From: Monocercomonoides exilis PA203
Taxonomy: Eukaryota > Protista > Preaxostyla
Length of the DNA stretch: 64,000 bases
NCBI GenBank assembly: GCA_001643675.2
Contig: LSRY02000020.1
Coordinates: forward strand, 806,001 to 870,000
Direction: 5' to 3'
Below the pieces are notes generated by a model that saw only the letters and a list, made by a program, of their open reading frames with translations, had not been told where the DNA came from and searched no databases. The translations under genes and the position numbers were made by a program. Shown piece after piece: positions 1-64,000 of the stretch; position 1 is the stretch's first letter; each line of letters begins with the position of its first letter.

Positions 1-1
1 A

Positions 2-1858
2 AAAGAGGAAGACGAGAGCTGGGTCAGTTGGTCGAACAAGCAACTCACTGGAGTTATTCAAACCGCGGAAGAGTTTTTAATTAGGGAATATGCAGAAGTG
101 AATGAATGCCAAGCAAATGACATTTTTACTGAAGGAGGTCGGAAGCTTCAGAACATAACTCCAATCTCTGAAGGCTCTTCATTCGCACATTTTGAATCGT
201 CCGAGGCTCTGCCGTGCTTTGGAATGACTTTAACTTCCAGAGATTTGAAGTTCCCTCCAACCACAACAATTCCTCTAGTCACTTCTCGAATCTTCAAATT
301 TTCTGAAGAAGAGTTCACAAGCTCCTGTTCTGATGACAGCTTTGCTAACGATGCGCTGTTGTTTGAGCATACACTTCCTTCCGATTGCTATCATGCTTTG
401 ATGAAAGCTGAGCGTGAAATTTCAATGAACCATCCTTTGTGTAGGATATCTCCCTTAGCCTTTCCAATGCAATCGCAATCACCATCCCTAACCTCTTTGG
501 GCTTCAGTACAAGTTCAAGTGCATCAGCACTAGAATCTTTCAGAATTTCTCGACCTGCGTATTCTTCACCTCTTAATCCTCTTTCGCTTGCCTCTCCATC
601 TGCTTCTGCTTCTGCCTCTGCCTCTATCTCTGCTTCTGCTTCAACTTCTGCTTCTCCATCATATCTCTCTTCATCCAGAATTCCTGAAACACCCGAGACG
701 CTGCATACATCGGCTTCATCTCGCTTTTTATTTTATTCTGATTGTACTTCGCCATTGCCATCACCATCTCCGTCTCGGCCTTTTTCTCCATCGGCTTCTT
801 CAACTCCTTTTTGTCCAATACCCTCTGCAATGCCAACAAGTTCTGAATTTCTTCATCCACCGACTCCTCTGACACCAGTACACGAGTATTCTTTCTGCTC
901 TCCTTTTTCTCTTTCTTCGCCTGAAATGACAGAAAGACTGATGAACTTTTGGTCGTTTTCAAGGATTCCGTCAGCATCTTTCTCATCATCATCTTCTTCT
1001 TTTGCTTTGCCAATGCAGCAGAAGCCTCTTCTGAGCCAAACAAGAGAGATGCTCCCGTTTTTGCTTATTCCTCCGCTTATTGTTCCGCCAAACACAGGAA
1101 AAGATTCTAATGATGCAAAACTCCCATCAAGGATTGTTGATATGCTGACACTATGTTGTGAAGATAGCAGGAAGCATAATATTATGAAGCATCTGATGGA
1201 TGTGAAAGACAAAAAGGCTGTTCTTCCTCCAAGCACTTTGATGAAAATCCAGCAACAACTGCAAAAGTTGACTTCTTTTTCAAAGGAGAAAGAAGAATGT
1301 CATTGTGAGCATTCAGAAAGTGAAGCATACACGCAGCAGCTGCTCACTGGCATTGACAAGAATGGAGAGGAAGAGCAGAAGAACATTTCTAAAGTTGCAG
1401 CTTATCTATCAGGTAGAATTAAACAAGCTAAAAGCGAGGAATCAGATGATCAGAGCATTGCCGATTTGAGCTGCGGGATATGTGACTATTTTGATGACGA
1501 TAAGAAACGTATCTTGTCTTATGCACTTGGGATTTCTCTTGAAACTTTGATGAAATGTGTCTCTCTTCATCGCAAAAAGCGGAACGGAAAGCATATTCAA
1601 CAGCACATTCACGATTTAACACGAGAATCACTGCTAAATAAACAAAAGCAACAGAAACAAAGAATACACAAAACAATTGAGAGAAAGGCATTTGATGGGA
1701 AGTTTAGATGGATTGAACTTGATGATCGACAATTTGATGATGATGAAGGTAACGATGAAGGCAATGATGAAGATGATGAAGTTAATGATGTCAATTTTAT
1801 GAGTGTGAATGATATCGAAGGGGATGATAGCGGTGATGGTTCTTCTTTATTTTTATAA
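2..1858 (+). CDS. Hypothetical Ser/Pro-rich protein, 5'-truncated by the window edge
   Basis: The frame is open from position 2 (AAA GAG GAA GAC...) through the ORF-track GTG at 98 to TAA at 1856-1858. Low-complexity S/P middle, acidic C-terminus, no recognisable domain. Confidence 0.7.
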   Translation, partial: KEEDESWVSWSNKQLTGVIQTAEEFLIREYAEVNECQANDIFTEGGRKLQNITPISEGSSFAHFESSEALPCFGMTLTSRDLKFPPTTTIPLVTSRIFKFSEEEFTSSCSDDSFANDALLFEHTLPSDCYHALMKAEREISMNHPLCRISPLAFPMQSQSPSLTSLGFSTSSSASALESFRISRPAYSSPLNPLSLASPSASASASASISASASTSASPSYLSSSRIPETPETLHTSASSRFLFYSDCTSPLPSPSPSRPFSPSASSTPFCPIPSAMPTSSEFLHPPTPLTPVHEYSFCSPFSLSSPEMTERLMNFWSFSRIPSASFSSSSSSFALPMQQKPLLSQTREMLPFLLIPPLIVPPNTGKDSNDAKLPSRIVDMLTLCCEDSRKHNIMKHLMDVKDKKAVLPPSTLMKIQQQLQKLTSFSKEKEECHCEHSESEAYTQQLLTGIDKNGEEEQKNISKVAAYLSGRIKQAKSEESDDQSIADLSCGICDYFDDDKKRILSYALGISLETLMKCVSLHRKKRNGKHIQQHIHDLTRESLLNKQKQQKQRIHKTIERKAFDGKFRWIELDDRQFDDDEGNDEGNDEDDEVNDVNFMSVNDIEGDDSGDGSSLFL

Positions 1859-2545
1859 TAAGGTGTAAAAGCAATTTTCGAAGCATTTATGAGCATTTTG
1901 AAATACATTGCAAGCAATTTTTTTGCCATTCGGGCTGAAAGAGAATTTGTGAAGATTCAAATCAGAAGCTAATCGAAGAGGGTATTTTTATTAACTTAAA
2001 AAAAAAATAAAAACATTTTGAAGTTTATTTAACATTTTTGCGATCTGAACAGAAAAATGTCTCGAACTTTTCTTTTGAATTTTGATTTGTTAATGTTTCT
2101 CTAATTGTACAAAAACTGATTATTCATCTCCATCATGTTAGTTTATATATTTTTATTCTTCTTGTGAATTTTGTCTTGGCTTTATTCAACATCCTTTGCA
2201 TTCGTTTATTTGCTTCGTCTTTCTGATTTTATTATTGATCAACATAATTTGCACTATGCATTTTTTCCTCCTTTTTTTTCTGTCAAGTGTAGTTTAATTT
2301 TATTTATTCACATGAAGAAATTGCGTGTTTTATCTTTGTGATTTTTCATCTGATTATCGTTTGTCTATGCTTACCAGAAATGTGTGTGTACTATCTGAAT
2401 GAAACTGATGCCCTGTGCATTTATCGTTGCTGTTTCTTACTTAGATTATCTTTCTTACAAAAAAAATCCTTTTTGGAATATTCGTGTCTGTTTAAGTAAC
2501 TTGAGGGTTGCTTCTCTTTTTTTCTTTCTTCAATTTTTTTTCTTT

Positions 2546-2578
2546 TTTAATTTAATTTAATTTAATTTAATTTAATTT
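2546..2578. repeat. (TTTAA)n pentanucleotide microsatellite
   Basis: tttaatttaatttaa... run in intergenic DNA. Confidence 0.85.
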
Positions 2579-3491
2579 ATTTTTTTAAATGATGTACTCC
2601 AATTTTGAATCGCATTGTGAAATATGACAATTTTTTTGAAAATATTTTATTAGTTGTTTGATAATTTAAAACGTTTAGTTGATATATATCGATATCATTT
2701 TATACCACAAATACCTCCTTTTTGCAATTGTGGTAATATTGCGTTTTTCATGTTTTCGACTATTTACTTTAGCGATAACATAACTACTTACATTACAACA
2801 TTCGGATTCTTTATAGTTTTTTTTATTAGGATTATTTATGGTTTCAAAGAAGCTTTGGTTTAATTTTGATTTGAGTTTTTATTTTGGCTTTGATTTTTTC
2901 TTTAAATAATATCAACAAAACTTCACATCATGTAGTAATAAATATGAAAAATTTATGTAATATTTTCTTTTTTCACAGAAAAAAATATTATTTTGCTTGT
3001 TTTGAAGTTAGTCATTGCAAGAATTTAACTGATTTGACCAAATACATTTGAGTCATTAGTGGAACATTCAACAACCAATTCAAAAATATGACACAATGAA
3101 GTTTTTTCAGAATCAAAACTGTTAATGTTGCAAATTAATCAGAAAATGTTATTTATCAGATTACGGGAATACTTTATTCTTTTTCTTAAAAAGAGACAAA
3201 TTAACATTTGGGGGCATTTCTTTGCAAATGACGAGCGGCAAATTGTTAGCATTATTTTCAAATAGAAAAGATGATAAAAATAGCAGTTATTACAAAAACA
3301 CAAACACATACCAAATTAAAGCAAAATTAGAAATGAATCATAAAAATGAAGTGAAAGATAACATGATAAGAATTAAATAGCCGTTGTATTTTCGCACAAA
3401 AGAAGAAAATCACAAAGCAGAATGTAGTAAAAATTGACTGTTCATTTACTCATTTTTTTATTTAAAAAAAAATAAAATAAAAACAGATTGC

Positions 3492-5924
3492 TTATTCCAC
3501 CATGTCGAATGTTTCAGAAGGAGGAAGTCTGACCATCGCCATCAGCAGTGGTGTGGAGTGGCGTTTCGCAGAGATGGCGATCTTCATTGTGTCTGCAGCA
3601 CCAGACGGATCGATACACTGCACAGACACGACAACAGTGGTGGTTGATCCAGGCAGAAGCGTTGGAAGCTGTTGGGGTTTTGTATATTTAGAGAAATGAA
3701 AAAACAAAAAGGAAGAAGAAAGAGAAGAAAGAGAAGAAAGAGAAGAAAGAGATAAAAAGAAAGAGAAAGAGAAGAAAGGGAAAGAGAATATTCAGAAAAA
3801 TACATATATAAAAAAACCCCAGATGTATAACCGAACAAATCACACCATTCTAACTGGCTGAGTGATTTTCGTTATCTCCTCATTGGCTTGCAGCGTCATA
3901 AACAAATCAACCAGCGCAACTTTTGCCACGCAGCTGAGCACCAGTACCACATTAAACTTCGGCCCCAGCCCTTGAATCTGCGCAGACACTTGCACAAAGT
4001 TGGATATCAGCCCAGCCCCGGCACCGCCTCCAGGATGGGCTCCAGAAAGACCTTTCCCTCCGCTTGTGCTCAGAAGAGAGACATACGCACGGCTCGTTTC
4101 CAACCGGATCTTCGCCAGATCTCTCTGAAAACGACGGTACATTGCTGAGGAGGAACAGAAAATGGAATAATGAGGAAGAATTTAAACAAATCACATAAAT
4201 ATTCAAAAAAAAAAAATGAATTTATTGTTGAAATTTAAATCATGTGGATCATCAAAAAACTATCTTTCATACCTTGGCAGCCTTCTGCCTCAGCCTGAGC
4301 CTGCTCGAAGAAGACAGCAGACCGTTTGGGAATGACAATTGGTATGTCTTGTTCATCCAGCGCTGCAGTCGATGATGAAGAAGCACTCAACGACGCAGAT
4401 TCATCCAAATTTGCCTGACGCTGAATTAAACCGATTCGAAGTGTTCCGCCTTTCTGAGTGGTGACCAGCGCCCCTTCTTCGCTTTCAAAGAAGCCAAATC
4501 GCATTCCCACAATGTCCTTTTGTTGTTTAAAGAATCGAAAAAATAAATAAATAAATAAATAAAAACCATTGCAGAAAAATGAAAATTTGAAAGATAGAAA
4601 GATGGAAATCAAAGATATTATGAATAATAATTTCTCAACAATTCAAAGTTAACGCAAACCGGAACTTTTGTAGCAGACACGACTGTTTTGTTGTTAAAAA
4701 CTAGAACATCTCCATTCTCCAGGCTCAGAATGATTCCCTTAAATTGCCTCGCCGTCTTCATCACCATCATCTCCATCGCCACCGCATAGCTGGGCAGCTG
4801 CAACGAAAACAGGCATTTCCCTTTGATTGTGTACGCCTCAAACAGCTTGTCCATTCTTGCTATGTAAATTCGCTTTGAGAATATCGCAAGCCCGACAATT
4901 CCAGTTCCTGTTGCAATCACATTTCCATTCACTTTTCCATCACGCACAATTCCAACAGACCCATTTCGAAATCCTACAGCGATACGATAATCGGTTGTAA
5001 ATTCTCCATCCACAGCCAAGCAACACGGGACACCTGGTAGATTAAGTGACAGCAGCATTTTTGAGTTGGCTGGAGATAGTACCATTAATCGTCGTGCTTC
5101 TGTTCCAATAACAAGATGAGACAAGTCTGTTTCGTCTTCAATTTGATTATGAATGACAGCGCAACACGTTGCACATGGCCTTTTATTAGAAATGATTAAT
5201 GATATTGAATCAGAAATATAATGTCAAAAATGAAGCAATGAAATAAAAAAATATCAAAAAATTCAAAACTAACAACAAAAAAATTTTGCAAAATATATTT
5301 CATTGCCACTTAAAACATAAAAAACAAGTACATGATAAACGAACTCGTGACGTACCTCCAAACAGCTCCTTTAGATTTTATATCTTCCAGTAAAGCCTCC
5401 TGTGCATCTTCATTTTCCAATGCCAGAAGCCTTTGAGCAGATGGTGTTAAAACTGAGCCATCATCACGAATTTGCTCAAGAGCACCGAGAGCATCTTCAA
5501 GTTGCATCGAACCTTTTTTTATCCCTTCCCAAACTTTTGCCTCTTCTGCAATTGGTTCAAATACTGGTAATTCGAATTTTGCTTTTGGTCTCAAAATACC
5601 ATTCTGTGTTTTGTAAAAGTAAAATAGATTTCCACATATTACACCAATCCATGGAGTCATTGGCAATGTTCTATCTGCATAGAACGAAAAAACTGCAGTA
5701 GGTGTGTCAAGAAGTGCAAGTTGACTCACGACAGAACCACCTCTCCAAACTCGTAAAAGTCTTTTATCATCTGCTATTATAAGTGCATATTTTCCATCTC
5801 CATTTATATCTGAAAGACAGATATTTGTCGATGGAACTGAAGTCCCCGCAAGGGGGTCTGTCAATGCATTAAGCCAAATGTCCTTTTTCCCTGAAGCCAG
5901 CGATGTTGATTTTTGAGAATCCAT
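3492..5924 (-). CDS. BBS1: Bardet-Biedl syndrome 1 protein (BBSome subunit), 5 exons: 5924-5356, 5179-4660, 4516-4273, 4144-3846, 3668-3492
   Basis: N-terminal WLNALTDPLAG...LSDINGDGKYALII, LRPKAKFELP, SHLVIGTE, MYRRFQRDLAKIRLETSRAYV, QGLGPKF and C-terminal LPTLLPG...PLLMAMVRLPPSE follow the BBS1 motif order. GT-AG introns join the exons in frame. Confidence 0.92.
3712..3787. repeat. Purine-rich (GAAGAAAGA)-type tandem repeat inside BBS1 intron 4
   Basis: gaagaagaaagagaagaaagagaagaaag... imperfect 9-mer array. Confidence 0.7.
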
Positions 5925-6349
5925 TAGTTTTGATGAAGCGATAAAAGGTGAAGGAAAGGAAAAGTTAAATCCAACAATTCGACATAAACCCTTAATAAAT
6001 TTATATTTCAAAAAATGAAAATTTTACCAAGTATTGAGCAAAATTTTAATTTGTTTGAAAAAAATACAATGTTGTAACTGAAATGAGTCAACATAAAGCT
6101 GTAACGTATTTTGATTTTTTTTCAAAATTTTCACTCAATTTTGAGATTATGACAGGTTATCAGAAATTTTTTTTTCGAAAAAACATTTCAAAAAACAAGA
6201 AAGAATAAATATTTTTTATTCATTTGTTTATATCTTTATTGATAATATAATTCGTGTTTGACAAAAGCATTATTGTTCAAAATTTTTCTTCAAATATATT
6301 ATAGTATGGGCTAATTATTTTGTATATTTTCCCATGAGCTAATGCACAA

Positions 6350-9300
6350 ATGGCAAGAAAAAGGCAGAATTCTGTAGGATTTACATTAATATGTTTAATA
6401 CATATTTGCAATCTAATTATGGAAAATGATTGTTATCAAGCAAAATTGAACACTTTTAACATTTCTAAAAAAAATAAATCTTATATGCTGAATGAAGCGT
6501 TAGCAACGTATTACACAAACGTAAATGGAACAAATGAAGAAGCTTGCGGTTCTTTATCACTTCCCTGCAAATCTATTAGTTTTTTATTGGGGAAGATAAA
6601 TGATTATTCTAATTTACAAACGATAATCCTTTCAGAGGGATTATTCCCAGAATCAACGATACAAGTCCTTAACGTACAGTTATGTGTAAACGGGTCTACT
6701 ATTCTACCATCTATTATTCAAACTTATAAAAATGAAGGCGATTCAAGTCTTTTCTTGGTCACTGGAGGTTCTCTACACCTTAATCATGTAAATGTCGTAC
6801 ACTTCATGGTAAAAAACATTTGTGATTATAGCATTATTCAGATTGGAAACGCAAATTGTAACTTATATCTTTTCAACTCAACATTCAGCTCTGACTGTTT
6901 TGGAAATGAAGAAAATGAAGAAAATAACATGATGCATAACAAAGGAAATGATGAATCAATATTTCAGAAATGCCAATTTACAATCGGAGGAATAGCTAAT
7001 TTAACTTGTTGCCAGTTTCGTGACTTTAGAGTTGGATCAACTTCGTTTATTACAATTCAGGCAACTGGAGAAGGTTATATTCGAGACGTGAACTTTACTC
7101 ACATTCAAAGCACGAGCGGCAGTTATGGTGCAGTGCTACGCGCAACCCCGACAGCTGGAAAGAAAGTTGTTATTGTTGACACTCATTGCAGTGACTGCTC
7201 TTTGAAGAGTACTGTTGGCGGAGCATTTTCTTTCCAGCTGTCACCTGATGGGGAACTGTACATGGGTGCTGATTCTTCTTCGACAGATACAAATATCGTG
7301 CACAACGAAGTGGAGCATAGTTTCACGCAAAATAGGAATCATAACGAAGCAAGTGGTGAATGCTCTGAAGAAGGAGAAACTGTCCAGTTTGCAAATTGCA
7401 AAGCAGGAGAAAAAGTGGAATTTATGGGACAAGTCTTTTACACTGGCGGGAATGGTGGAGCCATCCATCTTGAAATGGTAGAACGCTCCAATTTATTTCA
7501 GTTTAAGAACCTTCAATTTCAAGATTGCCATGCGCAGTTCGGCAACAACATCTTTGTTGAAGCGCTGAATTTTTCAGATGTTATCAATTCAACCACTTTC
7601 GGCTTTTGCGTGGACTTGAGTTCCCTCGACGACTATTGTGGGTACGAAGCACGAGTGAAGACGAGCCGCCCGTTGGTTGCCTTTCTTAGAGAATTCACAG
7701 CCACACAGAGAGCAGAAATTAGTGCGAATGGCGATGACTATTACAAATGTGGCTTTCAGGACTATCCTTGCCGCACAGTCCCTGGAGCTGCGCTGGCGCG
7801 ATTCAACGAAGCAGACAGGAGAAAGCGATGGTTGCTGCTGCAAAGGGATTTTGAGTTTAGCGATCAGCTGACTTTGGATACAGACAGCTACGACTTTAAA
7901 GGAAATAGCTACGAGGAGGTGCACAACATCTATCTAAACAGCAACCCTGCATCTTCTCCTGCGATGGTTGTTATGAGCGTTTCCGTAGCGATTGCTGATC
8001 TATTCTTAAGCATCTCAAACTCTTCTCTATCCACTTTTCATTCGGTATTTCTCACAAAAGGATCCAATACTGTTTTCTCGATGCAACATTGCATTTGGCA
8101 AATGACTTTTGAAACTGAGCTTGAACACAGCGTGATAAAAAGTGAAAATAGTTCTGTGTCGCTTTGTGATGTTGTGGTGCTGAATAAGATTGCGTTTGGC
8201 TCGGGGTGCTTTTTTCAGGCTGACGGAATAGAATGCAATGTGATAATCAATGGAAGTGCTGCCTCTGGGCTGAGCAGGGAAAATGGGAATGGAACGTTGC
8301 TGGAGGTGATTGGCGATGGAGACAGAAGTGAAGATGAACATGAAGATGAGATAAGAAATGGAAGAATTGTGAGAAATCAATTAGATGCAACAGAAAATGA
8401 AGAGCAAGACTTTTATAACAACGTGGGAGGGAATTCCACCAGTTCATTATCAATTGCAGAAATTTCATATTCTGATAATCAATCTTTCCATTCGAGTTTG
8501 CTTGAAACTAACGTTCTTCGAAAACGAGCATATTTACCTCATCTCTCGAAGCAGTCATCAACTATTGAAACCCACGTTACATTAGAAAACATTACTGTGA
8601 GTTTATCTTCAGTTACTTCAGATTTGAGCACTGGAGGCGCAATTTTTATTCGTCAAGAATCCCAAATGGTTGTTTCGTTTTCATCTTGTTCGTTCTCGCA
8701 ATGTTCCGCTCCTGTTATGCCAGCATCTTTTGGAAAAGGAGGAGCTGTTTTCCTACAGAAATTATCTGCTGACACTTTATTTCTGTTTGATGAAAATGTG
8801 GATTTTGGCCACACAAACACAGCTGAAGCAGGGAAAAACTTGTTTATAACAAGTCCAAACCTTACTGTATCGATTAAACCAGAACGTCTGGCCTTTTTTG
8901 ATACGACGGCATTTGATTCAGAGCCTGGTGGATGGGAAGCGAACCTGGACGAACAAGAGCTTCAGGGCTACGATGAAGAAGTCGGGTTGCTGCTGATTCC
9001 GCTGAGCTATTTTATTTTGGATGTTTGCGAAGTTGTCTATACAAACAGCACATGTGGAGTGGATATTGGCGCATGTGGCTTCCCAATGCTTCAATGCAAC
9101 ACGATGGGATTCGCATTTGACAGGCAGAAAAGAGGAGTGCAGCATGTGGTTGCTGTTGATGGTATGGCGGAGCATCATGGGGAATGCATAATGGACGATG
9201 TGTACACACAAAGTACAGAATTTGATCAATGCTATTCTGCAGAGAGCAACACTGTTGCTTGCTTGTCTGCGTTTTCATATGTTGTTCGCAGTGAACTGGC

Positions 9301-12300
9301 TTCAACAAGCAGTCATTATTCAAATATTCACATTGATGATTCTAAAAAGCGTCACAGTCACGGTCAGATAAGAAATGACGATTATTATATTAATGCGGAT
9401 AATGAAAAAGATAATCTCGCATCAATCACGATTGTTGATAACGGAACGGAAATTCCAATGCTGATTCAGATAAAGTCATCATCATTGTTTCAATCTGTAA
9501 TATTATTCTGCCCTTCAACTCTGAACTTTCATACGACTTTAGCAGCTGTGGAGAATCGAGCTTTGCTTGTGATGGACGGGTGCAGTGTGACAAAAATGCA
9601 TTACACGCGCCTTTTTGAGTACTTTCTTATCTCAGTCAGCGACGATGCTTCACTGATGCTTTTAAACTTCGCTGCAGTTGGCTTGTCGTTTAAAGGATCT
9701 TATTGTTTTATTGACGCAAATGGAAATAGAGGAAGTTCACGACATTTTGGAAGCAATGCTTTGCTGCAACAAGAAGAGCTATCTATTTTCAATTCTGAAG
9801 GAAGAGCGCAAGATATGATTAAGAATGATGCATTTAGTGCAAATCAACAAAAAAACAGCGAATCTTCCCAATCATTTGTTTCTATCAAAGGTCTAACTCT
9901 TAACGAGTGCTTTACTGAAAGTGCCGAAGCCTTTGCGATTGTATCGGAATGTGCATCTTTTGCTTTGACAGAATCCGTTCTAGCCAATTGCTGTTCAACA
10001 GAAAGCCCACTGTTTTCAATCAGAAACGTCAGATCAATCAAAATTAACTGCGTAACTACTCAATCTTTGGAGATGCAAAGAGGAAGCGGGGCGATGATGC
10101 AGCTTGTGACAGGAGGAGAAGGAATAACATTTGACGATAGAGACAAATGTGATATTACAAATATATCTGTTTCACATCTTGGAATGAATGCATCCTCTTC
10201 AAAAGCGGAAGGCGGATGGATGAAAATTACAATTGAGAAAAAAGGAACAGTTCTTTTTGAGAATTGCAGTGCGAGCTCGTGCGCTGCCGTATCGTCCTCC
10301 TCTGGATTCAAAGGACGTGGTGGAGGTGTATATCTTTTTCTATCAGCAGAGGCTGATCGCAATTACCAATTTCGCAACATGGTATTTCTCAACAACTCTG
10401 CCGATATCGGAAGAGATCTGTTTGTATCAGCTCCAGATTTGCCTGTATATATTGACCAGAACAAGTTTGATTGGAATCTTTTCCCTTCAGCTTATCAGCA
10501 TGACGATGCGCTTTGGGGAACAACACGCCCTGTTCCAACAGACAGACAAGATGGAGATTATTTAGATTTGTTTGAACTTCTCAATTATCATTCAGAAAGA
10601 GTGTATCTTGACTGCGAGGAAGGAGAAGATGATGTTATTTTATGTGGATCAAGAACGACTCCATGTTCGAGTATAAACGGAGGGGCTGTGCATCGAAGAG
10701 AAGAATATCCATCTAACAAGCAAAGAAATAGAGGAAATGCTCACGTGAAGCAACTTAACAATCTGCGAAAAATTACTGGACATAGAAATCAGGTAGATGA
10801 AAGTCAGAATGAGAAATTAAATAAAGATGGACTCAATAAAAGCAAGTCATTGCAATTGAATGCTAATTCAGCGCTTCCTCCAGTTAAGCTTGTTGTTATG
10901 CATCATAGCAGAATAATAGCCTCTCAATCTGTTAACAGATTGGAGCTAACTTCTGATACCAAAGAGAATGCCATCGTTGACGTTCTTCCCAGCCAGTCTC
11001 AAGCATCTGTCTCAAATTCAATAGACAGAAAAGAAGAGCAATCTCAAAATAAAAGAAAAGTTCAGAATGATTTAAATGGCCTGCTGTTTATTGACAGCTT
11101 GCATTTTATTGTTTCTTCCATTTGCTTTGTGATGCTCTACTCAATTCCGTTTGAATCCTTCATAATTTCACAAGGCGAACTTGTTAGTCTTTCTTCTGTT
11201 GTGTTCTCTTTTCCTTTGTCTAATTCAAATGCTGTGAACAATCTGCTTGGTTCTTCATCGACTTCCCTCAATGATGTCTCTTTTTCTTCTCATCTCATAA
11301 AAATGTTATCTGGCTCTCTTTCGATGGAATATTTAACTTTTTCTTTTTCAGCATCTTCTTCTTCTCTCGCTTCCTCACAATTTTCATATTTTGCTTTTTC
11401 TGTCACTCCCTTTGTTTTCGCTAGTGATGCAAATCTGACAATTCATGATTGCACTTTCACAAATGTTACGATCGAAGATGGCTCATTCTTGTCTTTCTCT
11501 CCTTCTTCTATTGGGCATCAATCAAATTCTGACTCTGCGTTTCACTGTCTTTCACAAACAACTCAGTCTTCTGTTGGATTGGATTCTGTGTCTTTCTTCA
11601 ATGTTACAACAACGGACGGCTATTCGCCTTCAATTTCTTCTTTTTCTCAGTCAACGCATACGCTTCACTTCTCCAATTGCACATTTCATTGCTGTGATTG
11701 TTCTTCTATTGAGACTCTCACAAGCAATTTGTTCACATTGAAAAATGGAAAAAGAGAAAGAGAAAGAAGTATGCAGAATTCTTCTTCCAGCCCATCTTCA
11801 CCTTCTTCTTCATCTTCTTTTTCTTCTGCTGATCTTTCAGAAGTAAATCAACTTGGGCAAGTCTTGCTTCTAGACAGCGCAAACGCTATATTTGATTATT
11901 GTCTTTTTAAAGGAGGTGTCAATGTAGATTCTGAAAGCAGCAATCGTCTTTCGTCTTTCATCGCTTCTTCCTCGTCTTATTCATCTCATTCATCTCATTC
12001 CACTTCAACTGCTCTCAATTCACATCGCTTATCATCACAGACCTTAACTCCAGAGCTCAACTCGCATTCGTTCTGCTCCTGGAACACCTCTCTTATTCAT
12101 CTGTCTTCGGCTTCTGCTCATTTCAAAGAGTGCTTTTTCTATCGCTCTGCTTGCCCTCCTCTTTCTGCATCTGGCGGAGAACTTGATCTGAATTCGTGCT
12201 TTTTTAAGGACAATATTCCTTTGTCAAATTATAACAAGCTGCAAGAAAGTGACTTATCGTCTTCTTCTTTTTCTTCTTCTTCTTCCTCTGATTCTGATTC

Positions 12301-15193
12301 TGCTTCTGCTTCGTCGTCATCTTTCTATTCAATTGTGTCGCGATATCCTTCTACACGTGCCAATCTCATCTGTTCAGATGGAGCTCTTTTACAGCTGCAT
12401 AACAACTCTGATCTTTCTGATCCAAACAAAGTTTCAGAGAAAAGCAACTTGCAAAACAACTTGTGGATGACTGTTGATGGGTGTGTTGTTCAAAATGCAG
12501 CGGACGGACAAGAATCGATAAATTTCATTCCTTCTGTTCGCAAAATTGAAGTTGTTAATAAAGTTATCTTATTGATTGGAGAAGAATACGATTTTTATTT
12601 AAATTTTACTAACAGAACCATCCCAAACGAGAATCAGCGTATTGAGATAGAAAAACATGCACAGCACGAACATTCATCTAGAATTTACAAGTCTTTTAAT
12701 GAAGGTTATTCCAATAATTCGGTTTCTGATGAATTTTATTATCTCGTGTTCAGAGGCGCCAATCTTCTCCCGTGCAATATTTCATTTGATGTAGTTTTCA
12801 CAGTACCGAAGGAAGTAAATAACTCAAAAGAGTCAGATGATTTAAATGAATCCAAGAAAAATATTAATACTTACAGCAAAGACTCAAATGGGATGAATGA
12901 ATACAAGGAGAATTCTGAACATTCAAGAAAAATGAGTCGACAATCCACAACTGCTGAAGGCGAAAATCTTGAGATGGAAATACACAAAACTGAATATCAG
13001 TTCGAATTGTTTGTGAATGAAGGCGTTGCTATTGCGAAAATAGAGAAGCAAGTTTTGGACGGTGCAATACGAGAAGAGGAGGTGTCAGTTGTTGTGAAAT
13101 ATTGGACAGGGCAAATAGAAGCAAAAGAAACAGAAGTAGAGGCAGAAGAAGAAGAAGAAAGAAATGCTGAGAGCCATTCAGGTTCTCGTTTCTTTGTAAA
13201 TACAAAGAGTTTGACTAGAAATTCTCTGTCTTCAAGTAACTCATTTGCACCAATTGTGCATACGCTTAGTCCAATTGTCCTGAAGAATGCAACACTGACT
13301 CCTCTTCCAATTGAAGAAACTGTCGAAGCAAAGCCTTTGTCTTCAACGACAATTGCGTTGATTTCTGTGTCTTCTCTTCTTCTTTTGATCGTCTGTGCCA
13401 CTTTGCTAACGTGGTTGATTTGCTTTGTTGTGAAATTCTACAAGAAAAAGAAAAAAGAAGAAGCACAACAAAAGAAGGCGGAAAGAATAATTGAACAGGT
13501 CATTCGAATTGAGGAAGACAAAAGGCTGCTGGAGGGTGACGAAGAGTTTGAGTTTGTGGAGGAAGAAGAGAATGAGGAAAAAGAGAAGATTGAAAAGCAA
13601 ATACAAACAGGCGATCACGTTTATGATGAATATGATCCTCTCGAATGCAACGAAAAAAGAATGAAAGAATATCATTTCGTGGAAGATGAAGCAAATGGTG
13701 CTGGAGTGCTTATTGCTGAGGTTGAAAAAGAAGAAAAAGCGCAAAACGAGTCTTGCAATATGCATTCAATAAGCTTTCCGGACAAATATATATTTGCAAA
13801 TCCTGATCAATCTCCAAATGAAATGAATGAGAAGAAAGAAGAGAAAGAGACGGAAGAAGATAAGAATGGCAGGAGTTGTGAACGAAAAAAAATTGAAAAT
13901 GATGAAAATCCAATTTTCAGTCAAATGAATGCTTCAAGCAGAATTAACCAGAGAGCTCAGAGCAAAGATGAGGAGAAAAGAGAGAACAGCACAACGCCTG
14001 ATGTTTTGCCTGTGAGAGAAGCAAACGCCACATTCTGTGCAAGTGAGTATGAAACAATAAGAGAAAACACAAAGGAAGAAGAAGAAGAAGAAGAAGAAGA
14101 AGAAGAAGAAATCGAGGAAGAAGCGAAAAGAAAGAACGATGTTAAAAATGGAAAAGGCAAACGTCAATGTACCGATTTGAATGATGTTGCAATTGGCGAC
14201 GAAAGAAAGAAAGTTGTTATTGTTTCAGTTGATAATGAAACCAACAACATAAGAGTTCAGAAAGATGCAAGAGAAGAAAGAAGAGATGATGAATCACCAT
14301 CGTCTTCTGAAATCTCTTTCTCTTCATCTTCATCTTCATCTTCAATAATGAGCACACATTCAAGAATAAACAATAACTCAACCAATGACGAAGTTCCTAA
14401 AGGAATTGATTCGTCAACATCGTCTACAGGCAATTCTCCTGTTCTGTTCACCACCAACGTTGTTGATGCATCGGTTTCCCCGATCCCTCCACCTCAGCCT
14501 CCTTCATTCCAGCAGATAAAACCATTGCTTATGGAGATCAAGCAAATGAAGGAAGCTGAAGAGAAAGACGTTAAGCAGCATAGAATTCTGGAAGAAGAAG
14601 AGAGAAAAGCCAAAATGAGAGAAACAGTTGAAATTATGAAGGAAAAAGCTTTTAGAGAGAAATTGGAGAAGTTTATACAGACAAAAAAAGAGCAGCTTAG
14701 TAAAAAGAAAGAAGAGGAGAAAAAGAAAAAGAAAAACAAGCGAATGAATAAGAAATGTGAGAAGATTGATTGGGACAAATGGATCGATGAAATTGTCGGG
14801 ATGGATTTAGCGTACATTCAAGATCAGCCAGAAAATTGTTCAGAAGAAAGCACATCAGCGAATAGCAATGAAATGAACGATGATTCAGCCAAAGTTGTGC
14901 TAAGCATGCAAACAGAACAGTTTTCTTCTGAAGGCAACTGGCTGAATGACATTCTTGGCATGGCAGAAGCGTCTTATTTGCTTTCTCGTGAAGAACATGC
15001 AAGTGAAAATGAGCTTGGAAAGCTAGACAATAGAACTGTTGCTGGAACAAATGAAGAAGTGAAACCATTTCTCACCCAAAGCCATGTCCGTGAAGATGAG
15101 AATGAAGCTGACATCAAAGTTGCTCAAAAAATGGAATCGCAAATAGAAATTATTGAGAGCTGGCTGAAAGGAGTCGTTGGGATGGATGGGTGA
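6350..15193 (+). CDS. Giant type-I membrane surface protein (2947 aa) with four CGxxxxPC / GxGGA beta-helix-like modules, one TM and an acidic low-complexity cytoplasmic tail with no kinase
   Basis: Single 8.8-kb ORF with a hydrophobic N-terminus. Modules ACGSLSLPC, KCGFQDYPC, ACGFPMLQC, LCGSRTTPC plus GNGGAI/GKGGAV/GRGGGV and N.A..G.(N/D)LF motifs. TM IALISVSSLLLLIVCATLLTWLICFVV is followed by KKKKK (~13350-13455). Confidence 0.85.
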   Translation: MARKRQNSVGFTLICLIHICNLIMENDCYQAKLNTFNISKKNKSYMLNEALATYYTNVNGTNEEACGSLSLPCKSISFLLGKINDYSNLQTIILSEGLFPESTIQVLNVQLCVNGSTILPSIIQTYKNEGDSSLFLVTGGSLHLNHVNVVHFMVKNICDYSIIQIGNANCNLYLFNSTFSSDCFGNEENEENNMMHNKGNDESIFQKCQFTIGGIANLTCCQFRDFRVGSTSFITIQATGEGYIRDVNFTHIQSTSGSYGAVLRATPTAGKKVVIVDTHCSDCSLKSTVGGAFSFQLSPDGELYMGADSSSTDTNIVHNEVEHSFTQNRNHNEASGECSEEGETVQFANCKAGEKVEFMGQVFYTGGNGGAIHLEMVERSNLFQFKNLQFQDCHAQFGNNIFVEALNFSDVINSTTFGFCVDLSSLDDYCGYEARVKTSRPLVAFLREFTATQRAEISANGDDYYKCGFQDYPCRTVPGAALARFNEADRRKRWLLLQRDFEFSDQLTLDTDSYDFKGNSYEEVHNIYLNSNPASSPAMVVMSVSVAIADLFLSISNSSLSTFHSVFLTKGSNTVFSMQHCIWQMTFETELEHSVIKSENSSVSLCDVVVLNKIAFGSGCFFQADGIECNVIINGSAASGLSRENGNGTLLEVIGDGDRSEDEHEDEIRNGRIVRNQLDATENEEQDFYNNVGGNSTSSLSIAEISYSDNQSFHSSLLETNVLRKRAYLPHLSKQSSTIETHVTLENITVSLSSVTSDLSTGGAIFIRQESQMVVSFSSCSFSQCSAPVMPASFGKGGAVFLQKLSADTLFLFDENVDFGHTNTAEAGKNLFITSPNLTVSIKPERLAFFDTTAFDSEPGGWEANLDEQELQGYDEEVGLLLIPLSYFILDVCEVVYTNSTCGVDIGACGFPMLQCNTMGFAFDRQKRGVQHVVAVDGMAEHHGECIMDDVYTQSTEFDQCYSAESNTVACLSAFSYVVRSELASTSSHYSNIHIDDSKKRHSHGQIRNDDYYINADNEKDNLASITIVDNGTEIPMLIQIKSSSLFQSVILFCPSTLNFHTTLAAVENRALLVMDGCSVTKMHYTRLFEYFLISVSDDASLMLLNFAAVGLSFKGSYCFIDANGNRGSSRHFGSNALLQQEELSIFNSEGRAQDMIKNDAFSANQQKNSESSQSFVSIKGLTLNECFTESAEAFAIVSECASFALTESVLANCCSTESPLFSIRNVRSIKINCVTTQSLEMQRGSGAMMQLVTGGEGITFDDRDKCDITNISVSHLGMNASSSKAEGGWMKITIEKKGTVLFENCSASSCAAVSSSSGFKGRGGGVYLFLSAEADRNYQFRNMVFLNNSADIGRDLFVSAPDLPVYIDQNKFDWNLFPSAYQHDDALWGTTRPVPTDRQDGDYLDLFELLNYHSERVYLDCEEGEDDVILCGSRTTPCSSINGGAVHRREEYPSNKQRNRGNAHVKQLNNLRKITGHRNQVDESQNEKLNKDGLNKSKSLQLNANSALPPVKLVVMHHSRIIASQSVNRLELTSDTKENAIVDVLPSQSQASVSNSIDRKEEQSQNKRKVQNDLNGLLFIDSLHFIVSSICFVMLYSIPFESFIISQGELVSLSSVVFSFPLSNSNAVNNLLGSSSTSLNDVSFSSHLIKMLSGSLSMEYLTFSFSASSSSLASSQFSYFAFSVTPFVFASDANLTIHDCTFTNVTIEDGSFLSFSPSSIGHQSNSDSAFHCLSQTTQSSVGLDSVSFFNVTTTDGYSPSISSFSQSTHTLHFSNCTFHCCDCSSIETLTSNLFTLKNGKRERERSMQNSSSSPSSPSSSSSFSSADLSEVNQLGQVLLLDSANAIFDYCLFKGGVNVDSESSNRLSSFIASSSSYSSHSSHSTSTALNSHRLSSQTLTPELNSHSFCSWNTSLIHLSSASAHFKECFFYRSACPPLSASGGELDLNSCFFKDNIPLSNYNKLQESDLSSSSFSSSSSSDSDSASASSSSFYSIVSRYPSTRANLICSDGALLQLHNNSDLSDPNKVSEKSNLQNNLWMTVDGCVVQNAADGQESINFIPSVRKIEVVNKVILLIGEEYDFYLNFTNRTIPNENQRIEIEKHAQHEHSSRIYKSFNEGYSNNSVSDEFYYLVFRGANLLPCNISFDVVFTVPKEVNNSKESDDLNESKKNINTYSKDSNGMNEYKENSEHSRKMSRQSTTAEGENLEMEIHKTEYQFELFVNEGVAIAKIEKQVLDGAIREEEVSVVVKYWTGQIEAKETEVEAEEEEERNAESHSGSRFFVNTKSLTRNSLSSSNSFAPIVHTLSPIVLKNATLTPLPIEETVEAKPLSSTTIALISVSSLLLLIVCATLLTWLICFVVKFYKKKKKEEAQQKKAERIIEQVIRIEEDKRLLEGDEEFEFVEEEENEEKEKIEKQIQTGDHVYDEYDPLECNEKRMKEYHFVEDEANGAGVLIAEVEKEEKAQNESCNMHSISFPDKYIFANPDQSPNEMNEKKEEKETEEDKNGRSCERKKIENDENPIFSQMNASSRINQRAQSKDEEKRENSTTPDVLPVREANATFCASEYETIRENTKEEEEEEEEEEEEIEEEAKRKNDVKNGKGKRQCTDLNDVAIGDERKKVVIVSVDNETNNIRVQKDAREERRDDESPSSSEISFSSSSSSSSIMSTHSRINNNSTNDEVPKGIDSSTSSTGNSPVLFTTNVVDASVSPIPPPQPPSFQQIKPLLMEIKQMKEAEEKDVKQHRILEEEERKAKMRETVEIMKEKAFREKLEKFIQTKKEQLSKKKEEEKKKKKNKRMNKKCEKIDWDKWIDEIVGMDLAYIQDQPENCSEESTSANSNEMNDDSAKVVLSMQTEQFSSEGNWLNDILGMAEASYLLSREEHASENELGKLDNRTVAGTNEEVKPFLTQSHVREDENEADIKVAQKMESQIEIIESWLKGVVGMDG

Positions 15194-15855
15194 CTTATGT
15201 AGCAGTTTAAGTAATTCATTATTTATTTATTTAATATCCAAGTTTAAAACCTGCAGTACCCTGATGTTTTATAAAAGAGTTTTGAGTTATGTATCAAAAC
15301 GAGGGGTTGAATTTTAATTAATGTTCTAATAAAAAAGTGTTTAGAATTTATTGATATTTTTTATGTGTCAAATGAAGAATCATTTCGCTATGCTTTTATT
15401 TGATATTATTCTTATCTTTATTTCACAATCTAGGTGAATGGAATTTTCGTTTCGGAGAAATTTTATTTCTATTAACATTTATGTAAATGAAGAGGATATT
15501 AATTGTTAAAAGAGAAAAGATGAATTCTTTTTAAGTTTTATATGTCTGAGTATTTTCTTATCGTTTTAATTTTCATTTCTTTTTATGTTAGAGAAATTCG
15601 AAAAAGTATTCTTCTTATCATTGAATTTTTTAAGTTTATGAATAATTTTCAGTTCTTCGCTTACACGTGGTCAGATGATATCGTTTTCATTTTCAAAAAA
15701 AGATGAAAAACAATATAGTGTTGTATTCATCTCATTAAATATGAGACTAAAAAAATCGTTAAAAAAAAGCCATAAGTGAAAAAAAATAAAACCAGATAAT
15801 TCAAAAAGCTTTGAAAGTTTCACAAGTGAAATGTTTCGTGATAAAAGTGTTTGAC

Positions 15856-17003
15856 TTAGTAGTCGTCATATTCATCCCCTCCAAACTCGTTTCCTCCTGT
15901 TCCCTGTGACTCAAAAGCAGCAACAGTTTGCTCCAGCATATCCAACAGCTTCTTCTCTGTTGCTTCTCTTTCAGCTTTGCCCTCTTGAATCGCTTGTTGA
16001 AATGCTTCTATCATTTTTGTATGTCGGCTTGCCAATGCAGCTCGTGCTTGTTCTTTGGCCTTTGTTTCAAATAATAAGTCAAATTCAGATTTAACAATGA
16101 AAAAATTATTTCATAAAATTAAATAGAAGCAAACCTTCCTTTCTTCATCAAGTTGTGCACGCAAATTATCGAGCTCTCTTCGATGCTTTGCGAGAACTGC
16201 TTCTCCTGTAGAATAATAAATTTGTATCCGGATAAACTTTCAAAAGAATGTGAATATTTTCAAATTTCAAACCTGACTCTTTTCTCTGTTTTGCATCATC
16301 ATCAAGAAATTGAGTAACTTTATCCATTTGTGCATGAATAACTGCAGTATCTAATTTTGAAGGATCTTTTAATGCTTGTTCCTCTTTTGTCACATCATTC
16401 CTGAAAAGAAAAATTATTCTTCATTTCAAAAATAAATAAAACCTTATTGCAGCTAATTGTGTTGTAAATTTCGCTTCAAGTGCTTTTTCACGTTGTATTC
16501 TTGATCTTCGTTCATTGTCGAATTCTCTTTGTAACGATTGAGTTGTTTGTTTCAATTCTTTTTCCTTTTTCTCAGAAAGTTGTTTTTGAATAGCTTTTAA
16601 CAATTATGCAAAAGAATTTCGATTTAAAATATATCAGGGAAGGTAAATTGATTATAAAGCAACATTTTTAATGTAAAATTTCAAGCATACGCTTCAAGGA
16701 TTTTAAAAGGTCGCGAACATCATTTAAATCATTTTGAATATCTTGAAGTTGTTCTTCTTGTTCTTGTTCTGATTTTTCAATGTTTTCACGAAGTTCAGCT
16801 ATCTGAAGTTCAATGCTTTCAGATGATCCACTTCTGTCAGTAAGCCTTGGTGAAGCAAATCTATCAAATCTGCCACTGGTGTCCAAGCTTCTTCTTGTCG
16901 AACTCATTCCGCTGCCTGGTGTACCAAAAGAAGTTCCTGTTTGCCTACTAAAGCCTGGTGTTCCAGATGAAGCAAAAGAAGACGAAGGTCCTGGAGAACT
17001 CAT
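15856..17003 (-). CDS. SF-assemblin / beta-giardin-like striated-fibre coiled-coil protein, 5 exons
   Basis: S/P/G-rich head followed by a continuous coiled coil. The spliced C-terminus EGKAEREATEKKLLDMLEQTV resembles the SF-assemblin ERExTEExLLxLLE end. Four GT-AG introns give an open frame to TAA at 15858-15856. Confidence 0.6.
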
Positions 17004-17032
17004 TAGTTAGATCGAACTAGACCATTATTTAT

Positions 17033-18534
17033 ATGGACTCAACTCTTTTTGCTCCAGGCGAGGTTATTACCGCCAGCAAAGATTTTATCATGTTTCGTAC
17101 TTGTTTATATTTTCCTGAAATTTAACTTATGTTTTATTAGAGGGCATGGAGTGCATACTGAAGAAGGAAAAGCTGTGTCATCTGTTCTTGGGAAAGCAGA
17201 ATTAGTTGATCGATTATTGACAGTAGTACCAGTAAAATCAAGGTAACTTTTGCAATAGAGTTAAATATTTATTGAAATATTTATTTATTTAAAAGATATC
17301 GAGGAGAAGTCGGTGATGTAGTTGTTGGAAGGGTGGTTGAAGTTTGTTTTTCATTTTTTCATCGAAAATGGATTTCATCTTTTCATGGCTTTGATATTTG
17401 TCGAATCACTTCGATTTTTTTAAAGATTTTCCAAAAGCAATGGAGGATTGATGTTGGAAGTCGTGTTCATGCTGCACTTCTTCTTTCGGCTGTAAATCTT
17501 CCTGGAGGCGTTCTTCGTCGAAAAGATGAAACAGATGAGTTGAACATGAGAGCATTTTTACAAGAAGGAGATTTGATAAGCGTTTGCAAAAAGTTTTCAT
17601 ATCAACCTTTAAAAAATTGTTTTTTAGGCTGAAGTTCAAAAAATACATAACGATGGTTCTTTAGCTCTTCATTCTCGCAATTTACAATACGGAAGAGTAT
17701 GGTTGATATTTTTTGAGACCAACGATACAATTTAAATATTTTGCAAATTTTTTAAACAAAAGTTGGAAAATGGTTTTCTAATAAAAGTATCTGCATCTCT
17801 GATAAAACGTTCAAAAAAGGTATGCTTCTGAAACATTTAAAGTATTTGAGTTCACTTAATGTGCATTCATTCTGTATTTAAAGCATTTTCACACATTTCC
17901 GTGTGGAGTGAAATGCGTTCTTGGAATGAATGGATGGATTTGGCTTGAAGGGGATGAAGGAGCATCTGAAACAAAGGAACAGAAGGAGAAATCGATTGAA
18001 GAATATAAAGTGTGAAGCAATTCTTTTTTTTATAATTTGCAATTCTTCTTATATATTTGAAATCTTAATGTTTTGTTAGGGTACTACCATTCTTCCAGAA
18101 CAAGCTTCAGCAGTTGCAGCTGCTTCTTCTGCTTATTCATTTCCCGTTATCAGCCCATCAACACGAGAAAATCTTGCTCGAATGAGAAATGTAATATCTG
18201 CAATGTACTTAGTGTTTCATCCAATATATCCTGATGCAATGCAGGTTTATTATTTATATTTTTACAATTTCAAACAAATTTAATGTTTTATATTTCCTTT
18301 GTACTTTTGTGAAAATTAAATTTAATGATGATTTTAATTACAATGCGGTTAATTTCTCAATGTCAGTCTGTATATGACATTTCTCTAACAATATTTGAAT
18401 CTCCATCTGCTCTTCTTATTGAAGAGAATGCGCGCCATCTTATGGATCTTTACATTCAGTTAGAAGAGGAGAAAGAAAAGGAGAAAGAGAAAGAAATGAA
18501 AAGAAAATTAGAATTGCAGCAGCAACAGCCATAA
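17033..18534 (+). CDS. RRP4: Exosome complex component RRP4 (EXOSC2), 9 exons
   Basis: Spliced product contains PGEVIT...GHG, SRYRGEVGDVVVGRV, WRIDV, LLLSAVNLPGGVLRRK...DELNMR.FL.EGDLISAEVQ, LHSRNLQYGRLENG, HFH and LGMNGWIW. Confidence 0.95.
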
Positions 18535-19522
18535 ACATGATCATTTTTGATGGCTATTGAAAATTATATTCACTTCGCTTTCACTTCATCTGTTGCACAC
18601 ATATTTTTTTGTTGAAAAACACATCAACTATATGATTTCTCAATCATTAATGTATTTACAAAGAATTATCTTTTTCTAAATGTTGTAAGAAAATATGAGG
18701 TGTGTCAAAACGATGTTCATTTTGAACTGAGCTTTTCTATGAATTCTTCAAATGGAATCAAAACCTTTTTTTTTCGAAAGAAAAACCTAAATAGAGAATA
18801 AACAATTTTTTGTCTTTTGGATTTAACAAAAATGAAATTCTAATGAACCGTCAAACAAAAAATGAAACCATCTGTGTTCTTTTATTTTTTTAATATAGTT
18901 CCTTTCTTAAAATATTTCAAATTTCATTGGTAAATAATTGCTCTCATTTCTTGTTTTTTTCATTATTCGTCCACTATTCGATGATTCAATTGTAAAGTGA
19001 TAAAAATGAATGTATATAATCAGTTGCAACTTTTGACATCAATGAAACATTGTTGGTTTTTTATTATTGGAAGAATAACTATTTGGCAAATTTTAAGACA
19101 TGATAGAAACATGAAATATCGAAATCGTGATTATTCACAGAAAAAAGATCATTTGAAGTTTTATAATTTGAACAAAACAAATAAAATGACTTTCTTTGTT
19201 GCAGGCTGTTTCTTTTCACAATTTTTTTCTCTGATTTCATTATTCAACTTAATTAAAAATGAGTAAAATTCAGCATATGTGTTATTCTGTTTGAAAAATT
19301 GCAACAGTTCAATTGATATGATAATAAAAATTATCATTTCTTTATCAAATATTTGTTCCCGCTCACGAATCCACACAATAATGTGTGTGATATCATTAAC
19401 AAGAAATTGTTTCCATATTTGTGAAGATTCAAAAGTGTAAACAGATTGTTGATCGAAATAAAATGTTTAAAATAATTTTGAAAATTAAACCAAAGGATTT
19501 ACATGTCAAAAAATCTTCCATC

Positions 19523-19781
19523 TGGGTGATTATTTTTGATATCAAATTTTTTTCTTTCAAAAATTTCGGTTCGAAAATTTTCCTTGAATATCAACAAAAG
19601 AACACTGAAAAAGGAAAAAACTTATTTAAGAAATCATCATCTTCATTTGAGAAAAAACACAAATTACAAACACAGTCGTTATGAATTGTGCATTTGAAAA
19701 CAAATATTTTTTTCCAAAAATCAACAAGTTTCAAAAAATATCCACACCGAAAAAAGTTATGTTTTCAAAAATAATCACCCA
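19523..19781. mobile_element. Putative MITE-like element, copy 1 (259 bp, 17-bp perfect inverted ends TGGGTGATTATTTTTGA)
   Basis: Perfect inverted repeat 19523-19539 / 19765-19781, flanked by TC...TC. Homologous to copies at 34783-35040 and ~35538-35808. Confidence 0.55.
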
Positions 19782-20950
19782 TCTGAAAACAACTTTTCAA
19801 ATATTCTTTTAAAAATAATAGCTTATCAATAGAAAAAAGAGTCCTTTTTTAGGAATATCCACAGTAATGTTTATTCGTTGAATATTGCTACAACGATTTC
19901 ATTTGCAGATGTTTTTGATTCCTTGAAGAAATTGTTGATCAAAGATTGCAACTATCAACATTCAAATTATAAGCTTTCATTTGATTTGTCTCTGATGAAA
20001 AGAAAAAATGGGATAATTTTTAAAAATTTGCAAGTCTTATTGTTTTTCATTTTAATTTTATTATTTGGGTTTCAATCGTATTTATTCCATTCAATAAAAA
20101 TGGGACAAAAATTTTCACTTTTTGAAATTTATATCACAATATATGAAGAAGACTTTTTTTAAATTTAAAGCATTTTCTGTATTTTTTTGCATTGTCATGG
20201 AAAACTTATAAAAATAATTTAGCAGAATAGGTTTTGAGCAAATCTCAGTTTTTTTTCTTATTTGCTTAAAATTTGCTCCAAATGGAAAAACTTAATATAT
20301 GTATATCACATGATTATTTTTCTTCAATATTTTTGAAATGAATATTTAGATTAAAAATAACAAATGAAAACGCTGTCTTAAACAAGAAAAACTTTATGAA
20401 ACAAAAAAAATCTGAATGCATTATATTATGTTTGATTAAATATCTATAAAGAGGAATGGAGATCACATTTGAAAAGAAAGAAATGAATACGGTTGTTAGT
20501 TTGAAACTCAAAGCATAAAATTTAAATTGTAATACATTTTCCAACTCAAAAACATTCACATAAAAAGAAAAAAAATTTTTTTAAAAATAGGGTGATGAAT
20601 AAATTAAGAATGAATATAAAACAAAAATGAAAACATTGAAACATCAAAAAAGGATAATAATATCAAAAAAGTCACAAATAATATTAAGCATTTAAATATA
20701 AATACAACAATTTTTATAAGTCTTTGGAAAAATAAAACGTTGTTATGATAATTTAATTAATAAAAAAACAAAACAATCAAAGACTTCCATCCTGATTTTT
20801 AGAATGGTGGAAATATTCTTTCTATCATAGGAACTACAAAGACAAAAACACACCATACCATAATTTACCAATAAAAATTCATTGAAAAATAGTTGCATCT
20901 TTTTCAGCAAAAAATTTCTCATTTATTACAGATTAATTATCATACCAAAA

Positions 20951-23900
20951 TTACAAAAAACTGGTTGAACCACTTCCTTCACTTTCAACGCTTTCGCTTT
21001 TGCATTCGCCACAGAACCTGGCTGAGTAGTCAAAATCAATCGCATCTGATGCTGTTAGTATGACTGCATCTGCAGGAAAATGTCGAATGAATTCACGTTT
21101 AAGATCGATGAGCGTTGGCCTTAAGCAGCCTTTTCCTTCAAAACACGATCGAATGCAGCCGAAATACGATGTTTGTTCAACCTTTTCGATGAAAGGTCTT
21201 TCCCCGTTCTTAATTTTTTCTCCGGCTATTACTGCCTCATACTCTCCAAATGGGATATCAAGCGTCAGACATTCCCACAGCATCATCCCAATTGAAAACA
21301 CAACCGTCTTCTTCGTTGCTTGCTTCTTTGTTCCATTCATCAGTTCAGGCGCCTTCCACCTCATGCACTCTTTCCTGTTGTCTTCCTCATCTTCAAAGGC
21401 AGATGAAGGAGGAAAATTTCTGTTATTCTTATTCACAGTCGAGCAATCAGATGAAGATGTGATTATCGTTGAGGCTGACGAAATAGATGAAGAATCTGAA
21501 TCTGATGAACAGTCAGAGTGCATCGCAACACAGATGACCATGTGTTCGGAGAACAGCACAATAAGAGGACTCAGATTGGCAAGAGAAGAAAGAGGATTTT
21601 CCATTTCATCAAAGGAGTGGAGAGCAAGATTAGCTACCCAGAACAGGATTTGAGCAGCTGTCATTTCCCTCTCCTCCAAAGTGCCAATTGCCATCTCCTT
21701 CTTGGCATTCCTTCCATGAAGCAGCATGAACAGCGAATCCCTCAGATCCACAATCAGCTTCTCATGAGGCACCGAACATGCCATCGCATCCACCAGATTC
21801 GACATCGAAGAAGTGGTTGGACAAAGATCCTCCCCACGAACAAATGTTGTGTCTGTGTCTGAAGTGTCTGTGGTAGAAGTGGATGAAATTGATGGTGAAG
21901 GAGTTCGCTTTCTGGTCTCTTCCTCTTCTTCAACCTTCTCTAATGCCCATTCAGGAATCTTGTCTGAATCTTTCCCCAGAATATATTCAGTAGATCCACT
22001 CTCACTCAACAAATGTTCTGATGATTCTGAATGCTCCATATTTGTCTCATAAATTCTCTTCTTTATCCTCTCTTCATTCTTCTTCTCAGCCTCTCTCTCT
22101 GCTCTTCGCCACTGCTCCTCTGGTGACATATCCATTGTGACCATCTCAAACGCCTTCGGATCCTTCTTCACTGTATCATTCACAATCTCTTCCAGTTCTT
22201 CTGTTCGTCTCTTGGATTTCCTCCATCGAACTGTAATAATTATTGATACGATCAGCACAATTAATAGAACAATAGCCATAATAATTACAATTAGCAACCA
22301 ATAGGATTTTTCTTCTTTTCCTCCTTCAACCACGTTATCATTTCCAGTCTTTGATTCTGTTTTGTTCTTCAGAATCTGCGGAGAAGTTGAGGCCAAATGC
22401 TTTCCAAACATAATCATCACTGACACCTCCGTCTCATCCTCAACCGTTGTTATCTTGTCTGAAGGAATTGCGCCTATTACTTTTGTTTCTGACACAAAAC
22501 TGCTTTCCTCAAATTGATATGTCTCAACCAACTCCACATCTCCTGTTTTATACACAAGTCTGAATGACAAGTCACACGGCAAAAAGAGCTCTCCCTTGAA
22601 TTTCACAACAATGTTACTTCCTTTTTCATTCACAAAAGCCTCTTCCAATTTTGGAATGAAAAATGGAGATGGTCTTTCTCCAATAATTCCTTCGAGGGTG
22701 CATCCATCATTCAAAATCCAAAGAGATGAGTTATCTTTCACCCCATCCCCACCTTTCAGACTGGAAATGTTTAATGAAGCAGAATCTGAACAAATGATGT
22801 TTCGACGAAGAGAAGGATATTTTTCAATGAATGGATTGTTATTTGCAAGCATTCCCATCTCAATAATAGCCTTTCCTCCTTTTATCGAAACACCTCCTTT
22901 CGATGAATTCTCGATTTTAATATCATTCACCTGCAAATTGGAGCTTTCAGAATGCACAAGAGATCCGTTCCACTTACATATTTCTTCAAAAGCATTTGCA
23001 ATCTCAATTTCACTTTCTTTCGCAAGAGCTCCTGTAAATCGACTCAAGTCCATCGAAAAATTCGATGCATTGTTCACGTTTATCATGCTCCCTTTATCCG
23101 ATAAGGAAATGCAATTTGAGCAGGAACAATTTGTGAAAGCAACATATGCAGGCGATGAAGACACAGAAAGAACAGAAGCTCCTTCTGAGTTCCTTGAACA
23201 GTTATTGAACGAGGAGATTCCAACAGAAACCGTTCCTGAAGCAGAATCTTGAATCGCAATGATACAGCCTTCAGATAGATTCATTCCATCAGTCACCACC
23301 CAATTAAATGCAACGCTTCCACAATTTCCAATCTCAAAAATATCAGTCTTTGCTTCAATCTGTTCCACTTTCACATTCGTCAACGAAATCTCATTCCCAC
23401 AAAACAGAAAAGAAGACTTCTTGAAGAAAAGCATTGTTATTGTGCAGTTGTCAATGTGCAAAATTCCATTTTCAACGTTCAGCAAAGTCGAGTTAATAAC
23501 AACAGCTTCAATGTTTTCCGATCGGCCAATTGAAGAGAAATCAACAAATGATAAAGATAGTTGGCCACTTGTTTCATGGATGACAGAACTGCCTGAATAC
23601 GAAAACGACTGGCCAAAGGAAAATCTTGCATGTTCAACTCTAACATTCTCTGAAGTTTTGAGAAGACTGCCCTCATTTCCAGCAATTGTTGAGTTCAGAT
23701 ACACAAAAGCAGCTGACTGAGGTTGTAATGAGTGGATAATTACATCCTTTGCTTCGCATTCTCCGATAACAATTGTCTCTTTTGAGACCAACAGCTGCGA
23801 ATAAGATGATGGAATGATGTGCCGCATTCCCTCACTCAACGATTCACAAGGCGCTTCAAACCCTCCACATTGCTTGCTATCTCCATGATTTCCTGCAACA

Positions 23901-26900
23901 GAAGAAACAAATATCGTCTCGCTCTGATATTTCACAACCCTCAGCAGAAGATCCTCTTCGCCAATAAACGAGTCTGTTGTGCAGCCCCATATCGCTAGCT
24001 CCTTCACAAACGGAGCTCTGAAGTCCAGCAAGAACTGCTCATCAACAATTTGTGTTTCGATTGAGTGACATCTCACATACACATCTCTTCCCTTCAATGC
24101 AGAGTTGTCTTTGAAGGTGATATTCGACAGCACAAAATTCAGAGGCTGCTCAACTGTCGAGGTGCACTCCAGAAACAGCCACCCACCTCTTCCTGTGCTC
24201 GAGCAGAAGCACTCAGAAATCGTGCAAAACAAGCAGTCAAACTTTCCTCCTTCGTTCAACAGGGCAAATATCGCCCCTCCCTTTCCACACCTCGTTCCAC
24301 CACACTTCTTCATCGTTGTGTTTCGAATCACCATTTTCAAAGGCTCGTCATTTATATTCTGAATGATTGGAATATTTTCTGTTGTGTTCTGGGTGATTTC
24401 TTCGAAAATACTCCATTCAATGATAATATTTTGTTCTTCTTCATTTTTTTCTCTCCCTGAGCTCTTTGATATCCTCAATCCGCTTGCTCCTTCAAGCTCA
24501 ATATTCTTCATCGTCATATTTTTGAAGTTCAAAATCGATGAAGATAACGTAGAAATAACATCCTTTGAAAAAGATAGCGATTGTATCGTTATAAATTCCA
24601 ACAGAATTATGCCTCCATCTGCTTTGATCAGCCCGTAGCTGATTATTTCATCTCCGCTTTCTTCACTTTTTGTGAATGAACAGTCTTTCAGAGTCAGCAA
24701 TCCCTCGCTTGAGCCAACATGCATCAAAGCATTGACTCCATTTACAAATGATGATGGAACTACAAAGTTTATCAGTTCGAAATTTGTAATACCCTGAATC
24801 TTCATTGCCGCTCCTTCAGCTTCTTCAAGCGATGAAACACATTCCAAAGAGCATATGCTGCTATTATCCGATTTCACTAAAATTCCACTAAGATCAACGC
24901 TTTTTTGGAGAATTCCTTTTCCAATGATGTTAATATCCTTTTCATTTCCTCCTTGCAATCTATCCAATGAATAATCAATTGACAGACAAGGATAATCTGA
25001 AAATCCACAAGCACGCATATCTTTTCCTTCACCCCCAACAAATATCTCTGATCCGAGTTCAAGCCAGAAATATGCCAATGAAATGGCATTCGTTGTGTCA
25101 CTTCCGTCATAGCCCCTCATCGAATCCAATGAAATTTCTGCCAGATGCTCAGACACAAATGGAAGAGAGGTGTTTGTGATGCTCCTCGTTAAGTTCAATG
25201 CTTCCACAAACAGGTCATTTCCACACTTTGCAACATTTGGCTTGTCTGCCTCAAAAACAGGGGATGAGATCACAAATGAAGCATAACCATCGATCAGCTT
25301 CAGAGCAATCCCTCCTCCAAACCCAATCTTCCGTTCTTCTGCTGGTGCTGTGCATCCTGTGAATATGCATGAAATAACATTCATTTGAATGCTCCCTTTC
25401 AATTGAGCATTGATAGCCCCTCCTCTGCCTTCATCAGCAAGCACAGAGCATCTATCAAATTCACATTCTTCAATATTTATTTGTGTGTTCGTATTTTCAT
25501 CGTCTCTGTTGTCTATGATCACACAGCCTCCATTTCCAACTGCTCTTTCTATTTCTGTGAAATTGCTGTTCATCATTTTCAGCCACGGAGTGCTCATTAA
25601 CTCATCCTTTGTTCCACTTCCAGTCAATGATATCAATGGATTTCCGCTCAAAGTGATTGATGAAGCAGTGAACGAATCAATAGCCAACGTTCCTAATTCA
25701 ACAGACAAGAACAGAAATGTCAATTCTTCTGAAGGATTTTGAAGAGAAAGAGAGCATTGAAATAAAGTCATTGATGAAGAAGACGAAATAAAAGCGGAGC
25801 GTGAAGAGAGAGAAGGAGGAAGAGAGAAGATAAGTTTTGATAATTCTGTTTCAACACTTGTTGATATCATCGCTGGGTTTAATAATGAACTTGAATCAGA
25901 GACTGTCCAGCCACTCAGCTCGTCATTTCCACGAATTTCATGCTTCTGTTCATCAAATGCCAATTCATCACTCATCAAAATCATTCTACACACAATAACT
26001 TTCTTTTCTCCTGTTAACCTTGAAAGAGAATGTTTCATTGTTAAACAAGGGAATTGGACAATTCCACAGTGTGAGTGATTGGATGCCTCAGAATTGCTCA
26101 CATATATTTCTTCTGGAGTGGGTAGGAGATAGATGCACAGAGGGATAGCAACACTCGTATTTCCGTTTTCATATCCTCGCACTTTGTCAAACGAATCCAA
26201 TGAATTTGTCACACACGAGATCTTTTGAGGATTTGCAATAGCCTCCAGATTTGGTGAAATGACAAAAATATCATTCCCCCACTTGGCTGTGTTTGTGCCA
26301 AAGGAAGAGGAGATCAAGAAATCTGGATTTTCATTCAATAATCGAAGAAGAATTCCTCCCCCAAGACCATTGGAAGAAGAACAAAAGCACCCATTGAAAT
26401 TGCCACCTTTCACTTTCACTTCATTTTCATTCCCTGCACATAGCATCATCGATCCCCCATCAGCCGATGTTTTGCTTCCACATCCTTCAAAAGTGCAAGA
26501 ATTCAGTTCAATGTTTGCCTTGTTATTGTTACAAGACATCAAAGCTGCTCCACTTGTTGTTCTTTCAATCTCATCAAAGGCACACTCTGAAAGTGCCAAT
26601 GAAATCTCATTTGTTGAAGAAAGCGAAAGCAACGAAACTTCGGAGATAGTCTTTGCCCAGTTCACATGTTCCATCTGCAGCATACCATTCTGGACATTTA
26701 TCAGTTCTATCGAAAAAGCTGTTTCTGTTGATTGTCCGCCCCCTATAGATATATTCAGTCTGCTGATCCTCATTCCTCCTGCTCCACTTATCTCAAATAG
26801 CCTTGACCCACGATTATTTGCATATACCGAATCATGAATAACAGTAAAGTCTCTGACAGTCAATGTTCCCGCTGATACAGAAAAAAGAGATAAGCCTGAT

Positions 26901-28734
26901 TCTTCAGATTCAATTTGGATCATTGTATTCAAATCGCTTTGACCGTATATTGTGTACGTATTCACTCCACAGTCCACTTTTTTGGTCTCTGTAATCGTTC
27001 CCGCGAGTATCTCGATATCTGTAACAGAATTGGGAATCAGCTGTGTAAGACAACGGCTAACAGTGCTGCATGGATGGCTTTCATCCATTCCACATGAAAA
27101 TGTATCAATGGCATTTGGCTTTGTTTCAGCAGATGAAACATATCTAATTCTTCCAAAATCATTTCGAAGCCATCCGCTTTGATCAACAATTTTTGAATAA
27201 TCTGTGCTAACTCTGTCTGATGTTTGCCTGGTAGAATAGCAGGTGGAATCAAACAAATTATAGAGCTGATGATAAAGAAGTGCGTCACAACTTCCATTGC
27301 CTCCGGAGTTTTCGTGGAAAAAACAATAAAACAAGACTTTTGTTGATATACTTTGTGTAGCCCCTATCGAGATGCCCCCACCCCCCCAAAACGCATAATT
27401 TTTTATGAATAAGCAATTGGAAATATTTGGTAATATACTCATTTGCCACAGTTGAACCCCTCCTCCGACTGGCGATGAAGAGTTTGATGTTGTGCAGTTA
27501 TAAAACATACAATCATAAATAACGTCTCCAGGAATCAAAACACTTTTCCTATCAACTGACAACCCACCACCGTCATTTCCAACAAAGCAATTGGAAAACG
27601 AATTATTCACTATTGTATATGTAGCCTGCGGACTGTCAATGCAAATTGCTCCTCCTGCTTCATCAAAACTTTCATTTGGAGCTTGGCAATTCAAAAATAT
27701 GGAGTGACAAATGGAAATTTGAGAAATGCAATCCGCATATACTGCTCCCCCCTTTCCATTTTGTGCAATATTTCCTCTAAAATAGCAACTTGAAAGTGTG
27801 AGAGTAGATGAGCTGTTCCCTGTAATCGAAATAGCTCCTCCATGTGTTGTTGAGTTACAACCAATCCATTCAGAATTGTTTAAAAATATCGAGTCCGAAG
27901 TGTCTATCCTGTTTTGTCTTTCATATCCATCATTTTTATCCCTGTTTCCAAGAACAGAAATGTTTTGACAATTAAAACGAACAACACCTTTAAGTCCATC
28001 AAATACTGTTCCAAAAAATGCATTTTCCGTAAATATCAATTGGCAATTTTCAATCATGCTTTCTCCATAATTTTTTTTAGCATAATTTGCGCTATCAATA
28101 TGCAGTATTTTCCCTTCCCGCGTTATGTTGTACATGATCGTATTTTTGATGGAATAAGACTGACAGTTAGAAGCACATATCATCCCACTCCCTCTGAATT
28201 TCAAATCGCAATACTTGCAAGCATCTATTGCAACTGAAGATTCCCTTGCAGCGAAGCATATGGGCTGAACAGATTCGCCCTTCAGTGTATGTTCAAGTGA
28301 AAAATTGACGAACCTTAGGACAGATTCTCGATTTTTAAAAGAAACATAAGAATCTGTATATCTGAATAATGTGCATGAACTAACATTTATTTGTGAACAT
28401 TTGTCTATGTGAAAAAAGAATCGTTTGCTTTGTTGCTCAAAATTAAGTCCATCCAAAAAAATAGAACTGTTTGTTACAATCCACTCTCCTGACACTGCAT
28501 ATTTTTCATTAAATAGACGATTGTACGAAATAATTTTGTAATGTGAATCTAAAACTGTTCAGTCAAAACGAGATTATAAAATTAAATAATTTTTAAAAAT
28601 AAAAATTCAAAACCTAATTCCATAAATTGCTCGAATGGATGATGAATAATTGATGTATCTGTATATTCATCATCGTTCCAATTATTACAGATTAAACAAT
28701 CAAAACAACAAAAATAAAAAATAAAAAATATCAT
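20951..28734 (-). CDS. Giant receptor-like protein (~2590 aa): CGxxxxPC-repeat ectodomain, TM and degenerate tyrosine-kinase-like C-lobe (pseudokinase). Exon 1 28734-28614, exon 2 28554-20951
   Basis: Upstream exon MIFFIFYFCCFDCLIC (signal-like) splices in frame through a 59-bp GT-AG intron. Four CG..PC modules, TM WLLIVIIMAIVLLIVLIVSIIITV, and kinase subdomain VIII-XI remnants MRWKAPEL, VFSIGMMLWECLTLDIPF, ERP, LRPT. Confidence 0.85.
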
Positions 28735-28982
28735 GATTTAAATATGGGTATGTGAATTTGATAAGATTGTAATAAATCAACGAAGCAAAAGAAGCAATGC
28801 TTCCAAATAATTATTTCTTTTATAATGCATGTCATGTAGTTTTGCGACAGAGCATTAAACATAAAAAGATATTTTTCAGAAAAAAAGTTCATTAAATCAT
28901 TGTTTCAAAAAATGGGAATTTCTTAAATTGGAAGAGTGAAATCCAAACACAGTCATTTCTTGTTTGACTAGGATAATCTAAC

Positions 28983-30329
28983 ATGGGAAAAGAGAAAGCA
29001 CATATCAATCTTGTTGTTATCGGTCACGTCGATGTGGGAAAATCCACAACAACTGGACATCTGATCTACAAGTGCGGTGGTATTGATAAGCGTACAATTG
29101 AAAAATTTGAGCAAGAAGCCGATCAAATCGGAAAGGCTTCATTCAAATATGCCTGGGTGCTCGATAAATTGAAGGCTGAGCGTGAACGTGGTATCACCAT
29201 TGATATCGCTTTGTGGAAATTCGAAACCAACAAATACTACTTCACCATCATTGATGCCCCAGGACATAGAGATTTCATCAAGAACATGATCACCGGAACA
29301 TCACAAGCTGATGTTGCTCTTCTTGTCGTTGCTGCCAACGTTGGTGAATTTGAAGCCGGTATTTCAAAGGATGGACAAACTCGTGAGCACGCTCTTCTTG
29401 CTTACACATTGGGTGTGAAGCAGATGATCGTTCTTGTCAACAAGATGGATGACAAATCTGTCAACTACAGCGAAGCTCGTTTCAATGAAATCAAGGGAGA
29501 AATGCGCAACTATCTGAAGAAGATTGGATACAACCCAGATAAAATCCCAGTCATTCCAATCTCTGGATTCCAAGGAGATAACATGCTTGAAAGATCAGCA
29601 AACATGCCATGGTACAAGGGAGATATTCTCTTTGATGCTCTTGACAACTTGGAAGTTCCAAAGAGACCAATTGACAAGCCTCTGCGTCTTCCAATTCAGG
29701 ATGTGTTCAAGATCGGAGGTATCGGAACAGTCCCTGTCGGTCGTGTTGAAACTGGTGTTTTGACTCCAGGTATGGTTGTCACAATTGCACCAGCCGCAAT
29801 TACAACTGAAGTTAAATCAGTTGAAATGCATCATGAAGCATTGGAACGTGCTGTCCCAGGTGACAACGTTGGGTTCAATGTTAAGAACATTTCAGTTAAG
29901 GATATCCGTCGTGGAAATGTTGCTGGAGACTCCAAACAAGATCCACCCATGGAAGCTGAATCATTCGTTGCACAGGTTATTGTCATGTCTCACCCAGGTC
30001 AAATCTCAAATGGATACACTCCAGTTTTGGATTGCCACACAGCACACATTGCATGCAAGTTCAAGGAGATCACAGCTAAAATTGATCGTCGTACCAACAA
30101 AGTCCAAGAAGAGAACCCCAAGTTCATCAAGACCGGAGATTCCGCTCTTGTTGAATTGGTTCCATCTAAGCCCATGGTTGTTGAGGCATTTACTGAATAT
30201 CCTCCTCTTGGTCGTTTCGCTGTTCGTGATATGAGAGCAACAGTTGCTGTTGGTGTTATCCGTTCAGTCAACAAGAAGAGCCGTGACGCTAAAGTCACAA
30301 AGGCTGCTGCAAAAGCACAAAAGAAGTAA
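28983..30329 (+). CDS. EF1A: Translation elongation factor 1-alpha (intronless)
   Basis: [74 protein letters not shown]. Confidence 0.99.
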
Positions 30330-31074
30330 TTTCACATTTCAGTTTCTAATTTTGGAAGATATGATTGAGATGAATGTGATATTAAGTTTGAGAAGATATT
30401 TGTTAGTGATAATAATCGCTTTGTTTTCATCTTTTCCTTAATTTTTGATTCATCTCGAAATTATTTTTCATGATTAACTTAACAAGAAAAAATTTTAAAA
30501 AGTTGAAGTTGTGTATTTTTTTAAGAAATTGTTTTTTCAAGTGAGTCTTGAAAAGATTTTTTAATAAAGTTGATCTGCATCATAATATAAATTTATTATT
30601 AATGTTATATTCGAAGTTTAGAAATATGAATTAATAAGTTCATATTAAATTAAGTTTTTGTTTTATTACGGATATGGATGATAGTAGAAGTTTATTTGGA
30701 AAAACATTTGTTCAGTACAATAATATTATGAAAAATTTGAAAGGAAATAAAAGAAAAGCACGAAAATTACATGATAGAATTATTGATGTTTCAAAATTTT
30801 CATATGGTGTGTTGTTTTTTGAAAATAAGTTAAGTTCACATATTGATTAGAAAATTTGCCCTTTGAGAAACAGGTTATTTTAAATAATATTTTGAATGGA
30901 TGTATTGATTGGACCAAAAAATATTGTTTCATTGGACCTGTAAAAAAAATGTTTACTCAAAGGAAAGCAAAGCAAAAAAATAACGATTTGATAAAGATTT
31001 TGGATTCCTTTTTGTTGGAGTTAAGGAACATATCTAATCAACCGCCAATATCTCATCCATCCTCACTTTTTATC

Positions 31075-33888
31075 ATGCCTTCATGTATTGATTCACAAAA
31101 TATTGAAGATGATCATATGACAGTGGGTATGAATAATTGTTTACTAGAATCAGACAATTTGCAATCTGAGAGAACCCCTTCACCAACAGAAAGAAGTGGC
31201 TCTTCAACAACTTTCTCTTTGTCACCTTCACCATTTCCTGCTCATTCATCGAATCTCACTTTATCGCATTCATCGAGTTCTTCTCCTCTCTCGGGCATTG
31301 TTCAGTCATCAGTTCTTTCAGATAATAGCAGTTTTTCAGGCGTTATTCAAGATGAAGATAAATTATGTTCACATGAAATGGAACGCTCATTTCATTGTTC
31401 ATCTTCATCCTGTGATCCTTTGAGTTTGACGCAGTCAAATCACGCGGTATCTCCTCATAGCAAAGCAGATGAACCAAAAGATATCTTTTCTGAAATAAAA
31501 GAAACAGAAAAAGAACATGTTACATCAGCGAAGGAAATTGAAGAAAATTCCAAAGAAGAAATTCAACTCAACAAGAGTCTGGAATCTAGCAATTCAGCGA
31601 TGAGAAAAAGCGATGATGAAAATGGTCCTGTTGTTTGTGAGACACCAACTGTTGGATTGTTGGAAAGTGACCTTGTTGCAGACAGTGAGGAAGAGGTAAT
31701 TCCAGCTGATGAATATGTTGCAACGAAAGAGCAAAGCGAAACGGATAGTTTTCGAGAGGCCAAGGAAACGAAGGAAAATGCCAAAGACGGCTTTCATCAG
31801 ACGGATAATCAATGCTTGAGAAATGATGAAGTAAGATTTGAAAATGCTGCTAGTGATGTTTCAAGTGCTGAGCTTATTCGCGCTGAAGATGAAAACATCG
31901 ACGAAGAATATGAAGTTATGCAAAAGGAAGATGTTGATGCAAAGCCTAAGGAAAGGAAGATTACTTGTGTTGAATGTGACTCTGACTATGTAATGTGCGA
32001 TGCAGCACAAGAATTGTCTTCGGTAAGCTCAGAAGAAGATGCTTCTATAAATTGCTCTTCGTGTTCTAGTTCTAATTCAAGTCCTAGTCCTTCTTCGAAC
32101 TCTTCTTTGCCTATCTCGGATTCATCATCGTCTAGTTCATCTTCATCTTCTTCCTCTTCCTCTTCTTCCTCTTCTTCTTCCTCCTCTTCTTCCTCCTCTT
32201 CTTCTTCCTCCTCCTCCTCAGAAGCTCGTAGCACTCGTTCTGATTCTTCATCTTCTCTTCAGAAGAGAGAGCCGCTGCTGCTGAAAGTTCTCGGGGTGAA
32301 AGGGCACTTTCGGTTCAGCAGCATCTTTTGTCGAAGCACAGAGAATGTGGATGTGCCCGAAAAGAAAGAGAGATTAGAAAAGGAAAAGGAGGAAGAGAAA
32401 GATAAGGAGAAGGAGGAAGAGAAGAAGAAGGAGAAGGAGAAGGAGAAGGAGAAGGAGAAGGAGAAGGAGAAGGAGAAGGAGAAGGAGAAGGAGAAGGAGA
32501 AGGAGAAGGAGAAGGAGAAGGAGAAGGAGAAGGAGAAGGAGAAGGAGAAGGAGAAGGAGAAGGAGAAGGAGAAGGAGGAAGAGAAGGAGAAAGAAAAAGA
32601 AAAGACTGAAGTGAGCCAGTTGGATCAAAAGCAGATTGCTTCTGATGAATTTGATGTAGAAAAGGAAATTGTTTCATTGTCTTCCTCAACTTCATCCTCC
32701 TCCTCCTCCTCCTCTTCATCATCATCTTCTTCTTCTTCTTCTTCTTCTTCTTCTTCTTCTTCGCCTTTGTGTGAGGATATCCAACATTCTGCTTCTTCGT
32801 CTTCTTTGTCTTTGTCTCCATCGCCTTGTGCAACTCCAATTGGTGTTGCTTCTGCCTCTGACTCAACTTCTGCTTCTCCTTCTGCTTCTCCTTCTTCTTC
32901 ATGTTCTTCTCCTTCTTTGGCTGATCCTTCCTCCTCCTCCTCCTCTTCTTCTTCTCCTCTAACAATTGATGTTCCAGACACTCTTTCTAATGATTTTTCT
33001 TCAGCCCTTTGTCGACCTCCTCTTTCTTCTTCTTCTTCTTCCTCTTCCTCTTCTTCTTTCTCCATATCTTCCTCTTCTTTATCTCCATCTACACCATCAG
33101 CTTCGACAAACTCTCCGTTTTCTTCTGCTTCTTCTGTGCATGTTTCGCCAGTTTCTGTACAAAAGGCATCTTCTTCAAGTTCTTCTTCTTCCTCTTCCTC
33201 TTCTTCTTCTTCCGCTGCTGCCCCTTTTCCTTCTGAAATTTCTCTTTCTCTGTTGGATGATTCACCTGACTGGCTGCCTTCACTTCAGTCTTCTATAAGC
33301 ACCCTCCTTTTCTCATCAGAACCCCAACAAGATTCTGTTTCTTCATCATCATCATCATCATCATCTTCTTCTTCTTCTTCTTCTTCTTCTTCTTCTTCTT
33401 CTTCTTCTTCTTCTTCTTCTTCTTCTTCAAATTCAGATTCGAATTATTCAAATTCTATAAATTCTTCTTCTTCTTCTGCACCTTCTCATTCAAACATTGC
33501 TAATACGAATGAGAAGTGTTCCGATGTTGCTGCTTGTGCTTCTTTTGCTTCCAAAATGAATCAGATAAGCCAAACAGCAACGAATGAAGATGCTTATTCA
33601 AAAGGAGAAAATTTCTATTCAGATAGTTTCGTTTCAAATGAAATGGATTTTGTTGATGAAAATGTTAAAGAATCGAACGTTTTTTCGCCTGGACATGAAT
33701 TTATTTCGGAATGTGATGAGGAAAAAAATTGCCTTCAAACAATGATGAATTTTGCAATGAACAGTGAAAATGAGAAGAATTATAGTATTGATGCCGAAAG
33801 TCAATGGTTCTTTGTAAATGGCAATTACAGAGATGAAATGAAGCATATTTCAAGAATAAATGAAGAAGAATTAGTTTTGAGTTATTAA
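31075..33888 (+). CDS. Hypothetical low-complexity protein (poly-Ser tracts, acidic region, (EK)n repeat); start uncertain (ATGs at 30949/31075, ORF opens at 30856)
   Basis: 3-kb uninterrupted ORF, more GC-rich than its flanks, with no recognisable folded domain. Confidence 0.7.
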   Translation: MPSCIDSQNIEDDHMTVGMNNCLLESDNLQSERTPSPTERSGSSTTFSLSPSPFPAHSSNLTLSHSSSSSPLSGIVQSSVLSDNSSFSGVIQDEDKLCSHEMERSFHCSSSSCDPLSLTQSNHAVSPHSKADEPKDIFSEIKETEKEHVTSAKEIEENSKEEIQLNKSLESSNSAMRKSDDENGPVVCETPTVGLLESDLVADSEEEVIPADEYVATKEQSETDSFREAKETKENAKDGFHQTDNQCLRNDEVRFENAASDVSSAELIRAEDENIDEEYEVMQKEDVDAKPKERKITCVECDSDYVMCDAAQELSSVSSEEDASINCSSCSSSNSSPSPSSNSSLPISDSSSSSSSSSSSSSSSSSSSSSSSSSSSSSSSSSEARSTRSDSSSSLQKREPLLLKVLGVKGHFRFSSIFCRSTENVDVPEKKERLEKEKEEEKDKEKEEEKKKEKEKEKEKEKEKEKEKEKEKEKEKEKEKEKEKEKEKEKEKEKEKEKEKEEEKEKEKEKTEVSQLDQKQIASDEFDVEKEIVSLSSSTSSSSSSSSSSSSSSSSSSSSSSSSPLCEDIQHSASSSSLSLSPSPCATPIGVASASDSTSASPSASPSSSCSSPSLADPSSSSSSSSSPLTIDVPDTLSNDFSSALCRPPLSSSSSSSSSSSFSISSSSLSPSTPSASTNSPFSSASSVHVSPVSVQKASSSSSSSSSSSSSSSAAAPFPSEISLSLLDDSPDWLPSLQSSISTLLFSSEPQQDSVSSSSSSSSSSSSSSSSSSSSSSSSSSSSSSNSDSNYSNSINSSSSSAPSHSNIANTNEKCSDVAACASFASKMNQISQTATNEDAYSKGENFYSDSFVSNEMDFVDENVKESNVFSPGHEFISECDEEKNCLQTMMNFAMNSENEKNYSIDAESQWFFVNGNYRDEMKHISRINEEELVLSY
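32431..32574 (+). repeat. Perfect (GAGAAG)24 hexanucleotide array encoding (EK)24
   Basis: 144 bp of exact GAGAAG units, in frame. Confidence 0.95.
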
Positions 33889-34782
33889 GGGAAGCAGTTG
33901 CCATTGAATTTGCGCACGATATTTTGTAAAAATAAACTATAAATTTTATAAAGTGTTAACTTTTGTGTGATTAATTTTCTTTCTTCTTTATATTTTTTCA
34001 AAAGAAGTTTATTAAAATTTCCAGCATTTGAGAATTTTTTTTTTTTTTCTTTTTGATAAAAATTAAGAAAGTGGGTTTTATTTGTCAATAGTTATTTTCT
34101 TTTATAAACTTTTTATTAATTTTGTTTGTTTCATTATCTCAATTATTTCATTTCAATATGAAAAAAAAATTTTTTTGCAAATTTGTTTTGTTGATTTTAT
34201 ATATGCATCAAAATAATAAATAATTTGACAAAGAAATGAAAATGATAACAAATGAGAAAAAAGAATATTCAATATTTTGTAAAGTGTAATACAATTTAAT
34301 TCATTTTGAATTATTTGAGATTAAAATGAAGAATTTTTATTCATTTTCCAACTTTTTTGTCTGTATTTATTTATTTTGTTAGCAAAAACATTTTTTTCCT
34401 ATTAAATAAATCTCTTTTGTTTTATTTTCAGGTGAAAAGTGAAACTAAATATTTTGAATAATATTCCTATCCACCTTGAAAATTTTCGCAGAAATGGAAA
34501 TTAGCACTTTTCAATATTACAGTTAATTTTTATGTGAAATGTTGTGGTCTATTACAGATATTTGTTCAAACATTGAGTATTTTTCATATTTGACAAAAAA
34601 TCAAAAACGAGCGAACAAAAAATTTTTTCAAATCAATGCTTTTTCTGTTTATTGGATTTTCAGAAGTTCAAATTCCATTGAAAGAAGTTTTTCGTTCTTA
34701 TGTTTTATGTGTTCTTCTTCTTTTAATAGGCAACAGTTGATATTAAATGCATGATAAATAAAGATGCAAATGATATTATAAC

Positions 34783-35040
34783 TGGGTGATAATTTTAATA
34801 AACATAACATTTTTTGGAGTGTTTGAAATAATGAAAATTCATTGTCATTGGGTTAATAATTTTTATTTAAACGTAAAATATTTATTAATCATATCAAAAA
34901 CCCTATTATGACTTGAAATGATTGAAGAGGTGTCATAAAATAAATCCATCACTTTTTTGTATCAATTAAAGATTATTCATAACAAACATTCATCTCGAAA
35001 TTATTGTCAGAAAAAATTTGATTTCAAAAATAATCACCCA
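34783..35040. mobile_element. Putative MITE-like element, copy 2 (258 bp, inverted relative to copy 1)
   Basis: Begins TGGGTGATAATTTTAATAAACATAAC and ends GAAAAAATTTGATTTCAAAAATAATCACCCA. Both ends match the reverse complement of copy 1. Flanked by AC...AC. Confidence 0.55.
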
Positions 35041-35537
35041 ACTTTTCACTGTTGTTTTTAATTTTTCAAACTGATTTTCAAACCAAAAAAATTGAAATAA
35101 AAAACGAATTCTTTTTAATTATCTTCTATGAATCAACGGAGACTTCATTGATTTTTGAAGTCTAATGGAAAAAAGCTAACAAATAAATTTTTATATTTAT
35201 GATGCTGATTAACAAACAAAAAAACTGTCAAACTAAAAAAACTGCAAATTAATGACTCAAATTGTTTCAAACAAAATTTGGGAGACTATATTTGAAATTA
35301 TAAGTTTTCATAAAAATTTTTAATTTTAATGGGACGAAATATTTAACTACAGGCATTTTTCATTGAAAAATTATGCATTTTAGATGAACTTTTTGCGATC
35401 AAAAAATTTGAAAAAATGTGTCTATTTTTTGAAACACGTGTGAAGTCACAAAACATTTTGTTATTACATCAATGAAGTTTGTTTGCAGTTTAGAAAATCT
35501 TATTTATTTTGTAATCTGAGAAAGTGAAATAAAGTTA

Positions 35538-35808
35538 TGAGTGAAGCAATTTTTCAATGTCTTGTGCAAAAAAAGCTTGAAAGTCCCTTTCTTTCCCCAA
35601 ATAATATGTGAAAATGATATTTTAATGAACACTGAAATATGAAAAAGCCATTTACAAAAAAACTTTATCATTTATTCATCAAACACATTGAACTTTGAAA
35701 CATTGATTATTCATTCAGCACTAGGATAAAAATAAATTGGCTAATGACGAAAAACCTTTTGGTATTCAACACACAGAAAAAAGTTTTGATTTGAAAAATA
35801 ATCACCCT
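35538..35808. mobile_element. Putative MITE-like element, degenerate copy 3 (same orientation as copy 1)
   Basis: Right end CACAGAAAAAAGTTTTGATTTGAAAAATAATCACCC and internal GAACACTGAAATATGAAAAAGCCATTTA match copy 1. The left end is eroded (TGAGTGAAGCAATTTTTCA). Confidence 0.45.
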
Positions 35809-36063
35809 TATATTCAGCTTCACAGCTCGGTATATAAAGAAAATAAAAAATTTTATTTTTTCAATCAATCGATATTTGCTCTGTTGATATTAAAAAAAAT
35901 AAAACAAAATGTTTTAAAAAAATTCCTAACAGTGAATCTTTGCTCATATATATTAATTATGTATGTATTTTGTTATATTCAATAAGCATATGTATATTAC
36001 TTTTTGTTTGGAAGAAAAGTCATTCACACCTTCAACGTCAAATTTTGATTAACCATAATAAAT

Positions 36064-37376
36064 ATGGAAGAAAAAGAATTATATATTATCCAAAACGAAT
36101 TGACTGAAAAAGAACAGAAGATACTGACGGATGTAATACCAACACATGAAATTTTTAAAGCACAAATATTGGAGAGCTATCAATCGAATATAGCTCATTA
36201 CTTTGAATGTGTTGATGGAATCACTCAAACTCAATTCAACCACATTGCCGAATTTTTGTTCCAAAAACTTGGTAACATATTTTTATTTATCAAGATAATT
36301 AACTTTTATGTAAGAGAAAATATTAACCATTAATTTGGATAGAGATAAGGTTCACAGAATTAATATTATTAAAATTTTCCTTCAAATTTATTGTTTTTCA
36401 GAAAGGCCAAACAACTTATAATTCCGAACAACGTAGGCTTGATTCTGCAAACGAGAAAAAAACACAAGATCTTTTAAAAGAAATATCAAATCAATTAACA
36501 GTGTGAAATATTTAAAGCTTTTTAAATAACAAAAAAATAAACAACATTGCATTGAAGAGACTGACTGACACCACTGCACTTATTAATGAACGAACGAAAG
36601 ACATTGATCAGAAAACGGATATCATTCGAGATGAAATGAAAGCAATTAATCCGACAATGACATCTGGAATTTCAGCATTAAAGCCGCTCATCGATGATGA
36701 ACTTTATGATAAAGGTAATTCTTTTGAAGAAAAGCATCAAAAGCCATCATTTTATGAAAAAGAGAAAAGCAAACCAGGAAGCAAAGAAGACGAAAGATTT
36801 TATGATTATGTATGACTCAAATTTATTTTTAATATTTAAATAATTCATTCATCACTAATTTTAGTGCCCTTATTGCGGAGAACCTGTTAAAGATGAATTG
36901 CTTGATGTATGTTTTTCTTTCTTATCAATGAACTTAAATTAGAAACAATTAATTAAATTCATGCGAATATCATAATTATTAATTGTGTTGATTTCAACAT
37001 ATAAACATGACCGATCACAATTGTTTATGACTTATCGCAGATGCATATTAAAATATGTCCTCAACTTGAAAAAAAGAAGAACTTCAAAGATGAAGCACCG
37101 TCTTCATCGTCTGCTTCAAGATCAGCATCAGACTTTCATTTTCCATACAATGCTTTACCAGAAAATTCTGCATATTCTGTATCTCATTTATCTCGTTTCC
37201 CTCCATCTTATGAAACATCTTACCCTTCAAGAAGTTCTGATTCATTATCTAATGATTTGAATGATCCAACACTTTTAGAGAAAGAAGTCGAATGCCCAAT
37301 CTGTCATGAAAAAAGAAAGTATGACTCAATTGACTTTCACATTCAATATGCTCACGGAAGTGGGAAAGATAAATGA
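36064..37376 (+). CDS. Multi-exon protein with a coiled coil and two zinc fingers (UBZ-like C2HC and C-terminal C2H2)
   Basis: Splicing 36865-36906 to 37041 gives CPYCGEPVKDELLDMHIKICP. The last exon has ECPICHEKRKYDSIDFHIQYAH. About 6 exons with GT-AG ends. Confidence 0.65.
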
Positions 37377-37648
37377 CAGTTGAGAAACAATTGCATCTTT
37401 CTTTATTGATAATTTCATTTTTAATAATGATTGAGATACTTATATAATTATGCGTATTTTTTTCTCAATTACTGTTGAATTTCAACATGTCATTTTTTAT
37501 TTAAAGTCTTTATCAATATCACATTTGAATAATAAGTAATAAAATACTTGTTCAAAACATATAAAAGCTTGAAATATCTGACTTAAATTTATTGTTTGAA
37601 AGAAATAATTACTTCTGCAGATCGTAATTTAAACAAAACATTTAATCA

Positions 37649-40048
37649 ATGATGCCCCGAACCCCTAAAACTCACAGTACGTCAAGAATCGGCGCAAAAA
37701 GTCCACCGAAAAAGGTTAGTTTATTTGTATTTTTTGAATTCATATTTTTACAAACTAATTTATGTTAAGCAAATATCAAAGAAAATTCATGGAGTAGAAG
37801 AATCGATGGGACACATGAAAACAGAACTGGATGCGATAATTGCAGATTTAAGGAAATCGCTCATTGAAATACAAATAGTTTGTACTGAGAGCGGAATTCT
37901 TTTGTTTCAAAAATTATAAAACTTTTGTTTTTTGCTTCAGGATATTGAAAAACAAGGAGAGCAAACAGCTCAACTTGAAACGCGCACAATTGAAAGAGAA
38001 GCATCACTTGCACATTTAGAGCAATTATCTGCTCTTGAAATGCAACTGGCACATTGGGCTGAAAAAAAAATCGTTGAATCCACAACACCAATGTTTGAAA
38101 AATATAATGTTTTGAATTTAACCTTTAATGTATTCTTTTTTAATTTAAGAAAAGAAGAATGTGATAGAGCGACTCGATCTTTGGCTGCTGATTTGAGAAC
38201 AACAAATATTCAACTTTTAAGCCTTAGAAATGAAATCGGAGGACAACTCACACTTGTAGCAAAACGAATAGATGATATGGTGACAACTCGTCAGAATGAT
38301 CTCACAATTTTTGAAAAAGTTTGTGATGAATTTGAGGATTAATTTTGAAAATTATTTTTTTGCAGCGCTGTGGAGATACAGAATTCAGAATAGGTGATCG
38401 AGTGGATTCTCTTCAACGAGTCATTCAATCTTTGAAAGAAAATGTAACGTCCATGAGAGCATACATTGAAGTTTTCACATCGTCACCTTCTGTAAGTGGA
38501 AGCACACTGTCTTCAACATCATCTCTTGGTTCTTCCCTTTCTGTTCAACCAGATCCATCTCAGATGAACATCTTGCTTTCAAGAGTGAAAGCGTATGCAT
38601 CGGATTTGCAGACTCAATCGTCTGGTTTGTCATCGAAGGATATTTTATGTTAATTCATAATTAATTATAAAAACTTACAAACGATCGAAATAATATATTT
38701 TGAATTATTGTTTTTGAATTACTCTCTGAATGAAATTACATAATTGCACATTTTTATTATTTAATGATAAAACGGTGTATATTTTTATGTATGTTACATA
38801 TACTATTAACTAAAGAATCGCTGATGGCGCGAGTCGATCAGTTGGAGCAGTCATTAACCGACAGGCTAACAAGGGTTATTAAAGAGAGGCAACAGAATTC
38901 AATCATGCAATTTGAAACCAATTCAATGAAAAAAGTTGATGAAGAAGTTAAAATATTGAAGGATGAACAGCAACAGGGGTACATCAACATGAAGGTGTGA
39001 AGCACAATTAATCTCTACATTCCAATTGATGAAGTGCTATAATAATAATAATAATAATAATAATTACAATCCTTTTTAAATTTGCAAAATTCCATTCATC
39101 ATTCAGGAATTGGAGACTCGGATTACCGAGCAAATTGGGCAGTTGCACAGCAGTCTTGCCAAGCAGAACGAGCAGCTGCAGTCGGCAGTTGTCCCGCAGC
39201 TGCGGAGGTTGGAGACGCAGGTGACATCACTGGCATCTGTCACATCTTCTCTAACAGCTCAGTCGAATGCTTCTTCGTCTTCCCCTTCCTCGTTCTCTTC
39301 CTCGTCCTCTTCACCTTCATCAACACCAACACAGCAACTTGGTGAGTCTTCGGGTGATTTGCCGTCTTCATCCACGTTGGCTTTGACTCACCAAGTCAAT
39401 GCACTTCGAACACAAGTCACGACGTTGCAGAGTCGTGTGGACTATTTGGAGGAGATGGTGACTTCACTTGCTGGTGCTTGTTTGCTTACTTGTTTAAATT
39501 TTATTTATGATTTGATTTAATTTCTTTTTCTCATTTTTTCTTTTTCTTTTTCTTTCTTTCTTTCTTTATCCACTGAACATCCTCTTTTTTTTAATGATGA
39601 CGTGCAATACTATCGCATTTAATCATTTTTGTTTCTTAAAGGTGGAATGAAAAGCGGATCGACTATGGCAACGCCTTCTTTCCAGCCACCAACCCCTCTT
39701 CGCTCCTATCCATCTCAACCTCCTTCTGCTGCGTTTCTTGCGACTCAGCAATCCAATCTCAACCACACATTCGCTTCTTCATACGCTTCGCCTGGTGCTC
39801 CGTTTGCTTCTCAAACCATTTCATCTTCTCAACTTTCTCGTCCTTCCGCTTCTTCTTCTTCTTCTATTGCTTCTTCTTCTTCTTCTTTAAGCGCTTCCAC
39901 TTCTTCTCCTGGACCAATGCCCGCAATCTCTTCATTTGAATCACCTTCCCCCTATTCTTCCTCGTCTACCCCCTCTGAATCTTCTACTGGCCCTAACATT
40001 TCATCGCTTCAGCAATCCTTTTCATTGAGAGGATCAATTCTTGCATGA
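37649..40048 (+). CDS. Multi-exon coiled-coil protein with S/P-rich C-terminus, function unknown
   Basis: Chain of same-strand heptad-rich ORF pieces (37725-39520) separated by AT-rich GT-AG introns. ATG at 37649, stop TGA at 40046-40048. Confidence 0.65.
39038..39064. repeat. (AAT)n microsatellite in an intron
   Basis: tataataataataat... run. Confidence 0.8.
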
Positions 40049-40805
40049 AGAAGAAGAAACAAGACAAAATTCCAATGCATCCATTCATTGATGCTTACAA
40101 TTTATTTTATTTTATTTTATTTATTTATTTTTTTCTTAATGACAATTCTGTTGTATTTAAAATTTATTTCTGTAATAAATTGTTATCACGTTTATTTTTT
40201 TCTATCTTCAACGATTGATTTTATTAATTGATGATTTATCAACAACGTAGAAACATAATAACAATGCTTTAGCAATTATCAACTTTTTTTAAAGGAAAAT
40301 CAAATTGTCCACTCTTGGCACACATTCTGGCTCATCACATTTTTCTTACAACTTTTGGAATAATAATCCTTTTTTCAATAATAACAACACTTTCACTTTC
40401 TATTTGCATTTGGCTTCACAGTTTTGTTATAAAAAACATTTTTGCACACAAAAAGAAATGACTAATTGATAAAAATTTTTTTGCATTGAGAGGCAATAAT
40501 TTCACGATTAATTCAAAATCGCTAACAAACAATAAAAAAAAAACTTTGTAAAACTTTGAGATGAATACAGTTTCAAACGAAACAGCAAACACGAGTTGGA
40601 ATATGTGATTATGAGAAATCTGGTTTGAAAAAATCAGAGTCTGAGTGATGCAAAGTTTTTAACAATCAGATAAAAACTTGCAACAGAAGATACGAGTGTG
40701 ACAAATCCAATATTTTTTTGAGAGTCATCACAAGATGAATTTATTTGAAAAACGAAAAACTATTTCAATGGAAAAATTGAAAAATATCATTGAGTCACAA
40801 AACGC

Positions 40806-41778
40806 TTACGAGGAAGGAACATTAGCTTTTAAATAATCATTTATCCATTTTTTCAAATTATCCAGATTACGGCTCTCTGTAAATTTTGATATTTTCCCTT
40901 TGTAAAATCTATTGTTTTTTAAATTCAAAAATATATTTGATTATTAATCATAAAGAAACCAGATTCATTATAAAAAAGAAAAAGAAAGCAAACAATCTTA
41001 CAGATGGAACACCGGATATGGAATTATTCTTGCAAACATCTGGGGAAAATACATATAAATATTATTTAATAAAAATACAAACCCATATAATCTGCGCAAT
41101 TAACTTCTCCGAAGGCCAGATTGTCATTTGCGGAATATGTTTGTGCGAGTGTGATATAATCAGGGGCAAAGGCCTGAAAAAACGATTAAAATACAAAATT
41201 TGAAAAAATTCTATCATTAATTCACACTGTGCAATATCCACAAGTTGGACGGAAACTGTTAGATGAAAACAAAAATTGAATGATAAAACATAAACACAAC
41301 AATTTACATACAATTTAACGATCCAAACATCGCTTGATTGCTTCATAAGATCGAAAGTCTCAATATTTAAGGGATGAACTATTCCAGGGGTACTGTCCAA
41401 TTTTGCTTGTGGTAATGGCAATTCATCCTTAACATCTAACTTTTGAGAAGAAGGTTCGGTGAATTCAGTTTTTTGTGAAGTTTCAGTTGGATCAGGAATC
41501 TGAGCCTGAGGTTCCACAAATTCAGATGAAATTTTATCATGAGGTTGTGTCACATCTTCTTTCGGGGTCACAATTTGTGAATCTTGATGACTTTGTTGCT
41601 GCTGTTGCATTTTTTCTTGTTCCGTCTCCGTTTGCTGTTTCTGAGTTTGTGCTGTTGTATCACTGGAAAGAACATGCGTATCCGTTGATGGAATAGGAGC
41701 CATTCCAAATGCTATAATCAATAAAAGTAAATATCCAACAACTCCACTCAATGCATAAAGTTTATATGTTTTATTCAT
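40806..41778 (-). CDS. Membrane-anchored thioredoxin / PDI-family protein (CGYC active site), 5 exons
   Basis: N-terminal hydrophobic anchor and Q/E/T/P-rich stalk. Spliced domain reads WIVKFFRPTCGYCTAFAPDY...FGEVNCADYMDVCKNNSISGVPSVRLFYKGK...RNLDNLKKWI. Confidence 0.85.
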
Positions 41779-41975
41779 GGTCAAAAGCCAGTCAATTGAT
41801 TTTTTGAAATTTTATAATGGATTTTTTCTTAACATTTTTAATGAGTACGTACAAAATGGATCATTTTAAATTGAAGCATATGAATAGTTGAATAATAAGA
41901 AAAAATCAACACAAATCAGTGACTATAATTCATTATTTTCTCTTCCCAAATAATAGGATGATCAATACAATAAAC

Positions 41976-42764
41976 ATGTTTGTTTTTGGATTATTAATCA
42001 CTGCGGCATTTGCCGAAACTTTCGTTGATCTGGAAGATAATGGATACATTACATATACCGTGAAAAAAGGAGACACATTGTCAGCAATTGCAAAAAAGTA
42101 CGGAACAACCGTTCAAAAGATCTGTGAACTTAATGGAATTAAAAATGCAAACAAAATTTATGTTGGACAAAAGTTGAAGATTCCACAAAACACCCCAACC
42201 CCACCATCCCCTCCAAAGCCATCTCCGCCATCTCCAAAGCCAACTCCAGGAAAAGGTGTTACAAATGATCAGATGAAAAGATTGGGATGGAACCCAAGCA
42301 CTTGCCGCATGAACGATTTGAACAGCTGCTTGTCAAGATTCAGCATTAACACTCATCTGAGACTGTGCCACTTCTTGTCTCAATGCTCTCATGAATCTGC
42401 TTGCGGAAGATATACTAAAGAGCTTGCTTCAGGAAAGGCATACGAAGGAAGAAAAGATCTTGGAAACACACAACCAGGTGACGGACCAAAATACAAGGGA
42501 GGAGGGTATATTCAATTGACAGGAAGATATAATTATCAGGCATTTGCAAACTTTATTGGAGATCAAGGAGTTATGAATGGTGTTGACTATGTTGCACAAA
42601 ATTATCCATGGTCTTCAGCTGGATTCTGGTGGCACAAGAATAACATGAACTCGTTGTGTGACAAAAACCCATCAGTTGAACAAGTTACAAAGAGAGTTAA
42701 TGGTGGATACAACGGATTGGAATCAAGGAGATCTTACTTTAACAAAGCTGTTAATATTTTCTAA
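41976..42764 (+). CDS. Secreted LysM + GH19 (endolysin/chitinase-type) glycoside hydrolase, intronless
   Basis: Signal peptide [13 protein letters not shown]; Lys[45 protein letters not shown]; Pro-rich linker; GH19 motifs [40 protein letters not shown] and [13 protein letters not shown]. Confidence 0.93.
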
Positions 42765-42893
42765 ATTTATTCCTAAGGGAATATAATTACAGCACGCTCA
42801 AGAATCACTCATACTTAGTAAGAGTTGATTTTTAATATTGAACATCTTCAGAATTTAATATTTTTTGAAGATAATGAGATATCACAGTTTATG

Positions 42894-42950
42894 ATTTTAT
42901 ATTTTTATTTTTTATTTTTTATTTTTTATTTTTATTTTTATTTTTATTTT
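42894..42950. repeat. (TTTTTA)n hexanucleotide microsatellite
   Basis: atttttatttttattttt... array downstream of the GH19 gene. A similar array lies at 49188-49229. Confidence 0.8.
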
Positions 42951-43555
42951 TGATTATCTTATATATATCATACATATATATACTGAGTTTCGATTTGAGA
43001 TGCATACAATTGATTAATCTTTTTTTCAATTTTGCAATAAATGCCTCAATTAAAGAGATGAAAATTATCTTTATTTGTTTTATTTTTAATCTTAAAAATT
43101 TCGTTTCATTGATATTGTCCAAAATGTCATAAAAGTAAATAGAATCTAAATTTGAAAGGAAACGAATGAAAGTGTATACCAATCGTTTTTGAATTGAAGA
43201 GTAAATTGGAAGTGTTTGGTGAAATATGAAGTTATGTTGGACGCTCTTTTGTCTGAAAGTGAAAAGCCATATGTCCGATGAAATTCAATGGATTTGCTAA
43301 AAGAAAAAATTATTAACTATCATAATTTCGTTTTATGAGAATATCATTTTCAATAGACATTTTTTGTTTTTTTCAAATAGATCAGTGTTGAATCCAATCA
43401 TCAAAAGTCTTTTCAAGTTAATTGCTGTTGCTATTGTTTTAATGAAAAATTTGAAAATATGAATTCAAGGATAAAAATTTCAAAACACTGATTCCCCAAA
43501 ATAATATTTTATAAAGATCTTCGTGTGTTTGTTGGAGAAGATATTTTTCACAAAA

Positions 43556-43941
43556 ATGGTTTGCTTCCTGAAAGAAAGTAATTTCTTGCTAAATATTTTT
43601 GTATGTAACTTTTTATCGACAACAATTTCATTGATCAGGATTACGACGAAGAATATGAAGGAACAAAAAAGAAAGATGGAAAACCAATAACTTTTAAGAA
43701 ATGGAGTGCTGTTGCAGTTTGGAGATATTCAATTAACCAGGACACATGCATCATTTGCAGGCAAAACCTTCAAGAACCATGTCTTGAATGCCAACATCAA
43801 GGAACATCTGAATCAGGAGGTGATAATTGCCACATCGCTTGGGGAGTTTGTAATCATGCATTCCATTTCCATTGCTTATCACGTTGGCTGAAAACTCGAC
43901 CAGCTTGCCCAATTTGCAACAAAGATTGGAATTATGTTTAA
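43556..43941 (+). CDS. RBX1: RING-box protein (RBX1/RBX2/APC11 family RING-H2); ATG-only coding exon 43556-43558 plus exon 43639-43941
   Basis: A frame missed by the ORF track reads FKKWSAVAVWRYSINQDTCIICRQNLQEPCLECQ...CHIAWGVCNHAFHFHCLSRWLKTRPACPICNKDW. Assignment to RBX1 rather than RBX2 is tentative. Confidence 0.88.
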
Positions 43942-44151
43942 GTTGAAAATGAAAAATACAACAGAAATATTCTCACTTTTCAAACTTATTCATAGCTGTT
44001 TCGCATTTTCTTTTTGATAATTTCAATTCAAACAAATGACTATACTTCAATTTTTTTTTATAAAAAAATCAATATGCTTTTTATCAAATTTCATTTTTTT
44101 TTTAAAATAAGTCAAAAAATAATGATACGAAAAAAGGAACAATATTTTTTT

Positions 44152-45819
44152 TTAATTATCAAGCTTCTTCCTTGTTTTGAGAAGATGCCCTTCTGTTGTA
44201 AAGACCCACTCGTTGAGAGGGAAGACTGTGTTTGGATCACAAAAAATCAGATAAAGGTACTTGAGTGTTTCAGAAAGAAAAAAAGAAGGCATTTCATTTA
44301 TTCTCTTGATAGACGTTTGATAAACATTTGAGAGCGAAGAATATCCACGAGAGAATTCTTTGCCATTTACGAAATCTGGTGGAATGCGACAGTATTTTTC
44401 TATAGAAACGAAAATTTTCCATGCTTCTTCTTTATATTTTGGATCTAGAGTTGAGCGATATAGATAGAAAAGAGATTCTACAACTTCAGGGCGAAGTCTG
44501 TATTTTTCACTTTCTTCTTTTTGCACTGCATCAACTTGCTCTGATTTCATCTCAATAAACTGTCCACTAAGACCAATTGATGACCTTCTATACATATCAA
44601 CACACGTATTCATCAATTCAGTGGATGCTTTGTACAATTCATCTAATATAGCATCTCGTTCTGTCATTGGCCTTTCCCATTTAAATTGGCGCCATCCATT
44701 TAGAAATGACACTCCAAGCGCAAGGTTTCCTGGAACAAAGCAGCTCAGATGGTCCCAACGCCCCCAATCGCTTGACGTCTTCCACCACACAAGGCCATTC
44801 CTATTTATTCCTTTCATTTTTCTATTGAAGGCCAACATCTGCTCCATCCAATGCTCTTCAATTCCAATTCCTTGTGCAGATTGCTCATCAGTCGAAGTAG
44901 CAGGATGAGTTGAAGAAGTCATCAATAAAGGATCAGGAAATAAATAAATAGCTATTTTGATCAAATATTCAAAGAAAGAATCTGATGGTGGACCGATTGT
45001 CACTTGGCGATGTGTAAATTTCATTCCATCTCTGTTTATTTGATAAGGGATAATATTTGACCTGGATCTACCTTCAGCATTCAATATAACTTGAAGGGCA
45101 CGAAGAGAGTTATACGCAAAACTATTATCATGCGTTCTGTCTGAAAGCGCAACAAATTCCAGCCAAACAGCCACTTCTGACAAAAGTGCGGTATCCTGGG
45201 GCTTAGGCTGACCGAAATCGATTTCAAGCTCAGAAATTGACGGAAGATAAAACGAAGAAGTTGTTGATTTTTCATGCATTGTTGTTTGCGGGTTTTTCGA
45301 AAACAATTCATTGTATGGAATTGAGCAACGCTTATTCGCTTCAAAAGATTGCAGTAATTGATTTCCAATTAAGGTGGCTTTTTCAAGAAAAAAGAAATCA
45401 TTAGACAGGTCATATGCTGAAATAAGGCCTCCAAGAATCCTTATTGTAACTTCAAATAGAGAGGTTCCTTTTCCAGACAGCTTAAATTCGGAATTTGCCA
45501 AAAATTTTTTAATATCGATCAATTCATGAGTCAAATTCATAACGCAGATTGTTGAAATAGCATCAATCATCGTCGTAGCTTGACCATTAAGCCATTCATT
45601 TCTGGATTTGTTTAGTGGAAATAACTCATCACTTCCCCAAGCGTGTAACTTGTAAGCATCCCATGCATAAACAAAAGCATTTTTGATTGCATCCCTCCTC
45701 TTTATATCTTGTTGATTAACTGTTGTATTCGGTAAGCTCGAATTAATAGGTAATAAAACATTCGATTTCAAACAGAAATCCGCAAAATGAAGAATACAAA
45801 AAATCCATATTACGAACAT
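44152..45819 (-). CDS. GH47 class I alpha-1,2-mannosidase (MNS1/EDEM-like), intronless
   Basis: AFVYAWDAYKLHAWGSDEL.P, SLFEVTIRILGGLISAY, DSFFEYLIK, HLSCF.PG, YRLRPEVVESLFYLYR, SFFLSETLKYLYL, FTTEGH. Confidence 0.95.
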   Translation of the reverse strand: MFVIWIFCILHFADFCLKSNVLLPINSSLPNTTVNQQDIKRRDAIKNAFVYAWDAYKLHAWGSDELFPLNKSRNEWLNGQATTMIDAISTICVMNLTHELIDIKKFLANSEFKLSGKGTSLFEVTIRILGGLISAYDLSNDFFFLEKATLIGNQLLQSFEANKRCSIPYNELFSKNPQTTMHEKSTTSSFYLPSISELEIDFGQPKPQDTALLSEVAVWLEFVALSDRTHDNSFAYNSLRALQVILNAEGRSRSNIIPYQINRDGMKFTHRQVTIGPPSDSFFEYLIKIAIYLFPDPLLMTSSTHPATSTDEQSAQGIGIEEHWMEQMLAFNRKMKGINRNGLVWWKTSSDWGRWDHLSCFVPGNLALGVSFLNGWRQFKWERPMTERDAILDELYKASTELMNTCVDMYRRSSIGLSGQFIEMKSEQVDAVQKEESEKYRLRPEVVESLFYLYRSTLDPKYKEEAWKIFVSIEKYCRIPPDFVNGKEFSRGYSSLSNVYQTSIKRINEMPSFFLSETLKYLYLIFCDPNTVFPLNEWVFTTEGHLLKTRKKLDN

Positions 45820-46084
45820 TGAAAACGCATAGCAGAATGGTCTCGATTTATTGATTTTTTATTTTTTGTAAGCAATGAAATCCATCAAAAAATAAATTTG
45901 CCCTTAATTTATTTCAACAGTTATTTAAAATTTTTATCATAAATGAATTCCAGTAAATTTTTCAATTAATTCGTTTCTCACTTAAAACAACACTCCTTAA
46001 ATCCTTGGAATGCGGATATTTCATTTGTCTATATGTTTCATTTTCTTTCACTCTGCATTTAAACATAAACACCTTCCTTTCCAT

Positions 46085-46085
<1 letters not shown>

Positions 46086-46135
<50 letters not shown>
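46086..46135 (+). repeat. Uninterrupted A50 homopolymer
   Basis: 50 consecutive A residues between the TM2 gene end and the mannosidase start. Confidence 0.9.
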
Positions 46136-46136
<1 letters not shown>

Positions 46137-46297
46137 ATAAGATGTGAATTGTCTTAAAAATTGAAAAAAAATATTTCTACAAAGACAAAAAAATAGATCG
46201 ATAATTTAAAAATCAAGGATTGAATTTGAATAAAATTAATTTTAATTAAAACTTTGAATTCCATGATTTTTAATAATGAATTGATGCAAAATAGTTT

Positions 46298-46756
46298 TTA
46301 GCAATCCAATCCAACCGGAGTAAGATTTCCATACGCAAGAAGAATAATATCCAAAATCCACCAAATTCCGAAACCTCCAAAAGAAGAAAGCTTTGCTACT
46401 CCCATAGCAACATGCCCCATATAAAACCTGTCTGCACCAAGAAATCCGAAAAAAACAGATAAGAGAAATGCAGTCGGGAACGTTGTGAAACATGGCCTTG
46501 ATTTGTGTTCAAATAAATTAAAATCATTAGAAAATGAAAAATAATTTCACTCATACGCACGTAAATTTAAGTCGTCTTCTTCAATAACTTCAGATTTTTC
46601 GGTAGACTCGAAAGTGAATGAATCAGTATTTTTCACAAAGCCATCATTGTAACTTCCAAAAATGCTTTGCTCCTCGACAGGCTCAACGCATGAAACATTG
46701 TTAATGAAAAAATTAAAATGATTTGTTATTATTAAGAACAATACTAGAAAAATCAT
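46298..46756 (-). CDS. TM2-domain protein (TM2D/BBP/almondex-like); exons 46756-46557 and 46496-46298
   Basis: Signal-like N-terminus. The exon 2 frame (not shown in the ORF track) reads TAFLLSVFFGFLGADRFYMGHVAMGVAKLSSFGGFGIWWILDIILLAYGNL, the canonical TM2 GxDRFYxG...GG.GIW..D motif. Confidence 0.9.
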
Positions 46757-46930
46757 CTATTTAGTTTTTTCATTAATTAATATTTTTATAATGGTATTTT
46801 TCCATTAATAATTGAAAAGAGTTGGTGAGCAATTGCTTTATTGGTTTGTATCTTCCAGCAGCAAAATTCATTTGGACCATAATTATATTTCAAATAAATA
46901 ATTTGAATTTTTTATCCAAACACAAATGAA

Positions 46931-49053
46931 ATGACATATAAAGGAAATGTTCAAATGTCAAACGAAACAATTGAACCAACGGATATTCAGCTGCCTCCTT
47001 ATTATTGGATAAGCCAACGTGAACCAATTACGCGATTATTTTTCCTTTTTTTGCACATCCATTGCAAATTTTCCAATAATCCTTCTCCATTACCAGGAGA
47101 CATACAAACAAATTTTCTTTTTGATTTATTTGCCTTGAAATGTGAAGGTGCTCCTGAGATATACGCACCAAATAGAATTCAACGAAATATTCTTGGGAAA
47201 TATCTCAACAATATGCTTCAATATTATTATGTGACTTCAGCAAAGAAATTTGAATATACAGTGCAGGCGTTGCCCCCCCACTTAAAAGTTGAAAAGCTAA
47301 AATCAAAACCAAAAGGTTTGAACAAATTTATTATTATTATTTTTTCAAATAATTTTGAAAAGATGGTCGAACCACATATTGCGGATTATTATGCCATCCA
47401 AAGCTAATTGAAAAAGATAAGATGAAAGATGAAATCGAATTGTTTTTAAAACAAACTCACCATGATTCAATTGAATGGACTATTCCAGAAGTGATACGAT
47501 ACACAAAACAAAAATCAAAAGCACAATTGCAAAAGTCAAAAGAAGAAAAAGAAAAGCATTCGACATTTATCCCGCCTCATCATTTTTTCACATACCAAAC
47601 TTCCACAAAAGAATCATCAGTTGAAAGTGAAATAAAAAATACCAGTAATCTTCTGCTTGTAATTCCCTTTTGTCCCTTGATGCACATTGATTACATTTCA
47701 TTTCACTCAACTTTTATTTTGTTCGGAGAATACAGTCCAACTCCGATGATCGAAGCGCCACCCCTTCAACACAAGATGCTGGAAGTTCATCAAAAACAGC
47801 AAGAAGCACCCAAAAGGATTCGCCCAATTCCTAAAGCTCTAACACGCCCGCGCTCAATTTTTGGAGGAAGCATTACTTCAAAGCCCTTTCCCGATTTTTC
47901 TCAACCGGATACACAAATGCAATCTCAGGCAGACACCCAAAAACATGAAGCAATTCACAAGAAAAATTTCTCTCCTTCATCATCATCATCATCTTCTTCT
48001 TCTTCATTGTCTTCATCTTCTCATTCATCGCGATCAAGTGAATCAAACGCTCCGTCTGCCATTCTTCCGCTGTCGCACCTTCGCTCGCGCGCTTCGACAG
48101 CACTTCCCTCATCAATTTTTTCGCCTTTTGACTCGCTTCCTTCATTTCCGTTTATTCAACAGACAGGCCAAAAGCTTGCACTGTCCAGGCCTCCTGCAAT
48201 TTCTGCCCAGTCTTTCCCCAGTCCTTCTTCTTTTATGCCTCCATCACCCTCTCCTTCTACTCCACCTCCTTCATTTCCATCACGCTCACCTTCTTTTCCA
48301 CCTTCTTCATCAACGCCTTTTCCTTCTCCTTCTTCAATTCCATTTCCAAGTGCAACTTCATCATCTCTGGTATCCCCCAAATCTGTGATTGCTCCTTCTT
48401 CTTTTATGAATCCAGCGTTCAATAATCCAATACTCCATTCATTTCCCTCATTTCCGTCTTTCCCTTCTTTTCCTTCTTTCCCATCAGCCACATCCACTTC
48501 AACAACATCGCCATCATCTTCCCAATCTGCCAATTCCATTGCAGCAACCATTTCTCTTTCATTACCACAAACTTCTGTTTTTTCGCCTTTCTATTCAGCA
48601 CCAGCACCAGCACCAGCACCGCCTGGTCAGCAAGCGATATTTCCGCCATCTCATTCAAATGAACAGAATGTCACGTCACAAACAGGCCTTTCATCGCAAC
48701 AGCCGCTTCTCTCGAAACATTCAACAGAACAGACAATCACTTCTTCAGAACATCAGCAGCAAAGTCACGAAAAGCGCTCAAACCCTTCATTAACAGAGCA
48801 AACTGCCCCTCATCTCTCTTTGGAAAAAGTGCAGCTTCCTCCTTTTCTCGCCAAAAGAGGGTGTCACATCCGAAACATTAAGCTGCACTCCTCTTCGACT
48901 GTTGGCTCAGTCGCCTGGATGTTCCAGCTGCCTTTCAAGCCGGCAGACCCCATGCCGATCCACACAGCACAGAAAGGAATGAAGTTTTGGGCGGCGTGGA
49001 AACTTCCGGAGGATTTTGTTCCAAATGGTGCATTGCAGTTTCGTGGAAGTTAG
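46931..49053 (+). CDS. Hypothetical protein, two exons, with long S/P/F-rich region
   Basis: An intron (GTTTG ~47316 to AAG ~47362) joins ORF 46931 in frame with ORF 47422-49053 (KPKDGRTTYCGLLCHPK). Confidence 0.7.
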
Positions 49054-49656
49054 AGATGAAGAATTTTAATGGAATTTTATTTTGCTTAGTTTATTTATTT
49101 TTCTAAAAATTTTTAATATTTGAGTATGTTTTTGTGTTGATAAGAAGATAGAAATATGCTTATTGAAATAATTCAGATATTTCAGCATTTTTATTTTTAT
49201 TTTTATTTTTATTTTTATTTTTATTTTTTCTTTTCCCCCTTTGACAAACGATGCAATATTTTCCAGTTGCAACTGTTACTCAAACCTTTAATTACGAGGC
49301 TCCAAAATTATAACAAAATTTATCTATGCAATATGTACGTTCATAACAAAAAAATTAAATAAATAAATAAATAAATAAAAAAAACAAACCTAAAAATCAA
49401 AGAACATAACGTATTAAACACCGCATTCAATGTACAGAAGCTCAGAATAAACAAATACACAAAGAACAGAAATACATCGACAACAATATCAAATAACGAT
49501 TTAAACGCTCCATTAATAATATAAATAATCCAATAAATAATCTGAATTCAAATAATAATTATTTAAAAAAATAAAATAATATAATATAAAAAAATGAATT
49601 AAAAAAAAAAAATTAAATAATATCAAATAATGTCAAATATAATATTACTATTCCTT

Positions 49657-52600
49657 TCATGATAGGCGAATAACAACAGTAGAGACGTTGTCTGTCGTTC
49701 CCAGTGCAAGTGCCACGCTCTTCAGCTTCGACGCGATCTTTGCGCAGTTCGAAGGAAACGCCGGGTCAGAAAGCGGACACATCAGCAGACGCGAGTGGAA
49801 GTCATCAGCTGGCTCTGAAAACTGGTCAATGAAGGGGGAGTTGAGCGAGCATGGGGAAGAAGGCTGAGAAGGAAGGGAGAGAGGAGTCGAGGATAGAAGC
49901 ACAGGCGGCTGGGGGTGTGTAACTTGGTCGTCAGAAGAAGCAAGAGTTGTATTGGGAAAAGAACGAATGGATGAAGAAATAGTTGAAGAAGAAGAAGAAG
50001 GCAAAGAATCAACATTCATTGAAGTCAGCAAAGAAGGTGGAAGAGGAAGAGAATCAGAGCCAGCTTCAGAGGAAAGCATCTGTGAAACTGGTGACATTGG
50101 CGAAGGATGATGAAGCGGAGGCAGAAAAGGAGAAGGCGAGCCAGATGAAGGTACTGTTTGCAACAAAGAAATACTTGAAGCAGAAGAAGAATTTGATGAT
50201 GATGACGCTGGGGATGATGATGATAACAACGAAGCAGAAGAAATTGAAGAGTCAGAAGGTGAAAATACTTCCAATGAAACAGATGTCGTTGGCGAAGACG
50301 GGTTCAGAGGCATCGGAGGTGTGGTTATTGGTGTTGTTGCTGAGTCTGAAGGCGAATGCTGCTGAGAAGAGAATGCTTGGCTGTTGTTCTGAGGATCAGT
50401 TGCAGACACTTTTGCAGGTGACAATGCTCCAATCAAAGAAGAAGAAGAAGAAGAAGGAGCTGAAGAATTAGAATTTGAAGAAGAAGAAGGCAGATCCGAC
50501 AGATCCCTTGAGATGCCATCGAACATAAGAGCGCTTGCCTTCAGCTGCTCCGCAACAATCGGCGGGTTCTGTACAGCTTCATCACACGCTGCATCCGACG
50601 TGTTCTGCCCCTGTTTCTGCAGAGTCCCTTCTGCCTCGCTGTCTGATGAACTCACTTCGCTCTCTGCATTCAGCCCAATAAAGTTGGCAAAGCGGCTGAT
50701 CAGGCGGCTGCTGCTGCGGGGCGTGCTATGTGCTTTCCCCGCAGTCGCTCGCATGGCTGCCTCATCAGGCGCATCGAGCTCTTCGAAGCCGTCGCTCGAG
50801 TCGTCCGCTCCTCCTCCTCCTCCTCCATTGCTGCCGCAGCTGCTGTTGCTATTGATGATGCTGTTGGACTGCCCTCTTTCTGCCATCTGGATGAGTGGCG
50901 TCTCGTTGGCTGGCTTCTTAGGCTGCGGTGTGTCGAAGAGAGGGCTGTTGCGCTGAACAGGCATGTTTAGAAGCGGAGGAGGAGGAATGGGTGCATTCGA
51001 AGAAGAAGGTGACGACGATGAAGAAGGCAGTACATCTGGAACATTCAAAGATAAAAACGAGGGAGATGCAGCAGACAGCTGAAGAGCAGAAGATGTGATT
51101 TCTGCAGTAGATGAAGCAGAGGTGACAGCAGCATTGGCAGCTATTGCTTTGTGCATAATTTGCTCATTTGACATTTCACAGGCTGTTTCTTCCGTTTCAT
51201 CCAGCAGCGAAGGCTCGATGCTCCACCAGGGATGCTGCTGCTGGGGCAGTGCTACAGAAGGCCTGCTAACATAAGATTGATACATACCATTTCCATTTTC
51301 ATTCTCGTTCTCGTTCTCACTCACATCCGACAGAAGCTGTTTCGACCACAGCTTCTTTGTCAGCATGCGCAGTTCTTTTCTCTTGTCTTCCTGTTCTTTC
51401 TCAAACGTCACTCTTTCTTTCTCTTCCACACCCAGAACAATGGCGCTGAGGTAGTTGTTGTCCACAACATCGAACAGCCCGTCGCAGCCGATGATGAGAT
51501 ACCTGTCAACATACTCGTCTGCACTGACACTCGACATCACTGGCTCATCGAATTGAATATCTTCTCTGTTTCTGAATGAGACAAAAGAAGAAGAAGAGGA
51601 AGAAACGGAAGCTGGCGTGAAGCTGATTGTTGTGGCATTTGTTGTCTTCACCTGCAAATTGTGCATTGTGTTGTCAGTCGATGCATCAGAATTGCTTGAT
51701 ACTTCAGGAATTTGTTCAGAAGGCAGCTTCAAAGATGGTGGGCTGCATATGCTCATAACACTTTCTTCCACATTTTCAGTCGTTTTGAACGGCAGCTGAT
51801 GCTCAGTCATCCTGCAGCAATCAACACACTCCTTCGCAGAATGTTCTGATTGCTGCCGCTGAGTCTGTTGCATCTGCTGCAGTTCCATTTGTTCTATTTC
51901 ACGTTCAATATGCAATTCTTGTCGTTGAATGTGTTGTCCAGCTGATTGTGTCCAATGCTTCTCCTCTCCTCCACACAGATGTTGATGCTGCTGATGCTGT
52001 TGATATTGCTGCTGTGGTTGCTGCCTCCCTCTCAGAAACCTCTTCACCGCCAGCTTCGTCAGCTGCGCAATCGTGCCGTTCCCATCGTACTCAACACAGT
52101 TCATTTCTGGTTCATCGCTAACTGGACGAGGGAGCGTATAATTGCCAAATGCCCTTGCAACTGCAAGCACGCCGCCCAGCCGCATCTGAGAGGAAATGTA
52201 GTTCCCGTCGCGCCGCACAATCCGCTCGATCTCAGAGTGGTTGAAGAGCTTGTGGTCGTGCACGATTGCGTACGAGGCATAAGGAAACGTCTTTGTGAAG
52301 CTCAGAGAAGGCAACAGCTGCGAGGGAGGGCTCAGAGAAGGCGAGATGCGAAGGAGCGCGTTGTGTTTGACTGGAGAAGAGAAAGCGTGCGATTGCTGAG
52401 CACTTTCTTTGGATGCAACATCATCTTCTGTCTCATTCTCTTGTTTATGTTTAGAAGAGACAAAGTGCGATTGTCCTTCCATTCCAACTGTATGATTCCT
52501 TCGTGAGTGTTCATAAGCTTCCAGTTTAGTATGCATTTTCTGATGATTCGCATCCATCCCTTTCATTCCCTTCCCTTCTCCTTCATCCTGCTCTTTATCC

Positions 52601-55600
52601 TCCTTCTCCTTCCCTTCTCCGTCTCCTCCCAGCAATCTCTGAAGCTCAGCGATCTTCCGGCTGACGACACGCTGCTGCCACGAGGCAAAGTGCTCCTTCA
52701 CCACCACTGCTCTACAGTCGCCGACGTGTGCTGTGTGCACGAAGCGCGACGTGAGCAGGACACAGCAGCAGACAGACCCACCTTCCAAGTTGATGACACG
52801 GAGGGCAGACGAGGCAATGCGGAAGGAGTGACGCAGGACAAGAGACAGAAAGGGGCGCACAACTGAGTTGAAGGAGAATGTGCCTAAGAGTGGGAACTCT
52901 GAAAGTTCATTGCTCTCTGTGCGATTGTTATTCCTATCATAATCAAGATTACTACGTGAATGTGAATGTGTTTGTGAAGGTGAATGTAAATCTGAAGCAG
53001 AACTCGCTTTTTCATTGACAACGATGCTTTCCCAATCAAACTGCGGCAGCTGGCTTTCAGTGAGCTGTGTGTATGAGGCAGAAAGAAGCGAACGAGAGGT
53101 AAGCAGAGCTGTTGGCATGGGCAGAAGAGAAGACGGAGAGTATTTGTGCTCTGATGAATCACTGCTTCCACAGACGCCTGTGCAGGTGATGCTATCATTT
53201 GGGTGCTCCTCTGAATGAGGAGAAGGAGGATTAGATGAGCAGGCGTGTTCTGGTGAGTTTTTGTGATTGGATGAAATGGAGGAGGAAGAGGAAGAGGAGG
53301 TGAAGGACGATTGATTGAAAGAAGGAGAAGGAGAAGGAGAAGAGGGGAAGGAGGAAGATGATGATGAAGCAACCGACTTAAAATAGCACTGCCATTTCTT
53401 GATGTTTGTCTCTATCAGAAAATAGATGCATTCGAACAGCGACTGGATGAACGAAGGAAGAAGCAGGTGTGAAAGATGCTCTGCGCAGAAGTGCTTGTTG
53501 TGTCCGTCGCTGACTGCGTAGAAGCCGAGCGACGGAATCGGTGGTGGTGGCAGGCGGTGGCACAGACACGGATAGAGAGAGGAAAATAACTCCCAGTCCT
53601 TTTGGGTGATTGGCGGGAAGGAGGAGGAGGAGGAGGAGGAGGAGGGTTCTGAGGATGATTGTTGATGCCGTTGCTGATGTTGATTTTCGTGTTGATTTTG
53701 TTGACTTTTTTGACTTTGTTGACTTTCTTGATTTTCTTGCTGTGGAGGCGTGGAAATGGGATCTTTTGCAGAGCTGTCATTAGAAATGATTGAAGGTGTA
53801 GCAGAATAATTGTGCGTCTGTGACAAGTCAACAGTGGTGAACTCAGGACTTTCAAAGAGCGATTGTGGCACAGCTTCGCAAGAAGAAGGCAAAGATGCGT
53901 CTTGAAGCGTCGATGATGAAGAAGAGGAGGGAGAGGAGGAAGAAGACGATGAAGAGGACGAAGACGACGACGAAGAAGAAATAGAAGAACAATCCAACTC
54001 CAACTGTCCCTCATTCATTTCCCTTCCAACATTATATTTTCTCATCACTTCCTCGTTGTATTCGTCCAACTGTGTAATTCTCCTCGAAAACGTTCCGGAT
54101 GACCAGAAATGCAGCACACACGACGCCCACAGCGGAAGCACAGAGAAAAAAAGTGTTTGCGTCTTCTGAGGCTGTGCTCCAAGCGATGACTGGATGAATG
54201 CTGGCTGGAGATGAGAGTGGGGTAGCGGCGGGAAGCATTCGAAGGCGACGATGGAGAGGCAGACGTTGAGGAGGGTGTCTAAACAGCGCGATGAGAGCAG
54301 GGCTGACCAGTGCAAGGCTCTTTGCCGGTGGAAGAGATAGTGAATTGAGGTGCTGTGGTGTTGGCGTGAAGAAGAAGAAGAAGAAGATGATGATGATGAA
54401 GGAGGAGGAGGAAGAGGAGGAAGAAGGGGAGGAGGCTGTGTGAACCAGCAGGATGAAGGCCTGTGTGTGTTATAGCTGATGTGTTGTCTGTTATCTTCAA
54501 TGTTCAGATGGCTATTATTATTATTATTATTATTATAGTTATTGTTATGGTTGCTTAAGACCCCCTTGTTTTGTGAATGATCCGGATGTGGGTAGAAAGA
54601 ACCAGGTGAAGTGGCAGTGTTGCAGTGATATCGATGCGACGAGTGCGAAAGCGAGGCAAAATGGTGGCTGGTCAGCGTGAAAGGAGGGAGAGGGAGGAAA
54701 AGAGAAGAACGGGCCTTGTGAAATGGCGTGGTGAGCGTGGCGGAAGGAGTGAGACGGATGAAAAGAGGGAGAGGTGAAGATGAAACAGAGGGAAGCTTGA
54801 GATTATGTGGGGGAGAAGGTGGAAGTGAATGAAGAGTGCTGGGTGACTGTGGGCGGAGTGGAGATGGTTCGTGAGGAGCGCCAAGAAGAGGAAAAGAAAA
54901 CATTGAAAGTGAAGAAGAAGGTAAAGAAGAAGGAAAAGAAGGAAGAGGAGAAGGAAAATGTGAAGGAGAAGGAGAAGGAGAAGAAGGAGATGAAGATGAC
55001 GATGATGAAGGCGATAAACAAGTTGCTGTTGATAAGCAAGTCAACGGCGACCGCTCATCAAACTTCCCACACAGCGAGTCCAAGTGACTCACCGCTGTTG
55101 AATGTGCAGAATTCGTGTTCTCCTGCTTCAAAGATGCCATTTCGCATCCATCTGACCACAAGACAGTTGTTTCACACAGAGCAAAAGGAACAATTGTGAC
55201 TGCATCTTCCTGTGAAGGGCGTGGGCCGATTCCTTCTGAATATGCACAGAACGAAGAGGTGCTCAGAAGCGGAGGAGGTTCAAACGGAGGTTGGGGCTTT
55301 TGATGAGGGTCTGAGGTCGTTGGCAGTGGAAATGACATCGATGACTGTATTGACGCTGGCATAGGTGATTGCAATGGCGATGGCAATGGCGATGAAGATG
55401 GTGAAGCAGATGACAAATCTGCAGGAACAGGCCTCTCTACCACAGCCAGCGAGAAATGTGGTGTTTTTTCCATAGGCACGTCGATGCATTTATCACAGAT
55501 GGCTTTGTTTGAATGAGAGCAAAGGGAATCTAAGTAATGCTGGTGGTTGATGTTGAACACGCGGCTGCGGAACTGGATGCGGTTGACGAAGTGGGACGGG

Positions 55601-58600
55601 TAGTCGAACAAGGAGAAGAGAGAGACGAGGGAAGAGAGTGTCGTTTGTGGCTGAAGGGGAAGGTAGTGCTGGGAGGCTGGGCGGGGCTGGGACTGAGAGA
55701 GAGGCAAAGGCAGTGGCAGTGACATAGATAGAGACTGAGTTGGAGTAGAAGAAGAAGAAGAGGAAGAGAAAGAAGAGGAAGAGGAAGAAGAGACTGAAGA
55801 AGCAGAATAGGAAAGGAATGTGCTGTTTCCTGGCTGCTGTGTGTTGATCTGCCGCATCTGTGGTGGTGTGATCTGCTGTGTGTTTGAAGGCAGGCTGGGG
55901 CTGGCAGATGCTGAAGAAAGCGAAGAAGCAGCAGAAGAAGCAGAACCAGAATAAGAAGAAGATGACGATGAAGATAATGACGACGACGAAGACTGAACAT
56001 CTATTCGTGGCTTTGGTTTAGTACGCTCTCTCATCATTTCCATCCAAGTTGTGTTTGAGCAGAGTGGGTTTCCTGAAAGGTCGAGCATTTTCATAGCAGC
56101 CAGCTCTGCTATGGGCACATTCAGGAGCTCGTCGGCGCTGGAGATCTGGTTGTAGGAGAGATCGACTGTGGTCAGCTGGTGCTGGGGGTTGCTGGCTGAT
56201 TGGTTGGATGAAGAGGAAGAAGAGGAGGAAGAAGAGGAGGATGAAGATGAAGATGAGGAAAATGAAGAAGAAGAGGAGGAAGAGGAAGAAGAAGAAGAAG
56301 AAGACGATGATGACATCGAAGACGGCGCAGTCAAGTTCCCACGAAGCGCTGCGAAAAAATCCGATGGAAGAACCTTCAGCTTGTTTCCTGCGCATGTGAA
56401 CACAGACAAATGAGGGTGATAAATGAAAAAAGTCTCTTCGTTGTTTGGGCTGAGGGTGCTGAGGGAGGTGTGGTCGAGTGCGAGCACTTCGACAGAGGGA
56501 GGAATCATATAAAGCGGATGGCGCTGGCGCTGCTGAGGAAGTTGTGGTTGATGTTGAAGCTGTTGAAGCTGTTGATGCTGCTGTTGTGACTGCCTCTCTC
56601 TAGACGATTGGAATGCGCTCTGATCAGATGAGAAGGAAGAAGAAGATGGATGCAATTGAGCTTGAGACTGGTGCTGAAGCTGGCATTGTGCTTGTAACTG
56701 GAGCAATGTTTGAGGCTGCCCTTGTATCTGAGGCAGAACCAGCTGCTGTGTCGGCCTCGACATCTGCGTTGGATACGACAAAGCACGAGAGATTGAACTG
56801 GGGCATATAAATGTGGGTGTTCCATTTATTGTTGTGGAGACATCATGTGACAGAGGAATAGGAGAAGCGAGAGAAGACGAGACGGAGGAGGAGGCTGAGG
56901 ATGAAGATGAAGATGAGGAGATGCTGGCGCGCTCTACAGAGGCAGGCATGATGATAGCAGTGTTTGGATGTGCTGAAGTAAACGAGGCTGAAATATTACC
57001 AGGCAATTGCGCAACTGATGGAGAAATAACAGAATTTGAGGTATTTGAAGCATTACTGTTATTCGTGTTATTCATATAATTCGAGGCAAGTGAATTAACA
57101 GCCCCTGACTTGACATTCATCGAATGTGCATTTGTTGCTGCTCCCATCTGCTGAGTCTGAACCTGGGTCTGAGTCTGCAATTGTGCCTGTGCCTGTGCCA
57201 TCCCTCCAAAATGAGGCAAGGCAGTCGGCGACGGTACCACAAACGAAGGCAGAATTGTGCCCTGCATTTGAGGCGGTGGGGCAACAGGCGAAGGCACAAT
57301 CCGAACAGAAGAAGCAGAAGGAGCAGAAGGAATAGAAGAACCAGCAGGGTTTCTTCCATAAAAAGAATGTATAGTCAGTTGAGTAGGAGAGGTAGGGGCT
57401 CGAATTGCGCTGCGGGTGTTGGGGACGGAGAGTGGCGATATGCAGTTGGAGATCAAAGAAGACGGATAGCCAGAAACTGGTGCTGATGCCGATGCTGATG
57501 TGGGTGTAGATGACAATGCCGTGGATGTTGCAGCAGCAATAGCAGAGCCAGAGGCGTTTGAAGTAGCCAGTGAAGATATTGGATTCATTGAATTTATTGT
57601 GTTCATTGTGTTCATTGGATTCATAGAAGCACCTACATTTGCTGAAGGCACAGGGAAGCATCTGCTGTTCTGCATCAAGCGATTTCCGAACAGCGCAGCC
57701 GGAGGAATAACAGGAGGAGCAGCAACAGGTGGAGTGGCAAACAGCCCCTCGTTGCCCGCAAGGACGAGAGTGGTGAGTGTGTTCATCCGTCTTAGACAAG
57801 AAGGGAGCTGCGTGAGGTTGTTCCAGCTGACGTCAAGGCGGCTGAGCTTTGTGAAGGACTCCAGAGGAGATATGCGGGCAAAGTGGTTGGGCCGCTGGGG
57901 TAAGTAAGGAGAAGACGGAGATAAGGGAGAAGAAGGGGAAGAAGGGGAGGAAGGGGAAGAAGGCGACGAGGGGGATTTCGATCGGTTGGAAATGTGCGGA
58001 GAATGATGTTTTTTGCTTTGGGATGAGGGCATTAATGATGATGGCTGTACCTGGATGTTTGACAGTGGCTGGGTGATTGTTGATGTGGCTGGGACGAAAG
58101 GAGAGGAATGCAATGAAGATGCGCCCAGTGCGCTTGAACTGCTGAGATTGAGAACAGGCTTCACACGTGTCAGTGTCTGAGAGGTGATAACAACCTGTTT
58201 GGGAGAAGAAGAGGAAGAGGAAGAGTAAGAAGAAGCAGAAGAAGGAATAGAGGAAGAAGTAGAAGAAACAGAAGAAGAAGCAGTTGAATGCAAAAAATTC
58301 GCCCTTCTCGCGAGCGAGTCGCTCTGCAGAAGGTCCAAATAGCTTCTGTGTGACAGATACGACTGTGAGACAGCAAGGCTCTTCAGATGGTTGCACGACA
58401 GCAGCAGAGTCGCCAGCGACTTCTCAATGGGAACAGTCTCCTTCGGCAGCAGCAGCGGCACTGGCTGCTCTACTCTTTTGTCCTCGCGGAAGTTCGAGTG
58501 CACACCGGATGTGCTGACTGATCCAATGCCCATGCTGCTGAGAGGGTTGATGCTGCCTCCAGCACTGTTTATGCCATTAAATCCACTTATTCCAGTTATT

Positions 58601-61526
58601 CCTCCCATGCCGCCGGCAACTCCTCCGGTTATTCCGCAGTTCGGAGTGGCACCCGGCATGAAATATGACGTTGTGGGTCGTTCCTTTTCTTTCTCTTTCT
58701 CCTTCTCCTTCTCTCTTTCTTTTTCTCTCTCCTTCTCTCTTTCTCTTTCCTTCTCTTCTCTCCTGATCGCACCTTGGATCAAAGGAAGCGGCAGCTCGTA
58801 GAAACCACACGCCGACAGCCTCAGCTCATTCAGCGGTGTCAGTGCAAGCGACGGAGGAAGCGTTGAAAGAAGAGGGTTCAAAGACAAATCTAATACACGC
58901 AGCGACGTAAACATTCCCCAATGTGCCGTCCTCTGCAACCCTTTCCTCTTCTCCTCCTTCGACTCCAGCCGGCTGAACAAACTGCCCCCTCCTCCTCCTC
59001 CCCCACCCCCTCCCGTGTTTCCGATCGTCCACAGACGCGGCTCGTCTGCCTCGACAGTCTCAATCGGCGAGTCAATCAGCCCTGCTGCGGAAAGCGCCTC
59101 CATCTGCGCGGCCTGGCTCTGCTCGCGCTGCTTCGCGAGGGCAAAGCGCCTGTCCCAGTCCTCGTCGACCGACCGGAGCGAGCAGCCGCTGAGCTTCAGG
59201 TACTGCAAAGGGGATGGTCCCGAAGAAGGAGCGAGGTCGGCGGGGCTGATGGCGCGCAAAGGGTTGTGGGAGAGGTCGAGGCGGGTGAGCTGCGAGAGGC
59301 GCGGGATTCCGAGGTGCGTGAGGGACGTGGATGTGATCTTGTTGTGGGAGAGGTTGAGGCTCTCCAGCACAGGAAAAGGGGCGCAAGAGAAGGGGATACT
59401 GGCGGGGTGGCGCGTGTCCTCGCGCCGCTGGCGGAACCAGTCCAGCCTCTCCTGCCGCAGCTTCTGTGTGCCGAGGCTCTGTGGAGTGTCGAGGAAAGCG
59501 GAGTGTGGAGAGGAGTCCAGCGAGGATGAGAGGAACGAGGCGGGGTGGTCAGAGACAGAAGATGGCAGCGATGTTGAGGAAGAAGAGTGAGAAGTGTTAA
59601 AAGTTGAAGAAGAAGAAGAAGAAGAAGAAGAAAATGATGATGATGAGAATGTGCTGTTAATACAGCTGTTCTGATACAAGCTGAGCTGCCTGTGCTTCTG
59701 CTTGCGCTGGATGTCTGACGCCACGCGGTCGCTCTCGTCTCTCTCAGCCATCTCTTCCTCCTGCTCCTCAGCCTCTGTCATCCCCAGCCCTGTCCCGATC
59801 TCGTTCCAGCTGAAGTCTGCCTCGCGGAAGCTGAGCAGCACTTTGTTGAAGACGTCTCCGCGGAAGCCTACCATCACCACCTCGTCGTCGATCTTTGTGG
59901 TCTCCCACTCACCTTCGTCCACGCTCGAGTCCGTGCTGAAGAGATCGCTGGAGTCAGAAGAAGAAGAAGAGGAGGAGGAGGAGGAAGAAGAGGAGGAAGA
60001 GGGAAGTGTGGAAGATGAAGTTAAGAACGAGGCAGAAGATGAAGGAGAGGAAGAAGATGAAGACATTGAGTGTGATGCAGATGACATTGAAGGAGTCAAT
60101 GAACGTGAATTCCGAAAGTTTGAGCTCTGATACAAAAGATCGTCAGATGCTGACTGGAAAGAGGCAGGCGCAGCAGAAGGCGAACCAGGAGACGTTGGGA
60201 TGGACCAGAAAGTGCGTTCAGAAAGGGCAGTGCTTTGTTGAGTGTCATAGTGCTGTGCTAATGCATTGCTGTTATTAGAGTTATTATTGTTAATGTTGTG
60301 TTTTTGGAGAAAAGCTGATTTGGCTGCCTCGTTTGAAGCTTCAGGGCTGGGCGACTGGCGCATCCTGGGCGCTGATTCAGAGAGCGAGTGGTCGTATGCT
60401 GCTGTCTTTTGGTGTCGTATCGACGGGTTTGACTGCGAAAGCAGCTTCTGGAAGTTGTCTTCGTCTGTCTTCTTTTTCTTTTCCATTTCGGAAAAATGGA
60501 GGAAAGAGAATGCACAAAGCCTGTTTCTCGCTGCCTTCAGCACAACAAGCGACTTCATTTCCCAGAACGACGTCGGAAGGAATGACAAATAATTCCCTTC
60601 GATGTTGAGCTGTGTCAGACGCTTTAATGGATGGAAAATATTCTGCGGAAGCTCAGTGAAACGGTTGTACTGCATGTTGAGCTCCTCCAAATTGGAAAGC
60701 GAGTCAAAAATGGAAATTGAAGAACTTTCTGGAGGAGGTGATGGAAGCTCATCAAGCAAGTTAAATGAAATATCCAAAGTCTTTAAATTTGAAAACGGGA
60801 AGTAAGTTGATGAAGGAAGTTTTGATAAGCAATTATTTGATAATAGAAGTCGTTGAAGAGAAGGAAGCGGAGATCTTTGATGATATGAAAATAGTTCATA
60901 TGGAAGCTCGGAAAGCCTGAAATGAAAGAAATTTTAATTTCAATAATGTTACTTTAATATTCTTTGTGAAAAATGATAGTCAAACTGATTCCCCACTAAA
61001 TTCAGAAAAGAAAGATTTGATGGAAGCTGTCCTAATCTATCAACTGTAAATGTTTTAATGTGATTGCACATTAGTTGTAGTTCCTTTAGTTTTGTGGACT
61101 ATGAGCATAAAACAAAAAAGAAACAATGATGATTGATGAGAAGAATAAAGAAACCTTGAAAAAAGTAAGTGCAAATTTCTCAATTGAATTATATGACAAA
61201 TCAAGCATTTCAAGTGAAGGAAATGAATAAATCTCTGGTTGTATTTCTTTAAGTTGATTGACATTGACTTTTATCCGTTTAATTCCTTTATATTTGCTGA
61301 TACATTCAGGAAATTTTTCCAAACTATAAAGAATAAATATTAATTTCGAACAAATTAAATTACAATTCGTATCTGTTTATATTTTCTGTTTAAAAATGTC
61401 AAACTTATTCCTTCTTAATTCCACATTCGTCAGTTTTTGACATTGTTGGATAAATGGCATCATAAAATGGTCAAGACACTTACTGATTGCAATAAGCTCG
61501 TCTGATTTTGAATCGACATTTCCCAT
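49657..61526 (-). CDS. Giant LRR + PP2C (PPM) phosphatase, PHLPP/Cyr1-like architecture, ~3890 aa, 4 exons
   Basis: Upstream exons from ATG 61526 (MGNVDSK) carry LRRs and splice into ORF 60777-49657. Many LxxLxLxxN repeats. PP2C motifs GPRPSQEDA, FYAVSDGH, AHVGDCRAVV, DHK...EIERI, LAVARAFGN, IIGCDGLFDV and GTTDNVSTVVI. Confidence 0.9.
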
Positions 61527-61712
61527 GGAACTGTCAATACAAAAACGGAAAAAAAATACAAAATATTATGGCTTGATGTTTTCTTGTTGTTAAAGAGGTT
61601 TTGTTTGTTAATGTATTTGCAAAGCATAATAACATTTGATGTTGCAACAGGTGAGTTTTTATTGAAAATCGAGCTATTGGTTTATCGCTGATTTGGGAAA
61701 TGATCAGTTATC

Positions 61713-64000
61713 ATGAATCAACCCTTGAACGTTGGAATTGATGTTGGTTCTACCACCGTCAAGATATCTATTTTCGAAAATGGAAAACCTATATTTGAGA
61801 AATACGAAAGACACAAGTCTGAATTTTTTTTGCTGTTTAAAGTGTTGCATGTTTTATATTTTTGACACTGTTTTACAGATTTGATGTCGAAAAAACGATT
61901 CGGACTTTTTTCGATGAAGCAATGCCAATTTTGAAAGATAGATTTATTACAGTTTGCTTAATTTTTTATTTCTAGCTGATTTTGGTTAAATTTGATTTGT
62001 AGATTTGTTTGACTGGATCTGCTGGAATGCAAGTATCTGAAGCGTTGTCAATTCCATTTGTTCAAGAAGTTGTTTCATGTACACTTGCAGTTCGAAAATT
62101 ACTACCACCTGTTGATGTCATTTTGGAATTGGGAGGAGAAGATGCTAAGATTGTATATTTTACAGAAATAGATGGGCAAAAAACTGTAACATCCAAAAGC
62201 TTATCTTCTGAAACTGCAAGTTCCAGCAGTTCGACAAAAGAAGAAACAAAGCCTTGTTCATCTGCTTGCAGCTCATCATCAAATGAAAGCTCGTCATGTT
62301 CTTGCTCTGATTGTTCTTCGCCAAAAGACCGAAATGTTGCAATTGATTCTCGAATGAACACAATGTGCGCAGCAGGTACTGGTGCTTTTATCGATCAAAT
62401 GGCTGCACTTTTGGAAACTGATGCTGAGGGATTGAATAACTTAGCAAAAACATACACACATCTTTATACAATTGCTTCTCGATGCGGCGTTTTTGCAAAG
62501 TCTGATGTGCAACCGTTGCTCAATGAAGGTGTACCAAAGAGTGATGTTGCAGCTTCTGTTTTGCAATCAGTTGTCAATCAGACAATTTCTGGTTTGGCAT
62601 CTGGAAAGCCCATCAAAGGCAGAGTTGCATTTTTGGGAGGGCCTCTTCATTTTTTGAGTGAACTGCGTAACATGTTTATCAAGACACTTGCGTTAGTAGA
62701 TGAATCCGAAATCAATACCATTTTGAGCGAGAAAAGAGAACCGGAAGGCGAAGAAGGCAAAAAATTTATTCGCTACGGAACTGGCCTGCTTCCTGAGAAT
62801 GCTCAGTTTTATGTGGCAAGAGGAGCAGCGCTTTATTCAGCATCTCAAACACCATTCCCAACAGCATTTTTGCAAGGGCGTATCGAAAAGATGTCTGACA
62901 AACTGCGAGCGGCTTCGTATAAGCAGTTGCTTCCGCCTCTGTTTGAATCTGCTGAAGCTTTGAATGCATTCAGAGAGCGTCATTCACATTCAGTTGTTCC
63001 TCGGTTCAGCATGGAAAATGCGCGTGGTCCTTTGTTTTTGGGGATTGACTGTGGGAGCACAACGATAAAAGGGTGCCTGACGAACTTGAAAGGAGAGGTT
63101 GGGTGGATGTACTACACAACTCATCAGGGAAACCCGTTGAAAGCTGCAATAGACATGTTCACCAGCATGTGGACGAGCATTCTTGAAGAGCCAAAACCTA
63201 CTGAAGAAGAAAAAGCAGCGGGGAAAGGTGAAAACGGCTTTGAAAAGCCGTTTATTGCGCGTGCTGTGGCGACTGGATACGGAGAGAATCTGATCAAAGC
63301 AGCGTTTTTGGTAGACGACGGGATGGTGGAGACGATGTGCCATTTGAAGGCAGCGCAGTTCTTCCAGCCAGATGTGGACTTTGTGCTTGATATCGGAGGG
63401 CAGGACATGAAGAGCATGACGATCGATGTCGATGTCTCTGAGAAAAGTCCCAGTCCGAGCCCGAGTCCCAGTGCAAGTGCAAGCGCCAGTGCTTCATCGC
63501 AGTCTTCTTCTTCTTCTTCTTCCAGCTCAAATGACTCGGTGGAGAAGCGACGCAGAAGCGGAGGTGTCATCTCAACTATCTGCTTGAATGAAGCCTGCTC
63601 GTCTGGTTGTGGGTCATTCATTCAAACTCTGTCAGCCACTTTGGAAATGCCAATTACAGAATTTTCAGCAGCTGGCTTGCGTTCAAAGCAGCCTGTGGAT
63701 TTGGGCAGCAGATGCACTGTGTTTATGAACAGTCGTATCAAACAGGCACAGAAAGATTGTGCAACAGTGGAAGATATTTCTGCTGGACTTGCATTGTCCA
63801 TCATTAAAAATGCACTGTTTAAAGTCATTCGTATACACGATCCGAAGGAGCTTGGGACGAAAGTTGTGGTACAAGGAGGGACATTTTTGAATGATTCCGT
63901 TCTTCGTGCAGCGGAGATTGTGTTTGACACAACAGTTGTGCGACCTGATATTGCTGGGCATATGGGCGCCTTTGGAGCTGCGCTGGTTGCACAGGAGCAG
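61713..64000 (+). CDS. Bacterial-type 2-hydroxyacyl-CoA dehydratase activator / CoA-substrate-specific enzyme activase (tandem BadF/BcrA-D ASKHA ATPase domains), 2 introns, 3'-truncated by the window
   Basis: [71 protein letters not shown]. Second domain [73 protein letters not shown]. Introns ~61817-61878 and ~61952-62002. Confidence 0.92.

Follow-up and report, generated by a model that had tools for sequence, protein, structure and literature searches.

The gene that opens with an ATG at position 61713 on the plus strand of the window (the whole stretch of 64,000 nucleotides of Monocercomonoides exilis DNA that was analysed) is real, spliced and expressed in this mitochondrion-less protist, and its product is probably an ether-lipid synthase: one polypeptide that belongs to the PlsA/PlsR-Ger branch within the benzoyl-CoA reductase/2-hydroxyacyl-CoA dehydratase superfamily. 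What we observed concerns the structure and expression of the gene, the domain architecture and folds of its product, the residues conserved in it, its paralogs and its relatives in other eukaryotes. The tie to PlsA/Ger is suggested by shared architecture and by published descriptions of the family. The label "2-hydroxyglutaryl-CoA dehydratase", under which the family has been catalogued, is probably wrong, as is the activator label of an earlier note on this DNA (the original prediction).

A spliced and transcribed gene in a eukaryotic genome

The coding sequence comprises 1756 codons in three exons (Table 1). When window numbering is continued beyond the edge at 64000 (window-equivalent positions), it ends at 67093 and the stop codon lies at 67094-67096; the window contains the 5' third of the gene only. 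The original prediction had proposed two spliceosomal introns near the 5' end, and had named a broken downstream frame and absent or unspliced transcripts as findings that would speak against it. We found that each of four RNA-seq runs, all from a single study, gave a contig lying on 61712-61816, 61879-61951 and 62003 onward, without differences and with two skips, which are the 62- and 51-nt GT..AG introns. The RNA contigs jointly span the coding sequence to ~110 nt beyond the stop codon, and exon 3 stays open without interruption to its end. As had been stated, the gene is absent from the ORF track, the introns and the window edge being the only cause. Apparent joints in the RNA contigs from L004:2524 to L004:5874-5882 (locus numbering) were rejected as artefacts. 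Their sides are short (19-26 nt), their ends vary and foreign letters separate the two sides; Ser-codon repeats in the insert of ATPase domain 2 give rise to them.

Table 1. Features of the gene; positions beyond 64000 are window-equivalent and cysteines are numbered as exon-3 residues
Feature	Position	Strand	Remarks
Exon 1	61713-61816	+	34 codons + 2 nt, start codon included; RNA contig pieces 61712-61816 in 4 runs
ASKHA phosphate-1 motif of ATPase domain 1	in exon 1		Pfam: weak hit, BcrAD_BadFG positions 1-24
Intron 1	61817-61878	+	62 nt, GT..AG, phase 2; spliced out in RNA contigs of 4/4 runs
Exon 2	61879-61951	+	73 nt; in RNA contigs; colinear with N-terminal consensus of bacterial homologs
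Intron 2	61952-62002	+	51 nt, GT..AG, phase 0; spliced out in RNA contigs of 4/4 runs
Exon 3, part in window	62003-64000	+	Remainder of ATPase domain 1 and nearly whole ATPase domain 2; RNA contigs match without differences
Exon 3, whole	L004:1004-6094 (to 67093)	+	1697 codons
Ser/Cys-rich low-complexity insert, ATPase domain 1	62165-62332	+	56 aa; between phosphate-2 motif and Cys motif
Predicted cluster-ligand cysteines, ATPase domain 1	62366-62485	+	Cys122 62366-62368; Cys161 62483-62485
Ser/Pro/Ala-rich insert, ATPase domain 2	63425-63556	+	44 aa; place equivalent to domain 1 insert
Predicted cluster-ligand cysteines, ATPase domain 2	63596-63715	+	Cys532 63596-63598; Cys536 63608-63610; Cys571 63713-63715
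Conserved linker cysteines 736/739/743/764	~64208-64294	+	Family alignment
DUF2229, first HAD/BCR-fold module	64424-65086	+	Pfam PF09989; genome match C15:870424-871086
Second HAD/BCR-fold module, residues 1185-1594	65555-66784	+	Predicted-fold match
Low-complexity tail	to 67093	+	

Homolog searches returned thousands of bacterial homologs as against a handful from anaerobic protists, and this bacterial type of the sequence family is all that speaks for bacterial contamination of the assembly, or for a dead pseudogene. We consider such an origin virtually impossible: the removal of two spliceosomal introns in the RNA refutes it, and the locus lies inside a 1.49-Mb contig with eukaryotic genes on both sides. 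Moreover, the GC3 of 0.47 is near the 0.50 of the neighbouring host gene, the Ser-rich inserts are typical of the M. exilis genome, and the 1756-codon frame is intact with conserved catalytic residues. The gene descends from a bacterial one and, with its introns, host-like codon composition, Ser-rich inserts, transcription and splicing, is now fully domesticated, as the original prediction of a lateral transfer into a eukaryote had anticipated.

Tandem ATPase domains joined to two reductase-type modules

Exon 3 was searched separately from exons 1 and 2, and the homology searches, trees and folds cover the protein after its first 59 residues. Pfam BcrAD_BadFG (PF01869) matched in three stretches with an E-value of 1.4e-36, and NCBIfam TIGR00241 scored 152 bits (cut-off 125); the ATPase assignment is therefore far beyond chance. 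Sequence matches in the PDB to HadI and HgdC span both ATPase halves. HMMER alignment placed Cys122 and Cys161 on both conserved Cys motifs of HgdC (1hux; Cys127 and Cys166 by offset) and Cys532 and Cys571 on the equivalent cysteines of HadI (4eht), and the cluster cysteines of both domains are invariant in 11/11 aligned family members. These results bear out the proposal of two HgdC/BcrA-type ATPase domains, each with both Cys motifs. As each half provides a Cys pair, one chain is predicted to supply all four ligands of a bridging [4Fe-4S] cluster, and the protein likewise retains the predicted property of a cytosolic Fe-S client. The inserts within the two domains are eukaryote-specific: that of domain 1 is missing in 8/8 bacterial rows of its alignment, and that of domain 2 was classed in the same way from the family alignment.

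Behind the two BcrAD_BadFG ATPases come a linker with four conserved cysteines, then DUF2229, which has a HAD/BCR/DCCP fold, and lastly a further module with that fold. PF09989 matched over its full-length profile (1-218) with an E-value of 1.8e-58. Both the DUF2229 region and the second module matched BzdO, HadB/C, DCCP and MbdN/O with Z of 12-14, as against 8.8 or less for unrelated rows. When folded alone, the second module reached a pLDDT of 86 and matched MbdN/O, DCCP, BzdO and HadB over its residues 9-406 (Z 12.1-13.1). The fused DUF2229/dehydratase-like domains that had been predicted past 64000 are thus present in the same chain. Each C-terminal module has three conserved cysteines.

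Bacterial relatives of 1405-1530 aa share an identical architecture and Pfam pair, and are colinear with the protein over 87-95% of the length at 36-39% identity (>1000 bits). All family-invariant columns of the alignment are retained, 16 cysteines among them. A search with the C-terminal half returned mostly partial or metagenomic proteins, plus one protein of C. tetani, and a look-up in the ESM Atlas gave family names only.

Probable ether-lipid synthesis and competing assignments

PlsA/PlsR and Ger have been shown to act on membrane lipids, turning the acyl ester at sn-1 into a vinyl or an alkyl ether (PMC13159169, PMC12838417). Plasmalogens were formed in E. coli by the plsA-plsR pair of C. 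perfringens and by single-gene PlsA proteins of 1415-1639 aa from E. faecalis, L. cremoris and B. longum (PMC12838417), while Ger of T. maritima and D. alkenivorans, with a BBD(+H) architecture, made sn-1 alkyl ethers in the same host (PMC13159169). The M. exilis protein has the same order as PlsA and PlsA-PlsR (C. perfringens CPE1194-1195), namely two activation ATPases and then two reduction/dehydration modules, and shares with them a similar core length, conserved cysteines for [4Fe-4S] clusters and an anaerobic host. It differs from them in its eukaryotic host, its two introns and ~300 extra aa of low-complexity inserts and C-terminal tail; the 36-39% identity is to Clostridial family members, the comparison with validated PlsA being by description. 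With Ger (T. maritima Tmari_0479; D. alkenivorans) it shares BBD, that is, two detectable BcrAD_BadFG domains and DUF2229. PlsA and Ger are not separable by sequence (PMC13274423), and an alkyl or a vinyl ether product is not predictable from the sequence. The DUF2229 control search matched the genomes of T. maritima, L. lactis and B. thetaiotaomicron; the best 80 related loci, which lie nearest to C. kluyveri, included no PlsA/Ger of a validated species.

Several observations count against PlsA/Ger. The present copy is divergent, with the low identity to its nearest bacterial relatives given above and the longest terminal branch of the tree; the M. exilis paralog types share only ~33% identity (A versus B or C) and may differ in function; the short PF06050 (HGD-D) fragments reported for Ger were not detected in this protein by Pfam; and a 2-hydroxyglutaryl-CoA dehydratase annotation has been published.

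If the protein works as proposed for the bacterial enzyme (PMC8788747), the two N-terminal ASKHA domains would form an intramolecular pseudo-dimer holding one bridging [4Fe-4S] cluster on Cys122/Cys161 and Cys532/Cys571. The cluster would be reduced, presumably by ferredoxin from PFO, and ATP hydrolysis would drive it to a very low potential. Electrons would then pass to the two C-terminal HAD-fold modules, probably via the conserved 4-Cys linker site; each module may carry one [4Fe-4S] cluster, as its three conserved cysteines suggest. We infer this cofactor content and electron path, together with a lipid substrate: on a membrane glycerophospholipid, the acyl ester at sn-1 would undergo two one-electron reductions and a dehydration to give a vinyl ether (plasmalogen), or further reduction to an alkyl ether, as in Ger.

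The original prediction had instead envisaged an activator of the kind used in amino-acid fermentation, with a 2-hydroxyacyl-CoA dehydratase as its partner. A fused activator and 2-hydroxyacyl-CoA (2-hydroxyglutaryl-CoA) dehydratase for amino-acid (glutamate) fermentation is, in our judgement, improbable, even though HgdC and HadI are the closest matches of the ATPase domains, which share their fold and cluster cysteines, the two C-terminal modules adopt the HadB/C fold with three cysteines each, and ATP-driven low-potential electron injection would be common to both. The HgdC/HadI systems consist of separate 260-aa homodimeric ASKHA activators and heterodimeric HgdAB/HadBC dehydratases acting on CoA esters, whereas here a tandem is fused to two reductase modules, one of them DUF2229-type, in one chain of 1756 aa. 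The C-terminal half matched no solved dehydratase by sequence and has only the fold in common. Relatives are named "2-hydroxyacyl-CoA dehydratase" in databases, but these names are automatic and family-wide, and the tested BBD members in the cited work make ether lipids, not enoyl-CoA (PMC13159169, PMC12838417).

The genome searches, in the M. exilis ONT assembly of 82,301,135 bp in 101 contigs (PMC8767320), point the same way. A six-frame search found no match to PF06050 (HgdAB/HadBC-type), with positive controls in E. coli and M. jannaschii. The partner CoA-transferases whose presence had been suggested, which would supply the CoA-ester substrate, were also without a six-frame match (family I, PF01144; family III, PF02515), each control being positive in 6 genomes; in an intron-bearing genome such six-frame absences are not absolute.

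That the protein is an ATP-driven Fe-S reductase from this superfamily with another substrate, through DCCP-like small-molecule reduction or as a neo-functionalised paralog, such that only the other M. exilis copies (B and C types) or none of them make ether lipids, is unlikely but deserves somewhat more weight. DCCP ranks with the best fold matches, this gene (copy A) is long-branched and only ~33% identical to the B or C types, and bacteria hold extra PlsA homologs of unclear role (PMC13274423). Against this, copy A keeps all family-invariant residues, its orthologs are conserved in three genera of Archamoebae, and the literature searched gave no characterised DUF2229 member with another activity. 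DCCP/DCCP-R and the class I benzoyl-CoA reductases (BzdNOPQ, MbdONPQ) belong to the same superfamily, with fold matches at Z 12-14 and an ATPase partner of the same type; they are multi-subunit enzymes of different substrates, and match the present protein at the sequence level in the ATPase domains only. We keep the PlsA/Ger assignment as the probable one.

Copies, eukaryotic relatives and possible anaerobic ether lipids

Eukaryotes are viewed as making plasmalogens by an O2-dependent route and anaerobic bacteria by a reductive one, and we know of no eukaryotic enzyme for anaerobic plasmalogen synthesis. Old labelling data reviewed by Goldfine divide anaerobic from aerobic organisms, not prokaryotes from eukaryotes, and anaerobic protozoa were found to form plasmalogens by a route that bypasses DHAP (Prins and Van Golde 1976, as cited in PMC9702350). 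A 2026 survey reported the aerobic plasmalogen pathway to be absent in Metamonada and Archamoebae, and concluded that the genes for plasmalogen synthesis were lost or never present there (PMC13012113). The PlsA/Ger assignment fits this biology: the gene family occurs in the two groups from which the aerobic pathway is reported absent, Metamonada (Preaxostyla) and Archamoebae. The PF10520 (PEDS1-like) profile had no match in the M. exilis genome, and none in the control genomes either. The literature searched yielded no oxymonad lipid data and no link between PlsA and eukaryotes.

We regard as evenly balanced the broader proposal that anaerobes of two unrelated supergroups, Preaxostyla (Metamonada) and Archamoebae (Amoebozoa), lack the O2-dependent pathway and make plasmalogens or alkyl ethers by a transferred bacterial PlsA/Ger enzyme that has been misnamed 2-hydroxyglutaryl-CoA dehydratase. 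The gene family would then have split into two or more ancient eukaryotic lineages, with the copy A lineage common to M. exilis and Archamoebae; such a shared lineage would imply either a transfer between eukaryotes or several captures from a single donor group. If the proposal is true, it provides a molecular basis for the 1976 finding in anaerobic protozoa. If the PlsA/Ger assignment holds, Metamonada and Archamoebae would have replaced the pathway by gene transfer, the glutamate-fermentation annotation would be corrected in Preaxostyla and Archamoebae genomes, the membrane lipids of anaerobic protists and of those without mitochondria would become open to direct test, and the SUF/CIA machinery in the cytosol of M. 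exilis would gain a large multi-cluster Fe-S client. Should the assignment fail, the locus is an ordinary, though well-documented and already catalogued, LGT-derived anaerobic enzyme.

The gene is not newly found, since its orthogroup was already catalogued by Novak et al. 2023. The file "S7 File - FeS proteins" lists orthogroup q2001381 as "2-hydroxyglutaryl-CoA dehydratase", a [4Fe-4S] protein, with MONOS_1914, MONOS_3835 and MONOS_7180 in M. exilis and further members in four other Preaxostyla (Blattamonas, Streblomastix, Paratrimastix and Trimastix). It is the same family in the same organism; the published function differs, the orthogroup being placed under "L-glutamate degradation", a class that favours the dehydratase assignment. 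The entry carries no ether-lipid link, and the family is absent from the main text.

The M. exilis genome holds exactly four DUF2229 loci, corresponding to four copies of three divergent types (A, B and C), the paralogs of copy A lying on contigs C1/C43 and C36, and relatives occur in Blattamonas and Archamoebae; eukaryotic homologs include those of Pelomyxa, Mastigella and Mastigamoeba. Trees were built with FastTree and IQ-TREE (-fast, LG+G4), together with a quick 25-row LG+C20 PMSF tree, and the terminal branch of copy A measured 1.49 changes per column. The conservation of copy A orthologs in Archamoebae indicates a maintained function, and the three paralog types may differ in function.

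Gene model and transcription

The gene under study (type A) has a full coding sequence of 1756 codons over three exons. We followed it into DNA fetched across and downstream of the window end (L004, in which position x corresponds to window position x + 60999). Because exon 3 remains open there, the end at 64000 is merely where the window stops; the remaining two thirds of the gene follow downstream.

Features of the type A gene and conserved cysteines of its product (window positions unless marked L004; residues in exon-3 numbering)
Feature	Position	Strand	Remark
ATG	61713	+	Reading frame from here broken twice
Exon 1	61713-61816	+	Gene model
Intron 1	61817-61878	+	62 nt, GT..AG
Exon 2	61879-61951	+	Gene model
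Intron 2	61952-62002	+	51 nt, GT..AG
Exon 3	62003 to L004:6094 (window-equivalent 67093)	+	Open for 1697 codons
Linker Cys set, C-x2-C-x3-C...C	736/739/743/764		Conserved, 11-member alignment
Red1 Cys	859/901/1076		Conserved, 11-member alignment
Red2 Cys	1245/1280/1538		Conserved, 11-member alignment

Of the words sampled from the type A locus, 88-91% occur in four RNA-seq runs from one study. Mapped on L004:401-6400, each run yielded an RNA contig covering L004 713-817, 880-952 and 1004 onward, with skips that are exactly the two predicted introns; other RNA contigs extend to ~L004:6204 with zero differences from the genomic sequence. Since genomic DNA contamination cannot give rise to spliced contigs, these data, which as assembled contigs are silent on transcript ends and expression level, show that the gene is transcribed and that both introns are spliced out, as originally predicted. 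Numerous extra RNA joints at L004 2524/5874 were rejected as artefacts, their sides being only 19-26 nt and lying within Ser-codon repeats.

Directly upstream, a 3706-aa open frame on the opposite strand (window 49657-60777, -) combines a leucine-rich-repeat-like N-terminus with very long low-complexity runs of Ser, Gln and Pro; close to its C-terminus lie motifs resembling those of PP2C phosphatases. Downstream, the minus strand carries a pair of AT-rich open frames (208 and 179 aa; L004:7090-8473, window-equivalent 68089-69472) with Lys/Glu/Ile-rich products. GC content there is 25-32%, and the two frames may be exons of a single gene.

Domain architecture and cysteines

The protein searches used unjoined exons, with exon 3 queried apart from exons 1 and 2. 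The family scan found BcrAD_BadFG in three stretches of exon 3 (E 1.4e-36) and its beginning in exon 1, together with DUF2229 across the full profile in exon 3 (E 1.8e-58), which also clears the TIGR00241 cut-off. The four Cys motifs predicted in the tandem ATPases proved real, Cys122 and Cys161 aligning with the cluster cysteines of HgdC (1hux) and Cys532 and Cys571 with those of HadI (4eht). In the HgdC homodimer, each subunit contributes two Cys to one bridging [4Fe-4S] cluster, and therefore a tandem fusion can give all four ligands from one chain; judged from these alignments, which uphold the original proposal, a single type A chain could do so. Ser-rich inserts at window 62165-62332, which includes seven cysteines, and 63425-63556 occupy structurally equivalent sites in both ATPase domains, between the phosphate-2 and cluster-Cys motifs, a loop that evidently tolerates large insertions.

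The C-terminal half had no sequence match among solved structures. In its AlphaFold model (pLDDT 77), the DUF2229 region matches BzdO, HadC and DCCP at Z 12-14, and the final 410 residues, folded alone (pLDDT 86), match MbdN/O, DCCP, BzdO and HadB full-length at Z 12.1-13.1, compared with Z <= 8.8 for unrelated chains. The frame beyond 64000 is intact and carries fused DUF2229 and HadB/C-like folds; the original prediction had suggested looking there for fused DUF2229/HgdAB-like domains. The chain order is Act1-Act2-linker-Red1-Red2. All 16 conserved Cys columns among 11 aligned members, 15 of them invariant, are present in the type A protein, and Red1 and Red2 each have three conserved Cys, like the three-Cys-per-subunit pattern of HadBC. 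Alignment revealed low-complexity inserts and a Ser-rich tail as eukaryote-specific additions.

Ether-lipid synthase or dehydratase

The original prediction placed the gene in a 2-hydroxyacyl-CoA dehydratase pathway, and the nearest proteins indeed bear the database names '2-hydroxyacyl-CoA dehydratase' or 'acyl-CoA dehydratase activase-related'. However, six-frame profile searches of the M. exilis genome gave no match to PF06050 subunits or to family I and III CoA-transferases, with controls positive, and this assignment is probably wrong. It is rather likely that type A is a eukaryotic ether-lipid synthase of the PlsA/Ger type, the bacterial anaerobic enzymes for vinyl and alkyl ethers, a reading based on their published architecture, the dehydratase partners not found in these searches and fitting biology. 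In the searched literature, DUF2229 appeared only in papers on bacterial ether lipids. Ger of T. maritima and D. alkenivorans consists of two BcrAD_BadFG, as in type A, plus DUF2229 and small D/H pieces, and yields 1-alkyl glycerol ethers when expressed in E. coli under anoxia (Sahonero-Canavesi et al., PMC13159169). Plasmalogen synthesis has been shown for single-gene PlsA enzymes (1415, 1436 and 1639 aa) and for C. perfringens plsA-plsR; the PlsA domains are described as Act1, Act2, Red1 and Red2 (Irimajiri et al., PMC12838417), to which the type A order corresponds with its linker. PlsA and Ger are not distinguishable by sequence (PMC13274423). [quoted passage not shown]

According to a 2026 survey that nowhere mentions PlsA (PMC13012113), aerobic plasmalogen genes are absent from Metamonada and Archamoebae, and a passage of Goldfine's review (PMC9702350) recalls two anaerobic protozoa making plasmalogens without DHAP; both fit the PlsA/Ger assignment. 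Literature searches pairing PlsA, Ger or plasmalogen with protists or eukaryotes found no paper drawing the link, and no data on oxymonad lipids were found. The gene itself is already catalogued under another name: in 'S7 File - FeS proteins', Novak et al. 2023 enter orthogroup q2001381 under the name '2-hydroxyglutaryl-CoA dehydratase' (note 'L-glutamate degradation'), with MONOS_1914, MONOS_3835, MONOS_7180 and members from Blattamonas, Streblomastix, Paratrimastix and Trimastix. Their main text does not discuss it, and the name is absent from article texts in the searched literature on these protists. What is new is the functional re-reading and the distribution in exactly the anaerobic eukaryotes without the aerobic pathway.

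Relatives and history

The nearest proteins, of Clostridia, Treponema and others (1405-1530 aa, same Pfam pair), share 36-39% identity with type A over 87-95% coverage at >1000 bits, and the best matches include Archamoebae (two Pelomyxa schiedti proteins, Mastigella eilhardi, Mastigamoeba balamuthi). A DUF2229 search, positive in T. maritima, L. lactis and B. thetaiotaomicron as controls, found exactly four loci in the M. exilis genome: type A, a type B pair (contigs C1 and C43) and type C (C36). Type A is a divergent copy, at ~33% identity to B or C, compared with ~54% between B and C; the best match of type B is Blattamonas nauphoetae (49%). The near-identical type B copies (loci L017 and L018; C1 ~1076000-1083000, +; C43 ~777000-784000, -), whose open frames span 2290 and 2314 aa, have branch lengths of 0.001-0.006 and ~800 additional Glu/Lys/Ser-rich C-terminal residues; they indicate a recent segmental duplication.

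All three trees (FastTree, IQ-TREE LG+G4 and a 25-row LG+C20 PMSF quick tree) placed type A with Mastigamoeba, Mastigella, one Pelomyxa copy and a metagenomic protein (SH-aLRT 100), and types B and C with Blattamonas (100), leaving the sampled bacteria together on one side of a branch (97-99.8). The bacterial sample comprises near relatives only, branches are long and the trees are unrooted, which limits what they say on donor and number of transfers. The metagenomic protein (P0001; L104, JGI metagenome 3300026161), on a 4484-nt contig whose edge cuts it near the type A exon 3 start, pairs with one Pelomyxa copy as its sister (SH-aLRT 99). An uncultured anaerobic amoeba is its probable source; less probably, the protein represents a bacterial relative of the donor.

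The GC3 of type A (0.47, compared with 0.50 in the adjoining giant ORF), its introns and its inserts show that the gene has long been part of the genome, and with the bacterial nearest relatives they bear out the predicted domesticated bacterial origin. Paralog B (L018:8900-10000, -) has two short 5' introns, one near the type A intron 2 position, just ahead of the conserved G-S-G-G motif, and one, 3' of the P-F-x-Q-E-V motif, with no type A counterpart; type A intron 1 has none in paralog B. Positions being mostly unmatched, intron gain was largely independent and followed the paralog split.
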